A stretch of DNA of 52,033 nt from Desulfuromonadales bacterium (GCA_030613545.1 JAUWLU010000001.1:1-52033), one strand, 5' to 3'; shown: positions 1-52,033, counted from the first letter of the stretch. A program made the numbers and translations. Notes: generated from the sequence alone by a model not told the origin.

Positions 1-145
1 CAGTTTCCATATGGGAAACGAGCGATTTTTCGCAAGGTCAAGGAAATCAAACGGTTGCGCGGAGGCGTAGCTGTCTACGCCACACAAGCAATCGTGCAGA
101 TTGACGCCGAGATTGCGGAAAAGGGCCGTTTCCGGATGGAAACTA
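1..145. mobile_element. MITE/REPIN-like fold-back element (~145 bp; left end at window edge)
   Basis: Imperfect terminal inverted repeats AGTTTCCATATGGGAAACG (2-20) and CGTTTCCGGATGGAAACTA (127-145); central hairpin GGCGTAG-ctgt-CTACGCC; no credible ORF. Confidence 0.65.
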
Positions 146-355
146 TTTAAGTTCACCGGCAGCTTGCCGGGCCATCAGCTGATCGAGAGGCAGACCACCG
201 ACACCGATATTTTCCCGCGGCGTCTCGTCGATAAAGACCACGAACTTGGCCGCCGGAATGCCGGTGGCTTCGGCGGCCGCGGCGGTGAGGCGGGCGATGA
301 GCTGTTCCTTGACTTCCTTCCCTTGAGGGGAGATGGCGAGGGTGATGACCGGCAT
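143..355 (-). CDS. 4-oxalocrotonate tautomerase family protein
   Basis: 70 aa starting MPVITL (catalytic Pro1 after Met removal), ENIGVGG motif, AGGAGG RBS. Confidence 0.9.
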   Translation of the reverse strand: MPVITLAISPQGKEVKEQLIARLTAAAAEATGIPAAKFVVFIDETPRENIGVGGLPLDQLMARQAAGELK

Positions 356-392
356 GGCGATCCTCCTTTGGCAATGATTTGAATTGTGAATA

Positions 393-1364
393 TCAGCGCC
401 GCTCGGCCAGCAGCACGGCCCGCAGCGGCGCCGGATGACCTTCGACGGTTTTGCGCGGATCGCTTGAATCGAGAAAGTCGGCCAGCGACTCGCTCTTGAT
501 CCACTCGGTTTGACGCTGCTCCTCGGAGCTGGTCCAGGTCCGGTCGATGCAGCGGATGTTGTCGAAGCCGGCCCGCTCCAGCCAGCCCTGCAGGCAGGCG
601 ACGGTGGGCAGAAAAAACACGTTGTGCATCTTGGCGTAGCGCTTGGGCGGGCAGAAGGCCCATTCGCCTTCGCCTTCGACGATCAGGGTTTCCAGCACCA
701 GTTCGCCGCCCCGGCGCAGCAGCCCGGCGAGCTGCTTGAGGGCATCGATGGGCGCCCGCTGATGGGCCCGCACCCCCATGTGAAAGACGCTGTCGAAACA
801 GCCGGCCATGGCCGGCAGCTCTTCGAGCTTGAGGGGCCAGCAGTGCACGCAAGACTCGCCGATCAGGCGCTGCAACAGCAGATACTGGCAGTAGAAGGGA
901 GCGTAGGGTTCCAGGCCGAGAGCCAGGCGCGGCCGGCTGGCGGCCATGCGCAGCAGATAGTAGCCGCAGCTGCTGCCGACGTCGAGAATGCGCCGTCCGG
1001 CGAGGGGGGCGATCTGCTCTTTTATCCGGTTCCACTTCAGGTCCGAGCGCCATTCGCTGTCGACCTCAATGCCGAAGATGCTGAAGGGCCCCTTGCGCCA
1101 GTGGCGAAATTCCATGAGGATCTCACGCAGCTCTGCCCGCTGGGCAGCATCGAGATCCGCCTGGTGGCCGATGCGGATGGTCTCGGCGGCCAGGTCGATT
1201 GCGACGCCAGGGATCTGCGGCAACCGCTCGAGCAGCGGCAGCAGCCGTCGAGCATTGCCGTCGACCTCGCTGATGAAGCGCTCCTTTTCCGCCAGCAGCG
1301 CCTCCAGCTCCTGCCGCCAAGGCTTCCAGCCGAGCTCATCGAACTCCTGTAGCAGCCCCTTCAT
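393..1364 (-). CDS. cmoB: tRNA 5-carboxymethoxyuridine(34) synthase CmoB
   Basis: WRKGPF, DSEWRSDLKW, LDVG and RYAKMHNVFFLP motifs; ATG overlaps the cmoA TGA (TGATG). Confidence 0.92.
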   Translation of the reverse strand: MKGLLQEFDELGWKPWRQELEALLAEKERFISEVDGNARRLLPLLERLPQIPGVAIDLAAETIRIGHQADLDAAQRAELREILMEFRHWRKGPFSIFGIEVDSEWRSDLKWNRIKEQIAPLAGRRILDVGSSCGYYLLRMAASRPRLALGLEPYAPFYCQYLLLQRLIGESCVHCWPLKLEELPAMAGCFDSVFHMGVRAHQRAPIDALKQLAGLLRRGGELVLETLIVEGEGEWAFCPPKRYAKMHNVFFLPTVACLQGWLERAGFDNIRCIDRTWTSSEEQRQTEWIKSESLADFLDSSDPRKTVEGHPAPLRAVLLAERR

Positions 1365-2095
1365 CAGGCGACCTCCTTGCAGGCCAGAAAGGCTGCGAAG
1401 TTGAACCATTTGAACCACAGGTCGAGTTGGCGAAAACCGGCCTGGCGCAGGCGCTGCTCATGGGTCTCGATGGTCTCCGGAATGAGCACGTCTTCCAGGG
1501 CCTCGCGCTTCTGGCTGATCTCCAGCTCGGAATAGCCCCGCTCCCGCTTGAAGCGGTAGTAGAAATCCTGCTGCAGAGCGTCGAGGGCCGGATCGGGATG
1601 CACCACCTTTTCCGTCAACAGCAGCACGCCGCCGGGACGCAGTGCCCGGTAGATCCGATCGATCAGCGCCTCGCGCTCGCCCAGGGGCAAAAACTGCAGG
1701 GTCAGGGTGATCACCACCACCGAGGCATCCTTCAGCTGCTGGTCACAGATGTCGCCACAAATCAGCTCGATGGAGCCCTTGCGCGGCAGCCCGGTCAGGC
1801 GTTGATCATAGATGTCGAGCATCGACCGAGAACTGTCCACCGCCACCATGCGGAATTCACGGTCGGCCATTTCCTCGCACAGCTGTACGCCGAAATTGCC
1901 GTTGGAACAGCCGAGATCATAGATGCAGCTGCCGGGGCGGTAAAAGTGACCCGTCAACTGGGCCAGGCGGCCGATCAGCTCCCGGTAGCCGGGTACCGAG
2001 CGGGTGATCATATCGTCAAACACCGCGGCTACCCGCTCGTTGAATTCGAAAGGGGCCGGTCCCCGTGAGCCAGCATAGATGTCATCTTTGGCCAT
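1364..2095 (-). CDS. cmoA: carboxy-S-adenosyl-L-methionine synthase CmoA
   Basis: FEFNERVAAVFDDMITRSVPGY, YDLGCSNG, TLQF, GYSELEISQKREALE. Confidence 0.95.
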   Translation of the reverse strand: MAKDDIYAGSRGPAPFEFNERVAAVFDDMITRSVPGYRELIGRLAQLTGHFYRPGSCIYDLGCSNGNFGVQLCEEMADREFRMVAVDSSRSMLDIYDQRLTGLPRKGSIELICGDICDQQLKDASVVVITLTLQFLPLGEREALIDRIYRALRPGGVLLLTEKVVHPDPALDALQQDFYYRFKRERGYSELEISQKREALEDVLIPETIETHEQRLRQAGFRQLDLWFKWFNFAAFLACKEVA

Positions 2096-2277
2096 GCTTC
2101 GCGCCTCGCTGTAGATGAACGCCCGGCCTGCGGCCGAACAGGAGCCGATTATAGCAGAAGTCGCCGCCAACAGCAGTGCTTTTGCCATGAAAACCCTTTA
2201 TCATTTCCTACGCTGTGATAAAATCGTAGGGTATCGAATCTGTCACTCCGATCAATCAAACACCCAAGGAGACCATC

Positions 2278-2748
2278 ATGAAACGATCTGTCTTGTTGAT
2301 TCTGTTGAGCGCCCTGCTGACGCTGCTGCTGGCCGGTCCGGTGCTGGCCCGCGGCGGCGGCAACGGCGGCGGTCAGGGATGGGATAATCCCAACAGCAAC
2401 CGCCAATCGGCCGAAGACACCACCCGCGGCCTGGAGCGAGCCGCCGAACGGCGCTCCGAGCAGGCTGCCGAGCACGCCCAGAGCGACAAAGACCGAGACC
2501 GAGACCGAGACCGAGACCGGGACCGGGACCGCGAGCATATGAAAAACCGCGATCACGAAGGGCGCATGGCCGACGATCAGGGCAAGGCAAAGATGAAGGA
2601 CAAGAGCAAACAAAAAGGGGAGAAAACCGCCAAAGAGAAGGAAATGAAGGACAAGGGCGACAAGGAGATGAAAAAGCAGGGCGATGATCTGGAAAAAAAG
2701 ACTAAAAAGAAAAAACGCTGGTACTGGCCCTTTGGCGATGACGAATAG
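2278..2748 (+). CDS. secreted, highly charged low-complexity protein with (DR)7 repeat
   Basis: AAGGAG RBS, Sec-type signal peptide (..PVLA/RGG), K/D/E-rich body, downstream terminator. Confidence 0.8.
   Translation: MKRSVLLILLSALLTLLLAGPVLARGGGNGGGQGWDNPNSNRQSAEDTTRGLERAAERRSEQAAEHAQSDKDRDRDRDRDRDRDREHMKNRDHEGRMADDQGKAKMKDKSKQKGEKTAKEKEMKDKGDKEMKKQGDDLEKKTKKKKRWYWPFGDDE
2491..2532 (+). repeat. hexanucleotide tandem repeat (GACCGN)7 encoding DRDRDR
   Basis: GACCGA x4, GACCGG x2, GACCGC x1. Confidence 0.95.
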
Positions 2749-2773
2749 AGCAGATATCACAAATAAATTTTGC

Positions 2774-2805
2774 AAAAAGGAGTGCCAATTGGCGCTCCTT
2801 TTTTT
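2774..2805 (+). terminator. intrinsic terminator, probably bidirectional
   Basis: AAAAAGGAGTGCC-aatt-GGCGCTCCTTTTTTT. Confidence 0.85.
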
Positions 2806-2867
2806 ACGGGGGAAACTCCAAAGTTTTCATCAACAACCAAGGTAGCTAAGAAGAAAACTATTAAAAG

Positions 2868-3351
2868 CGCCGGTCCCGCGGCCGGCAGCCGGGATACTTT
2901 CTTTGCTAGTCCAAAGAAAGTATCCAAAGAAAAGACGGATTGGCTGTCGCCGAGACTTCTGTCGCGAGAACTAGTGAATCAATGTTTCCGCGTTGCGTAA
3001 TTGGAGTGAACCGCTTCGTTGTTGGCTCCCCTGTCATTGAGACGGCTTGCAGGCAGGGGACGGCAGAGGGTAGCGCAGCGACGTTGCAGTTGCGTTATGG
3101 GTTTTAAACCCTACAGCACCTTCGATCTCCCTTGCGCAAGAGAAGTGGGCCGATAGCTTTAGCAACCATCTGTCGGAAGAGGGGGAGCCCCGAAGACATC
3201 GCCGCCGATGCGGAACGCTGCAACAGTCGTTGCTTCCGCTGCCCTGACGGTCAATGCCCCACGCAGTGGCAGCCATTTTTTGCCTACTTTTTGTTGGCTT
3301 GGACAAAAAGTAGGGCGTCCGGCGGGACGCGACCCGCCGGCCTTGCTTTTT
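2868..3351 (-). repeat. ~480-bp dispersed non-coding element, copy A
   Basis: Reverse complement is colinear with 27657-28146; shares blocks such as GGGTTTAAAACC..AACGCAACTGCAAC, CCTGCCTGCAAGCCG..CAATGACAG and CTCGCGACAGAAGTC. Confidence 0.9.
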
Positions 3352-3395
3352 CAGAAGGAATATATCGCCTGCGACTCTCCGTCCCACAGACAATT

Positions 3396-4823
3396 TTACA
3401 GATAGGGCGAGAAGAGCTTGGCGAAACTGTCCCGCAGACGACCGGCCAGCGGCAGGCTGGCGATTTCTTCCAGGGTCACCTGCTGGACGGTGCGACAGAC
3501 CGTATCGACATGTTCGGTCAGGGCAGCAACCAGCGCGGTATCGAAAATCTCCAGGTTGAACTCAAAATTAAGCCGCAGGCTGCGAGGATCGAGATTGGCC
3601 GAGCCGACCAGGGCGTACTGGTCGTCGACCAGCAACAGCTTGCTGTGCACGAAGGGGGGCCGCTGATAGTAAATGCGACAGCCGTGCTCCAGCAATTCGC
3701 TGAAATAGGCCCGCGAGGCCCAGGCCACACAGGACAGGTTATTTTTGGCCGGCAGCACGATATCCACCTCGACGCCGCGCAGGGCTGCGGCATTGAGGGC
3801 GGCGAGCAGGGTGCGATCGGGGATGAAATAGGGAGTCATGATGCGCAACCGGCGACGGGCGCAGCCGATGGCACCGAGAATGATCCAGCGCAGCTTTTCA
3901 AAATCCTCGTTGGGTCCGGCGCTGATCCCGCGACAGAAGGCCGTGCCGCAGGGCAGCGGCGGTGGATAGCTGATTGGCGGCGGAATATCGCCGGTTGCAA
4001 AATGCCAGTCTTCCATGAAGGCTTCCAGCATCTGCCCCACCACCGGACCTTCGATGCCGAAGTGCACGTCTATAGCCTGGCAGCGGCTCGAAGTGGCGGC
4101 CAGATGGCGATCGCTGATATTCATGCCGCCAGTGAATCCGCGCCAGTTATCGATGATCAGCAGTTTGCGGTGATTGCGCAGGTTGAAATGCAAGCCGCGA
4201 CCGGACAGGGATGGGGGCAGAAAGCGGCCGACAGCCACGGCGCTGCCCTTGAACAGACGACGAGCCACCGGGAAGGAGTAGCGCTCGCCAAGGCCGTCCA
4301 CCAAAACTCGGACATCGAGGCCCCGATCCGCCGCCTGTTTGAGAGCTTCGACGAAAGCCTGCCCGGTGCCGTCGGCATCAAAGATATAGCTGGCCAGATA
4401 GACCGATTCGCGGGCACCGGCGATGGCCTTGAGCATGGCGGGAAACGCCTGCTCACCGTTGTGCAGGGCCACCACCCGGTTGCCGGGCAGCAGAGGCCGA
4501 CGGGTTACCGCATCGGCCAGCGACACCAGAGCAGCATAACCTTCTTCGATGAAGGCGATCGACTGGCCCTGGCGCAAGGACCAGGAACAGAAGCTGGCCT
4601 CAGCGGCCCCGTTGCAGGGCAGCTTCGCCTGCCAGTCACGAGCCCGGGTGCGAATGCGGTTGATGCCCAGCAACCAGTAGCCGAGAGGGCCGAAACCGGG
4701 CAGGATACAACAGACCACCACCCAGCCGAAGGCCGCACGGGGATCCCGCTTGTGCAGCAGCACATGACCAGCAGCCAGCAGAGAGAGTGCCGCCAGGGCG
4801 GCGAGGAGCAGTGCTTCCAGCAA
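3396..4823 (-). CDS. cls: cardiolipin synthase (PLD family)
   Basis: Two HKD motifs (RNHRKLLIID, HSKLLLVD), N-terminal TM helices; TTG start after GGAGG. Confidence 0.92.
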   Translation of the reverse strand: MLEALLLAALAALSLLAAGHVLLHKRDPRAAFGWVVVCCILPGFGPLGYWLLGINRIRTRARDWQAKLPCNGAAEASFCSWSLRQGQSIAFIEEGYAALVSLADAVTRRPLLPGNRVVALHNGEQAFPAMLKAIAGARESVYLASYIFDADGTGQAFVEALKQAADRGLDVRVLVDGLGERYSFPVARRLFKGSAVAVGRFLPPSLSGRGLHFNLRNHRKLLIIDNWRGFTGGMNISDRHLAATSSRCQAIDVHFGIEGPVVGQMLEAFMEDWHFATGDIPPPISYPPPLPCGTAFCRGISAGPNEDFEKLRWIILGAIGCARRRLRIMTPYFIPDRTLLAALNAAALRGVEVDIVLPAKNNLSCVAWASRAYFSELLEHGCRIYYQRPPFVHSKLLLVDDQYALVGSANLDPRSLRLNFEFNLEIFDTALVAALTEHVDTVCRTVQQVTLEEIASLPLAGRLRDSFAKLFSPYL

Positions 4824-4873
4824 CGGACCTCCTCACAAGGGTGGAGCCGTGACGAACTACGGACGGAGAAAGT

Positions 4874-5206
4874 TCAGCGGCGCAGGTTGGTGGCACAACG
4901 GGGACAGGTAAGCATACTGGTGGAAGGGACCTTGTGACCGCAGGTCGGACAGTTGAACCAGTAGCGGCAGAATTTGCACTGCTGTTCGGAAAGGCCCTGC
5001 TTTTTCTTGCACTTGGGGCACTGGCGGTACATTTTGCGGGTTTCAATATAGTCGGCGAACAGCAGACCGCAGCTCGGGCAGGCCTCGGCATCGCGCTGGC
5101 GAATCTGCGCCCCACAATTAGGCAGCGGGCAGACGAAGACTGTCTTGCAGGCACTACACCAGTATTTACCTTTTTTTTCTTCTTTGCAGACGGGGCATCT
5201 ATCCAT
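4874..5206 (-). CDS. multi zinc-ribbon protein (8 Cys pairs)
   Basis: 110 aa with CPVC, CSAC, CPLPNC, CPSC, CPKC, CKFC, CPTC, CPRC. Confidence 0.8.
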   Translation of the reverse strand: MDRCPVCKEEKKGKYWCSACKTVFVCPLPNCGAQIRQRDAEACPSCGLLFADYIETRKMYRQCPKCKKKQGLSEQQCKFCRYWFNCPTCGHKVPSTSMLTCPRCATNLRR

Positions 5207-5243
5207 AGTTCGACTCTATCTCTTCGACAACCACAACAAGTCA

Positions 5244-5281
5244 CCGGTCGGCTTCAGCCTTGCGGGGCTGAAGCCGACCGG
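5244..5281. terminator. 16-bp stem hairpin (REP-like / mRNA stabiliser or terminator) after rubrerythrin
   Basis: CCGGTCGGCTTCAGCC-ttgcgg-GGCTGAAGCCGACCGG. Confidence 0.6.
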
Positions 5282-5292
5282 CAGTAAAAAAA

Positions 5293-5802
5293 TCAGATGA
5301 TCTTCTTGAACATCTTCGGGCCGGCTTTGCACACCGTACAGGGTGCCTGCGGTTCGGTCTCAAGGGTGTTGCCGCAGATCAGGCAGACGTAGTAGTCGAC
5401 CGGCTGGCTGCTGTCGAGGTTGTCCACCATCTTCTGGTAGAGGTTGGCATGAACCTCCTCGACCTCGTTGGCATAGCGAAAGCTGCGCTCGGCCGCGGCA
5501 AAGCCGGCGGCGGCAGCCGCTTTGATCATCGGCGGATACATTTCCTTGAACTCATGGGTCTCGCCGCCGACCGCCTCCTTAAGATTGTCGAGGGTCTTAC
5601 CGATGCCACCAAGGGCACGCAGATGAGCATGAGCATGCACCGTTTCCGCCTCAGCGGCAGCCCGAAACAGCTTGGCCGCCTGAGGATAACCCTCTTTGTC
5701 AGCCTCCTCGGCAAAGGCCAGATATTTACGATTGGCCTGGGATTCACCGGCAAAAGCGTCTTGCAGATCCTTTTCGGTTTGACTGTTGGTCAAATCGGCC
5801 AT
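5293..5802 (-). CDS. rbr: rubrerythrin
   Basis: AFAGESQANRKY, EAETVHA, EEVH diiron ligands; C-terminal CxxC..CxxC rubredoxin-like domain. Confidence 0.93.
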   Translation of the reverse strand: MADLTNSQTEKDLQDAFAGESQANRKYLAFAEEADKEGYPQAAKLFRAAAEAETVHAHAHLRALGGIGKTLDNLKEAVGGETHEFKEMYPPMIKAAAAAGFAAAERSFRYANEVEEVHANLYQKMVDNLDSSQPVDYYVCLICGNTLETEPQAPCTVCKAGPKMFKKII

Positions 5803-5860
5803 GCACACCACCCCCCTATTCTGCAATGAATTTGACTAGTTAGAGAAACTGTCAGTTTTC

Positions 5861-5888
5861 ATTTTATCCATTCTGGCACCAATGTCAA
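5861..5888 (-). promoter_or_regulatory. sigma70-like promoter of rubrerythrin
   Basis: TTGACA-16-TAAAAT on the minus strand. Confidence 0.7.
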
Positions 5889-5913
5889 CCGGCGGATTAA
5901 AGGCCGGCATCGA

Positions 5914-6570
5914 TCAATGATCCTGACAGGCTTTCTCGACACTGTCGGTCTTGCCGATCAATACCAGCAGATCGCTATCCTTGATCACATGACTTGGCGA
6001 CGGCAGGGTACTGAACTCGCTGGTCAACACATCCTTGATGCCGATCACCGTGACGCCGAACTTGCGGCGCAGGTCGAGGTCGATGAGGCTCTTGCCGATA
6101 AAGTGGGCCGGCGGCGCCACCTCGGTAATGGAATAGTCTTCCGCAATCGGAATGAACTCGAGAATATTGGGACTCGACAGGCCGTGAGCGATCTTGATGG
6201 CCGTGTCCTTCTCGGGAAAGATGATGTCGGTGGCGCCGACCTTCTCCAGAATGCGGCCGTGATCCTCGTCCACCGCTTTGACCAGAATGCGGCGCACATT
6301 CATCTCCTTGAGGTGCAGCACCACCAGGGTCGACAAATGAGAACGTTCGCCGGTGGAAATGATCACCCCATCCATCTCGCCGATCCCCTGGCTCTTGAGA
6401 AATTCTTTGCTGGTGGCATCGCCAATCACCGCGTAGGAGGCGTAATTCTTGATGCGCTGGACCTTGTCCCGACTCAGATCGACGGCGATGACCTCGTGAC
6501 CGTCCTCATACAGAGTTTTGGCCACATGAAAGCCGAAGTTTCCCAGGCCGACAACACAAAATCGTTTCAT
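5914..6570 (-). CDS. ktrA: TrkA/KtrA family K+ uptake RCK subunit
   Basis: VVGLGNFG nucleotide-binding motif, RCK_N plus RCK_C domains, 218 aa. Confidence 0.88.
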   Translation of the reverse strand: MKRFCVVGLGNFGFHVAKTLYEDGHEVIAVDLSRDKVQRIKNYASYAVIGDATSKEFLKSQGIGEMDGVIISTGERSHLSTLVVLHLKEMNVRRILVKAVDEDHGRILEKVGATDIIFPEKDTAIKIAHGLSSPNILEFIPIAEDYSITEVAPPAHFIGKSLIDLDLRRKFGVTVIGIKDVLTSEFSTLPSPSHVIKDSDLLVLIGKTDSVEKACQDH

Positions 6571-6745
6571 AAGGATTTCTCCTGCGATAAGTAAGCGGAT
6601 CGGTCATTGCTTGAACCGATCACTAAAAAGCAGCCCTGCTGACGCCGCTGGCCACCATACAGTTAACGACCCAAATTCCCTGACTGCAGAGCGAAGTGTC
6701 GTTATTTCGCAAATCGTGGACCTGAATCCAAAGGCCCCATTCTCT

Positions 6746-8113
6746 TCAGCCGATCATGATGTTTTCTTCCGCATACTGCACGGCATCCTCGCGAGAGCGA
6801 TACAGCATGGCGAAGGCCACTGTCAACAGGCCGACCCGACCGACAAACATGAGCAGAATGATCAGCACCTTGCCAAGCGGCAGCAGTTTGGCGGTGGCCC
6901 CCAGGGATAGACCGACAGTGGCGAAGGCCGACACCGCCTCGAAGGTGTATTCGAGAAACACCCCGCGGCTGGCACTGGCCGACAGCCCGTGCAGTTGCAC
7001 CGCCAGCAGGGCGAAGACTGCCACGGCGAGAAACAGCAGCGCGGTCATCACCAGGGTCATGACCTTGGAGGCCGCCGCCTCCGGCAGGGTTCGGCGATTG
7101 ACATTGGTGTGGGGGTTACCTTTCAGGCGGCTGTACAGCACGATAACGAACAGGGCCAGGCTGGTGGTCTTGATGCCGCCGCCGCAGGAGCCGGGCGAAG
7201 CGCCGACAAACATCAGAAACATCATCAAAAACAGGGTCGGCACCTCAAGCAGATTGAGGTCCATGGTATTGAAGCCGGCGGTACGGGCGGTGACCGACTG
7301 GAACAGCGCGACCCACAGGCTTTCGCCAGTTCCCAAGCTGGCAAAGGAGGTCGGCCATTCGAGCAGGCCGACAAGGATCGCGCCGCCCACGATGAGGATG
7401 CCACTGGTCAGAAACACCAACCGCGAATGAAGGGACAGGCGCCGCCGGACTTTGCGCTGCCTGGCCAGATCGATGATCTCTTTCATGACCAGAAAACCGA
7501 GGCCACCGAGCACGATCAGGCCGATGATGGTCAGGTTGACCAGGGGGTTGTTGCGATAGGCCACCAAGCTGTCGGAGAAGAGCGAAAAGCCGGCATTGCA
7601 GAAGGCCGATACGGAATGGAACAGGGCATAATAGAGGCCCTTGGTCAGTCCCATCTCAGGGACAAAGGCAAAGGCCAACAGCACCGTGCCGGCCCCCTCG
7701 ATAAGCAGGGTCAGCAGAAACACGCCGCGGATCAGGTCGCGCATGGAGTCGACCGGGCTGTGCAGCAGGGTCTCCTGAATCAGCCAACGATCTCGAATGC
7801 CGACCCCCACGCCGAGATAGAAAAACAAGTAGACGGAGAAGGTGGTGATGCCCAGGCCGCCTATCTGAATCAGCAGCAGCACCACCAGTTGACCGAACAG
7901 GGTCAGCTTGGTAGCGGTATCGACCACCACCAGGCCGGTGACGCACTGGGCCGAGGTGGCGGTAAACAGAGCATCGAGAAACGACAGCGGCTCGCCGTGG
8001 GCGGAAATAGGCAAAGACAGCGCCAACGCTCCGAGTGCAATCGCCAGCCCGTAATAGAAGATCAGCGCTTGGCCCGGCGGTAGGCCTTTCATCCGCGTGG
8101 GGAGCTTGCTCAT
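6746..8113 (-). CDS. ktrB: TrkH/KtrB family K+ uptake membrane protein
   Basis: ATSAQCVTGL, SAFCNAGF, TARTAGF, SAFATVGLS pore-loop repeats; GGGIKTT. Confidence 0.9.
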   Translation of the reverse strand: MSKLPTRMKGLPPGQALIFYYGLAIALGALALSLPISAHGEPLSFLDALFTATSAQCVTGLVVVDTATKLTLFGQLVVLLLIQIGGLGITTFSVYLFFYLGVGVGIRDRWLIQETLLHSPVDSMRDLIRGVFLLTLLIEGAGTVLLAFAFVPEMGLTKGLYYALFHSVSAFCNAGFSLFSDSLVAYRNNPLVNLTIIGLIVLGGLGFLVMKEIIDLARQRKVRRRLSLHSRLVFLTSGILIVGGAILVGLLEWPTSFASLGTGESLWVALFQSVTARTAGFNTMDLNLLEVPTLFLMMFLMFVGASPGSCGGGIKTTSLALFVIVLYSRLKGNPHTNVNRRTLPEAAASKVMTLVMTALLFLAVAVFALLAVQLHGLSASASRGVFLEYTFEAVSAFATVGLSLGATAKLLPLGKVLIILLMFVGRVGLLTVAFAMLYRSREDAVQYAEENIMIG

Positions 8114-8217
8114 GAATAGATTCCCTTCGATCTGAGCCAAATGCTAGCGCCGGCGCACCGACAAAGCAAGGGTAAACTCTTGTCCTGCAACCGCCGGCAA
8201 CCGGCACTCAATCGCAT

Positions 8218-11031
8218 TTACAGATTGAGATAAGGACGCAGATAGCGTCCGGTAAAGGAGGCCGAATTGCGCGCTACCTCCTCCGGCGTGCCGGCGGCGA
8301 CGATCTGGCCGCCGCGGCTGCCCCCTTCCGGGCCAAGGTCGATGAGGTGGTCGGCGGTCTTGATGACATCGAGGTTGTGCTCGATGATCACCACCGTATT
8401 GCCGGTTTCGACCAGGCGCTGCAGCACATCGAGCAACTTCTGAATATCGGCGAAATGGAGGCCGGTGGTCGGCTCGTCGAGGATATAGATGGTGCGGCCG
8501 GTGGCCCGCTTGCCAAGCTCTTTGGCCAGCTTGACCCGCTGGGCCTCGCCACCGGACAGGGTGGTGGCGCTCTGGCCGAGCTTGATGTAGCCGAGACCGA
8601 CGTCGCGCAGCATCTCCAGCTTGCTGCGAATACGGGGGATATTCTCGAAAAACTTCTGCGCCTGGTTGACGGTCATGTCGAGAACCTCGGCGATGTTCTG
8701 CCCCTTGTAGCGCACCTCCAGGGTCTCGCGATTGTAGCGCGCCCCCTTGCAGACCTCGCACTGCACATAGACATCGGGCAAAAAGTGCATCTCGATCTTG
8801 AGGATGCCCTCACCCTGGCAGGCCTCGCAGCGTCCACCCTTGACATTGAAGGAAAAACGTCCCGCCTTGTAGCCCCGCAGTTTGGCCTCGGGCAGCTGGG
8901 TGAACTGATCGCGAATGTCGGTGAAAAGGCCGGTATAGGTGGCCGGATTGGAACGGGGCGTGCGGCCGATGGGCGACTGGTCGATATCGACCACCTTGTC
9001 AAGCAGCTCGACGCCAAGAATCTCGTCGACCTTGCCGGCCTTCTCCCGCGAGCGATAGAGGCGCTGGGAAAGGGTTTTGAACAGGGTGTCGATGACCAGG
9101 GTCGATTTGCCCGAGCCGGAGACGCCGGTGACGCAGGTCATCACCCCGAGAGGGATGTCGACATCGACCTGTTGCAGATTGTTCTCCCGCGCCCCGCGGA
9201 TCTGCAGCATTCGCTCGCTGGTGCGGCGCTTGGCCGGCAGCGGAATGGTCAGGGCGCCGGACAGGTAGCGGCCGGTGAGGGAAGCCGGATCGGCCAGAAT
9301 CTCCTGCGGCGTGCCCTGGGCCACCACATGGCCGCCGTGCACGCCCGCCCCCGGGCCCATGTCGATGACCTGGTCCGCCTCGAGAATGGTCTCTTCGTCA
9401 TGCTCCACCACCAGCACCGTGTTGCCAAGATCCCGCAACCGCTTGAGGGTTTCGAGCAGCCGCCGGTTATCCCGCTGATGCAGGCCAATGGACGGCTCGT
9501 CGAGAATGTAGAGTACCCCGACCAGGGACGAGCCGACCTGGGTCGCCAGCCGAATGCGCTGCCCCTCGCCTCCGGACAGGGTACCGGCGGCGCGGTCGAG
9601 GCTCAGGTAGTCGAGGCCGACGTAGCTCAGAAAGGAGAGCCGCTCGCGAATCTCCTTGAGAATCCGTCGGCCGATCTCCGCCTCCTTGTCGGCCAGCTGC
9701 AACTCGGCAAAATACTGCTCCGCTTCGAGTATGGAAAAGGCGCAGATCTCTTGAATATTCTTGCCACCGACCCGCACAAACAGCGACTCCTTGCGCAACC
9801 GGGCGCCGTTGCAGGTCGGGCAGGGCATGACGTTCATGAAGCGGCCGAGGTTCTCCCGCACTCGATCCGAATCGGTCTCGTGATAGCGCCGTTCGAGGTT
9901 GGGCATTACCCCCTCGAAGACCTTGTCGTAAAAGTGCCGTCGGCCACCCTGGTCGAAGAAGAAACGTACCTCTTCTTTACCCGAACCGTGCAGCAGAATC
10001 GTGCGCAACCGCTCCGGCAGCTCACGAAAGGGGCTGTTGATATCGAATTGATAGTGATCGGCCAGGGCCTCGAGCAGCTGGTGGTAGTAAAAGCCGGTGC
10101 GGGTCTCCCAGGGGGCGATGGCCCCTTCGCGCAACGACAGGTCGGGGTTGGGCACCACCTCGTCGGGGTCGAAGTAGAGGCGGGTGCCGAGGCCGGCGCA
10201 ATCGGAGCAAGCGCCGTAGGGATTGTTGAAGGAAAACATGCGCGGAGTGATCTCCGGATAGGAGATACCGCACTCGGCACAGGAGTGCTGTTCCGAATAT
10301 AGGGCGCTGGCGCCACCGGGTTCTTCGACCCGCACCACGCCATCGGCCAGCCGCAGAGCGGTCTCCAGGGAATCGGCCAAGCGCCCCTCGATGCCTTCCT
10401 TGACCACCAGTCGGTCGACCACCACCTCCAGGGTATGCTGCTTGTTCTTGTCGAGAGCAATCTCCTCGCCCAGTTCGTACATCTCGTCGTCGATGCGAAT
10501 CCGTACGAAGCCGTCGGCCTGCAGCTGGCGCAGCTCCTTGCGGTATTCGCCCTTGCGGCCGCGAACGATAGGCGCCAGCAGCAGCAGGCGGGTCTTGTCC
10601 GGCAGCTTCATGATGCGGTCGACCATCTGCTGCACGGTCCAGGAGGCGATCTCCTCGCCGCAACTATGGCAATGAATGCGACCGATCCGGGCGAAAAGCA
10701 GCCGCAGGTAGTCGTAGCCTTCGGTTACCGTACCGACCGTCGAACGGGGATTCTTGGAAGTGGTCTTTTGCTCGATGGAAATGGCCGGCGACAAGCCTTC
10801 GATGCTTTCCACATCGGGCTTGTCCATCTGCTCGAGAAACTGCCGGGCGTAGGCGGAAAGGCTCTCCACGTAGCGGCGCTGGCCCTCGGCATAGAGGGTG
10901 TCAAAGGCCAGGGTGCTCTTGCCCGAGCCCGATACCCCGGTGATGACCACCAGCTTGTTGCGGGGGATCTCCAGGTCGATATCCTGCAGGTTGTGCTCGC
11001 TGGCACCCTTGATAACGATCTTGTCAGCCAT
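8218..11031 (-). CDS. uvrA: excinuclease ABC subunit UvrA
   Basis: Two Walker A (GVSGSGKS), LSGGE signatures, Zn fingers; 937 aa. Confidence 0.98.
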
Positions 11032-11199
11032 ACTCGGTTCTGTCCCGTAAGTCCTGAAGGATAGTGGATCGTAAGGTTCAAACGCCGCCGCATCGATGGC
11101 AACGGACTACTTTAGCATGGCGTTGGCGGGCATTGCAATTCAGGCAGACAAGGGCAGATTGCCCTGCCGGAGCGGGGCGGCCGGATTGGAAACCGAACC

Positions 11200-12210
11200 C
11201 TATCCGGCCATCTGTTCGGCCAGGCGCACCGCCGCCAGCAGGCTCTTCTCGCTGGCCCGGCCAGTACCGGCCAGATCGTAGGCGGTACCGTGATCGACGG
11301 AAGTGCGGACGATGGGCAGGCCGAGGGTCACATTGACCCCGTCGTCGAAATGGAGCAGCTTGAGGGGAATCAGCCCCTGGTCGTGGTACATGCAGATCAC
11401 TGCGTCATAGGCGCCCTGCACGGCAAAGTGAAACAGGGCGTCGGCGCTGTGGGGCCCGCTGACTTCGATGCCCTGCTGGCGGGCCGCCTCGATGGCCGGA
11501 GCAATGAGACGCTGCTCCTCGTCGCCAAACTGCCCCCCCTCGCCGGCGTGGGGATTGAGAGCCAGCACCGCCAGGCGCGGGGAATCGAGACCGAAAAAGC
11601 GCCGCAGGGCGGCAGCGCTGATCTGCACCGTGGCTAAAATCGCCTCACGGCTGAGAGCCGTCGGCACCGCGCTCAAGGGCAGGTGGGTGGTCACCAGACA
11701 GACCCGCAGCCGGCTGCCGGCCAGCATCATCACCACTCGTTCAACGCCGCAGCGCGCGGCGAGCAGTTCGGTGTGGCCGGGGGCCGCACAGCCGGCGGCC
11801 CGCAGGGCCTGCTTGTTGACCGGTGCCGTGACCATGCCCGCCGCCTCGCCAGACAGGCAGCGATCGCAGGCCCATTCGATATAACGGATCATGGCCTGGC
11901 CGCAGGCCAGATCCGGTGCGCCGTAGACCAATGCCTCGGCCGGCAGCTCGGAGAGGGCTTTAAGCAGCAGGCTCCGCTCCCCGAGACGCAGCCGATGGCT
12001 GGCCAACACTTCTGAACCGCCATTGTCGAGGGCCTCAACCGTCACCTCGGCACCGTAGATGGCCGCCGCCCGCTGCAGCACCGCTCCATCGCCGGCCACC
12101 AGCAGCGGCCGCTGGCCGGCGGACAGCTTACCCTCCAGCCAGGCCTTGAGAATGATTTCCGGACCGACCCCGGTCGGATCGCCCATGGTTATTACGATTG
12201 GTCGCTTCAT
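11200..12210 (-). CDS. pdxA: 4-hydroxythreonine-4-phosphate dehydrogenase PdxA
   Basis: ITMGDPTGVGPEI, GHTE, LNPHAGE, MYHDQG, RTSVDHGTA; start moved to MKRPIV because the upstream extension runs through a repeat. Confidence 0.95.
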   Translation of the reverse strand: MKRPIVITMGDPTGVGPEIILKAWLEGKLSAGQRPLLVAGDGAVLQRAAAIYGAEVTVEALDNGGSEVLASHRLRLGERSLLLKALSELPAEALVYGAPDLACGQAMIRYIEWACDRCLSGEAAGMVTAPVNKQALRAAGCAAPGHTELLAARCGVERVVMMLAGSRLRVCLVTTHLPLSAVPTALSREAILATVQISAAALRRFFGLDSPRLAVLALNPHAGEGGQFGDEEQRLIAPAIEAARQQGIEVSGPHSADALFHFAVQGAYDAVICMYHDQGLIPLKLLHFDDGVNVTLGLPIVRTSVDHGTAYDLAGTGRASEKSLLAAVRLAEQMAG

Positions 12211-12280
12211 CACCGCCTCTATTAAGAAAACCTCAGTATAGCCCTTTACCACCGCCCTCTCAATGATCAAGTCGGCCGGT

Positions 12281-12493
12281 CTTGCCCTTCCATCCCCTGT
12301 GACGCAGCCGGAGCGGAGTGGGCGTTTTGCGAAACAGGCGGAAAACTGTCCGAGCGCCAGCGAATTTTTTCCGCCCGCAAAACGTCTGCGCAGCGTAGGG
12401 AACCCGAAGGGCAAGGAGCCGGGGCGCCTTTTTCTGCCTACTCTTTTTTGGCGCGAAAAAAGAGTAGGGCGTCGTGCGGGGACGCAACCCCGC
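12281..12493. repeat. ~210-bp fold-back element (copy D) carrying one terminal module of the 480-bp family
   Basis: Long hairpin GCGTTTTGCG..GGCGGAAAA / TTTTCCGCC.CGCAAAACGT; CTACTCTTTTTT..AAAAAAGAGTAG module; GCGGGG-acgcaa-CCCCGC end hairpin. Confidence 0.7.
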
Positions 12494-12574
12494 GGCATTG
12501 CCCTCCGGCTTGCAAAACCATTGACAATTTCAATGGACAAGTTTCTAACCGGACAATACTGGGTTTTCGGCAAT

Positions 12575-12601
12575 AAAAAACCCGCCGGCAAACCGGCGGG
12601 T
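12575..12601 (-). terminator. intrinsic terminator after the surA-like gene
   Basis: ACCCGCCGG-tttg-CCGGCGGGT followed by TTTTT on the minus strand. Confidence 0.85.
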
Positions 12602-12626
12602 GACGAACGAATGGTAACAGCGCCTC

Positions 12627-13565
12627 TCAGAGTTTGATCTCGATATGGGCATCCTTTTTCAGGTTTTCCACCCAGCCGTCAATAGCAACCTTCCGTTTCT
12701 CCTCGATGAGCAACTGACTGATCTGTTCCTTGACCGATTCGAAATCGGGAACCTTACCGGGGTTCAACTCGTCGAGGCGCAGAATATGCAGCCCTTGCGG
12801 AGTATCGATCACCTCACTGAATTGGCCGGGCATCAGCCCGGCGACCGCGGGCGCAAAGGGATCGGTCAGTTCGTCTTTGCCAAACCGGCCCATGGGTCCG
12901 CCTTCGGCCCCCTTGTCCCCCTGATAAGCAGCCAACACCTGCTCGAACTCTTCTCCGCCACGAAGTCGCAGCAGAGCTTCCCGACTCAGGGCGCGCAGGG
13001 CGCTGAGCTGATCGGCGGCGGCATTGGCCGGCACCGCGAAAGTGATGCGGCTCAGGCGAAGGAAGGGATCCTCGCGATAATCCTCGATGTGCTCCCGGTA
13101 ATAGCTGCGCATCTCCTGGTTGGTCACCTCGATCTTGTCGCGGATTTCCCGACCGACCAGTTTGAACTCGAGCAGCTGGCGGCGCAGTTTGGCGCGATAG
13201 CTCTCCATGGTCAGACCTTGAGCCTGCAAAGCCAGTTCCAGCTGGTTGCGGTCGATATTGTTCTGGCGCTCGACATCCTGAATGGCCCGCTCGACCTCTT
13301 CGTCGCCAACGGTCATGCCGAGCTGCTTGACCCGCTGCTCGACCAGGGCTTCCTGAATCATCTTGTCCAGGACCACCAGGCGCTCCGGGGCACCGATGTT
13401 CGCGGCGGTCTCGGCACCCAGTTCGGCGGCAATCCGTTCGTCGAGTTGCAGGGTGGTGATGATATTGTCGTTGACCACGGCAGCAATGCGGCTGACCACT
13501 TCGGCCTGGGCCGGCAACGCACTCAGCAGCAGGCATACAGCCAGCGACAGAAAAAAACCTTTCAT
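12627..13565 (-). CDS. surA: SurA-family periplasmic peptidyl-prolyl isomerase/chaperone
   Basis: Signal peptide, RIAAVVNDNIIT SurA-N motif, one parvulin domain; mfd-ppi-surA-pdxA context. Confidence 0.8.
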   Translation of the reverse strand: MKGFFLSLAVCLLLSALPAQAEVVSRIAAVVNDNIITTLQLDERIAAELGAETAANIGAPERLVVLDKMIQEALVEQRVKQLGMTVGDEEVERAIQDVERQNNIDRNQLELALQAQGLTMESYRAKLRRQLLEFKLVGREIRDKIEVTNQEMRSYYREHIEDYREDPFLRLSRITFAVPANAAADQLSALRALSREALLRLRGGEEFEQVLAAYQGDKGAEGGPMGRFGKDELTDPFAPAVAGLMPGQFSEVIDTPQGLHILRLDELNPGKVPDFESVKEQISQLLIEEKRKVAIDGWVENLKKDAHIEIKL

Positions 13566-13602
13566 AACGTCAGTTCCTTACTTACAGGTTGATGAATCGT
13601 CT

Positions 13603-14541
13603 TTACAACAGGGTCCAATCGACCTCGATGGTGGCCTGGCTGCGCAGACTCTGCAGCCAATCCCGGTAGGTTTGCTCTTCCTTCTCGGCTCGCAGACGGG
13701 CCGCTATCTGGTCCTGAACCTGATCCAGGGTCAGGCGCTGCGCGGAGCGCCGCTCTTCGACCAGGAACAGATGGTAACCGTATTCACTTTTGACCAGCTC
13801 GCTGATGCGCCCGATGGGCAGTTCAAAGACCACCGCGTCAAAGGCGTCGGGCATCTGGCCCCGACCGAAAAAACCGAGATCGCCACCCTGTTCGGCATCG
13901 GGCGAAATGGAGAAACGGCGGGCCGCCTCGGCAAAATCGAGGCCCTGGCGCAACTGGCCGAGGACCCGCTGGCCGTCGGCTTCGTTAGCCAGGGTGATCT
14001 GTCGTGCCCGAACCTGCTGCGGCAGGTCGAATTCGTCCCGCTGTTGCCGGTAATAGGCGGCGACAGCCTCTTTGCTGATGGCGATGTCGCTGTAGGCCAG
14101 ACGACTGATGGCCTCTTCGATGCGCCGGTTTTCCAGCAACTGCCGGCGCCAGATCTCCACACTCAGCTTCCGCTCCCGAAGCATTGCCTCGAAATCGTCC
14201 GCTGCATAGTCCTTGCGATATTCGGCGACCACCGCCTCCTGCTGGGCCTCGGTCAGGTCGATAGCGGCCCGGTCGGCGGCGGACAGAATCAGCTCGCGAT
14301 TGATCTTATGGGCCAGAAAGGAGCGCTTGAGTTCCTGACGGGTTTCCTCGGCCACGATGCCCCGGGCGGTCAGATGGCGGGCAAAATCATCCTCGAACTG
14401 ATCGAAGGAAATGACCCGCTCGTTAACCCGCAGCAGCACGGAGGACGGAGGCTCGCCCTGCTGCCGGCAGGCGCTCAATAAAGCGATAATTGACCAGGCC
14501 AGAAGGAAAAGACGCAGGGTGCCGCCGCAACGAATCTTCAA
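13603..14541 (-). CDS. PpiC-type peptidyl-prolyl isomerase, predicted lipoprotein
   Basis: LSAC lipobox, FAEAARRFS, GGDLGFF, SEYGYHLF; start codon uncertain. Confidence 0.82.
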   Translation of the reverse strand: MKIRCGGTLRLFLLAWSIIALLSACRQQGEPPSSVLLRVNERVISFDQFEDDFARHLTARGIVAEETRQELKRSFLAHKINRELILSAADRAAIDLTEAQQEAVVAEYRKDYAADDFEAMLRERKLSVEIWRRQLLENRRIEEAISRLAYSDIAISKEAVAAYYRQQRDEFDLPQQVRARQITLANEADGQRVLGQLRQGLDFAEAARRFSISPDAEQGGDLGFFGRGQMPDAFDAVVFELPIGRISELVKSEYGYHLFLVEERRSAQRLTLDQVQDQIAARLRAEKEEQTYRDWLQSLRSQATIEVDWTLL

Positions 14542-14602
14542 GAGCTTCTCTTTTCGAATACACACTGGGAGGGCTGCTGCCACAAGCTATCATGTAGCAC
14601 AG

Positions 14603-17600
14603 CTAAAGAAAGCCTTGCAACGCTTTTTTGGCCGCCGCCAGCAGCGCCTCGCCGGCCTGCCGGCCGCAGCGCAAAGCCAGCCGGTAATCGGGGCTGAAGG
14701 TAAAGGGACTGCCTTCCGGCCGCACCAGGGCGAGAATCTGCTGCGGCGCCACCGGCGTATCGGCGCGAAAGGCAAACACCAGCTGACGGCCGTCGTACTC
14801 GGCCTGCTCGATGCGCAGCCGTTTCATCAGCACCCGCAGCTTCATCACCTCCAGCAGCAGCTGGGCCGGCTCCGGCAGCGCGCCGTAGCGGTCGCGCAGT
14901 TCGTCGGCCGCCTGATAGAGGGCTCCCTCGTCATCGGCGGCGGCGAGCTTTTTATAGAACACCAGCCGCTGGTTGGGATCGGGCAGGTACTTCTCCGGCA
15001 GAAAGGCCGACAGTCCGAGGCGGATTTCCGGATCGACCCGCTCCTCCCGCTGCTGGCCCTGCAGTTCGTGAATGGTCTCCTCCAGCAGCTCGGTATACAT
15101 TTCAAAACCGATGGCGACGATCTGCCCCGACTGGCGGCCGCCGAGCAGATCGCCGGCGCCACGCAGTTCGAGGTCGTGGCTGGCGATGCGGAAGCCGGCG
15201 CCGAGTTCGGTGAGATCCTGCAGCACCCGCAGCCGCTCCCGTGCCTCGCGGGTCAGGGTTCCCTCGCCGGGGATCAGCAGATAGGCGTAAGCGCGCCGAT
15301 CAGAACGACCGACCCGGCCGCGCAGCTGGTAGAGCTGAGACAGGCCGAAGCAGTCGGCGCGGTTGATGATGATGGTGTTGGCCCGAGGGATGTCGAGACC
15401 GTTTTCGACAATGGTGCTGCACACCAGCACGTTGCTCTGGCCCTCGATGAAGTCGAGCATCACCTTCTCCAGGGCTTTTTCCCCCATCTGCCCATGGCCG
15501 ACGACAACCTTGGCCTCCGGCACCAGGGTGCGCAGAAAGCCGGCCATGGCATCGATGGACTGGACCCGGTTATGAACGAAAAAGACCTGCCCGCCACGGC
15601 GCAATTCGCGCAGGATGGCCTGGCGAATCAGATCGTCCTCGAAGCGGGTGACGTAGGTGCGAATGGCCTGACGATCCACAGGCGGAGTATCGATGACCGA
15701 CAGATTGCGCAGACCGAGCAGGCTCATGTGCAGGGTGCGGGGGATAGGGGTGGCGGTCAGGGTCAGCATGTCGACTTCGGCCCGCAACTTCTTCAGCCGC
15801 TCCTTGTGGGAGACGCCGAAACGCTGCTCTTCGTCGACGACAACCAGTCCCAGATCCTTGAAGCGCACATCCCGCTGCAGCAGTCGATGGGTACCGATAA
15901 GAATATCGACCTGGCCGGCGGCGGTGCGTTGCAGCACCGCCTTCTGCTCGGCGGTAGTGCGAAAGCGCGAGACCATCTCCACCGTCACCGGGCAGCCCTG
16001 CAGGCGCTCCTGAAAGTTCTGCCAGTGCTGGCGGGCCAGCACCGTGGTCGGCACCAGCACCGCCACCTGCTTGTTGTCGAGCACCGCCTTGTAGGCGGCC
16101 CGAATCGCCACCTCGGTCTTGCCGTAGCCCACATCGCCGCAGATCAGCCGGTCGAGGGGTTGATCGGACTGCATATCGGCCAGCACCTCGTCGATGGCCC
16201 CCTGCTGGTCGGGGGTTTCTTCGTAGGGAAAGGCCGCCTCGAATTCGCGAAACAGATGGTCCGGCGGCGAGTAGCGAAAGGCCTGGCTCATGGTGCGCCG
16301 GGCATTGAGCTGCAGCAGCTCCCGGGCCAGCTCCTCCACCGCCGCCCGAGCCCGCAGCTTGGCCTTTTCCCAGGCACCGCCGCCCATGCGGTCGAGGCGC
16401 GGGCTGTGGCCTTCGCCGCCGACGTATTTCTGCACCTTTTCGATGCGTTCGACGGGCAGGTAGAGCTTGTCCCGGCCGGCGTATTCGAGATGCAGAAAAT
16501 CCCCTGCCACCGATCCGGTGGCCAGATGGAGCAGGCCACGGTAGATACCGATGCCGTGGTCGGCATGAACCACATAGTCGCCCTCGCGCAGCTCGGCCAG
16601 GGAGGAGAGCATGGCCTGGGCACGGGCCTCGCTCAAACCGCGCCGATGGCTGCGACGGCCGAAGATCTCTTCCTCGCCGACCACCGCCAGCTGTTCGTCG
16701 GGCAGGCGAAAGCCGGCCGACAGGTCGCCGAGGGTCAGGGCCAGCTGGCCTGGCTGCAACTGCTGCAGGTGCAGCCCTTTGCTCAGGCTCAGTTCCAGAC
16801 CGTGGGGCCGCAGCAGATCCTGCAGACGCTCGGCCTGGCCCTGCTGGTGGCAGACCAGCAAGACCCGCCAGCCCTCTTTTTGCCAGCCCTGCAGGCGGGC
16901 GGTTAAACGGGCCGCCAGCGAGCCGGCATCCGCCCCCTCGCGCAGATCGCCGTTGCCCTGGGCGACAAAGCGGTAGCGGGGCAGTTCCTCGGCCAGCTGA
17001 AACAGTTCCAGAGCGCACAGATCGGTGCGTGGCCGGCCGGCCAGGGCGGTACTCAGCTGCTCGGGAGCCAGAAACAGTTCTTCAGCCGGCACGAACAGCT
17101 CGCCGCCGGCGGCCATGCGCCGCTCGCCATCCCTGATCTCGGCAGCAAAACGATCCCCTTCTTCTTCCACCGCTAGCGGATCGAGAACCACCCAGTGGCC
17201 ATCAACCGCATATTCGAAGAAGCTGTCGAGGGTGCCGTAGTTGAGGGGCATGAGAAAGGCATGCCCCGGCGCCAGCAGCCCCTCGCGAATCTCTTCGAGG
17301 AGCGCTTCCCGCTGGGTGCGGGCGATGTTGATGACATCGCAGCGCTCCTTGAGAGCGCGACAGAAGGTCTCCAGGTGCTCGCCGGCCAGCACCATCTCCC
17401 GAGCCGGCAGCAGCTGCAGTGATTTCAACTGCTCGCTGGCGGAGCGCTGGCTGACCGTATCGAAGGGCCGCATGCGCTCGACCTGATCACCGAAGAATTC
17501 AATACGCACCGCCGTTTCGAGAGTCGGCGGATAGACATCGAGGATATCACCCCGCACCGAAAAGGTGCCGTGATCCTCAACCAGGGGTACGGCGTGATAA

Positions 17601-18079
17601 CCGAGTTCCACCAGCCGCCGCAGCAGAGTGTCGCGGGGCACCTCGGTGCCCACCGTCAATTCCTCGCACAGTCCGGCCAGCACGGGGCGCGGCATGACCC
17701 GCTGCATGAGACTGCGCACCGTCAGCACCACCGCCCGCAGCCGACCGGCGTGCAGGGCAGCCAATGTCGCGACTCGGGTCGCTTCGATATCGGGATGGGG
17801 AGTCAGGGCTTCGTAAGGGCCGACCTCCCAGTGGGGAAAGAGCGCTACCTGGTCGGAATGGGGGTGGTAAAAGGCCAGGTCGGCGGCAAAGCGCTCGGCC
17901 TGTTGCTGATCGGCGGCGAGAATAAACAGCGGTTCGCGGCGGCTGGCCAGACGTCGGCTGAGCAGATAGGCGGCCGCCGAACCGACCAGGCCGCAGACTT
18001 CGCTGTGACCGACAGGGGCGGCCTCGGCAAAGGAATGAACGGTGGCGTGGGCGATTTCGCTGGACGGCGTCTGGATCAT
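14603..18079 (-). CDS. mfd: transcription-repair coupling factor Mfd
   Basis: GDYVVHADHGIG (CarD/RID), CGDVGYGKT, DEEQRFG, QLRGRVGRS, C-terminal TRCF domain. Confidence 0.98.
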   Translation of the reverse strand: MIQTPSSEIAHATVHSFAEAAPVGHSEVCGLVGSAAAYLLSRRLASRREPLFILAADQQQAERFAADLAFYHPHSDQVALFPHWEVGPYEALTPHPDIEATRVATLAALHAGRLRAVVLTVRSLMQRVMPRPVLAGLCEELTVGTEVPRDTLLRRLVELGYHAVPLVEDHGTFSVRGDILDVYPPTLETAVRIEFFGDQVERMRPFDTVSQRSASEQLKSLQLLPAREMVLAGEHLETFCRALKERCDVINIARTQREALLEEIREGLLAPGHAFLMPLNYGTLDSFFEYAVDGHWVVLDPLAVEEEGDRFAAEIRDGERRMAAGGELFVPAEELFLAPEQLSTALAGRPRTDLCALELFQLAEELPRYRFVAQGNGDLREGADAGSLAARLTARLQGWQKEGWRVLLVCHQQGQAERLQDLLRPHGLELSLSKGLHLQQLQPGQLALTLGDLSAGFRLPDEQLAVVGEEEIFGRRSHRRGLSEARAQAMLSSLAELREGDYVVHADHGIGIYRGLLHLATGSVAGDFLHLEYAGRDKLYLPVERIEKVQKYVGGEGHSPRLDRMGGGAWEKAKLRARAAVEELARELLQLNARRTMSQAFRYSPPDHLFREFEAAFPYEETPDQQGAIDEVLADMQSDQPLDRLICGDVGYGKTEVAIRAAYKAVLDNKQVAVLVPTTVLARQHWQNFQERLQGCPVTVEMVSRFRTTAEQKAVLQRTAAGQVDILIGTHRLLQRDVRFKDLGLVVVDEEQRFGVSHKERLKKLRAEVDMLTLTATPIPRTLHMSLLGLRNLSVIDTPPVDRQAIRTYVTRFEDDLIRQAILRELRRGGQVFFVHNRVQSIDAMAGFLRTLVPEAKVVVGHGQMGEKALEKVMLDFIEGQSNVLVCSTIVENGLDIPRANTIIINRADCFGLSQLYQLRGRVGRSDRRAYAYLLIPGEGTLTREARERLRVLQDLTELGAGFRIASHDLELRGAGDLLGGRQSGQIVAIGFEMYTELLEETIHELQGQQREERVDPEIRLGLSAFLPEKYLPDPNQRLVFYKKLAAADDEGALYQAADELRDRYGALPEPAQLLLEVMKLRVLMKRLRIEQAEYDGRQLVFAFRADTPVAPQQILALVRPEGSPFTFSPDYRLALRCGRQAGEALLAAAKKALQGFL

Positions 18080-18091
18080 GAATAAAATGGC

Positions 18092-18119
18092 GCGGGGGCG
18101 TGCTTAAGCACGCCCCCGC
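18092..18119. terminator. perfect 28-bp palindrome between nadA and mfd
   Basis: GCGGGGGCGTGCTTAAGCACGCCCCCGC. Confidence 0.6.
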
Positions 18120-18146
18120 CGAAAAAATCAGGGAGTGAAACTGGCA

Positions 18147-19061
18147 TCAGTCTCGCGGCACCGCCAGCATGCGATCAAGGGTCAGCTTGGCCTTGCGGCT
18201 GGTCTCGGCATCGACGGTGATCTGCGGACTCATGGTCTGCAGGCACTTGAGCACGTCTTCCAGGGTGCTGTATTTCATGGTCTGGCAGAAGAGCAGGGAG
18301 TTCGGCATGATGAACTCCTTGTCCGGATTCTCCTGGCGCAGCCGGAACAGCACGCCGACCTCGGTACCGATGATGAACTTCTTAACCGGGCTCTTTTTGA
18401 CGAAATCGATGATACCGCTGGTCGAGGCGATATGATCGGCCAGCTTCAGAATCTGCGGCCGGCACTCGGGGTGGGCCAGAAACAGGGCCTCGGGGTACTG
18501 CTCCTTGGCGGCCAGCACGTCCTCTTCGGGGAGCTGGTCGTGGAAGGGGCAGTAACCTTCCCAGAAGTGGCACTTCTTGTCGGTGTTGGCGGCAATATAG
18601 CGACCGAGGTTGCGGTCCGGCACCAGAATGACCTCGTCGGCATCGAGGGAATTGACCACCGCTACAGCGTTGGCGCTGGTGCAGCAGATGTCGCTTTCGG
18701 CCTTGACCGCGGCGCTTGAATTGACGTAGGTAACCACCGGCCGGCCCGGCAGGCGGGCCTTCATCTCCCGCAGTTTGTCGACGGTGACCATGTCGGCCAT
18801 GGGGCAGCCGGCCTCGGTGCGCGGCAGCAGCACAGTCTTGTCGGGAGCCAGTATGGCGGCGCTTTCGGCCATGAAATGGACCCCGCACAACACGATGACC
18901 TTACGCTCGGTCTGTGCGGCCTCGATGGCCATGGCGAGGGAGTCCCCGGCGATATCGGCAATCTCCTGGATCTCGTCGCGCTGGTAGAAATGAGCCATGA
19001 TCAGGGCATCACGCTCTTCAGCCAGGCGGCGGATCTCCTCCTTGAGCTGTTGCTGATTCAT
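18147..19061 (-). CDS. nadA: quinolinate synthase NadA
   Basis: [31 protein letters not shown] motifs; AAGGA RBS 9 nt before ATG 19061. Confidence 0.96.
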
Positions 19062-19075
19062 CTTCAATCTTCCTT

Positions 19076-19225
19076 GATGGACTCGCAAAAAGTCATGAGA
19101 TGGCTAAGCAAAAATTTCGACCCACAAGGCGTAGTGGTTTTTCAGGGGTGAAGGCATGCATATGGTATGTCGAAGTCCTGAAAAAGCGCTGCAACGCAGT
19201 AGGGCGAACTTTTTGCGACGCCATC
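19076..19225. mobile_element. 150-bp MITE with 18-bp TIRs and 6-bp target-site duplication
   Basis: TIRs GATGGACTCGCAAAAAGT / ACTTTTTGCGACGCCATC (16/18 match); TTCCTT direct repeats at 19070-19075 and 19226-19231. Confidence 0.85.
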
Positions 19226-19264
19226 TTCCTTGGCAAAGGGCTACAGGACGGCACAACGGACCGC

Positions 19265-19293
19265 ATGATAGAGTAAAAGCCCTTATATGTCAA
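19265..19293 (-). promoter_or_regulatory. sigma70 promoter of nadA
   Basis: TTGACA-17-TATCAT. Confidence 0.8.
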
Positions 19294-19317
19294 ACCTTTA
19301 TCAGAATTTGCCAATGC

Positions 19318-19346
19318 TTGACAGACGCTGGCTTTACCGCTATCTT
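19318..19346 (+). promoter_or_regulatory. sigma70 promoter of the tat genes (divergent from nadA)
   Basis: TTGACA-17-TATCTT. Confidence 0.75.
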
Positions 19347-19394
19347 CCAGAGAACCATACCAACCATCGATTTACCGACCAAGGAAGACCCTGC

Positions 19395-19634
19395 ATGTTC
19401 AATCTCGGAATGCCCGAACTGCTGCTGATTCTGGCCGTGGCCCTGCTGGTCATCGGGCCGCGCAAGCTTCCCGAGCTGGCCCGGGCCCTGGGCAAAGGGC
19501 TGGCCGAATTCAAGCGCGCCACCCGCGACCTGCACCAGTCCCTCGACGAACCGGGCGAACCGGGTGAGATCGACCAGCCGAGCGAGGAATCGCCGACAGA
19601 CCCGACAACGAAAGATTCCGAGGGCCATGGATGA
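19395..19634 (+). CDS. twin-arginine translocase TatA/TatB family subunit
   Basis: [34 protein letters not shown]. Confidence 0.9.
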
Positions 19635-20358
19635 GCTGCCCGTTACCGCCCACCTGGAGGAACTGCGCCGGCGGCTGATGATCTGTGCCGGCAGCTGGCT
19701 GGCGGCCTTCGCCCTCTGCTACACAGTGGCGGAAAAACTCTTTCTCTTAATTGCCGAACCGGTCCAGGCGGCCCTACCCGAGGGCAGTTCGCTGGTCTTC
19801 ATCAATGCCACCGAGCCCTTCTTCACCTACCTTAAGGTCGCCGCCCTCGGTGGCCTGCTGCTGGCCCTGCCGGTCCTTCTCTGGCAACTGTGGCTATTCG
19901 TCGCCCCCGGCCTGTACGGTCACGAGAAGCGCTTCGCCCTGCCCTTCGTGCTGGCCAGCTGCAGCTGTTTTGCCGCCGGCACCTGGTTCGGCTTTCGCTA
20001 CGTCTTTCCCCTGGTGTTCCGCTTTCTGGTCACTTTCGGCACCGACGGCGGCATGGAAGCGATGCTCTCCATGGGCGCCTATCTGGCCCTGTCGAGCAAA
20101 CTGCTGCTCGCCTTCGGCCTGGTCTTCGAGTTGCCCATCGTGATCTTCTTTCTGGCCCGCATGGGCATCGTCGACCACCGCTGGCTGGCCCGCCACCGCA
20201 AGCACGCCATCCTGCTCGCTTTTTTGGTCGGCGCCGTGCTGACGCCGCCCGACGTCATCTCCCAGATCTCCCTGGCCGGCCCCTTCATGGTTCTCTACGA
20301 GGTCGGCATTCTGGCGGCACGGCTGTTCGGCGCCCCGGCGCCGCAAAAGGATGCCTGA
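19627..20358 (+). CDS. tatC: twin-arginine translocase subunit TatC
   Basis: [27 protein letters not shown] motifs. Confidence 0.95.
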
Positions 20359-20360
20359 CA

Positions 20361-20479
20361 TGTTGCCCTTGCCTGGTGCCGCACCGCGACAGCGAGCCCA
20401 CCGAGCTCATCGCTTTGACCGACCAGGCCCTCTACCAGGCAAAAAAACCGGCCGCAACCGGGTGGTGGTGGCCTGCTGA
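20361..20479 (+). pseudogene. C-terminal remnant of a GGDEF diguanylate cyclase
   Basis: LVP..ELIALTDQALYQAKK, then after a 1-nt shift in the A7 run (20441-20447) GRNRVVVAC*; no N-terminal part. Confidence 0.7.
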
Positions 20480-20494
20480 TTTACCGCGAAAGGT

Positions 20495-20523
20495 TTGATC
20501 TTTGCCCCGCTTGTCGCTATAGT
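20495..20523 (+). promoter_or_regulatory. sigma70-like promoter 7 nt upstream of ATG (possible leaderless mRNA)
   Basis: TTGATC-17-TATAGT-7-ATG; no SD. Confidence 0.6.
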
Positions 20524-20530
20524 TCCGGCC

Positions 20531-21465
<935 letters not shown>

Positions 21466-21466
<1 letters not shown>

Positions 21467-22260
21467 TGATCGACCGCCTGCGCCAACAGCGGCGTTTCAT
21501 ACCCTGGCTGCCCTTCGCCACCCTGCTGCAGAAGGAGGTCCGGCGCTTTCTGCGGGTCTCCTTCCAGACTCTGCTGACCCCCATCGTCACCGCCTCCCTC
21601 TATCTGTTCGTGTTCGGCGCCACCCTCGGCCAACACATCTCGGTACTGGAGGGCTTCTCCTACGCCCAGTTCGTGGTGCCCGGCCTGATACTGATGGGGG
21701 TCATCAACAACAGTTTCGCCAACACCTCGTCGTCCCTGTTCATCTCCCGCTACCTGGGCAACATCGTCGACCTGCTGGTCACCCCCCTGACCCCGCCGCA
21801 AGTCATCCTGGCCTACACCCTGGCGGCCATGCTGCGCGGCCTGCTGGTCGGCACCGTGGTGCTGATCATCTCCTGTTTCTTCGCCGAACTGCCCTTCGTC
21901 TCCCCCTGGGCGGCGGCGGCCATGGCAGCCCTGGCCAGCTTTCTGTTCGCCCAGTTCGGCCTCATCGCCGCCATCTACGCCAACTCCTTCGACGCCCTGT
22001 CCATGTACAACAACTTTCTGATCCTGCCACTGATCTACCTCGGCGGGGTCTTCTACCCGATCTCCATTCTACCGCCTTTCTGGGCGCGGCTATCCCATTT
22101 CAATCCCATGCTCTACCTCATCGACGGCTTTCGCCATGCCATTCTCGGCGTCGGCGACCTGCCGCTGAGCACCGCCTTCGCCGTCGCCGGACTGATAGCC
22201 GCGGCCCTCTTTGGCTGGGCGGCGGTGCTGCTCGGCAGCGGCTACAAGCTGCGCCTGTAA
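21466..22260 (+). CDS. ABC-2 type exporter permease (YadH-like)
   Basis: KEVRRFLR, PGLILMG, LGGVFYPI, NPMLYLIDGFR; TGATG coupling. Confidence 0.9.
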
Positions 22261-22299
22261 AAACCCGATTGATTTCAGGAAATTTTCAACATTTTTTTG

Positions 22300-22326
22300 T
22301 TGACAGGGAGAGCTTTCAGGTACAAT
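22300..22326 (+). promoter_or_regulatory. sigma70-like promoter with short spacer
   Basis: TTGACA-15-TACAAT in AT-rich context. Confidence 0.5.
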
Positions 22327-22395
22327 TAAAGATCAAATTTAATGAAATTTCGAGAATCGTCTATCGGTTTCGACCCCAGCCCAAGGAAGGCCGCC

Positions 22396-22596
22396 ATGAG
22401 AACCCTGGTCGTACACAGTGAAAACAGCGCCGAGCATCGCTACACCATCTGCCAAAACGAAGAGAGCGACAGCTATTTTCTGATCATCGACGAAAAACCC
22501 TACGAGGAAAACCGCCATCTGTTCGAGGGTACCTTCGACGATGTACACGACAAACTCAAGGCCCTGCGCGCGATGGAAGACCTGAAAACCATCTGA
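22396..22596 (+). CDS. 66-aa hypothetical protein (paralog 1)
   Basis: AAGGAAGG RBS; about one-third identical to 24414-24614. Confidence 0.8.
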   Translation: MRTLVVHSENSAEHRYTICQNEESDSYFLIIDEKPYEENRHLFEGTFDDVHDKLKALRAMEDLKTI

Positions 22597-22692
22597 AATT
22601 CCGAAGTTTCGCTTTCGGCTTTACCCAGGCCGTCCAGCCGACTCAGGAACCTTTCCCGAAACCGCACCCGCTCACCTGTTCAGGAGCCAAGC

Positions 22693-24048
22693 ATGTCCAC
22701 CCTGTGCCATCACCTTTTTGCCTGGCTGCTCATGACCGCTTTGGCCTGTACCCTGCCCATCGCCGCCGAAGCGACGCCGTCAAATGGCCCGGCCAAAAAC
22801 GTCATCGTCATGATCAGCGACGGCATGGGCTATAACCACAGCGAGGCGGCCAGCCTCTACGCCAGTGGCCGCAGGAACAGCCAGGTCTATGCCGGCTTCC
22901 CGGTGCGGCTGGCCATGAGCACCCATGCCGTCGGGGGTGGTTACGACAGCGAACTGGCGTGGAACGCCTTTGACCTGGCGAAAGCAGGGGCCACTGACTC
23001 GGCCGCCGCCGCTACCGCCATGGCCAGCGGCCACAAAACCCGCCGCCGTGTCATCGGCATGGTGCCGGCCGAAGACGGCAGCCTGCGACCGGTGGAGAAC
23101 CTGGTCGAGCGTGCGGAAAAGCTCGGCAAGGCCAGCGGGGTGATAACCAGCGTCCCCTTCGCCCACGCCACCCCGGCCTCCTTCGTGGTCCATGACGAAA
23201 ACCGCAAAAACGGCCCGGCCATCGCCAACCGCATGCTGCGCGACAGCGCCGTGGACGTGATCATGGGCTGCGGCCATCCGTTCTTCGACCGGAATGGCCG
23301 GCAACTAAACGCGGCGCGCTCCTTCAAGTACGTCGGCGGGGCGGAAACCTGGACCGCGCTGCAAGCCGGCACTCTGGGCGGCGATGCCGATGGTGACGGC
23401 CGGGCCGACCCCTGGACCCTCATCGAGCAGCGAAGCGAGTTCCAGAAACTGGCCGTGGGCGCCACCCCGCAACGGCTGCTCGGCATTCCGCAGGTCGCCA
23501 AAACCCTGCAACAGGGACGGAGCGGCGATCCACAGGCGCGGCCCTACGCGGTGGCACTGCTCAACACGGTGCCGACTCTAACGGAAATGACCCGCGCGGC
23601 CCTCAACGTCCTCGACAACGATCCGGACGGCTTCTTCCTCATGATCGAAGGCGGAGCGGTGGACTGGGCCAGCCACGATAACCAGTCGGGGCGGCTGCTG
23701 GAGGAACAGCTCGACTTCGACCGCACGGTGGCGGCGGTGGTCCGCTGGGTGAAAACCTGCAGCAGCTGGGACGAGACCCTGCTGATCGTCACCGGCGACC
23801 ACGAAACCGGCTATCTGAGCGGCCCCGGTTCCAATCCCGACTGGCAGCCCCTCCAAAACCGCGGCCACAACCGGCCACCGGGCATGGAATGGCACAGCGA
23901 CAACCATACCAACAGCCTGATTCCGCTGTACGCCAAGGGCCACAGCGCCGACCTGCTGCCGCAGCGGGTGCAGGGAAACGATCCGGTGCGCGGCCCCTAT
24001 GTCGACAACACTACCGTGGCCGAGGTTGTGTTTGCCGCCTTCGACTGA
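22693..24048 (+). CDS. alkaline phosphatase (PhoA family), secreted
   Basis: NVIVMISDGMG, TDSAAAATA (catalytic Ser), HATPA, EGGAVDWASH, TGDHETG; signal peptide. Confidence 0.92.
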   Translation: MSTLCHHLFAWLLMTALACTLPIAAEATPSNGPAKNVIVMISDGMGYNHSEAASLYASGRRNSQVYAGFPVRLAMSTHAVGGGYDSELAWNAFDLAKAGATDSAAAATAMASGHKTRRRVIGMVPAEDGSLRPVENLVERAEKLGKASGVITSVPFAHATPASFVVHDENRKNGPAIANRMLRDSAVDVIMGCGHPFFDRNGRQLNAARSFKYVGGAETWTALQAGTLGGDADGDGRADPWTLIEQRSEFQKLAVGATPQRLLGIPQVAKTLQQGRSGDPQARPYAVALLNTVPTLTEMTRAALNVLDNDPDGFFLMIEGGAVDWASHDNQSGRLLEEQLDFDRTVAAVVRWVKTCSSWDETLLIVTGDHETGYLSGPGSNPDWQPLQNRGHNRPPGMEWHSDNHTNSLIPLYAKGHSADLLPQRVQGNDPVRGPYVDNTTVAEVVFAAFD

Positions 24049-24134
24049 GTTTCCGGCCGGCCAACCCTTCTTGGCAGACAATCTTTACCGGTTATCCCCT
24101 TGGCTCAAATTGATAACCTACTAAAATTAATAGG

Positions 24135-24276
24135 TTTTCTCTGTGTTCTCTAGTGAGCGAAGCGAACGGGTGGTAAAAGTTTCGGATTTTGCTCGATCTG
24201 CGAATGCGCAGCATCAGATTTTATCAGCGTCCAAATCGAGGTTCAAAAGCTTAACGGGACGCAGATGAACGCAGAT
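24135..24276. repeat. cluster of short repeat motifs (CTCTGTGTTCTC..GTGGTAAAA and ACGCAGAT units)
   Basis: ACGCAGAT direct repeat 24259-24276; ATCAGCGTCC (24223-24232) inverted to GGACGCAGAT (24257-24266). Confidence 0.45.
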
Positions 24277-24413
24277 AGAGCCAAAAAACAAGAACCTGGT
24301 TATCCAACTAGGCCAAGTTGACGACCTGTCAAAATCAAAAGCGATCACACAAGCGCACAGAAGAATCTGTTATCAAGTTCAAGAGAGAAGGCAAGTTACC
24401 GAGGAGTTATGAC

Positions 24414-24614
24414 ATGACACCAGTTGCAATTTACACCGAAAGTTACGGCGCTTACGCCTACAGCGTCTGCAAAGAGGAGGACGGCAGCTACTTCCTGCTC
24501 ATCAACGAGGAACCCTACTGCGAAAAGGGCGAGGTGTTTCGCGGCACCTTCAGCGATGTCAGCGCCAAACTGGAAGAGGTCAAGCTCGCCCAGGCTGGTA
24601 CCCCAGAGGATTAA
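24414..24614 (+). CDS. 66-aa hypothetical protein (paralog 2)
   Basis: GAGGAG RBS; shares Y.[IV]C..E, SYFL.I.E.PY.E, F.GTF.DV..KL with 22396-22596. Confidence 0.8.
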   Translation: MTPVAIYTESYGAYAYSVCKEEDGSYFLLINEEPYCEKGEVFRGTFSDVSAKLEEVKLAQAGTPED

Positions 24615-24669
24615 TCGAGTCCGCTGCCCCTGGTCTTTAGCGGCGTAACCTTGATGGCGGCGAACCGGT

Positions 24670-24698
24670 TTGCTTCGCCGCCTCACTGCCGCTACAAT
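24670..24698 (+). promoter_or_regulatory. sigma70-like promoter 6 nt upstream of ATG (possible leaderless mRNA)
   Basis: TTGCTT-17-TACAAT-6-ATG; no SD. Confidence 0.6.
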
Positions 24699-24704
24699 AC
24701 TCCC

Positions 24705-25502
24705 ATGCAACGTTCCTGTCTGGTCACCGATTACATCTCCTACGAAGAGTCCATTCCCGCCCTGCTCGAAGCCATCGGTGCGCCCGAGGTACTCCGCCGT
24801 CAGTCGCGCATCCTGATCAAACCCAATCTGGTCAACGCTTCACCGCCGCCGGTGACCCTGCCGGTGAGGGCCTGCGCTGCCCTGGTGCGGGCCTGCCGCC
24901 AGTGGAGCCAAGCGGAGATCATCATCGCCGAGGGAACCGGCGAAAGACACCTGACCACCGATGATGTCTTTGCCATTCACGGCTACGACCGTTTAGCCGC
25001 AGAACTCGACGTGCAGTTAGTCGATCTCAACGAAGCGGAACTGATAGAACTGCACAACCCACAGAACAGGGTCTTCCCCAGCTTCATGATGCCGCGCCTG
25101 GTGATGGAGAGCTTCGTCCTCTCCGCCGCAGTCCTCAAGGCTCATTCCCTGTCCACCGTCACTCTGAGCATGAAGAACATGATCGGCGTCGCGCCACCGG
25201 CCTACTACCAGCGCGGCGGCCACTGGAAGAAATCGGCCTTTCACCGCGAGATGCAAAGTTCGGTCTTTGAGCTGAACCGCTACCGTCAGCCCGACCTGGC
25301 CTTCATCGATGCCACCGTCGGTCTGGCTGACTACCACCTCGGTGGACCGACCTGCGAGCCGCCAGTGAACAAGCTGGTGGCCGGATTCGATGCGGTGGCC
25401 GTCGATGCCGCCGGTGCGCAACTGCTCGGCATCCCCTGGCAGCAGGTCGGCCATATTCAAATGGCGGACGGAGTCCTGGGATGGGCAGAGGGCTCCGAAT
25501 AA
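24705..25502 (+). CDS. DUF362 domain protein
   Basis: ILIKPNLV, LKAH..VTLSMKNMIG, DAVAVDA motifs. Confidence 0.85.
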   Translation: MQRSCLVTDYISYEESIPALLEAIGAPEVLRRQSRILIKPNLVNASPPPVTLPVRACAALVRACRQWSQAEIIIAEGTGERHLTTDDVFAIHGYDRLAAELDVQLVDLNEAELIELHNPQNRVFPSFMMPRLVMESFVLSAAVLKAHSLSTVTLSMKNMIGVAPPAYYQRGGHWKKSAFHREMQSSVFELNRYRQPDLAFIDATVGLADYHLGGPTCEPPVNKLVAGFDAVAVDAAGAQLLGIPWQQVGHIQMADGVLGWAEGSE

Positions 25503-25517
25503 GAACGGTTAAAAGCA

Positions 25518-25550
25518 AAAAAAGGCCGCCCTGTCTCCAGGCGGCCTTTT
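25518..25550. terminator. bidirectional terminator between convergent DUF362 gene and uvrB
   Basis: AAAAAAGGCCGCC-ctgtctcca-GGCGGCCTTTT. Confidence 0.85.
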
Positions 25551-25575
25551 CGGTTTTCCTCATCGAACCTTCCTG

Positions 25576-27576
<2,001 letters not shown>

Positions 27577-27656
27577 GTCTGAGCTTAATCCAGGGGGGCG
27601 GGAAAAGGGAAGAGGGGCTTGAGTTTCATTGGCGGCTTGCTGCCCCCCTGGCGATT

Positions 27657-28146
27657 AAAAGGCAGAACCGGCGGGTTGCGGCCCGCCAACCGCCATACTT
27701 TTTGTCCAAGCCACCAAAAAGTATGCAAAAAATGGCTGCCACTGCGTGGAGCATACTGTCACGCAGGCAAGGAGAAGGCTAACAACCCTAGAGCCATTCC
27801 ACAGCGGCAGCAATTTCTTTGCGCGGCCCCTCTTCCGAAAGTTGATTGCTAAATCTATCGGTCCGATTCTCTTCCCAACAGTGATCGAAGGGGCTGTTGG
27901 GTTTAAAACCAACAACGCAACTGCAACATCGCTGCGTCATCCTCTGACGTTCCCTGCCTGCAAGCCGACACAATGACAGAGGGGCCCACGACAAAGCGAC
28001 ATCCCTTTTTAGGTCTCAGCACAGGGCGATAGACACTTCAACCCTCGCGACAGAAGTCCGGCGACAGCCACGCCCTTTCTTTGATTACTTTCTTTGGAGC
28101 CAGCAAAGAAAGTAATCCGGCTGGCCGGCCGGGACCGGCGAAGTTA
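27657..28146 (+). repeat. ~480-bp dispersed non-coding element, copy B
   Basis: Colinear with reverse complement of 2868-3351 and with 28181-28551. Confidence 0.9.
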
Positions 28147-28180
28147 AACTAAAGACTGCAGATTTCAGTCGGTTCCAAAC

Positions 28181-28551
28181 AAAAAGCAACACCGGCGGGT
28201 CGCGTCCCGCCAGCCGCCTTCCTTTTTGTCCAGGCGGCAACAAAAAGGAAGCAAAAAATGCCTTACCACTGCGTGGGGCATACTGTCACGCCGATTAGGA
28301 GAAGGCTAAAAACCCCTAGAGCCATTCCACAGCGGCAGCAATTTCTTTGCGCGGCCCCTCTTCCGAAAGTTGATTGCTAAAACTATCGGTCCGATTCTCT
28401 TCCCAACAGTGATCGAAGGGGCTATTGGGTTTAAAACCAACAACGCAACTGCAACAACGCTGCGCTACCCTCTGTCGATCGCTGCCTGCAAGCCGTCCCA
28501 ATGACAGGAGGGCCGACGACGAAGCGACTGCCGGCCGGGACCGGCGAAGTT
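28181..28551 (+). repeat. same element, copy C (tandem to B; ~120-bp deletion removes the right terminal module)
   Basis: Core nearly identical to copy B; jumps from GAAGCGACT directly to GCCGGCCGGGACCGGCGAAGTT. Confidence 0.9.
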
Positions 28552-28589
28552 CAAAGATTTTCAGCAGACAACCTGATCAAAGCAATCCA

Positions 28590-29546
28590 TCACACCCCAG
28601 GATTATCCTTCAACCACTCCATATAGCGATCCACACCCTGTTCAACCGTCAGAAAGGTGCCATCGTAGCCCGCCGCCCGCAAGCGGCTCAAATCCGCCTC
28701 GGTAAAGCTCTGATAGCGCCCTTTCAACTTATCGGGGAAGGGAACGTAGCAGAGCTCGCCACGGTCGTGGGCCTTGAGCACCCCCTTGGCCACGTCGTTG
28801 AAGCTCTGGCTGCGGCCGGTGCCGACATTGTAGATGCCAAACACGTCGGGATGGTCGAGAAACCACAGGTTGACGTCGACCACATCGCCGACATAGACGA
28901 AGTCCCTGCGCTGTTCACCATCACCGTAACCGTCGCAGCCTTCGAACAGCTTTACCTGGCCTTCGGCGAGCAGCTGGTTGTTGAGATGGAAGGCGACGCT
29001 GGCCATGCTGCCCTTGTGCTGCTCTCGAGGACCGTAAACATTGAAGTAGCGGAACCCGGAAATCTGGCTCTCGGCCTTGGGCAGCAGCCGGCGCACATAC
29101 TGGTCGAACAGGGCCTTGGAATAGCCGTAGACGTTGAGGGGCCGCTCAAACTGGGGATCTTCATTGAACACCGTGCCGCCACCGTAAGTTGCGGCGCTGG
29201 AGGCGTAGATGAAGGGGATGCGGCGCTCCAGGCACCAGTGCAGCAGCACTTTGGAGTAGCGGTAGTTGTTTTCCATCATGTAGCGGCCGTCCCACTCGGT
29301 GGTGGTGGAACAGGCGCCCTGATGCAGCACCGCCTCGATAGCTCCGCCGAAGTCGTCGCCGGCTTCGAGGCGCCGCAAAAATTCATCCTTGTCCAGGTAA
29401 TCGGCCAATCGAGCGTCGGCAATGTTGACGAACTTGGTGCCATCGGTCAGATCGTCCACCACCAGGATATCGTCCCGCCCCCGTGCGTTGAGAGCCTGGA
29501 CGATGTTACTGCCGATAAAACCGGCGCCGCCGGTAACGATAATCAT
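28590..29546 (-). CDS. rfaD: ADP-L-glycero-D-manno-heptose 6-epimerase
   Basis: [47 protein letters not shown]. Confidence 0.95.
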
Positions 29547-29591
29547 CTGTTTGATCCTTTCCATATTTTCTTACAGTTAGGTTGCGAAAAA

Positions 29592-32126
29592 TCAATCGGC
29601 CGTCGATAGTTCGGCCAGAAAACTAGCCATGCCGGGCAGGACTTGCTCCGCCGGCCCGGTCAACAGGCGGGCATCGGGCAGGGAGCGGAGAAAGATGCGG
29701 CCGTAGCCCTTCTTGACCACCCGGCTATCGAGAATCAGTACCACCCCCCGGTCGTTGCGGTGGCGAATCAGCCGGCCAAAGCCCTGCTTGAACTTGATCA
29801 CCGCCTGGGGCACCGTGTAGCTCATGAAGGGATCGCCGCCGGCCTTCTCGATGGCTTCGGCCCGCGCTTCGAGCACCGGTTCGGTAGGCACCTTGAAGGG
29901 CAGGCGAGTAATGATAACCTGCTCCAGGGCCCGCCCAGGCACATCGACTCCTTCCCAGAAGGAATCGGTGCCGAACAGCACGCTGGTGGCATCGCCGGCA
30001 AAGGTCTTCAGCAGCCGATGGCGGTTTTCCTCCCCCTGGCGCAGGCAGCGATAACCACGGGCCTCAAGCACCGGGGCCAGTTCGCCATGGACCCTGCGCA
30101 ACAGGGAATAGGCGGTAAACAACACAAAGGAGCGGCCGTCAGCGGCGACGATCGCCCGTTCGCTGAGGTCACGCACCATTTCGCTGTAGCCACCGCGGCC
30201 CGGTTCGGGCACATCGGTGGGCACCACCACCAGGGCCTGGCGAGCAAAATCGAAGGGCGACTGCAGCAGCAGTTCGGCAACCCGGGTCGGCTCGGCCCGG
30301 TCGATACCGACCCGTTCCTTGAAATAGGCGAAGGAGTCGGCCACGGCCAGGGTGGCACTGGTCATGACCACGGTACGGAACCGGTCGTAGAGGGCCAGAT
30401 TGAGACGCTCCGCCACCGCCAGGGGCGCGGTGCAGAGGCGAGTGACGACGCCCTGACCGCGACCGATGCGACCCATTTTGACCTCGAACCAACCGCAGGT
30501 CGAATCGTCGGTGGCGATAAAACCACTCAGGTCGGCGGCGATGCCGCCGAGGCGGCCGACCACGCCCCGTAGATCGGTCAAGGGGGAGGTCAGCTTCTCG
30601 GCGGCGGGCTCGGGCAGGGCTTCGCACTCCTTGAGCAGCGCCGCTACTCCCTTGGCCAGATCTTCCGTTTGCCGACTCAGCTGACGGACTCGGTCGCTGA
30701 CCGAAGTCCAGAAGGCGCTGCCGGTCAGTTTCGGCACCAGACGCTGCTTCAGGTCCTCCCGCTCGCCGATTTGCTGCTGCAGATGCTCGGCCAGATCGCG
30801 GCCGATATCCTCCAGGTCGGCAACGGCCCGGTCGAACAGCTGCTGACGGTCGGCAACCAAGGTTTCAATCCGCTCATGCAGACGCCGGTAGAGGGCATCC
30901 TCGCTGTCCGGCAGCTCTGCGGACAGCTTGGCCAGAAAACGGGGCAGCAGACCCCGCTCGGCCTTGCGCGGATGGCGCAGACGATTGAGTACGCGGGCGA
31001 AGGCGAAGCGGGTCACCTGGGTGGAGAAATAGCGGGTGGCTACGTCCTCCAGATGATGGGCCTCGTCGAGGATCACCCGATCAAAGGGCGGCAGAACCGC
31101 GGTGGCCGTGTAGTTATCGGTCTGCAGGCGCAGGGCCAGATCGGACAGCAGCAGGGCGTGATTGACCACCAGCAGATCGGCCTGAGCCGCCTGACGGCGA
31201 GCCTTATGAAAGAAACAGTCGCCATAGTAAGCACAACGAACCCGGGCGCACTGGTCGGGTTCGCAACAGACCTCCTCCCACACCTGGCTGCGAGGGACGA
31301 AGGACAGCTCCTCTTTGGAACCATCGCTGGTCTGTTCGGCCCAGGCGAGCAGGCTGTTGAACTCGCCGGTCAGCTCGTCATCGAACAGCCCCGGCTCGAG
31401 GTGGGCCGTTTCGGTCCGGCGGCGGCACAGGTAGTTGCTTCGCCCTTTGACCAGCACCGCACGAAAGCGCAGCCCCGTGGCCCGTTGCAAAAAGGGCAGA
31501 TCCTTGCGAATCAGCTGTTCCTGCAGGTTGATGGTGTTGGTCGAGACCACCACCCGCTCTTCGTTGGCCAGGGCCCAGAGCAGGGCCGGCAGCAGATAGG
31601 CCAGGCTCTTGCCGGTACCGGTACCGGCTTCGATGGTGGTCAGCTGGCCGCGGTTGAAGGCCTCGCCGACAGCGAAGGCCATGCGCAGCTGTTCGGGGCG
31701 CTCTTCGTAGCCGGCCAGGCTGCTGGCCACCACCCCGCCGGGGCCGAGCAGTTCGGCGATGCGCTGTGGATCGACGTGCTGCTCCAGGCGCGGAGCAAAG
31801 GGCTCCACCACCTTATACACAGTTTCCACAGGGTTATCCACAATATAGAAAGCGACCCCGAGAGACCCCAGTCGAGCAGCAATCTCCACATCGGCGGCAG
31901 AAGGCTGCAGCTGGCCGCCGGGATGGTTATGAATAACCACATCGCCGAAGCGGCAGGCCTGCAAAACGGCCGGTACCGCCTCGGCATTGCCCCGGGCCAG
32001 CACCTCGACCTCGACCAGGCACAATTCGCTGTCGGTGTGGCCGAGAAAGAAGACCTCGTTGCCGTGGGCGGCTCCAATGGCCCGGCGCATCTGCTCGGCG
32101 GCCTGGGGGTGTATAACCTGATCCAT
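29592..32126 (-). CDS. DinG/YoaA-family Fe-S helicase with N-terminal JAB/MPN (RadC-like) domain
   Basis: EAGTGTGKS, KGRSNYLC, Fe-S cysteines, DEAHH, SATL, SFWEGVD, QGFGRLIR; N-terminal E..HNHPGG...PS..D. Confidence 0.9.
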   Translation of the reverse strand: MDQVIHPQAAEQMRRAIGAAHGNEVFFLGHTDSELCLVEVEVLARGNAEAVPAVLQACRFGDVVIHNHPGGQLQPSAADVEIAARLGSLGVAFYIVDNPVETVYKVVEPFAPRLEQHVDPQRIAELLGPGGVVASSLAGYEERPEQLRMAFAVGEAFNRGQLTTIEAGTGTGKSLAYLLPALLWALANEERVVVSTNTINLQEQLIRKDLPFLQRATGLRFRAVLVKGRSNYLCRRRTETAHLEPGLFDDELTGEFNSLLAWAEQTSDGSKEELSFVPRSQVWEEVCCEPDQCARVRCAYYGDCFFHKARRQAAQADLLVVNHALLLSDLALRLQTDNYTATAVLPPFDRVILDEAHHLEDVATRYFSTQVTRFAFARVLNRLRHPRKAERGLLPRFLAKLSAELPDSEDALYRRLHERIETLVADRQQLFDRAVADLEDIGRDLAEHLQQQIGEREDLKQRLVPKLTGSAFWTSVSDRVRQLSRQTEDLAKGVAALLKECEALPEPAAEKLTSPLTDLRGVVGRLGGIAADLSGFIATDDSTCGWFEVKMGRIGRGQGVVTRLCTAPLAVAERLNLALYDRFRTVVMTSATLAVADSFAYFKERVGIDRAEPTRVAELLLQSPFDFARQALVVVPTDVPEPGRGGYSEMVRDLSERAIVAADGRSFVLFTAYSLLRRVHGELAPVLEARGYRCLRQGEENRHRLLKTFAGDATSVLFGTDSFWEGVDVPGRALEQVIITRLPFKVPTEPVLEARAEAIEKAGGDPFMSYTVPQAVIKFKQGFGRLIRHRNDRGVVLILDSRVVKKGYGRIFLRSLPDARLLTGPAEQVLPGMASFLAELSTAD
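31813..31842 (+). promoter_or_regulatory. cluster of three tandem DnaA boxes inside the helicase CDS
   Basis: TTATACACA GTTTCCACA GGG TTATCCACA (two perfect TTWTNCACA, one with 1 mismatch). Confidence 0.7.
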
Positions 32127-32220
32127 GAAGTGTCCGTTCCTCTGCTCGAAAGGCGCCATTATAGGGAATGTGCGGGCAAAAGAAAAGCACCAGACGGCAA
32201 AGGCCTCGCGCGACAGGCGA

Positions 32221-32248
32221 TTGACAGACCAGGGAGAAATGATAACTT
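32221..32248 (+). promoter_or_regulatory. sigma70-like promoter of the DoxX gene
   Basis: TTGACA-16-TAACTT with upstream TG (extended -10). Confidence 0.55.
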
Positions 32249-32298
32249 AATTAACAGCAAGCTATGTTTTCTGTTCGATCTGGCTCAAGGAGGATTTC

Positions 32299-32742
32299 AT
32301 GCTGAAAAAACTGCTGTCCACCCCTAACGATCTCGCGTTGCTGATCCTGCGTCTGGTCCTCGGCGGGGTCTTTTTTATCCACGGGGCACAAAAGGCCCTC
32401 GGCTGGTTCGGCGGCCACGGCCTGTCCGATACCCTTAATTTTTTCACCCAGAACATGGGCTTGTCGATGCTGGTAGCGGTGCTGGTGGTGGCTGCAGAGT
32501 TTCTCGGCGCCATCGGCCTGATCGTCGGCTTTCTGACCCGCCTCGCCGCCGCCGGCATCTTCGCGGTGATGGTCGGGGCCATTGCCATGGTCCATCTGAC
32601 CAACGGCTTTTTTATGAACTGGTCCGGCGCTCAGGCGGGCGAAGGCTTTGAATATCACCTGCTGGCCATCGCCATCTCCCTGGCTCTGGTGCTCGGTGGC
32701 GGCGGAATGGCCGCCGTCGACCGGTTGCTGTCCCGCAACTAA
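32299..32742 (+). CDS. DoxX family membrane protein
   Basis: LRLVLG..F..HGAQK..GWFGGHG, GFLTR, GFFMNW, GEGFEYHLL. Confidence 0.92.
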   Translation: MLKKLLSTPNDLALLILRLVLGGVFFIHGAQKALGWFGGHGLSDTLNFFTQNMGLSMLVAVLVVAAEFLGAIGLIVGFLTRLAAAGIFAVMVGAIAMVHLTNGFFMNWSGAQAGEGFEYHLLAIAISLALVLGGGGMAAVDRLLSRN

Positions 32743-32759
32743 TCGGTCCTGGAGACACT

Positions 32760-32810
32760 AAAAAACGCAACCCCGTGGCCGCCTGCGGTTTCACGGGGTT
32801 GCGACGTTTT
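32760..32810. terminator. intrinsic terminator after the DoxX gene
   Basis: CGCAACCCCGTG..CACGGGGTTGCG flanked by A and T runs. Confidence 0.7.
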
Positions 32811-32828
32811 ATAAGGAACCTGGCGCCC

Positions 32829-32857
32829 TTGACGAATCGGCCCATGCCGCCTACTAT
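32829..32857 (+). promoter_or_regulatory. sigma70 promoter of the IscU-like gene
   Basis: TTGACG-17-TACTAT. Confidence 0.7.
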
Positions 32858-32902
32858 CGATGGGAACGCTGAATTCAACCTGTTGCTGTCACCGAGGAAG
32901 CC

Positions 32903-33292
32903 ATGTACAGCCCTGCCGTCATCGAACATTTCACCAATCCACGCAATATCGGTTACATCGAAGATGCCACGGTAGCGGTGCAATACGGCGAACCCTCCTG
33001 TGGCGACTGCCTACTGGTCTTTCTCAAGATCGACAACGATATCCTTCGAGAAATGAAATACAAGGTGCTGGGCTGTGCCGCGGCCATCGCCACCGCCTCC
33101 ATGACCAGCGTTCTGGCCACCGACCGTAGCGTGGCAGAGGCCCTGGAGCTCACCGAAAGCGAAGTTGCCGAGGCTCTGGGGGGCCTGCCACCGGACAAGA
33201 TGCATTGCTCCAATCTGGCCGTCGGCGCCCTGAAGGCGGCATTGCGGGTCTATCTCAGCCGCCAGGAACAGGCGGCTGAGCAGTCATCCTGA
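32903..33292 (+). CDS. IscU/NifU-N family Fe-S scaffold protein (stand-alone)
   Basis: YS..VIEHF.NPRNIG, CGD, GCAAAIA, LPPDKMHCS. Confidence 0.92.
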   Translation: MYSPAVIEHFTNPRNIGYIEDATVAVQYGEPSCGDCLLVFLKIDNDILREMKYKVLGCAAAIATASMTSVLATDRSVAEALELTESEVAEALGGLPPDKMHCSNLAVGALKAALRVYLSRQEQAAEQSS

Positions 33293-33307
33293 AGATTTTA
33301 CCGGTGG

Positions 33308-34213
33308 TCAGCGAGGCGAAGTCGCCAGCTGTTGACGGATGGCTGCGGCAAAGGGCCGCGGTTCGATGCCGAAGGTGTCCGTCCAGTGCCGCGGATCGCA
33401 GACATTGCCGGCCAGAAGCATGGTCAGCTGGTCGCTGGTCAGGGGAAAGCCCGGCAGGGTCTGCAGGCTGGCTATCAGCGGCCTGACCAGCAAGAGGGGA
33501 TGGTGAGCCTTGCGCACCCGGCGGCAACCCAAGGCACTGCCGATCCGGTCGAGAAGTTCATTGAAGGTGTAGCTGTCCCGCCCGCAAACATGGTAAACCT
33601 GCTGTTCGCTAGCCGGTAATTGCAGGGCCGCAACGAAACCGGCGGCCACGTCTTCCACCGCCACCGGCGCGATGCGGTAACGACCGTCGCCGATCACCGG
33701 CACCACCGGCAGGCGCCGGATCAGCTCCGCCAGCCGGTTACAGAAATCGTCTTCCGCACCGAAGATCACCGAGGGGCGAAAGATCGTCCAGCGCAGGCCG
33801 CTGCGGCGCAGGACCTGTTCGGCCTGCCATTTGCTGCGGTAGTAGTCGGTTGCAGCATCTTCTTTGACGCCGTTGCTGCTCATGTGCACAAAGCGCACGA
33901 TCCGCTGCGTCTCGGCAGCCGCCACCATGTTGGCCGTGCCCTGCCGGTGCAGCCGGTCGAAGGTTTGGCCGCGGGCCGCTAACTCGCGGATGATTCCGAC
34001 CAGATGGATCACCGCCTGACAGCCCCGCAGGGCCCCGTCCAGCGAGGCCGGCGCGGTGACGTCGCCCAAACGCGCGGTCAATCCCTGGCAGTCCGGCAGC
34101 TTCCCTTCCGAGCCGGGCCGCACCAGGCAGACAGGCTCATGACCGGCCGCCACCAGCTGTTGGACCAGTTCGCGACCGACAAAGCCGGTGCCCCCGGTGA
34201 CAAAGACCTTCAT
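33308..34213 (-). CDS. NAD-dependent epimerase/dehydratase (NDUFA9-like SDR)
   Basis: VTGGTGFVG, HLVGII, YYRSK, RPSVIFG. Confidence 0.88.
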   Translation of the reverse strand: MKVFVTGGTGFVGRELVQQLVAAGHEPVCLVRPGSEGKLPDCQGLTARLGDVTAPASLDGALRGCQAVIHLVGIIRELAARGQTFDRLHRQGTANMVAAAETQRIVRFVHMSSNGVKEDAATDYYRSKWQAEQVLRRSGLRWTIFRPSVIFGAEDDFCNRLAELIRRLPVVPVIGDGRYRIAPVAVEDVAAGFVAALQLPASEQQVYHVCGRDSYTFNELLDRIGSALGCRRVRKAHHPLLLVRPLIASLQTLPGFPLTSDQLTMLLAGNVCDPRHWTDTFGIEPRPFAAAIRQQLATSPR

Positions 34214-34289
34214 GACCGGCCCCCTTTGCCTGGCAGATTGCTGAAAAATCCCTCCATGGGCTCCGCAGGCGGTATTCAACAGCCTGCTA

Positions 34290-35732
34290 TCAGCCTTTGA
34301 TCACCGCCAGCGGCCGCATCCGGGCGACGATGCGTCCGAGGCCGGCCTGCTGCACCACCCCGACCACCTCCATGACATCCTTATAGGCCTCGGAAATCTC
34401 TTCGGCGACCGTAGCCCGGCCGGCGGCACGCAGAACGATCCCCCGCGCAGCCAGTTCGCCGATGATGTTGCGGCCGCGAGCGACTTTTTTGGCCGCATGG
34501 CGGGACAGTACCCGCCCGGCCCCATGACAGATCGAACCGAAGGTTTCGCTCATGGCGCCGGCGGTGCCGACTAGCACATAGGAGTAGCGCCCCATGTCGC
34601 CGGGAATCAGCACCGGCTGGCCGATCTGCCGGTAGCAGGCGGGGATTTCGGGATGGCCGGGGGGGAAGGCCCGGGTCGCCCCTTTGCGATGCACGCAGAG
34701 ACGCCGCCGGCGGCCTTCGAATTCGTGCTGTTCCCACTTGGCGATGTTGTGACAGACATCGTAGATAAGGGACAGCTGCAAGGCGCCGGCACTCGCGCCC
34801 AGCACCTGCTCGAAGGATTGCCGTACCCATGCGGTGATCAGCTGCCGGTTGGCGAAAGCGAAGTTGGCCGCGCAGGCCATGGCCGCCAGGTACTGGCGGC
34901 CCTCGGGGCTGCCCAGAGGGGCGCAGCAGAGTTGGCGATCGGGCAGGGCGATGCCGTATTTTCTGGCCGCCCGCAGCATCACCCGCAGATAATCGTCGCA
35001 GACCTGATAGCCAAGGCCGCGGCTGCCGGTATGGATGGTCACAGTGACCTGGCCGGGGAACAGGCCGAGCACCTCGGCGGCGGCCGGGTCGCTGATCTCC
35101 TCGACCTGCTGGACCTCGATGAAATGATTGCCGCTGCCCAGGGTTCCGAGCTGGTTGCGGCCACGCTCCAGGGCCCGATCGGAAAGCAGTTCCGGATCGG
35201 CCCCCTCTATGCAGCCGCCGGCCTCGATATGGCGCAGATCCTCGGCAGTGCCCAGGCCGCGCTCTACCACCCAGCGGGCCCCCTGCTGCAGGACCCGGCG
35301 CTCTTCGGCCAGGGTCAGCTTGAGGTCGCGACGGTGTGAACCGACCCCGGAAGGGACGTTGCGAAACAGGGTGTCAGCCAGGGCCTGAAGGTGCGGCCGC
35401 ACATCGGTCACCGCCAAATTGGAACGCATCAACCGCACCCCGCAGTTGATATCGTAGCCGACCCCGCCGGGGGAAACTACCCCCGTTTCGGCATCGAAGG
35501 CGGCCACGCCGCCGATGGGAAACCCGTAGCCCCAGTGGATGTCGGGCATGGCCAGGGAGGGGCCGACGATGCCGGGCAGGGTGGCGACGTTGCGTACCTG
35601 CTCGAGAGCGTGCTCCTGCTGCAGCACTTTCATCATCTGCTGGCTGGCGAAGATCAGCCCATCGGTGCGCATGGCCCCTTCGCGAGGGATGCGCCAGCGA
35701 CACTCGTCGATTTGCTCTACCTTGATAGCCAT
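34290..35732 (-). CDS. rtcB: RtcB family RNA ligase (long, archease-associated type)
   Basis: MPDIHWGYGFPIG, GYDINCG, GSGNHF, HTGSRG, HNIAK, HRKGAT, HGAGR, EAYK. Confidence 0.95.
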   Translation of the reverse strand: MAIKVEQIDECRWRIPREGAMRTDGLIFASQQMMKVLQQEHALEQVRNVATLPGIVGPSLAMPDIHWGYGFPIGGVAAFDAETGVVSPGGVGYDINCGVRLMRSNLAVTDVRPHLQALADTLFRNVPSGVGSHRRDLKLTLAEERRVLQQGARWVVERGLGTAEDLRHIEAGGCIEGADPELLSDRALERGRNQLGTLGSGNHFIEVQQVEEISDPAAAEVLGLFPGQVTVTIHTGSRGLGYQVCDDYLRVMLRAARKYGIALPDRQLCCAPLGSPEGRQYLAAMACAANFAFANRQLITAWVRQSFEQVLGASAGALQLSLIYDVCHNIAKWEQHEFEGRRRRLCVHRKGATRAFPPGHPEIPACYRQIGQPVLIPGDMGRYSYVLVGTAGAMSETFGSICHGAGRVLSRHAAKKVARGRNIIGELAARGIVLRAAGRATVAEEISEAYKDVMEVVGVVQQAGLGRIVARMRPLAVIKG

Positions 35733-35753
35733 CCGATTCTCGCTCCCGCCAGG

Positions 35754-36203
35754 TTACAGATCGAGATAAATCCGCGCCTGCCAGCCTCCATCCTGCCGGC
35801 GGACGCTAAGGCGGTGATAGGTTACCGCCTTGACCTCACGCAGGGGTCTGAGCCCCTCACGCTGATATTCGCCAACCACCGAGCCCCGCAATCGTTGGCG
35901 GTCGATCTTTTCAATGTGAAAAAGAGCGGGGCAAAAGCCCCGCTGCTCTACCATGAACAAAATCTCCCCCAACCAGGCCACCAGCAATTCTTCCCTGTCG
36001 CCGGCCTCCAGCTCCAGTTCCTGCTGCTGCCGGGGCTCGGCTGAACAAGGCCGGCCGAAAAGAATCTCCTGCAGTCCTTGGGCAGCGCAAACAAAGAGGG
36101 CATCGAGGGTAGCAGCCCAAGCCTCGATGCCCATGTCGGCGGTATGTTCCAACAACCGATAACCGCCCTTGACCGCGCCTTGCGGCCGGAGCGGTTCAGG
36201 CAT
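35754..36203 (-). CDS. archease
   Basis: LEHTADMGI, VKAVTYH, C-terminal YLDL. Confidence 0.93.
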   Translation of the reverse strand: MPEPLRPQGAVKGGYRLLEHTADMGIEAWAATLDALFVCAAQGLQEILFGRPCSAEPRQQQELELEAGDREELLVAWLGEILFMVEQRGFCPALFHIEKIDRQRLRGSVVGEYQREGLRPLREVKAVTYHRLSVRRQDGGWQARIYLDL

Positions 36204-36714
36204 CTCGCCGCCACTCGACCCGGCAGACCGCATGATCATCGGCCCAAGTGACCTTGATTTCACCCTGATGAGCCTTGTGTAGCGCCCGTCCCAGATGTTC
36301 AGCGAGCTTTTCTTCGGTGGTTTCGATGAGCATATCGTCCGCCGACCGCTCCATACTGATGATCCGCCCCAGGGGATTCTTGGCCATAGCCTTGTGCTCT
36401 TCGTTGCGAATCATATTGCGAATTTCCGCTTCGTGCTGCCACAGATAAGTCCCCTGCAGGGTGACGAACCCTTCGGCATAACCGTCCTTGATCTTGCGGC
36501 AGGCGGGGCAGACCACCTGCTTGGCGGCAGCGCTGCGCTGCAATTGGGCCGCCTCCTCGGCATCGATAAACCAACGCTTTTTGCGATAGACGGCTCCACA
36601 TTCCGAACAGAGGGCAGGTTCCGGCAAACCGGCTTGGTCAAGATAAGGATCCTTGCTCGTATTGACGCGCCCCCGCTTGTCGCTGGTACCAAACTTTCTT
36701 GGGTCTTTTTGCAT
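36196..36714 (-). CDS. BCAM0308-family Zn-ribbon protein
   Basis: DPY, CSECGAVY..KRW, CPAC, NPL.RI, TT.EKLA..LGRAL..AH.G pattern; GGGAGG RBS. Confidence 0.75.
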   Translation of the reverse strand: MQKDPRKFGTSDKRGRVNTSKDPYLDQAGLPEPALCSECGAVYRKKRWFIDAEEAAQLQRSAAAKQVVCPACRKIKDGYAEGFVTLQGTYLWQHEAEIRNMIRNEEHKAMAKNPLGRIISMERSADDMLIETTEEKLAEHLGRALHKAHQGEIKVTWADDHAVCRVEWRRDA

Positions 36715-36753
36715 ACTTGCCTCCCTATTTCGCTGTCCACGGGCTCTCATTCG

Positions 36754-36762
36754 AGTATAGCA
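36754..36762 (-). promoter_or_regulatory. extended -10 promoter for the Zn-ribbon/archease/rtcB unit
   Basis: TGcTATACT about 40 nt upstream of the ATG. Confidence 0.5.
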
Positions 36763-36789
36763 CCATCTATGGGCGAATGTAGGCAAGCC

Positions 36790-37401
36790 TCACAGGCAGC
36801 GAAGCACGGCCCGACAGGGAGCGCCGTCGCGGCTGGCAAGCTTCAGGGGCAGGCAGATCAGTTCGTAGCTGCTGGCGGGCACTCGGCTCAGGTCGAGCCC
36901 TTCGAGAACCATCAGGCCTCCTTCCAGCAACAATCGATGAACGTGTCCATCGCCCGTTGCCGCCTCGATGGACAGGTAGTCGATGCCGACCAGCTTGATG
37001 CCCTGCGCAATCAGCCAGGCCGCGCCATCCGCAGTCAGAGCCTGATAGTCAGCACAAAATTCCTGTTCCTGCCAGAGACGGGAGTTGCCGGTACGAAGCA
37101 AAAGTCGCTGCACGGACGGGGCCGGTTGGCGGGCCAGCAGCGCCGCGTCGATGGGACCTCGATGCCCGCTCAGGTCCCAGACATGGCAGGGGCCGATCAG
37201 GCGTTCCAGGGGCAGTTCCGCCACGGTCGGTCCGGCCAGACCGAGATGCCCCGGCAGATCGATGTGGGTGCCGCTGTGGCTACCGAAAGACAGGGAGGTG
37301 ACGACGAAAGGCTTTGCGGAGGGGGTCAGGATCAAGGGCGGATCGCCCGGATAGGTCGGCAGGGCTTCGGTCAGGGAGACGCTGATATCGTACAGGTCCA
37401 T
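36790..37401 (-). CDS. cyclase family (kynurenine formamidase-like) metal hydrolase
   Basis: HSGTHIDLPGH, GIDYLS, VH..LL, DGAPCRA. Confidence 0.9.
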   Translation of the reverse strand: MDLYDISVSLTEALPTYPGDPPLILTPSAKPFVVTSLSFGSHSGTHIDLPGHLGLAGPTVAELPLERLIGPCHVWDLSGHRGPIDAALLARQPAPSVQRLLLRTGNSRLWQEQEFCADYQALTADGAAWLIAQGIKLVGIDYLSIEAATGDGHVHRLLLEGGLMVLEGLDLSRVPASSYELICLPLKLASRDGAPCRAVLRCL

Positions 37402-37500
37402 CGCGCTGCTCCTCGTCTTCGGTCTCAGAACGGATTAACTCAGGGGAGAGAGGCTTTGAACCATCCGTTATCGCTGAGGTACAGGGTTGCTCAGAGCAAT

Positions 37501-37537
37501 AAAAACGGGGTGAACCCTGTTGCGGATTCACCCCGTT
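37501..37537 (-). terminator. intrinsic terminator of the F0 atp operon
   Basis: AACGGGGTGAA..TTCACCCCGTT followed by a T run on the minus strand. Confidence 0.8.
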
Positions 37538-37559
37538 ATCTTCCTGTTGGTCAACGCTG

Positions 37560-37826
37560 TTAGTGTGCGGCGGCGCCCACCACATACTGGGTGAAGGGGT
37601 TGGCGAACAGCAGAATCATGGCCACAACGAAGACGTAGATGGCCAGGGACTCGATCATCGCCAGACCGATCAGCATCGTGGTCAGGATCTTGCCGCTGGC
37701 GCCGGGGTTGCGGGCCACGCCTTCCAGGGCGCTCTTGAGGGCCATCCCCTGGCTGAGGCTGGTAGGAACGACACCGAACGCCATGCCGAATCCGGCGGTA
37801 ATTACGCACCAAGTAAAGTAATCCAT
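37560..37826 (-). CDS. atpE: ATP synthase F0 subunit c
   Basis: ARNP loop, [12 protein letters not shown]. Confidence 0.95.
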
Positions 37827-37904
37827 GTTTGCTACTCCTTTTTAATAATGTGACAACATTGTTGCTCCGGCCCGCTCACGGACCTTCAACATTCCCTGCG
37901 AAAA

Positions 37905-38609
37905 TCAATGGGCTTCTTCCAGGGCACCGGCAAAATAGATCATGGACAGCAAGGTAAAGACAAAGGCCTGGATAAAGGCGACCAATATCCCCATCAACAT
38001 CATCGGGATCGGCACCAACACTGGCGCCAGGGACAGAAAGATCATCAGCACGATCTCATGGCCGTACATATTGCCGAACAGGCGCAATGTGAGGGAGAGG
38101 GGTCTGGCGAGATGGCCGATGATCTCGATGGGCAACATCAAGGGCACCAGCCACCAGATGGGGCCGGTAAATTGTTTAATATAAGACAGGCCGTGTTCTT
38201 TCAGGCCGATGGCGTGGGTCATGACGAACACCGACAGGGCCAAGGCCGCATTGGTGTTGAGGTTGGCGGTCGGCGGCATGAAGCCGGGGACCAGGGCGAT
38301 CAGGTTGGAAACGAGGATGAACAGCGCCAGGGTGGCGATCATCGGAAAGTAGGCCCGCCCTTTGGCACCCATGGTTTCGCCTATGAGCCGCTCGATCTGC
38401 TCGAGCACCACTTCCATGAAGTTCTGCAGCCCCTCGGGGTGTTTCTGCAGACGCCTGGAAGCGAGAAAGCCGGCCAGGATCAGGATCGCCATGGTCGCCC
38501 AGGCATAGGTGACATGGTTGAAATAGCCGTAGTCGGCGAGTTGCTCCGGGGTGTAACCGAATTTCAGTTTTTCAACCAGCCACTGTAAAAACAAAAAGGG
38601 ATGTGTCAT
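37905..38609 (-). CDS. atpB: ATP synthase F0 subunit a
   Basis: [29 protein letters not shown]. Confidence 0.95.
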
Positions 38610-38992
38610 GATATACAAATCCTGCCTTTGATAATTCGTTCCAGGGCCAACCCCATAATGTTTAACACCACAACCGAAAGGCCGACCGCCAAGGCCGGCG
38701 GAGACAGCCGGGCCGGGCCGATCAACAGAAACAGAGCCGCCGCCAGTACCAGCAGTCGCAACAGCACTGTGAACTGGTAGCCCCGCGCCTTTTGCTCTCC
38801 GGCACCTGCCAGCAACTTGGCCAGCGACCAGCGCAGCCAGTAAAAACCACCGATGGAGACCAGTCCACCTGCGGCGACACCGAAAAAGACCGCCTGGGAA
38901 CGCCACAGCAGGCTGGCAACCGTCAGCCCGGCCCACAGTAGCCAGTTGCGCCGGCAGATCTTGGCCGGCAAAAGATCATCAGCTTCCGGCAT
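38606..38992 (-). CDS. atpI: ATP synthase subunit I
   Basis: Four-TM hydrophobic protein immediately upstream of atpB. Confidence 0.75.
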
Positions 38993-39233
38993 CGTTTTTC
39001 TCTTCTTCTCGCTGCTGACGTTTCAATTCCCGGTTGGTAAGGACAAAAAGATTGCGAAATCCGGCGGCAATCCCAAAACCGAGAAACAGCATGGTCAGCC
39101 AGGGGGACGTCTCCAGCCAGCGGTCCAGATAGTAGCCCATGGCCAGGCCGATGATGGTTGCGGCCACCATGGAGATGCCCAGGCTGGACAGAAACCCCAA
39201 CGATTTATATAGCTGTCGCCGATCTTCCGCCAT
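38979..39233 (-). CDS. AtpZ/AtpI family protein
   Basis: GYYLDRWL.TSPW..G..AGFRN motif; first gene of the F0 operon. Confidence 0.85.
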   Translation of the reverse strand: MAEDRRQLYKSLGFLSSLGISMVAATIIGLAMGYYLDRWLETSPWLTMLFLGFGIAAGFRNLFVLTNRELKRQQREEEKNDAGS

Positions 39234-39363
39234 CGAGTCTACCTCTGATCTACCCGCCAGCACCAAAAGTGTAAACAACGCACCCTAGGTATCATAGCGG
39301 TTGTTGGAAGTCAAACTGAAATTACCTGTCGACCCCCTTCGAACTCCATCAACAGGGCTGCTT

Positions 39364-40329
39364 TCAGGCCAAAAAGAGCTTGACGAAACCGGCGAAGAGT
39401 TGTTCGTCCGGACCGCTCACCACATGTTCTTTCATGAACTTGAGGGCCTCGAAGGACGAACGGCTGTTGTGATAGGGGCGATCGGAGGTCAGGGCCTCGT
39501 AGACATCGGCCAGCCGGCAGATCCGGGCATAGGGATGAATCTCCTCGGCCCCTTTGTTGTGCGGGTAGCCCATGCCGTCGTCCCGTTCGTGGTGCTGGAG
39601 GATGATGGTCCGCGCCTCATCGGTCATCAGGCCGCTGTTTTCGACCATCTGGTAGCCATCGAGGACATGGCGCCGGACGATATCCCGCTCCTCGTCGTTG
39701 AGCAGGCCGGGCTTGTTGAGAATTTCTATGGGAATCTTGCATTTGCCGAGATCGTGCAGGAAAAAGCCGGCTCCCAGGGCCTGCATATCGTGTTGATTGT
39801 CGCCACCAAACAGAATCCGCGCCAGGGCTATGCTGAAGATGCCGACATTGGTTGAATGGACATAGGTACTGTGATCGTAGGTAGTTAGATGGATCAGATG
39901 TTTGGTGGCCTGGTCGTCGGAGATGATGAGATTGACGGTCGGCTCCAGAATTTCGCAGGCCTGTCCAAGAAAGACTGCGCGTGGCTCTTCGAAGGTCCGC
40001 TGCAGGGTCTGCAGACAGGCGGCATGCACCGCTTCGGCCTTTTTATTTGAGGACACCGCCGGATTGCTGACGATGGAGACCAGAGTCTCTTTGAGATAGG
40101 CATTGTAGAGGGCTCTCTCTTCTTCACGAATGTAGAGCAGATCGGCACCACTGGCAATGACCCGATCCCGCGCGGCGCTGTCGAACAGCACCCCCTTTTG
40201 GGCAAAAAAGACGTACTGCCCGTCGTGAATGCGGCGATAGAGATCGCAGGGCGCGGCCCGCTCGAACTGCAGGGTCGCCAGTGCTACTGGCAAAAACTGC
40301 TCATTCATGTGTTCGGTGTGTCCTTCCAC
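39364..40329 (-). CDS. HD-GYP domain c-di-GMP phosphodiesterase
   Basis: HDLGK, HHERDDGMGYP, ADVYEALTSDRPY; start GTG 40329 or ATG 40308. Confidence 0.9.
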   Translation of the reverse strand: MEGHTEHMNEQFLPVALATLQFERAAPCDLYRRIHDGQYVFFAQKGVLFDSAARDRVIASGADLLYIREEERALYNAYLKETLVSIVSNPAVSSNKKAEAVHAACLQTLQRTFEEPRAVFLGQACEILEPTVNLIISDDQATKHLIHLTTYDHSTYVHSTNVGIFSIALARILFGGDNQHDMQALGAGFFLHDLGKCKIPIEILNKPGLLNDEERDIVRRHVLDGYQMVENSGLMTDEARTIILQHHERDDGMGYPHNKGAEEIHPYARICRLADVYEALTSDRPYHNSRSSFEALKFMKEHVVSGPDEQLFAGFVKLFLA

Positions 40330-40480
40330 AAGCCCCTCGGTAAGCGGTTCAACTAGCCAGATCTTTCACAAAGAACAGCAAACCCGCCAAACCACCGTTT
40401 CGGCAATAAGCTCTATGCCGCCGGGCCGTGCCAGTCAATATAACCGAGTAACGCAGCCCCGTCCACCGCTACCGTCTCAA

Positions 40481-41785
40481 TCAGCTGTTCAGATAGGCCG
40501 TTATGCTGTCGCCAAGGGTCTGGAATATGCGCCTGAATTCCTGTTCATTCCTTTCCAGCAGGGTAATCCGAACACCCTGCTCCATGGTGCAGAAGGACGA
40601 TAGGGGCACCACGCAGATACCGGTCGACGCCAGCAGATAATAGACAAAACGTTTGTCGAGAGCGACCTTCGGCTCGGCCACCAGTTTTTCGACCAGGGTG
40701 CGTACCTCGGTAATCTCGATGGGCAGGCTCTGGCGATCGCTCAGGCGGTCTTTTTTGAACACCACGCTCATGTAGAAAGCGCCGTTGGTGCGATTGACCT
40801 TGATGCCGGGAACCCCCTGCAGCATTTCGACGGCAATATTGGAAAACTTTTCGTAGCGATCCTTGCGTTCTTTCAGATAGACCGGATACTGGGGATGACT
40901 TAGCAGTCGCGGAATGGCCTTTTGCGGCAGAGTGGTGGAACAGACCTCGACCATCTTGGCATCGAGGATGCTCTTCACATACTGCTTGAACACCGGGTCC
41001 GTGTCGGCATTGTAAACCTCCATCCAACCGCAGCGGGCGCCGGGCCAAGGCACTTCCTTGCTGATGCCTTTGAGTGCCAGAGCCGGTACCTCGCCTATGA
41101 TGTCGGAGATCGGTTTGGTCGATGCGCCGTTATAGACAATATTGTGATAGACCTCATCGCAGATAATGAACAGGTCGTATTCGCGGGCAATGGCGATCAT
41201 CTCCTGCAGAATGCGCTCCGGATAGACCGCACCGGTGGGATTGTCCGGGTTGATGATGAGAATGCCGGAGATGCTCGGGTTGTATTTGACCGACAGGCGC
41301 AGATCATCCAGGTCGGGATACCAGTTGTTGTCCGGATCGAGACGGTAAGAGATCGGCTTGGTCCCGGCATGAGCGGCTTCAGCGGAGGAGTGGGTCGAGT
41401 AGGTGGGGGTGGGACCGATGATTCGCGCTTCGCGACGAAGAAAACCGTAGACCTTCTGAATCGCGTCGCCGAGACCGTTGAAAAACATGATGTCGTCGGC
41501 CGTAATCTGGGTCTTGCCCCGCCGGTTGGTCTGTTCGGCCAGAAACTGGCGGGTTTCCAGCACGCCGCGGGTCGGGCAATAACCGTAGGAACAATCCTGC
41601 ATGACCAGGTCGGCAACGATCTCCTTCATCCATTGAGGAATTTTTTCTCCCTTGGCAATGGGATCGCCGATATTCTCCATGTTGGTCTTGATGCCCATCT
41701 GCTGCAGCTTGTCGGCAATCTCGACGATGGCGCGAATTTCATAGACCAGTTCTCCGGCCCCGATATGAACGATATTGTTGCGCAT
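40481..41785 (-). CDS. PLP-dependent class I aminotransferase, alanine aminotransferase (AlaA/AlaAT)-like
   Basis: N-terminal YEIR..NIGDP as in AlaA/AlaAT, INPDNPTG, DEVY, SK...PGARCGW (PLP lysine). Confidence 0.8.
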   Translation of the reverse strand: MRNNIVHIGAGELVYEIRAIVEIADKLQQMGIKTNMENIGDPIAKGEKIPQWMKEIVADLVMQDCSYGYCPTRGVLETRQFLAEQTNRRGKTQITADDIMFFNGLGDAIQKVYGFLRREARIIGPTPTYSTHSSAEAAHAGTKPISYRLDPDNNWYPDLDDLRLSVKYNPSISGILIINPDNPTGAVYPERILQEMIAIAREYDLFIICDEVYHNIVYNGASTKPISDIIGEVPALALKGISKEVPWPGARCGWMEVYNADTDPVFKQYVKSILDAKMVEVCSTTLPQKAIPRLLSHPQYPVYLKERKDRYEKFSNIAVEMLQGVPGIKVNRTNGAFYMSVVFKKDRLSDRQSLPIEITEVRTLVEKLVAEPKVALDKRFVYYLLASTGICVVPLSSFCTMEQGVRITLLERNEQEFRRIFQTLGDSITAYLNS

Positions 41786-41841
41786 CCTTCCCTATCTCCC
41801 CCTGGTAACGGACCTGCCCGCGACGGCGAGTCAGCGCTCCG

Positions 41842-41880
41842 AAACGAAAAAGACCACGAGCTCAACACGCCCATGGCCTT
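41842..41880 (-). terminator. attenuator terminator in the aminotransferase leader
   Basis: AAGGCCAUGGGC-gugUUga-GCUCGUGGUCUU-UUUCGUUU; 12 bp with 3 G-U pairs that work only on the minus strand. Confidence 0.85.
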
Positions 41881-41905
41881 ACTGACTGTTTATCGGTACC
41901 GGGTA

Positions 41906-42001
41906 TCAGGCAGCAAGACGATGGACAGCGCCGAACCTGGCTGCTGCTTTCATGCCGCGCGCTGCTGCCGAGCGACGATATCCCTGCCTGTTGATAACCA
42001 T
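41906..42001 (-). CDS. Ala-rich leader peptide, 31 aa: MVINRQGYRRSAAARGMKAAARFGAVHRLAA
   Basis: GAGGAGG SD 5 nt before ATG; 9/31 Ala codons including two runs of three; overlaps the antiterminator strand. Confidence 0.8.
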   Translation of the reverse strand: MVINRQGYRRSAAARGMKAAARFGAVHRLAA

Positions 42002-42147
42002 TCGGTCCTCCTCGGTATCTGCTCGTGTCTGGGTAGCATAGCCCCCGAACAAAGTCAATCCTCTTGTCGTGGCAAAAGGATTTATTCCACTGGCTCAATC
42101 ATGCTATAAAACAACTACTTTCACTTTTAAGGAGTACGCATATTTCC

Positions 42148-44550
42148 ATGTCCCTTACCAAGTTTTTGCGCATACTGCTGCTGACTGCGGGCGGGCTGCT
42201 GGTTACCATGGCTCTCTGCCTGCTCGGCGCCTACCTGTACGTATCGGCCCGGCTGCCCAAGGTCGACACCCTGGCCGATTACCGGCCGCCGGTCATCACC
42301 CGTATTCTCGGCGACGACGGCTCGCTGATCGCTGAGCTGTACCGCGAGCGACGGATCCTGGTCCCGGTCTCGGCCATGCCCCGTCAGCTGATCGAAGCCT
42401 TTGTCGCTGCCGAAGACTCCAAATTTTTTCACCATCAGGGCCTGGATCTGGGCTCCATAGCTCGGGCGGCGCTGAAAAATCTTCGCGCCGGCGGTATCGT
42501 TCAGGGCGGATCGACCATCACTCAACAGGTCGCCAAGAGCCTGCTGCTGACGCCGGAGCGCAAGTTTTCCCGCAAATTCAAAGAAGCGATCCTGGCCTGG
42601 CGCATGGAACAGCACCTGACCAAGGAAGAGATTCTCTACCTCTATCTCAACCAGATATATCTCGGTCACGGCGCCTACGGGGTTCAGGCGGCGGCGGAGA
42701 ACTATTTTGCCAAAAATGTCGAGGACCTGACCTTGGCGGAATGCGCCATACTGGCCGGCCTGCCCCAGGCCCCGAGCCGCTATTCGCCCTATCGCCACCT
42801 AAAACGGGCCAAGGACCGCCAGCGTTATGTGCTGGAGAGAATGGCGCATGAGGGCTACATTCCCGCCGAAGCCGCCGCCCAGGCCCTGACCGAAGAACTG
42901 GTCATCCACCCGCGGAGCAAACCGCAGGTGCCCGGCGCCGCGTATTTCACCGAGCAGGTCCGCCGTTACCTGGAACAGACATTCGGCAGCGAACAGACCC
43001 TGACCGGCGGCCTGGAGGTTCACACCACCATGAACCTCGCCATGCAGCAGGCCGCTCAACAGGCGGTGCGGCATAATCTGCGTAACCACGATCGACGCCA
43101 GGGCTATCGCGGTCCGTTGCGGACCCTGAGTAAGGATCAACAGGAACTCTTTCTCACCGAGCAGGCTGTCGCCTGGCCCGAGGCGCCACCCGTCGGCGAA
43201 CGTCTTGAAGGGCTTCTGATCAAAGGAGGCAAGCAGGATCTGGTGGTGCGAATCGGTTCTTTCACCGGCCTCATCCCCCGCAAGGACATCGCCTGGGCCG
43301 GCAATCTTCAGGTGCTGGCCCAGGGCCAACCGGTCAAGGTCGATAGCGATAAGAAGCTGGTTAAGCTACCCGTTGGATCGGTATTGCTGGTCGAGGTCGT
43401 GCAGCCCTTGACCAACGGCAAGCTCGGCCTGGCTCTCGCCCAGGAACCCGAAGCGCAGGCTGCCCTGGTCGCCCTCGACCCCCGCTCCGGCGAGGTCAAA
43501 GCCATGGTCGGTGGCTACGACTTCAGTCAGAGCCAGTTCAATCGGGCCATTCAGGCCAAACGCCTGCCCGGCTCGGCCTTTAAGCCGCTGATCTATGCTG
43601 CAGCCCTCGACAAGGGCTACACCCCGGCAACGATTGTTCTCGATACCCCCCTCATCTATCGGGAAAAGGGTGAGCAGGGACAAGTGAAGGAATGGAAACC
43701 GAAAAATTACCGGGGATCCTTTTCCGGACCGACCTCTCTGCGCCGAGCCCTGGCCCGCTCCTACAATGTGGTCACCATCAAGATTCTGCAGGATATCGGG
43801 GTCCGTTACGCCATCGGCTATGCCAGCAAACTGGGCATCGAATCGCCGCTCACCGCCGATTTGACCCTGGCCCTCGGTTCTTCTGCCATCTCGCCCCTGG
43901 AGCTGGCGACGGCCTACAGCGTCTTCGCCAATGGCGGGGTTCGTTTCACCCCCAACTACATCTCTCGCGTGGTCGATCGCCACGGGCGGGTACTGGAATC
44001 GGTCGATCCGGCCGACTTTCCCGAGGGGCCGGCCGACCAACAGCAGTTGATTCGCAATCCCACCGAACGGGTGATTTCACCGGAGACCGCCTATCTGATC
44101 ACCAACCTGATGGAGAGCGTGGTGCAAAACGGCACCGGTTTTCGAGCCAAGGCCCTGGGCCGGCCGGCGGCCGGCAAGACCGGCACTACCAACGATCAGA
44201 AGGATGCCTGGTTCGCCGGTTACGTGCCTCAACTAATCGCCGTCTCCTGGACCGGCTATGACCAGGAGCGCTCCCTGGGCAAAAATGAGACTGGCTCGCG
44301 AGCGGCGGCGCCGGCCTGGGTAGAGTTCATGAAACAATCGCTCAAAGGTGTACCCCGCCAACATTTTCCCGTTCCGGACGCTATCGAGTTTCGTCCCATC
44401 GATCCGGAAACCGGGCTGCTGGCCCCCGAGGACGGTTCGGAAGTGATTTTCGAAGCCTTCGCCTCCGGCACTGCACCGACCCGCTATGCCCTGGAACGCA
44501 AACAGCCGAAGGCTCAAGATTTCTTCAAGCTTGATCTGGAAGATATCTGA
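42148..44550 (+). CDS. mrcA: penicillin-binding protein 1A
   Basis: AEDSKF, QGGSTITQQVAK, RKFKE (transglycosylase); SAFK, SYN, KTGTT (transpeptidase). Confidence 0.93.
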   Translation: MSLTKFLRILLLTAGGLLVTMALCLLGAYLYVSARLPKVDTLADYRPPVITRILGDDGSLIAELYRERRILVPVSAMPRQLIEAFVAAEDSKFFHHQGLDLGSIARAALKNLRAGGIVQGGSTITQQVAKSLLLTPERKFSRKFKEAILAWRMEQHLTKEEILYLYLNQIYLGHGAYGVQAAAENYFAKNVEDLTLAECAILAGLPQAPSRYSPYRHLKRAKDRQRYVLERMAHEGYIPAEAAAQALTEELVIHPRSKPQVPGAAYFTEQVRRYLEQTFGSEQTLTGGLEVHTTMNLAMQQAAQQAVRHNLRNHDRRQGYRGPLRTLSKDQQELFLTEQAVAWPEAPPVGERLEGLLIKGGKQDLVVRIGSFTGLIPRKDIAWAGNLQVLAQGQPVKVDSDKKLVKLPVGSVLLVEVVQPLTNGKLGLALAQEPEAQAALVALDPRSGEVKAMVGGYDFSQSQFNRAIQAKRLPGSAFKPLIYAAALDKGYTPATIVLDTPLIYREKGEQGQVKEWKPKNYRGSFSGPTSLRRALARSYNVVTIKILQDIGVRYAIGYASKLGIESPLTADLTLALGSSAISPLELATAYSVFANGGVRFTPNYISRVVDRHGRVLESVDPADFPEGPADQQQLIRNPTERVISPETAYLITNLMESVVQNGTGFRAKALGRPAAGKTGTTNDQKDAWFAGYVPQLIAVSWTGYDQERSLGKNETGSRAAAPAWVEFMKQSLKGVPRQHFPVPDAIEFRPIDPETGLLAPEDGSEVIFEAFASGTAPTRYALERKQPKAQDFFKLDLEDI

Positions 44551-44587
44551 TCATCCTTCGGTAATCTCTGCGAACCACAAACGCCGG

Positions 44588-44613
44588 CCCATTGCGCAGG
44601 ACAGCGCAATGGG
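44588..44613. terminator. hairpin between convergent PBP1A and nth
   Basis: CCCATTGCGC-aggaca-GCGCAATGGG. Confidence 0.6.
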
Positions 44614-44666
44614 GCAGCCAAGGCTGTCCGTAGAGTGAAGGCCATGAATGGCCTGAATCAAAAGAA

Positions 44667-44686
44667 CCGTTTCCGGACGGAAACTA
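44667..44686. repeat. solo REP-like terminus of the 1-145 element family
   Basis: CCGTTTCCGGACGGAAACTA vs CCGTTTCCGGATGGAAACTA at 126-145 (19/20). Confidence 0.75.
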
Positions 44687-45334
44687 ATTGGCTCGATCGA
44701 CGCCCCTTTGCGGACAATCCTTCAACAACGGGCATTGGGAACAAAGGGGAATCGGGGCCTTGCAGAGTTGGCGGCCATGGAGTATCAGCAGATGGGCAGC
44801 CTGCACCCAATGCTTGCGGGGCAACAGTTGACAGAGATCCCCTTCGATCTTTTCCGGATCCTGCTGATCGGTCCAGGCAAAGCGCCGGGACAGACGCTTG
44901 ACGTGGGTATCGACCACCATACCGGGGATACCGAAGGCATTGCCAAGCACCACATTGGCCGTTTTGCGCCCGACACCGGGCAGCCGGACCAATTCTGCGA
45001 GGGTTTGCGGTACCTGACCGTCGTGTTCGCGCAGCAGCATTTGGGCGCAGCCGAGCAGGCTCTTGGCCTTGTTGCGATAAAATCCCGTCGAGCGAATATC
45101 CTTTTCCAGAGTTTGCAGGTCCGCCTCGGCCAGGGCTTGCACACGGGGATATTTAACGAACAATTCTACGGTGACCTTATTAACCTGCACATCGGTACAC
45201 TGGGCGGAGAGAATGGTCGCAATCAACAGCTGAAAGGGATTATCGTAGCGTAGGGCGCAGTGGGCATCGGGGTAGAGTTGATACAGCTGGTCGAGAATCC
45301 TGGCGGCTTTTTTGCGCATTCGGTGGTCTGCCAT
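44684..45334 (-). CDS. nth: endonuclease III
   Basis: LSAQCTD, LPGVGRKTANVVL (HhH), VDTHV, C-x6-C-x2-C-x5-C. Confidence 0.96.
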   Translation of the reverse strand: MADHRMRKKAARILDQLYQLYPDAHCALRYDNPFQLLIATILSAQCTDVQVNKVTVELFVKYPRVQALAEADLQTLEKDIRSTGFYRNKAKSLLGCAQMLLREHDGQVPQTLAELVRLPGVGRKTANVVLGNAFGIPGMVVDTHVKRLSRRFAWTDQQDPEKIEGDLCQLLPRKHWVQAAHLLILHGRQLCKAPIPLCSQCPLLKDCPQRGVDRAN

Positions 45335-45374
45335 TGGGCCTGATTGGCTGAAGTAATTTTATAAAAAAGGCGAC

Positions 45375-45404
45375 TTATCAACTCTGTCCACAGGGTTTTC
45401 CACA
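45375..45404 (+). promoter_or_regulatory. second DnaA-box triplet, upstream of nth
   Basis: TTATCAACT CTGTCCACA GGG TTTTCCACA; same spacing as 31813-31842. Confidence 0.55.
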
Positions 45405-45431
45405 GCCCGATAAATGGCTCTGGCGTCTTAC

Positions 45432-46172
45432 CTATCCCGGGGCGATCTCCATGCGACGATTTTTTAATCCACCGAGGCGCAGATAGTGGCGGGGATCGGC
45501 TATCTGCACGGTGAAGCTAACGGGCAGATGGGTAGAAGCTTCTCGCGCCAGGGAGCTATGCAGCACGGAACAGTCGAGGATGCGCAGACCGCCCCGCATA
45601 TAGCCCCGATCCCGATCAAACAGCGGAAGGCGGGCCGGATAGGTGGCACTCCAAAAAGGTGTTGGCGTGCGCCGCATGGTCCCCGGCCAGTTAAAGAGCA
45701 GCGCGGCAGCCAGGGGCTCGGCAAAATCACCGATCACCAGTTGTGGACATTGAGAACTATGGCGCCCGAGCAGTTCAGGGCCGAACAGGGCGCGTACCTG
45801 CTGTCGGTAGCGATAAAATCCGGAATCGAGGCGCAGATTGTACAGGTAGAGGCGCTGGCCGGCAATATCGATATCGGCCCGCTGGCAGCAGCCCCCCCGG
45901 GCCAGACGATATTCTTGCACCCCCTTGAGGGGCACCAGGGACAGCAACGCGTTGTCGCCGACGCGATCCTGACCGAAGCTCTGCATGCCAAGCTGAGCCG
46001 CCAGATAGGCCAGCTGGCTGCGATCCTCGGCGCTGTTCACATCCTGCAGGGCAACGAGATCAGGCGCTACCTGCCGTATGACCTCGGCGATGCGCTCAGG
46101 ATCGCTTCGGCCGTCCCCTCCGCGGCAGCGGTGGACATGATATGTCATGACCCGAATCGCTTGCACCGCCAT
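45432..46172 (-). CDS. endonuclease/exonuclease/phosphatase (EEP) family protein, degenerate active site
   Basis: RVMTYHVH, PDLVALQD, IGDF, TYPA, ASTHLP pattern; start uncertain. Confidence 0.8.
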   Translation of the reverse strand: MAVQAIRVMTYHVHRCRGGDGRSDPERIAEVIRQVAPDLVALQDVNSAEDRSQLAYLAAQLGMQSFGQDRVGDNALLSLVPLKGVQEYRLARGGCCQRADIDIAGQRLYLYNLRLDSGFYRYRQQVRALFGPELLGRHSSQCPQLVIGDFAEPLAAALLFNWPGTMRRTPTPFWSATYPARLPLFDRDRGYMRGGLRILDCSVLHSSLAREASTHLPVSFTVQIADPRHYLRLGGLKNRRMEIAPG

Positions 46173-46196
46173 AACTCCGGTCTTAGCCGTCAATCC

Positions 46197-47198
46197 TCAG
46201 GAAAGCTCCGCTTTCAACTGGCGCTGCATCAGTTCCCGCACGGCCGTGCGCGGGTCCTTGTCCTGGTTGAGAATCAAGTACATCTGTTCGATGATGGGCA
46301 CCTCGACACCGAGCTTTTGCGCCAGCTGATAGGCCGAAATGGTGGTCTTGACCCCTTCCGCCACCATCTTCATGCCTTTAAGAATCTCGGCCAGTTTGCG
46401 GCCGCGACCGATCTCCAGACCGACGGTACGATTACGGGACAGATCGCCGGTGCAAGTCAGTACCAGATCGCCCATACCGGCCAGCCCGTAAAAGGTGGTG
46501 CGCTTGGCGCCCTTGGCCAAGCCGATGCGGGTCATCTCTTCGAGACCGCGGGTAATCACCGCCGCCCGGGTATTGTAGCCATAACCGAGACCGTCGCAGA
46601 CCCCCGCCGCCAGAGCAATGATGTTCTTCAGAGCGCCGCCCAGTTCCACGCCGATCACGTCGTCCTGGCGATACAAGCGAAAATACTTGCAGCTGAACAG
46701 CTCCTGCACCAAAGCGGCGACCTCTTCAGAGGCGGCGGCCACGGTCAGAACCGTCGGTATCTCGGCGGCCACCTCCCGAGCAAAGGTCGGTCCCGACAGG
46801 TAGGCGACCCGCCGGCACTTCTCTGCCGGCAGCACTTCTTCGATAATCTCCGACATGATCATCAGGGTGCTGTTTTCGATGCCCTTGGCGGCGGAAACCA
46901 GCAGGGTATTCGCAGCGATATGCGGTTCAGCCGCCTGCAGCACGGAGCGCAATACCTGGGATGGCGAAACCAGCAGCAGCATCTCCCGGCCGGCAACCGC
47001 TTCGGCCAGATCGCTGGTAAAAGCAAGATTGGCATCGAGGGTGAAACTGGGCAGATAGAGGTCGTTCATGTGTGTCTGCCGCATCCGTTCGACCAGGTCC
47101 TGCTCATACGCCCACAGCGTCACCGAATGGCCCTGTTTAGCCAGCAGATCGGCCAGCGCCGTTCCCCAGCTGCCCGCGCCGATTACTCCGATATTCAT
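46197..47198 (-). CDS. gpsA: NAD(P)H-dependent glycerol-3-phosphate dehydrogenase
   Basis: GAGSWGTALA, LSGPTFA, GALKNIIA, GDLVLTC..SRN. Confidence 0.97.
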   Translation of the reverse strand: MNIGVIGAGSWGTALADLLAKQGHSVTLWAYEQDLVERMRQTHMNDLYLPSFTLDANLAFTSDLAEAVAGREMLLLVSPSQVLRSVLQAAEPHIAANTLLVSAAKGIENSTLMIMSEIIEEVLPAEKCRRVAYLSGPTFAREVAAEIPTVLTVAAASEEVAALVQELFSCKYFRLYRQDDVIGVELGGALKNIIALAAGVCDGLGYGYNTRAAVITRGLEEMTRIGLAKGAKRTTFYGLAGMGDLVLTCTGDLSRNRTVGLEIGRGRKLAEILKGMKMVAEGVKTTISAYQLAQKLGVEVPIIEQMYLILNQDKDPRTAVRELMQRQLKAELS

Positions 47199-47211
47199 AC
47201 CGTTTCTCCCC

Positions 47212-48057
47212 TCAAGTGGCCTTACGTTTCTTATTCATCCGCTGCCGCACCTGCTTCATCCTGTTCTGCAGTACTTCCGGTTCCCGGTAACGCCCCTGCA
47301 ACTCCTGCAGCAGAGTCAGGGCCGCCTGCAGTTCGCCCCGTTCCTCTTTTACCACCGCCAGCCCGTACAGTGCTTCCAGGTAGAAGGGGCTGTCCGGGTA
47401 TTCTTCCGCCACTCGGTGATAGACGAAGGCCGCCTCTTCCAGAGCCCCTTCAAGGGCGTAGGTTGAGGCGATGCGAAACAAGACCTCGGCGATACGTTCG
47501 CTGTGCGGATAATTTTTTAACAGATTTTCGAATTCGATGCGCGCCTGTTCAAAATTGTTTTGCCGAAAATAGGTATCGGCGATCTCATACTGAGGCCCTT
47601 CGCCGTCGGCACTGCTGCCGTCAAGCAACTTCTGATAGGAGGTCAGCGCCCGGTCGTATTCGCCCAGGCGGTATTTATATATGTCCGCTGCGCGGCGCCG
47701 GGCTTTGCGCTCTGCCTCATGGCCGGGATAATCCCGCTCCACCAGCAGATAGGCCAGCAGCGCTTCGCGATCCTGATTGAGGTTAAACTGCAGGATTTCA
47801 CCGGTCAGCAAAAGCGCCTGCGGCGCGAATTTGAATTGGGGATGATGCTCGTACAGATGACGGAACTTACTGTAAGCCCGACTGTACTCTCCGCGCAACA
47901 ACAACGCTTCGCCGCGATCAAACTGGCGCTGCGGAATACGGTTAAAATTCCAATGGTACAGGGCTGCTGCGGCCAGTATCAGCAACAACGCCGCACTCAG
48001 CGCCCGCAGCAGTTGAAAGCGGCCGCTATTCTTCTTCCGGCGCTGCTTCTCCTCCAT
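47212..48057 (-). CDS. membrane-anchored TPR protein (BamD/YbgF-like repeats)
   Basis: N-terminal TM helix, repeated TPR units ending in YP(D/H/G)S; overlaps the gyrA 3' end, start uncertain. Confidence 0.8.
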
Positions 48058-50527
48058 CAATATCATCTTCTGCAGCTTCTGTATCTCCATCGACCTCATC
48101 CTTTTCGGCCAGTTTGGCGACCGCCACGATCCGTTCATCGCTTTCGAGGACCATCAACCGGACCCCTTGCGTGTTGCGGCCGATGATGGACAGATCGCAG
48201 ACACCGGTGCGCAGCACCTTGCCACGATCGGTGATGAACATCAGGTCGAAATCGTCACAGATCAGTTTGATATCGACCACATGCCCGTTGCGATCGGAGG
48301 TCTTGATGGTGATGATGCCCTTGCCGCCCCGTCCCTGCAGCCGGTACTCATCGAGATCGGTGCGCTTGCCGTAACCGTTTTCGGTGACCGTCACCAAGGT
48401 GGCGGAGGTGGCTTCGGTCACTACCTCCATGCCGATCACCCGGTCGTCCCCTTCGAGCTGCATACCCCGCACGCCACGGGAAGTGCGTCCCATGGCCCGC
48501 ACATCCTTTTCGCCGAAGCGGATCGCCTTGCCGTTGCGGCTGGCCAGCAGTACATCCATAGAGCCATCGGACAGGCGGGTCGAAACCAGCCGATCCCCTT
48601 CATCGATGGTCAAGGCAATGATGCCGCCGACGCGGGGGTTGGCGTAGGCCATCAGATCGGTCTTTTTGACGATGCCGTTATGGGTGGCGGTAATGATGAA
48701 CTTGCCCTCGCTGAATTCCTTGACCGGCAAGATCGAGGTGATGTTCTCGCCACTAGCCAGTTGCAGCAGATTGACGATCGCCTTACCGCGAGCCGCACGG
48801 CCACCCTGGGGAATCTCGTGAACCTTGAGCCAGTAGACCTTGCCGAGATCGGTGAAAATCAGAATATAGGAATGGGTCGAAGCGATGAACAGCTGCTCGA
48901 CAAAATCCTCTTCCTTAGGACGCATGCCGGTCTTGCCCTTGCCGCCGCGCCGTTGGGCACGATAAAGCGAGACCGCGTTACGCTTGATATAGCCGGTGTG
49001 CGAGACGGTCACCACCATATCCTCTTCAATAATGAGGTCCTCAAGGGACAGCTCACCGGTCTTTTCGATGATTTCGGTGCGGCGTGCATTGCCGAACCGC
49101 TCACGGATATCGACCAGTTCCTGCTTGATGATTTTGAGGATTTCCACCTCGCTGGCCAGAATCTCCTTGAGACGGGCGATTTGGGCCATGATTTCCTGAT
49201 ATTCGGCGATTATTTTATCCCGCTCGAGACCGGTCAGGCGATGCAGGCGCATATCGAGAATGGCCTGGGTCTGCAAAGCGGTAAAAGAGAAGCGATCTAT
49301 AAGACGCTGCTTAGCCTCGGCTGGACTGCTCGAACTCTTGATGATAGTGATCACCTCGTCGAGATTCTCCAGGGCGATCTTTAGACCTTCCAGGATATGA
49401 GCCCGAGCTTCGGCTTTTTTCAGCTCAAAGATACACCGCCGAGTGACGATCTCTTTACGGTGGTCAACAAAGCGATCCAAGACCTCGCGCAGCGCCAGAA
49501 CCCGAGGCTGGCCGGAGACGATGGCTAGCATGATGATACCGAAAGACGACTGCATGGCGGTCATCTTGTAGAGCTGATTGAGGGTCACCTCGGGGATGAC
49601 GTCCTTTTTCAGCTCGACCACCACGCGAATCCCGTCCCGGTCTGATTCGTCTCGCAGATCGGAGATTCCCTCGATCTTTTTGTCTTTAATCAGATCGGCA
49701 ATTTTTTCGATCAGTCGCGCCTTGTTAACCTGAAAAGGAAGTGCCGTGACCACGATACGTTCGCGGCTGGTGCGACGGTCCTTTTCCACCAGGGCCCGGG
49801 CCCGCATCTTAATGATGCCGCGGCCGGTGCGGTAAGCCCGGTGAATTTCTTCTCGACCGAGAATGAATCCGGCTGTGGGAAAATCCGGTCCGGGGATAAA
49901 CTTCAGCAATTCCTCAAAAGTCAGAGCCGGGTCATCAATGACCGCGATCAGACCGTCGATGACCTCGCTGAGATTATGGGGTGGTATCTTGGTCGCCATG
50001 CCAACGGCGATCCCTTCCGATCCGTTGACCAGCAAATTGGGAAATTTGCAAGGCAGCACCAACGGTTCTTCCAGGGAGCCATCGTAGTTCTCTCCAAAAT
50101 CGACCGTTTCTTTATCCAGATCGGTCAACAGTTCATGGGCCAGGCGATCCATGCGCACCTCGGTGTAACGCATGGCAGCAGCCGAATCGCCATCAACAGA
50201 ACCGAAGTTTCCCTGGCCGTCGACCAGGGGGTAACGCATGGAAAATTCCTGAGCCATACGGACGATGGTATCGTACACCGCCGTGTCGCCATGGGGGTGA
50301 TACTTACCAATGACATCACCGACCACACGTGCCGACTTCTTGTAGGGCTTGTTATAATCATTATTCAGCTCGCTCATGGCGAACAAAACCCGTCGATGCA
50401 CCGGCTTCAGGCCGTCGCGGATGTCGGGCAGAGCCCGGCCTATAATGACACTCATGGCATAGTCCATATAGGACTTGCGCATCTCGTCTTCGATATTGAC
50501 GCTAACCTTGTTCTGTTCCGAAAGCAT
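48026..50527 (-). CDS. gyrA: DNA gyrase subunit A
   Basis: YHPHGD, AAMRYTE, GyrA-box QRRGGKG. Confidence 0.98.
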
Positions 50528-50587
50528 CCAAATCCTCCGGGGGTTCACTAGATAACCCCGTAAATAGTCTATTCCTACGCCCGTTCC

Positions 50588-52033
<1,446 letters not shown>

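Follow-up and report, generated by a model that had tools for sequence, protein, structure and literature searches.

The classical leader-peptide attenuators (trpL, hisL, leuL, thrL, pheL, ilvL and ivbL) combine a short ORF rich in codons for the cognate amino acid, a segment 2 within the end of this ORF, mutually exclusive 2:3 and 3:4 helices, and a U tract, with termination as the default when no ribosome is present. The leader described here is predicted to share these features. To our knowledge, alanine is missing from the textbook list of attenuator amino acids. The ivbL leader of E. coli also responds to alanine in vitro. Leaders that read alanine are, however, already in print.

AlaL from S. 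lividans is a 22-codon, Ala-rich leader that precedes alaS and is a predicted attenuator (Droste et al. 2021, PMC8079986, Table 4). Its T-A-R-A-T-S matches the core of the leaders described below (e.g., L036, L102 and L106), but this short codon motif is all that is shared, and AlaL differs in preceding an alanyl-tRNA synthetase gene, in belonging to Actinomycetota and in having been predicted from RNA-seq only. The mycobacterial whiB7 "Ala leader" is an attenuator with an Ala-rich uORF. Upon alanine starvation, levels of the alanine aminotransferase AspC increase in a WhiB7-dependent manner, which is experimentally supported (Poulton et al., PMC10274678; preprint 10.1101/2025.10.10.681568 is related to this work). 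It resembles our leader in its Ala-rich uORF, its terminator and antiterminator, and in having an alanine aminotransferase as its end target. In contrast, it is longer, acts via a transcription factor and senses many amino acids and antibiotics, while the leader found here sits directly before the enzyme gene.

The first-pass annotation of the DNA analyzed here had proposed that this leader may represent a new specificity class. Because AlaL and whiB7 already read alanine, this is overstated. What stands is that the literature searched, in which subscription papers were mostly outside reach, yielded neither an Ala leader placed directly upstream of an alanine transaminase gene nor one from Geobacter-like bacteria. 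Word look-ups in the accessible parts of PMC3543383 (text and supplements), PMC2965389 (text) and PMC11109978 (text; Narunsky et al. 2024, who screened a Geobacter genome) returned no Ala leader before an alanine transaminase or in the class. Two points look new as judged from sequence comparison: a predicted leaderless version of the leader in the other order of the class, and a CGA-GCN codon pair that recurs before alaS of Streptomyces. Compared to the classical attenuators, our leader also differs in its Ala specificity, its single aminotransferase target, its occurrence in Desulfobacterota, the lack of a match to an Rfam leader family and a poorly conserved protector helix.

The window, i.e., the whole stretch of DNA that was analyzed, comprises 52,033 nt from a Desulfuromonadales bacterium. 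All features of the locus are on its minus strand:

42030..42058, minus strand: predicted sigma70-type promoter, with TTGACT at 42058-42053, a 17-nt spacer with TG extension and a -10-like TACCCA at 42035-42030
42007..42013, minus strand: Shine-Dalgarno (SD) sequence GAGGAGG of the leader ORF, read from the sequence
41906..42001, minus strand: leader ORF with 31 codons, nine of them for Ala, read from the sequence, with an Ala-enriched counterpart called by rule at 98 of the 110 orthologous loci
41939..41968, minus strand: control region, consisting of Ala12-14, Arg15-Gly16 (CGC GGC) and Ala19-21; the consensus of the orthologous leaders at 15-16 is CGA GCT/GCG
41911..41926, minus strand: segment 2, the 5' strand of the predicted antiterminator, located within the leader ORF and pairing with segment 3 (covariation)
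41869..41884, minus strand: segment 3, common to the predicted antiterminator and terminator (folding and alignment)
41842..41880, minus strand: intrinsic-terminator-like hairpin (41880-41850, 12 pairs) with U tract (sequence and covariation)
40481..41785, minus strand: PLP-dependent class I aminotransferase, AlaA/PfAlaAT-like (NCBIfam PRK06855), the predicted regulated gene

The SD sequence and the 31-codon ORF with its nine Ala codons are located where the first-pass annotation had placed them. The Ala codons include two runs (codons 12-14, GCA GCA GCG; codons 19-21, GCA GCA GCC), and segment 2 begins 12 nt past Ala21. As had been noted before, 15 of 16 positions pair between 41926-41911 and 41884-41869, with one C.C mismatch. 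This 2:3 helix is present in the minimum free energy structure (MFE) of 41860-41940, with a z-score of -3.93 that is reached by none of 200 shuffles. The terminator-like hairpin lies ca. 57 nt upstream of the aminotransferase ATG (41785), close to the 55 nt given initially. At least nine Ala in a 30-residue stretch are found in only 109 of 17069 such stretches from the long ORFs of the genome. When this genome was scanned, 231 terminator-like sites upstream of genes yielded 380 candidate uORFs. Three passed the enrichment filter, and the aminotransferase leader is the sole one for Ala.

Transcription is predicted to start at about 42022, downstream of the TTGACT/TACCCA promoter candidate. A consensus promoter scan of the window missed TTGACT-17-TACCCA, which is too divergent from the consensus; the pattern TTGAC-17-TGnTA is found at the equivalent place in nearly all orthologous leaders. 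The -10-like hexamer usually lacks the final T in the window and its orthologs (TACCCA, TAACCA, TATTCG); TTGAC and the TG extension, in contrast, show strong conservation. One RNA run gave five short contig pieces; the piece 41663-41853 ends in adapter and is uninformative on termination. The upstream region of a divergent PBP1A-family gene (TIGR02074, 42148-44550, plus strand) adjoins the leader promoter, a pairing which is kept in close relatives only. Other genes nearby code for an HD-domain protein (39364-40329, minus strand, downstream of the aminotransferase gene), ATP synthase F0-like proteins (37560-38992, minus strand, labeled by reading of the sequence) and endonuclease III (44684-45334, minus strand).

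Upstream DNA was obtained for 110 orthologs, namely those from the 30 best relatives, from 40 of 60 genomes of the other order, and from 40 further genomes of the same order. The named relatives of the window are Desulfuromonadales and Syntrophotalea records; the other order of the class is presumably Geobacterales, for which a 62% match to Trichlorobacter speaks. Leaders were called by a rule that uses a terminator pattern, the promoter and whichever ORF with an SD or a leaderless start comes first, and that ignores amino acid content. The terminator pattern was drawn from the same leader sequences, so that the rule takes no account of amino acids but does depend on the terminator motif. A composition-blind terminator finder was dropped as it often chose the Ala-run hairpin or upstream terminators.

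By this rule, a leader ORF with terminator is found at 98 of the 110 loci, in 28 families. L049 and L050 also carry the leader even though they are missed by the pattern, so that the leader, for which a survey of orthologs had been proposed, is conserved at 100 of 110 loci of the class. The leader is absent from the other ten, which belong to f23 (six of seven loci: L077, L080, L083, L087, L088, L097), f26 (three: L059, L065, L066) and f29 (the single locus L057). At several f23 loci, the promoter is directly before the aminotransferase gene, which looks like a deletion of the attenuator.

In the 98 leaders, Ala accounts for 898 of 2906 codons (31%), a threefold enrichment over the proteome (10%); in the +1 frame its share is only 7%, and in the +2 frame 4%. 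The ORF frame is richer in Ala than both other frames in 98 of 98 leaders, 96 of which have Ala as their most frequent residue. Arg is increased 1.5-fold and Cys 2-fold, while Leu, Glu, Asp, Trp and Gln are decreased 2- to 4-fold. Upstream of the switch point are 683 of the 898 Ala codons. The orthologous leaders have a core with the consensus A-A-R-A-x-x-A-A-A, which is located 5-22 codons from the start. For the core Ala codons, the first two bases are kept in 61-75 of 77 aligned sequences; the third base is free, and all four Ala codons are used. This third-base variation with retention of the first two bases, together with the frame specificity, argues for selection on alanine and not on a GC-rich hairpin. 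GCA and GCG make up 63% of the leader Ala codons, compared to 29% genome-wide. Such a non-random use of synonymous codons is a further likeness to the classical attenuators, for which bias of this kind is known, as in the general model of Elf and Ehrenberg (2005, PMC1183508).

Genomes were searched with a covariance model of the leader family, and matches with E<1e-7 were considered strong. These are found in 81 of 101 genomes and are missing in eight of nine f23 genomes and 11 of 28 f26 genomes. Fourteen matches are in genomes from which upstream DNA had not been sampled before, and all 14 are located 15-238 nt from the ortholog. A second copy of the leader at another gene was not found among 12 of the weaker matches, none of which is an Ala leader; they are mostly 3'-end terminators, with one tRNA and two aromatic leaders. 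No Ala-rich uORF precedes the alanine dehydrogenase gene in the 12 genomes that were read, and none was seen by eye before alaS in the genome of the window.

Outside of the class, the PRK06855 family occurs in 23 of 151 genomes of the phylum, and four of 18 non-class loci have the leader. A Deferrisomatales record carries it, while Desulfobulbia records keep the promoter without the leader. Among 80 metagenomic loci, 73 have enough upstream DNA and six have a convincing Ala leader, five from the same leader family and L241. The latter, from a metagenome contig, has a 29-codon leader with seven consecutive Ala codons upstream of a PRK06855-like gene (52% identity), lacks the CGA pair and is of a different design. 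Four loci (L215, L267, L287, L307) represent a more distant lineage with an enzyme of 60-66% identity; they have an identical core and a different terminator sequence. In one genus of f27 (L032-L035, L037, L039, L043), a single run of four to five Ala codons is found, CGT GGC replaces CGA GCN, and the stop position shifts between species. Repeat-like insertions of 100-200 nt separate the terminator from the gene start at L010, L024 and L217.

The RNA structures were evaluated in an alignment made by sequence alone, with 77 leaders remaining from the 98 after removal of near-duplicates (86 left) and of nine close copies dropped by eye. The RNAalifold consensus is the terminator, with compensatory changes at eight of ten pairs. 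For the 2:3 antiterminator, 78.0% of cells are paired, compared to 74.7 +/- 0.7 in shuffles, a value reached by none of 500; slid controls give 31-52%. Double changes number 53, compared to 34 in shuffles. Both helices thus show the covariation that the first-pass annotation had proposed as a check, although the 2:3/3:4 structure was derived from the same sequences that were used for this test. Segments 2, 3 and 4 co-vary (U-A-U in 34 of 77, C-G-C in 21 of 77), but the strongest covarying column mostly tracks the split between the two orders, so that few independent events are represented. In 86 of 98 leaders, pairing of segment 3 is better with the segment-2 window where its partner is expected than with a control window upstream; the expected window also outperforms the spacer in 91 leaders, and the own partner outperforms that of the other order in 71. 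The energy of the 2:3 helix in individual sequences barely beats that of dinucleotide shuffles (mean z -0.66; p<=0.05 in 14 of 98). The position of the partner of segment 3 is more telling than the strength of the pairing.

Folding of the window leader under a ribosome mask, keeping the U tract inside the polymerase, gives the classical three-state behavior in this model. The 3:4 terminator has a probability of 0.97-1.0 without a ribosome, of 0.00-0.01 with the A site at codons 9-19, of 0.59-0.72 at codons 20-21, and of 0.99-1.0 from codon 22 onwards. The 2:3 helix has a probability of 0.99-1.0 with the ribosome at codons 9-19. Read-through is thus predicted only for this range and termination from codon 22. 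A stall on either Ala run had been proposed to leave segment 2 free; in the equilibrium model this holds for Ala12-14 and Ala19, which would be the effective stall codons, but Ala20-21 are borderline. Across the 98 leaders, RNA without a ribosome terminates in the equilibrium model in 96; a full three-state switch at equilibrium is seen in 33, and the terminator probability ever drops below 0.5 in 39. In co-transcriptional folding, the mean pairing of segment 3 declines only from 0.76 at the Ala run to 0.46 at the stop. Leaders without an equilibrium switch would need kinetic (co-transcriptional) capture.

The proposed protector helix 1:2 fared less well. The pairing of GGCAGCAG (Ala12-13) with UUGCUGCC is in the MFE of 41900-41985, but it is a minor register, having a pair probability of 0.03-0.06 when folding begins at the predicted transcription start and 0.19-0.59 when it begins at the ATG; segment 2 is instead sequestered through different pairings. 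The alignment gave no clear support for a conserved 1:2 register, since 22-99 of 500 shuffles reach its covariation. The Rfam covariance models (His, Thr, Leu, Trp and Phe leaders, T-box and riboswitches) have no match with E<=1 in positions 41500-42500 of the window. In 12 typical loci, there are three sub-threshold, unrelated matches and none at gathering score, so that no known leader family was matched in either set.

We consider it probable that the leader is a classical ribosome-mediated transcription attenuator that senses Ala-tRNA, a prediction from sequence, comparison and folding. This function is likely because the Ala-rich ORF overlaps one strand of a helix that excludes the downstream terminator. 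RNA polymerase would start at about 42022, and a ribosome would load onto the leader ORF. With ample Ala-tRNA, the ribosome would pass codon 22 and cover segment 2, so that 3:4 forms and transcription ends ca. 57 nt before the gene; RNA without a ribosome on the leader would terminate, too. When Ala-tRNA is scarce, the ribosome would wait at Ala12-14 or Ala19, and segment 2 would capture segment 3 before segment 4 is made. Once 2:3 has formed, read-through would allow transcription of the aminotransferase gene and restore the alanine supply. In most relatives, a slow CGA codon ahead of an Ala codon may tune the stall. The ORF, its in-frame Ala enrichment and the two exclusive helices recur throughout the class in the sequences compared; termination in cells, alanine as the signal and the reaction of the enzyme are what these features suggest. 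The leader has the computable features that define an attenuator, judged by comparison and modeling, except for a conserved protector. The mechanism proposed in the first-pass annotation, attenuation of an AlaA-like gene by ribosomes at Ala codons, is thus strongly backed by conservation, frame selection, covariation of 2:3 and 3:4, and masked folding, while its specific 1:2 helix is not clearly conserved. If this is true, alanine synthesis is under the control of a leader-peptide attenuator in a whole class, to which the electroactive Geobacter and Desulfuromonas groups belong.

The regulated gene codes for a 434-aa protein that scores 754.6 bits against PRK06855 (cut-off 443), a family with a generic name, and misses the cut-off of PRK08363 (189 vs 534 bits). 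By sequence, the solved structures closest to it are those of AlaA from E. coli (4cvq) and AlaAT from P. furiosus (1xi9), with 25-26% identity. A structure model (pLDDT 82.9) also has these as its best PDB matches (4cvq: Z 40.8, rmsd 2.8 Å over 393 residues; 1xi9: Z 41.7, rmsd 2.4 Å over 387 residues). Tyrosine aminotransferases are next by fold (Z 39.9 vs 41.7, within 2 Z units). For AlaA, a steric filter for alanine (Tyr15, Ile17, Ile40 and residue 276) and binding residues (Arg18, Gly41, Tyr129, Asn179, Asp207, Tyr210 and Arg378) have been described (PMC4094517). The counterparts of the plug and pocket by alignment are Y15, I17, R18, I39, G40, Y129, N182, D210, Y213 and V281; these and K243 are invariant in 51 of 51 homologs. 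V281, the counterpart of residue 276, is aliphatic, as the AlaA/PfAlaAT signature requires, and R406 in an invariant column probably corresponds to AlaA Arg378. The AlaA/AlaAT signatures attributed to this enzyme on first inspection are thus borne out by sequence and model. With AlaA and PfAlaAT it has the fold, the YxIR plug, IG, Y129 and the N-D-Y-K cofactor residues in common. It differs by belonging to a separate family, known here from sequence and model, by a C-terminal insertion of ca. 25 residues, and by the absence of the Gly19-Pro20 anchor that follows the plug in AlaA (Ala19-Ile20 in the alignment).

The aminotransferase gene is present in 121 of 121 genomes of the class, with a single match each, and in 40 of 41 relatives. 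Alanine dehydrogenase (Ald) was found in 60 of 101 genomes; the genome of the window has none, nor do the 40 others. AlaC was found in none of the 101 genomes. Seven other class I/II aminotransferases of the window genome that were scanned belong to other families or are below every cut-off; separate AspAT-like, DapL and PatB enzymes are encoded. Because of its AlaA-like features, the ubiquity of its gene, the absence of Ald and AlaC from the genome and the assignment of the other aminotransferases elsewhere, the PRK06855 enzyme is the best candidate for the housekeeping alanine source in the window genome. It would make alanine from pyruvate and glutamate, which would close the feedback loop. 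The leader also gives an uncharacterized family a testable function. JGI names for the family are split between "alanine-synthesizing transaminase" and "aspartate/methionine/tyrosine aminotransferase". PRK06855 also matches in Methanocaldococcus jannaschii (presumably MJ1479), and other members are labeled Thermoleophilia, Treponemataceae and Peregrinibacteria, which makes this a wide family of uncharacterized function; a literature search on "MJ1479" returned no paper.

An in-frame CGA-GCN pair is present in 74 of 98 leaders from 25 of 28 families, while it is expected in 1.8% of random 30-codon stretches. Arg at the core position is encoded by CGA in 74 of 88 cases, compared to a genome use of 8.6%. 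The commonest context, GCA/GCG CGA GCT ATN, is found in 24 of the 74 leaders with the pair. The third-base A often survives loss of the Arg (GAA, CAA, AAA, ATA), and Arg often survives loss of the A. The window copy has CGC-GGC where its relatives have CGA-GCN and is, for this reason, an atypical family member. The pair may sensitize its context, set a pause for timing or contribute to a helix.

The same codons were encountered before alaS in actinomycetes. Five alaS loci were read, four of them distinct; at two of these, a short ORF preceded by an SD contains GCG CGA GCT ATC, with only two Ala codons near its end. In Streptomyces plasmids (L312/L316 and L313), this ORF lies ca. 130-84 nt upstream of a plasmid-borne alaS, of a type found on five plasmid records; it is absent at L314 and L315. 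The covariance model of the leader family does not match these alaS leaders, so that they and the aminotransferase leaders share only the codon string. CGA is slowly read in a Salmonella his-leader assay (PMC4046918). It is tempting to speculate that GCN-CGA-GCU-AUN (Ala-Arg-Ala-Ile/Thr) is a portable cross-phylum alanine sensor, in which a slowly read CGA in the P site renders the following Ala codon exceptionally sensitive to uncharged tRNA-Ala and which is used with different RNA switches before the Desulfuromonadia transaminase and Streptomyces alaS, while lineages without the pair, including the genus of the window, use plain Ala runs. We regard this as a tentative proposal with somewhat less than an even chance of being correct. 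If true, a leader with only two Ala codons could still gauge alanine. Owing to the 12-nt match, the Salmonella his-leader assay could directly test how codon context sharpens the sensing of an amino acid as common as alanine.

In the other order, the leader is predicted from its sequence to be translated leaderlessly. In 33 of 34 leaders, 36-39 nt separate the beginning of TTGAC from the ATG, a spacing that the leader rule favored, although only one of 63 leaders from the same order as the window is in that range. An SD of at least 4 nt is found in only seven of 34, compared to 54 of 64 in the order of the window. The loci with an ATG 36-39 nt past the -35 hexamer are among L031-L070. In a leaderless version, coupling between the ribosome and RNA polymerase has to begin at the very first nucleotide. 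SD-led and predicted leaderless versions, versions with and without the CGA-GCN pair, and lineages without a leader are natural experiments within this leader family.

Other explanations of the leader were considered. It might be a general translation-stress attenuator of the whiB7/bmrB type, in which any slowing of the ribosome (by antibiotics, any starvation or the slow CGA) opens the gene and Ala codons only bias the response. Folding gives read-through with the ribosome at any of codons 9-19 and not at Ala alone, the whiB7 uORF reads many amino acids even though it is Ala-rich (PMC10274678), and the slow reading of CGA in the his-leader assay (PMC4046918) would fit. We nevertheless consider this unlikely, since Ala is threefold enriched, in runs right before the switch, while Leu, Glu, Asp, Trp and Gln are 2- to 4-fold depleted, and since the gene under control codes for one metabolic enzyme with features of an alanine transaminase, and is neither a resistance gene nor one for a regulator. 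It is quite unlikely that GCN-CGA-GCU-AU acts as RNA and not through its codons (by binding AlaRS or uncharged tRNA-Ala, in a T-box-like manner, or as protector only), with the ORF being secondary. Conservation has a three-base periodicity, the frame is kept in 98 of 98 leaders, in which the core is located 5-22 codons from the start, neither a T-box nor any other Rfam family reaches the gathering score in the window or in 12 typical loci, and the genus of the window lacks the element yet retains ORF and switch. This is set against the preference for CGA (74 of 88 Arg codons vs 8.6% genome use), the frequent retention of the third-base A after loss of Arg (GAA, CAA, AAA, ATA) and the identical 12 nt before Streptomyces alaS.

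The leader could also sense alanine while the enzyme has a different main role, as a broad or aromatic aminotransferase or in nitrogen shuttling. Sequence identity to the alanine enzymes is only 25-26%, tyrosine aminotransferases are nearly tied by fold, aminotransferases are promiscuous (PMC4094517), and the family labels are generic, with split JGI names. Yet Tyr15 of the plug, the steric selector of alanine in AlaA (PMC4094517), is invariant, and the genome has separate AspAT-like, DapL and PatB enzymes but neither Ald nor AlaC, which makes a different main role very unlikely. That a GC-rich hairpin region merely happens to be in a GCN frame beside an ordinary terminator is scarcely credible: GCN repeats pair readily and the energy tests of individual sequences are weak, but conservation in 28 families with frame selection and covariation contradicts chance, and the terminator is placed between promoter and gene. 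Attenuation by Ala-tRNA thus remains the preferred reading.

A second leader was encountered in the same order. In genomes G113 and G111 of family f23, a 29-codon leader (L227:393-482, plus strand, and L228) with eight Phe, one Tyr and one Trp is followed by hairpins and a U tract. It is located upstream of an ORF that is DAHP-synthase-like (labeled by reading) and is likely, as judged from its sequence, an attenuator for aromatic amino acids. The DAHP-synthase-like ortholog in the window genome is on contig C81, which ends 202 nt before the gene, and has a similar upstream hairpin with U tract.
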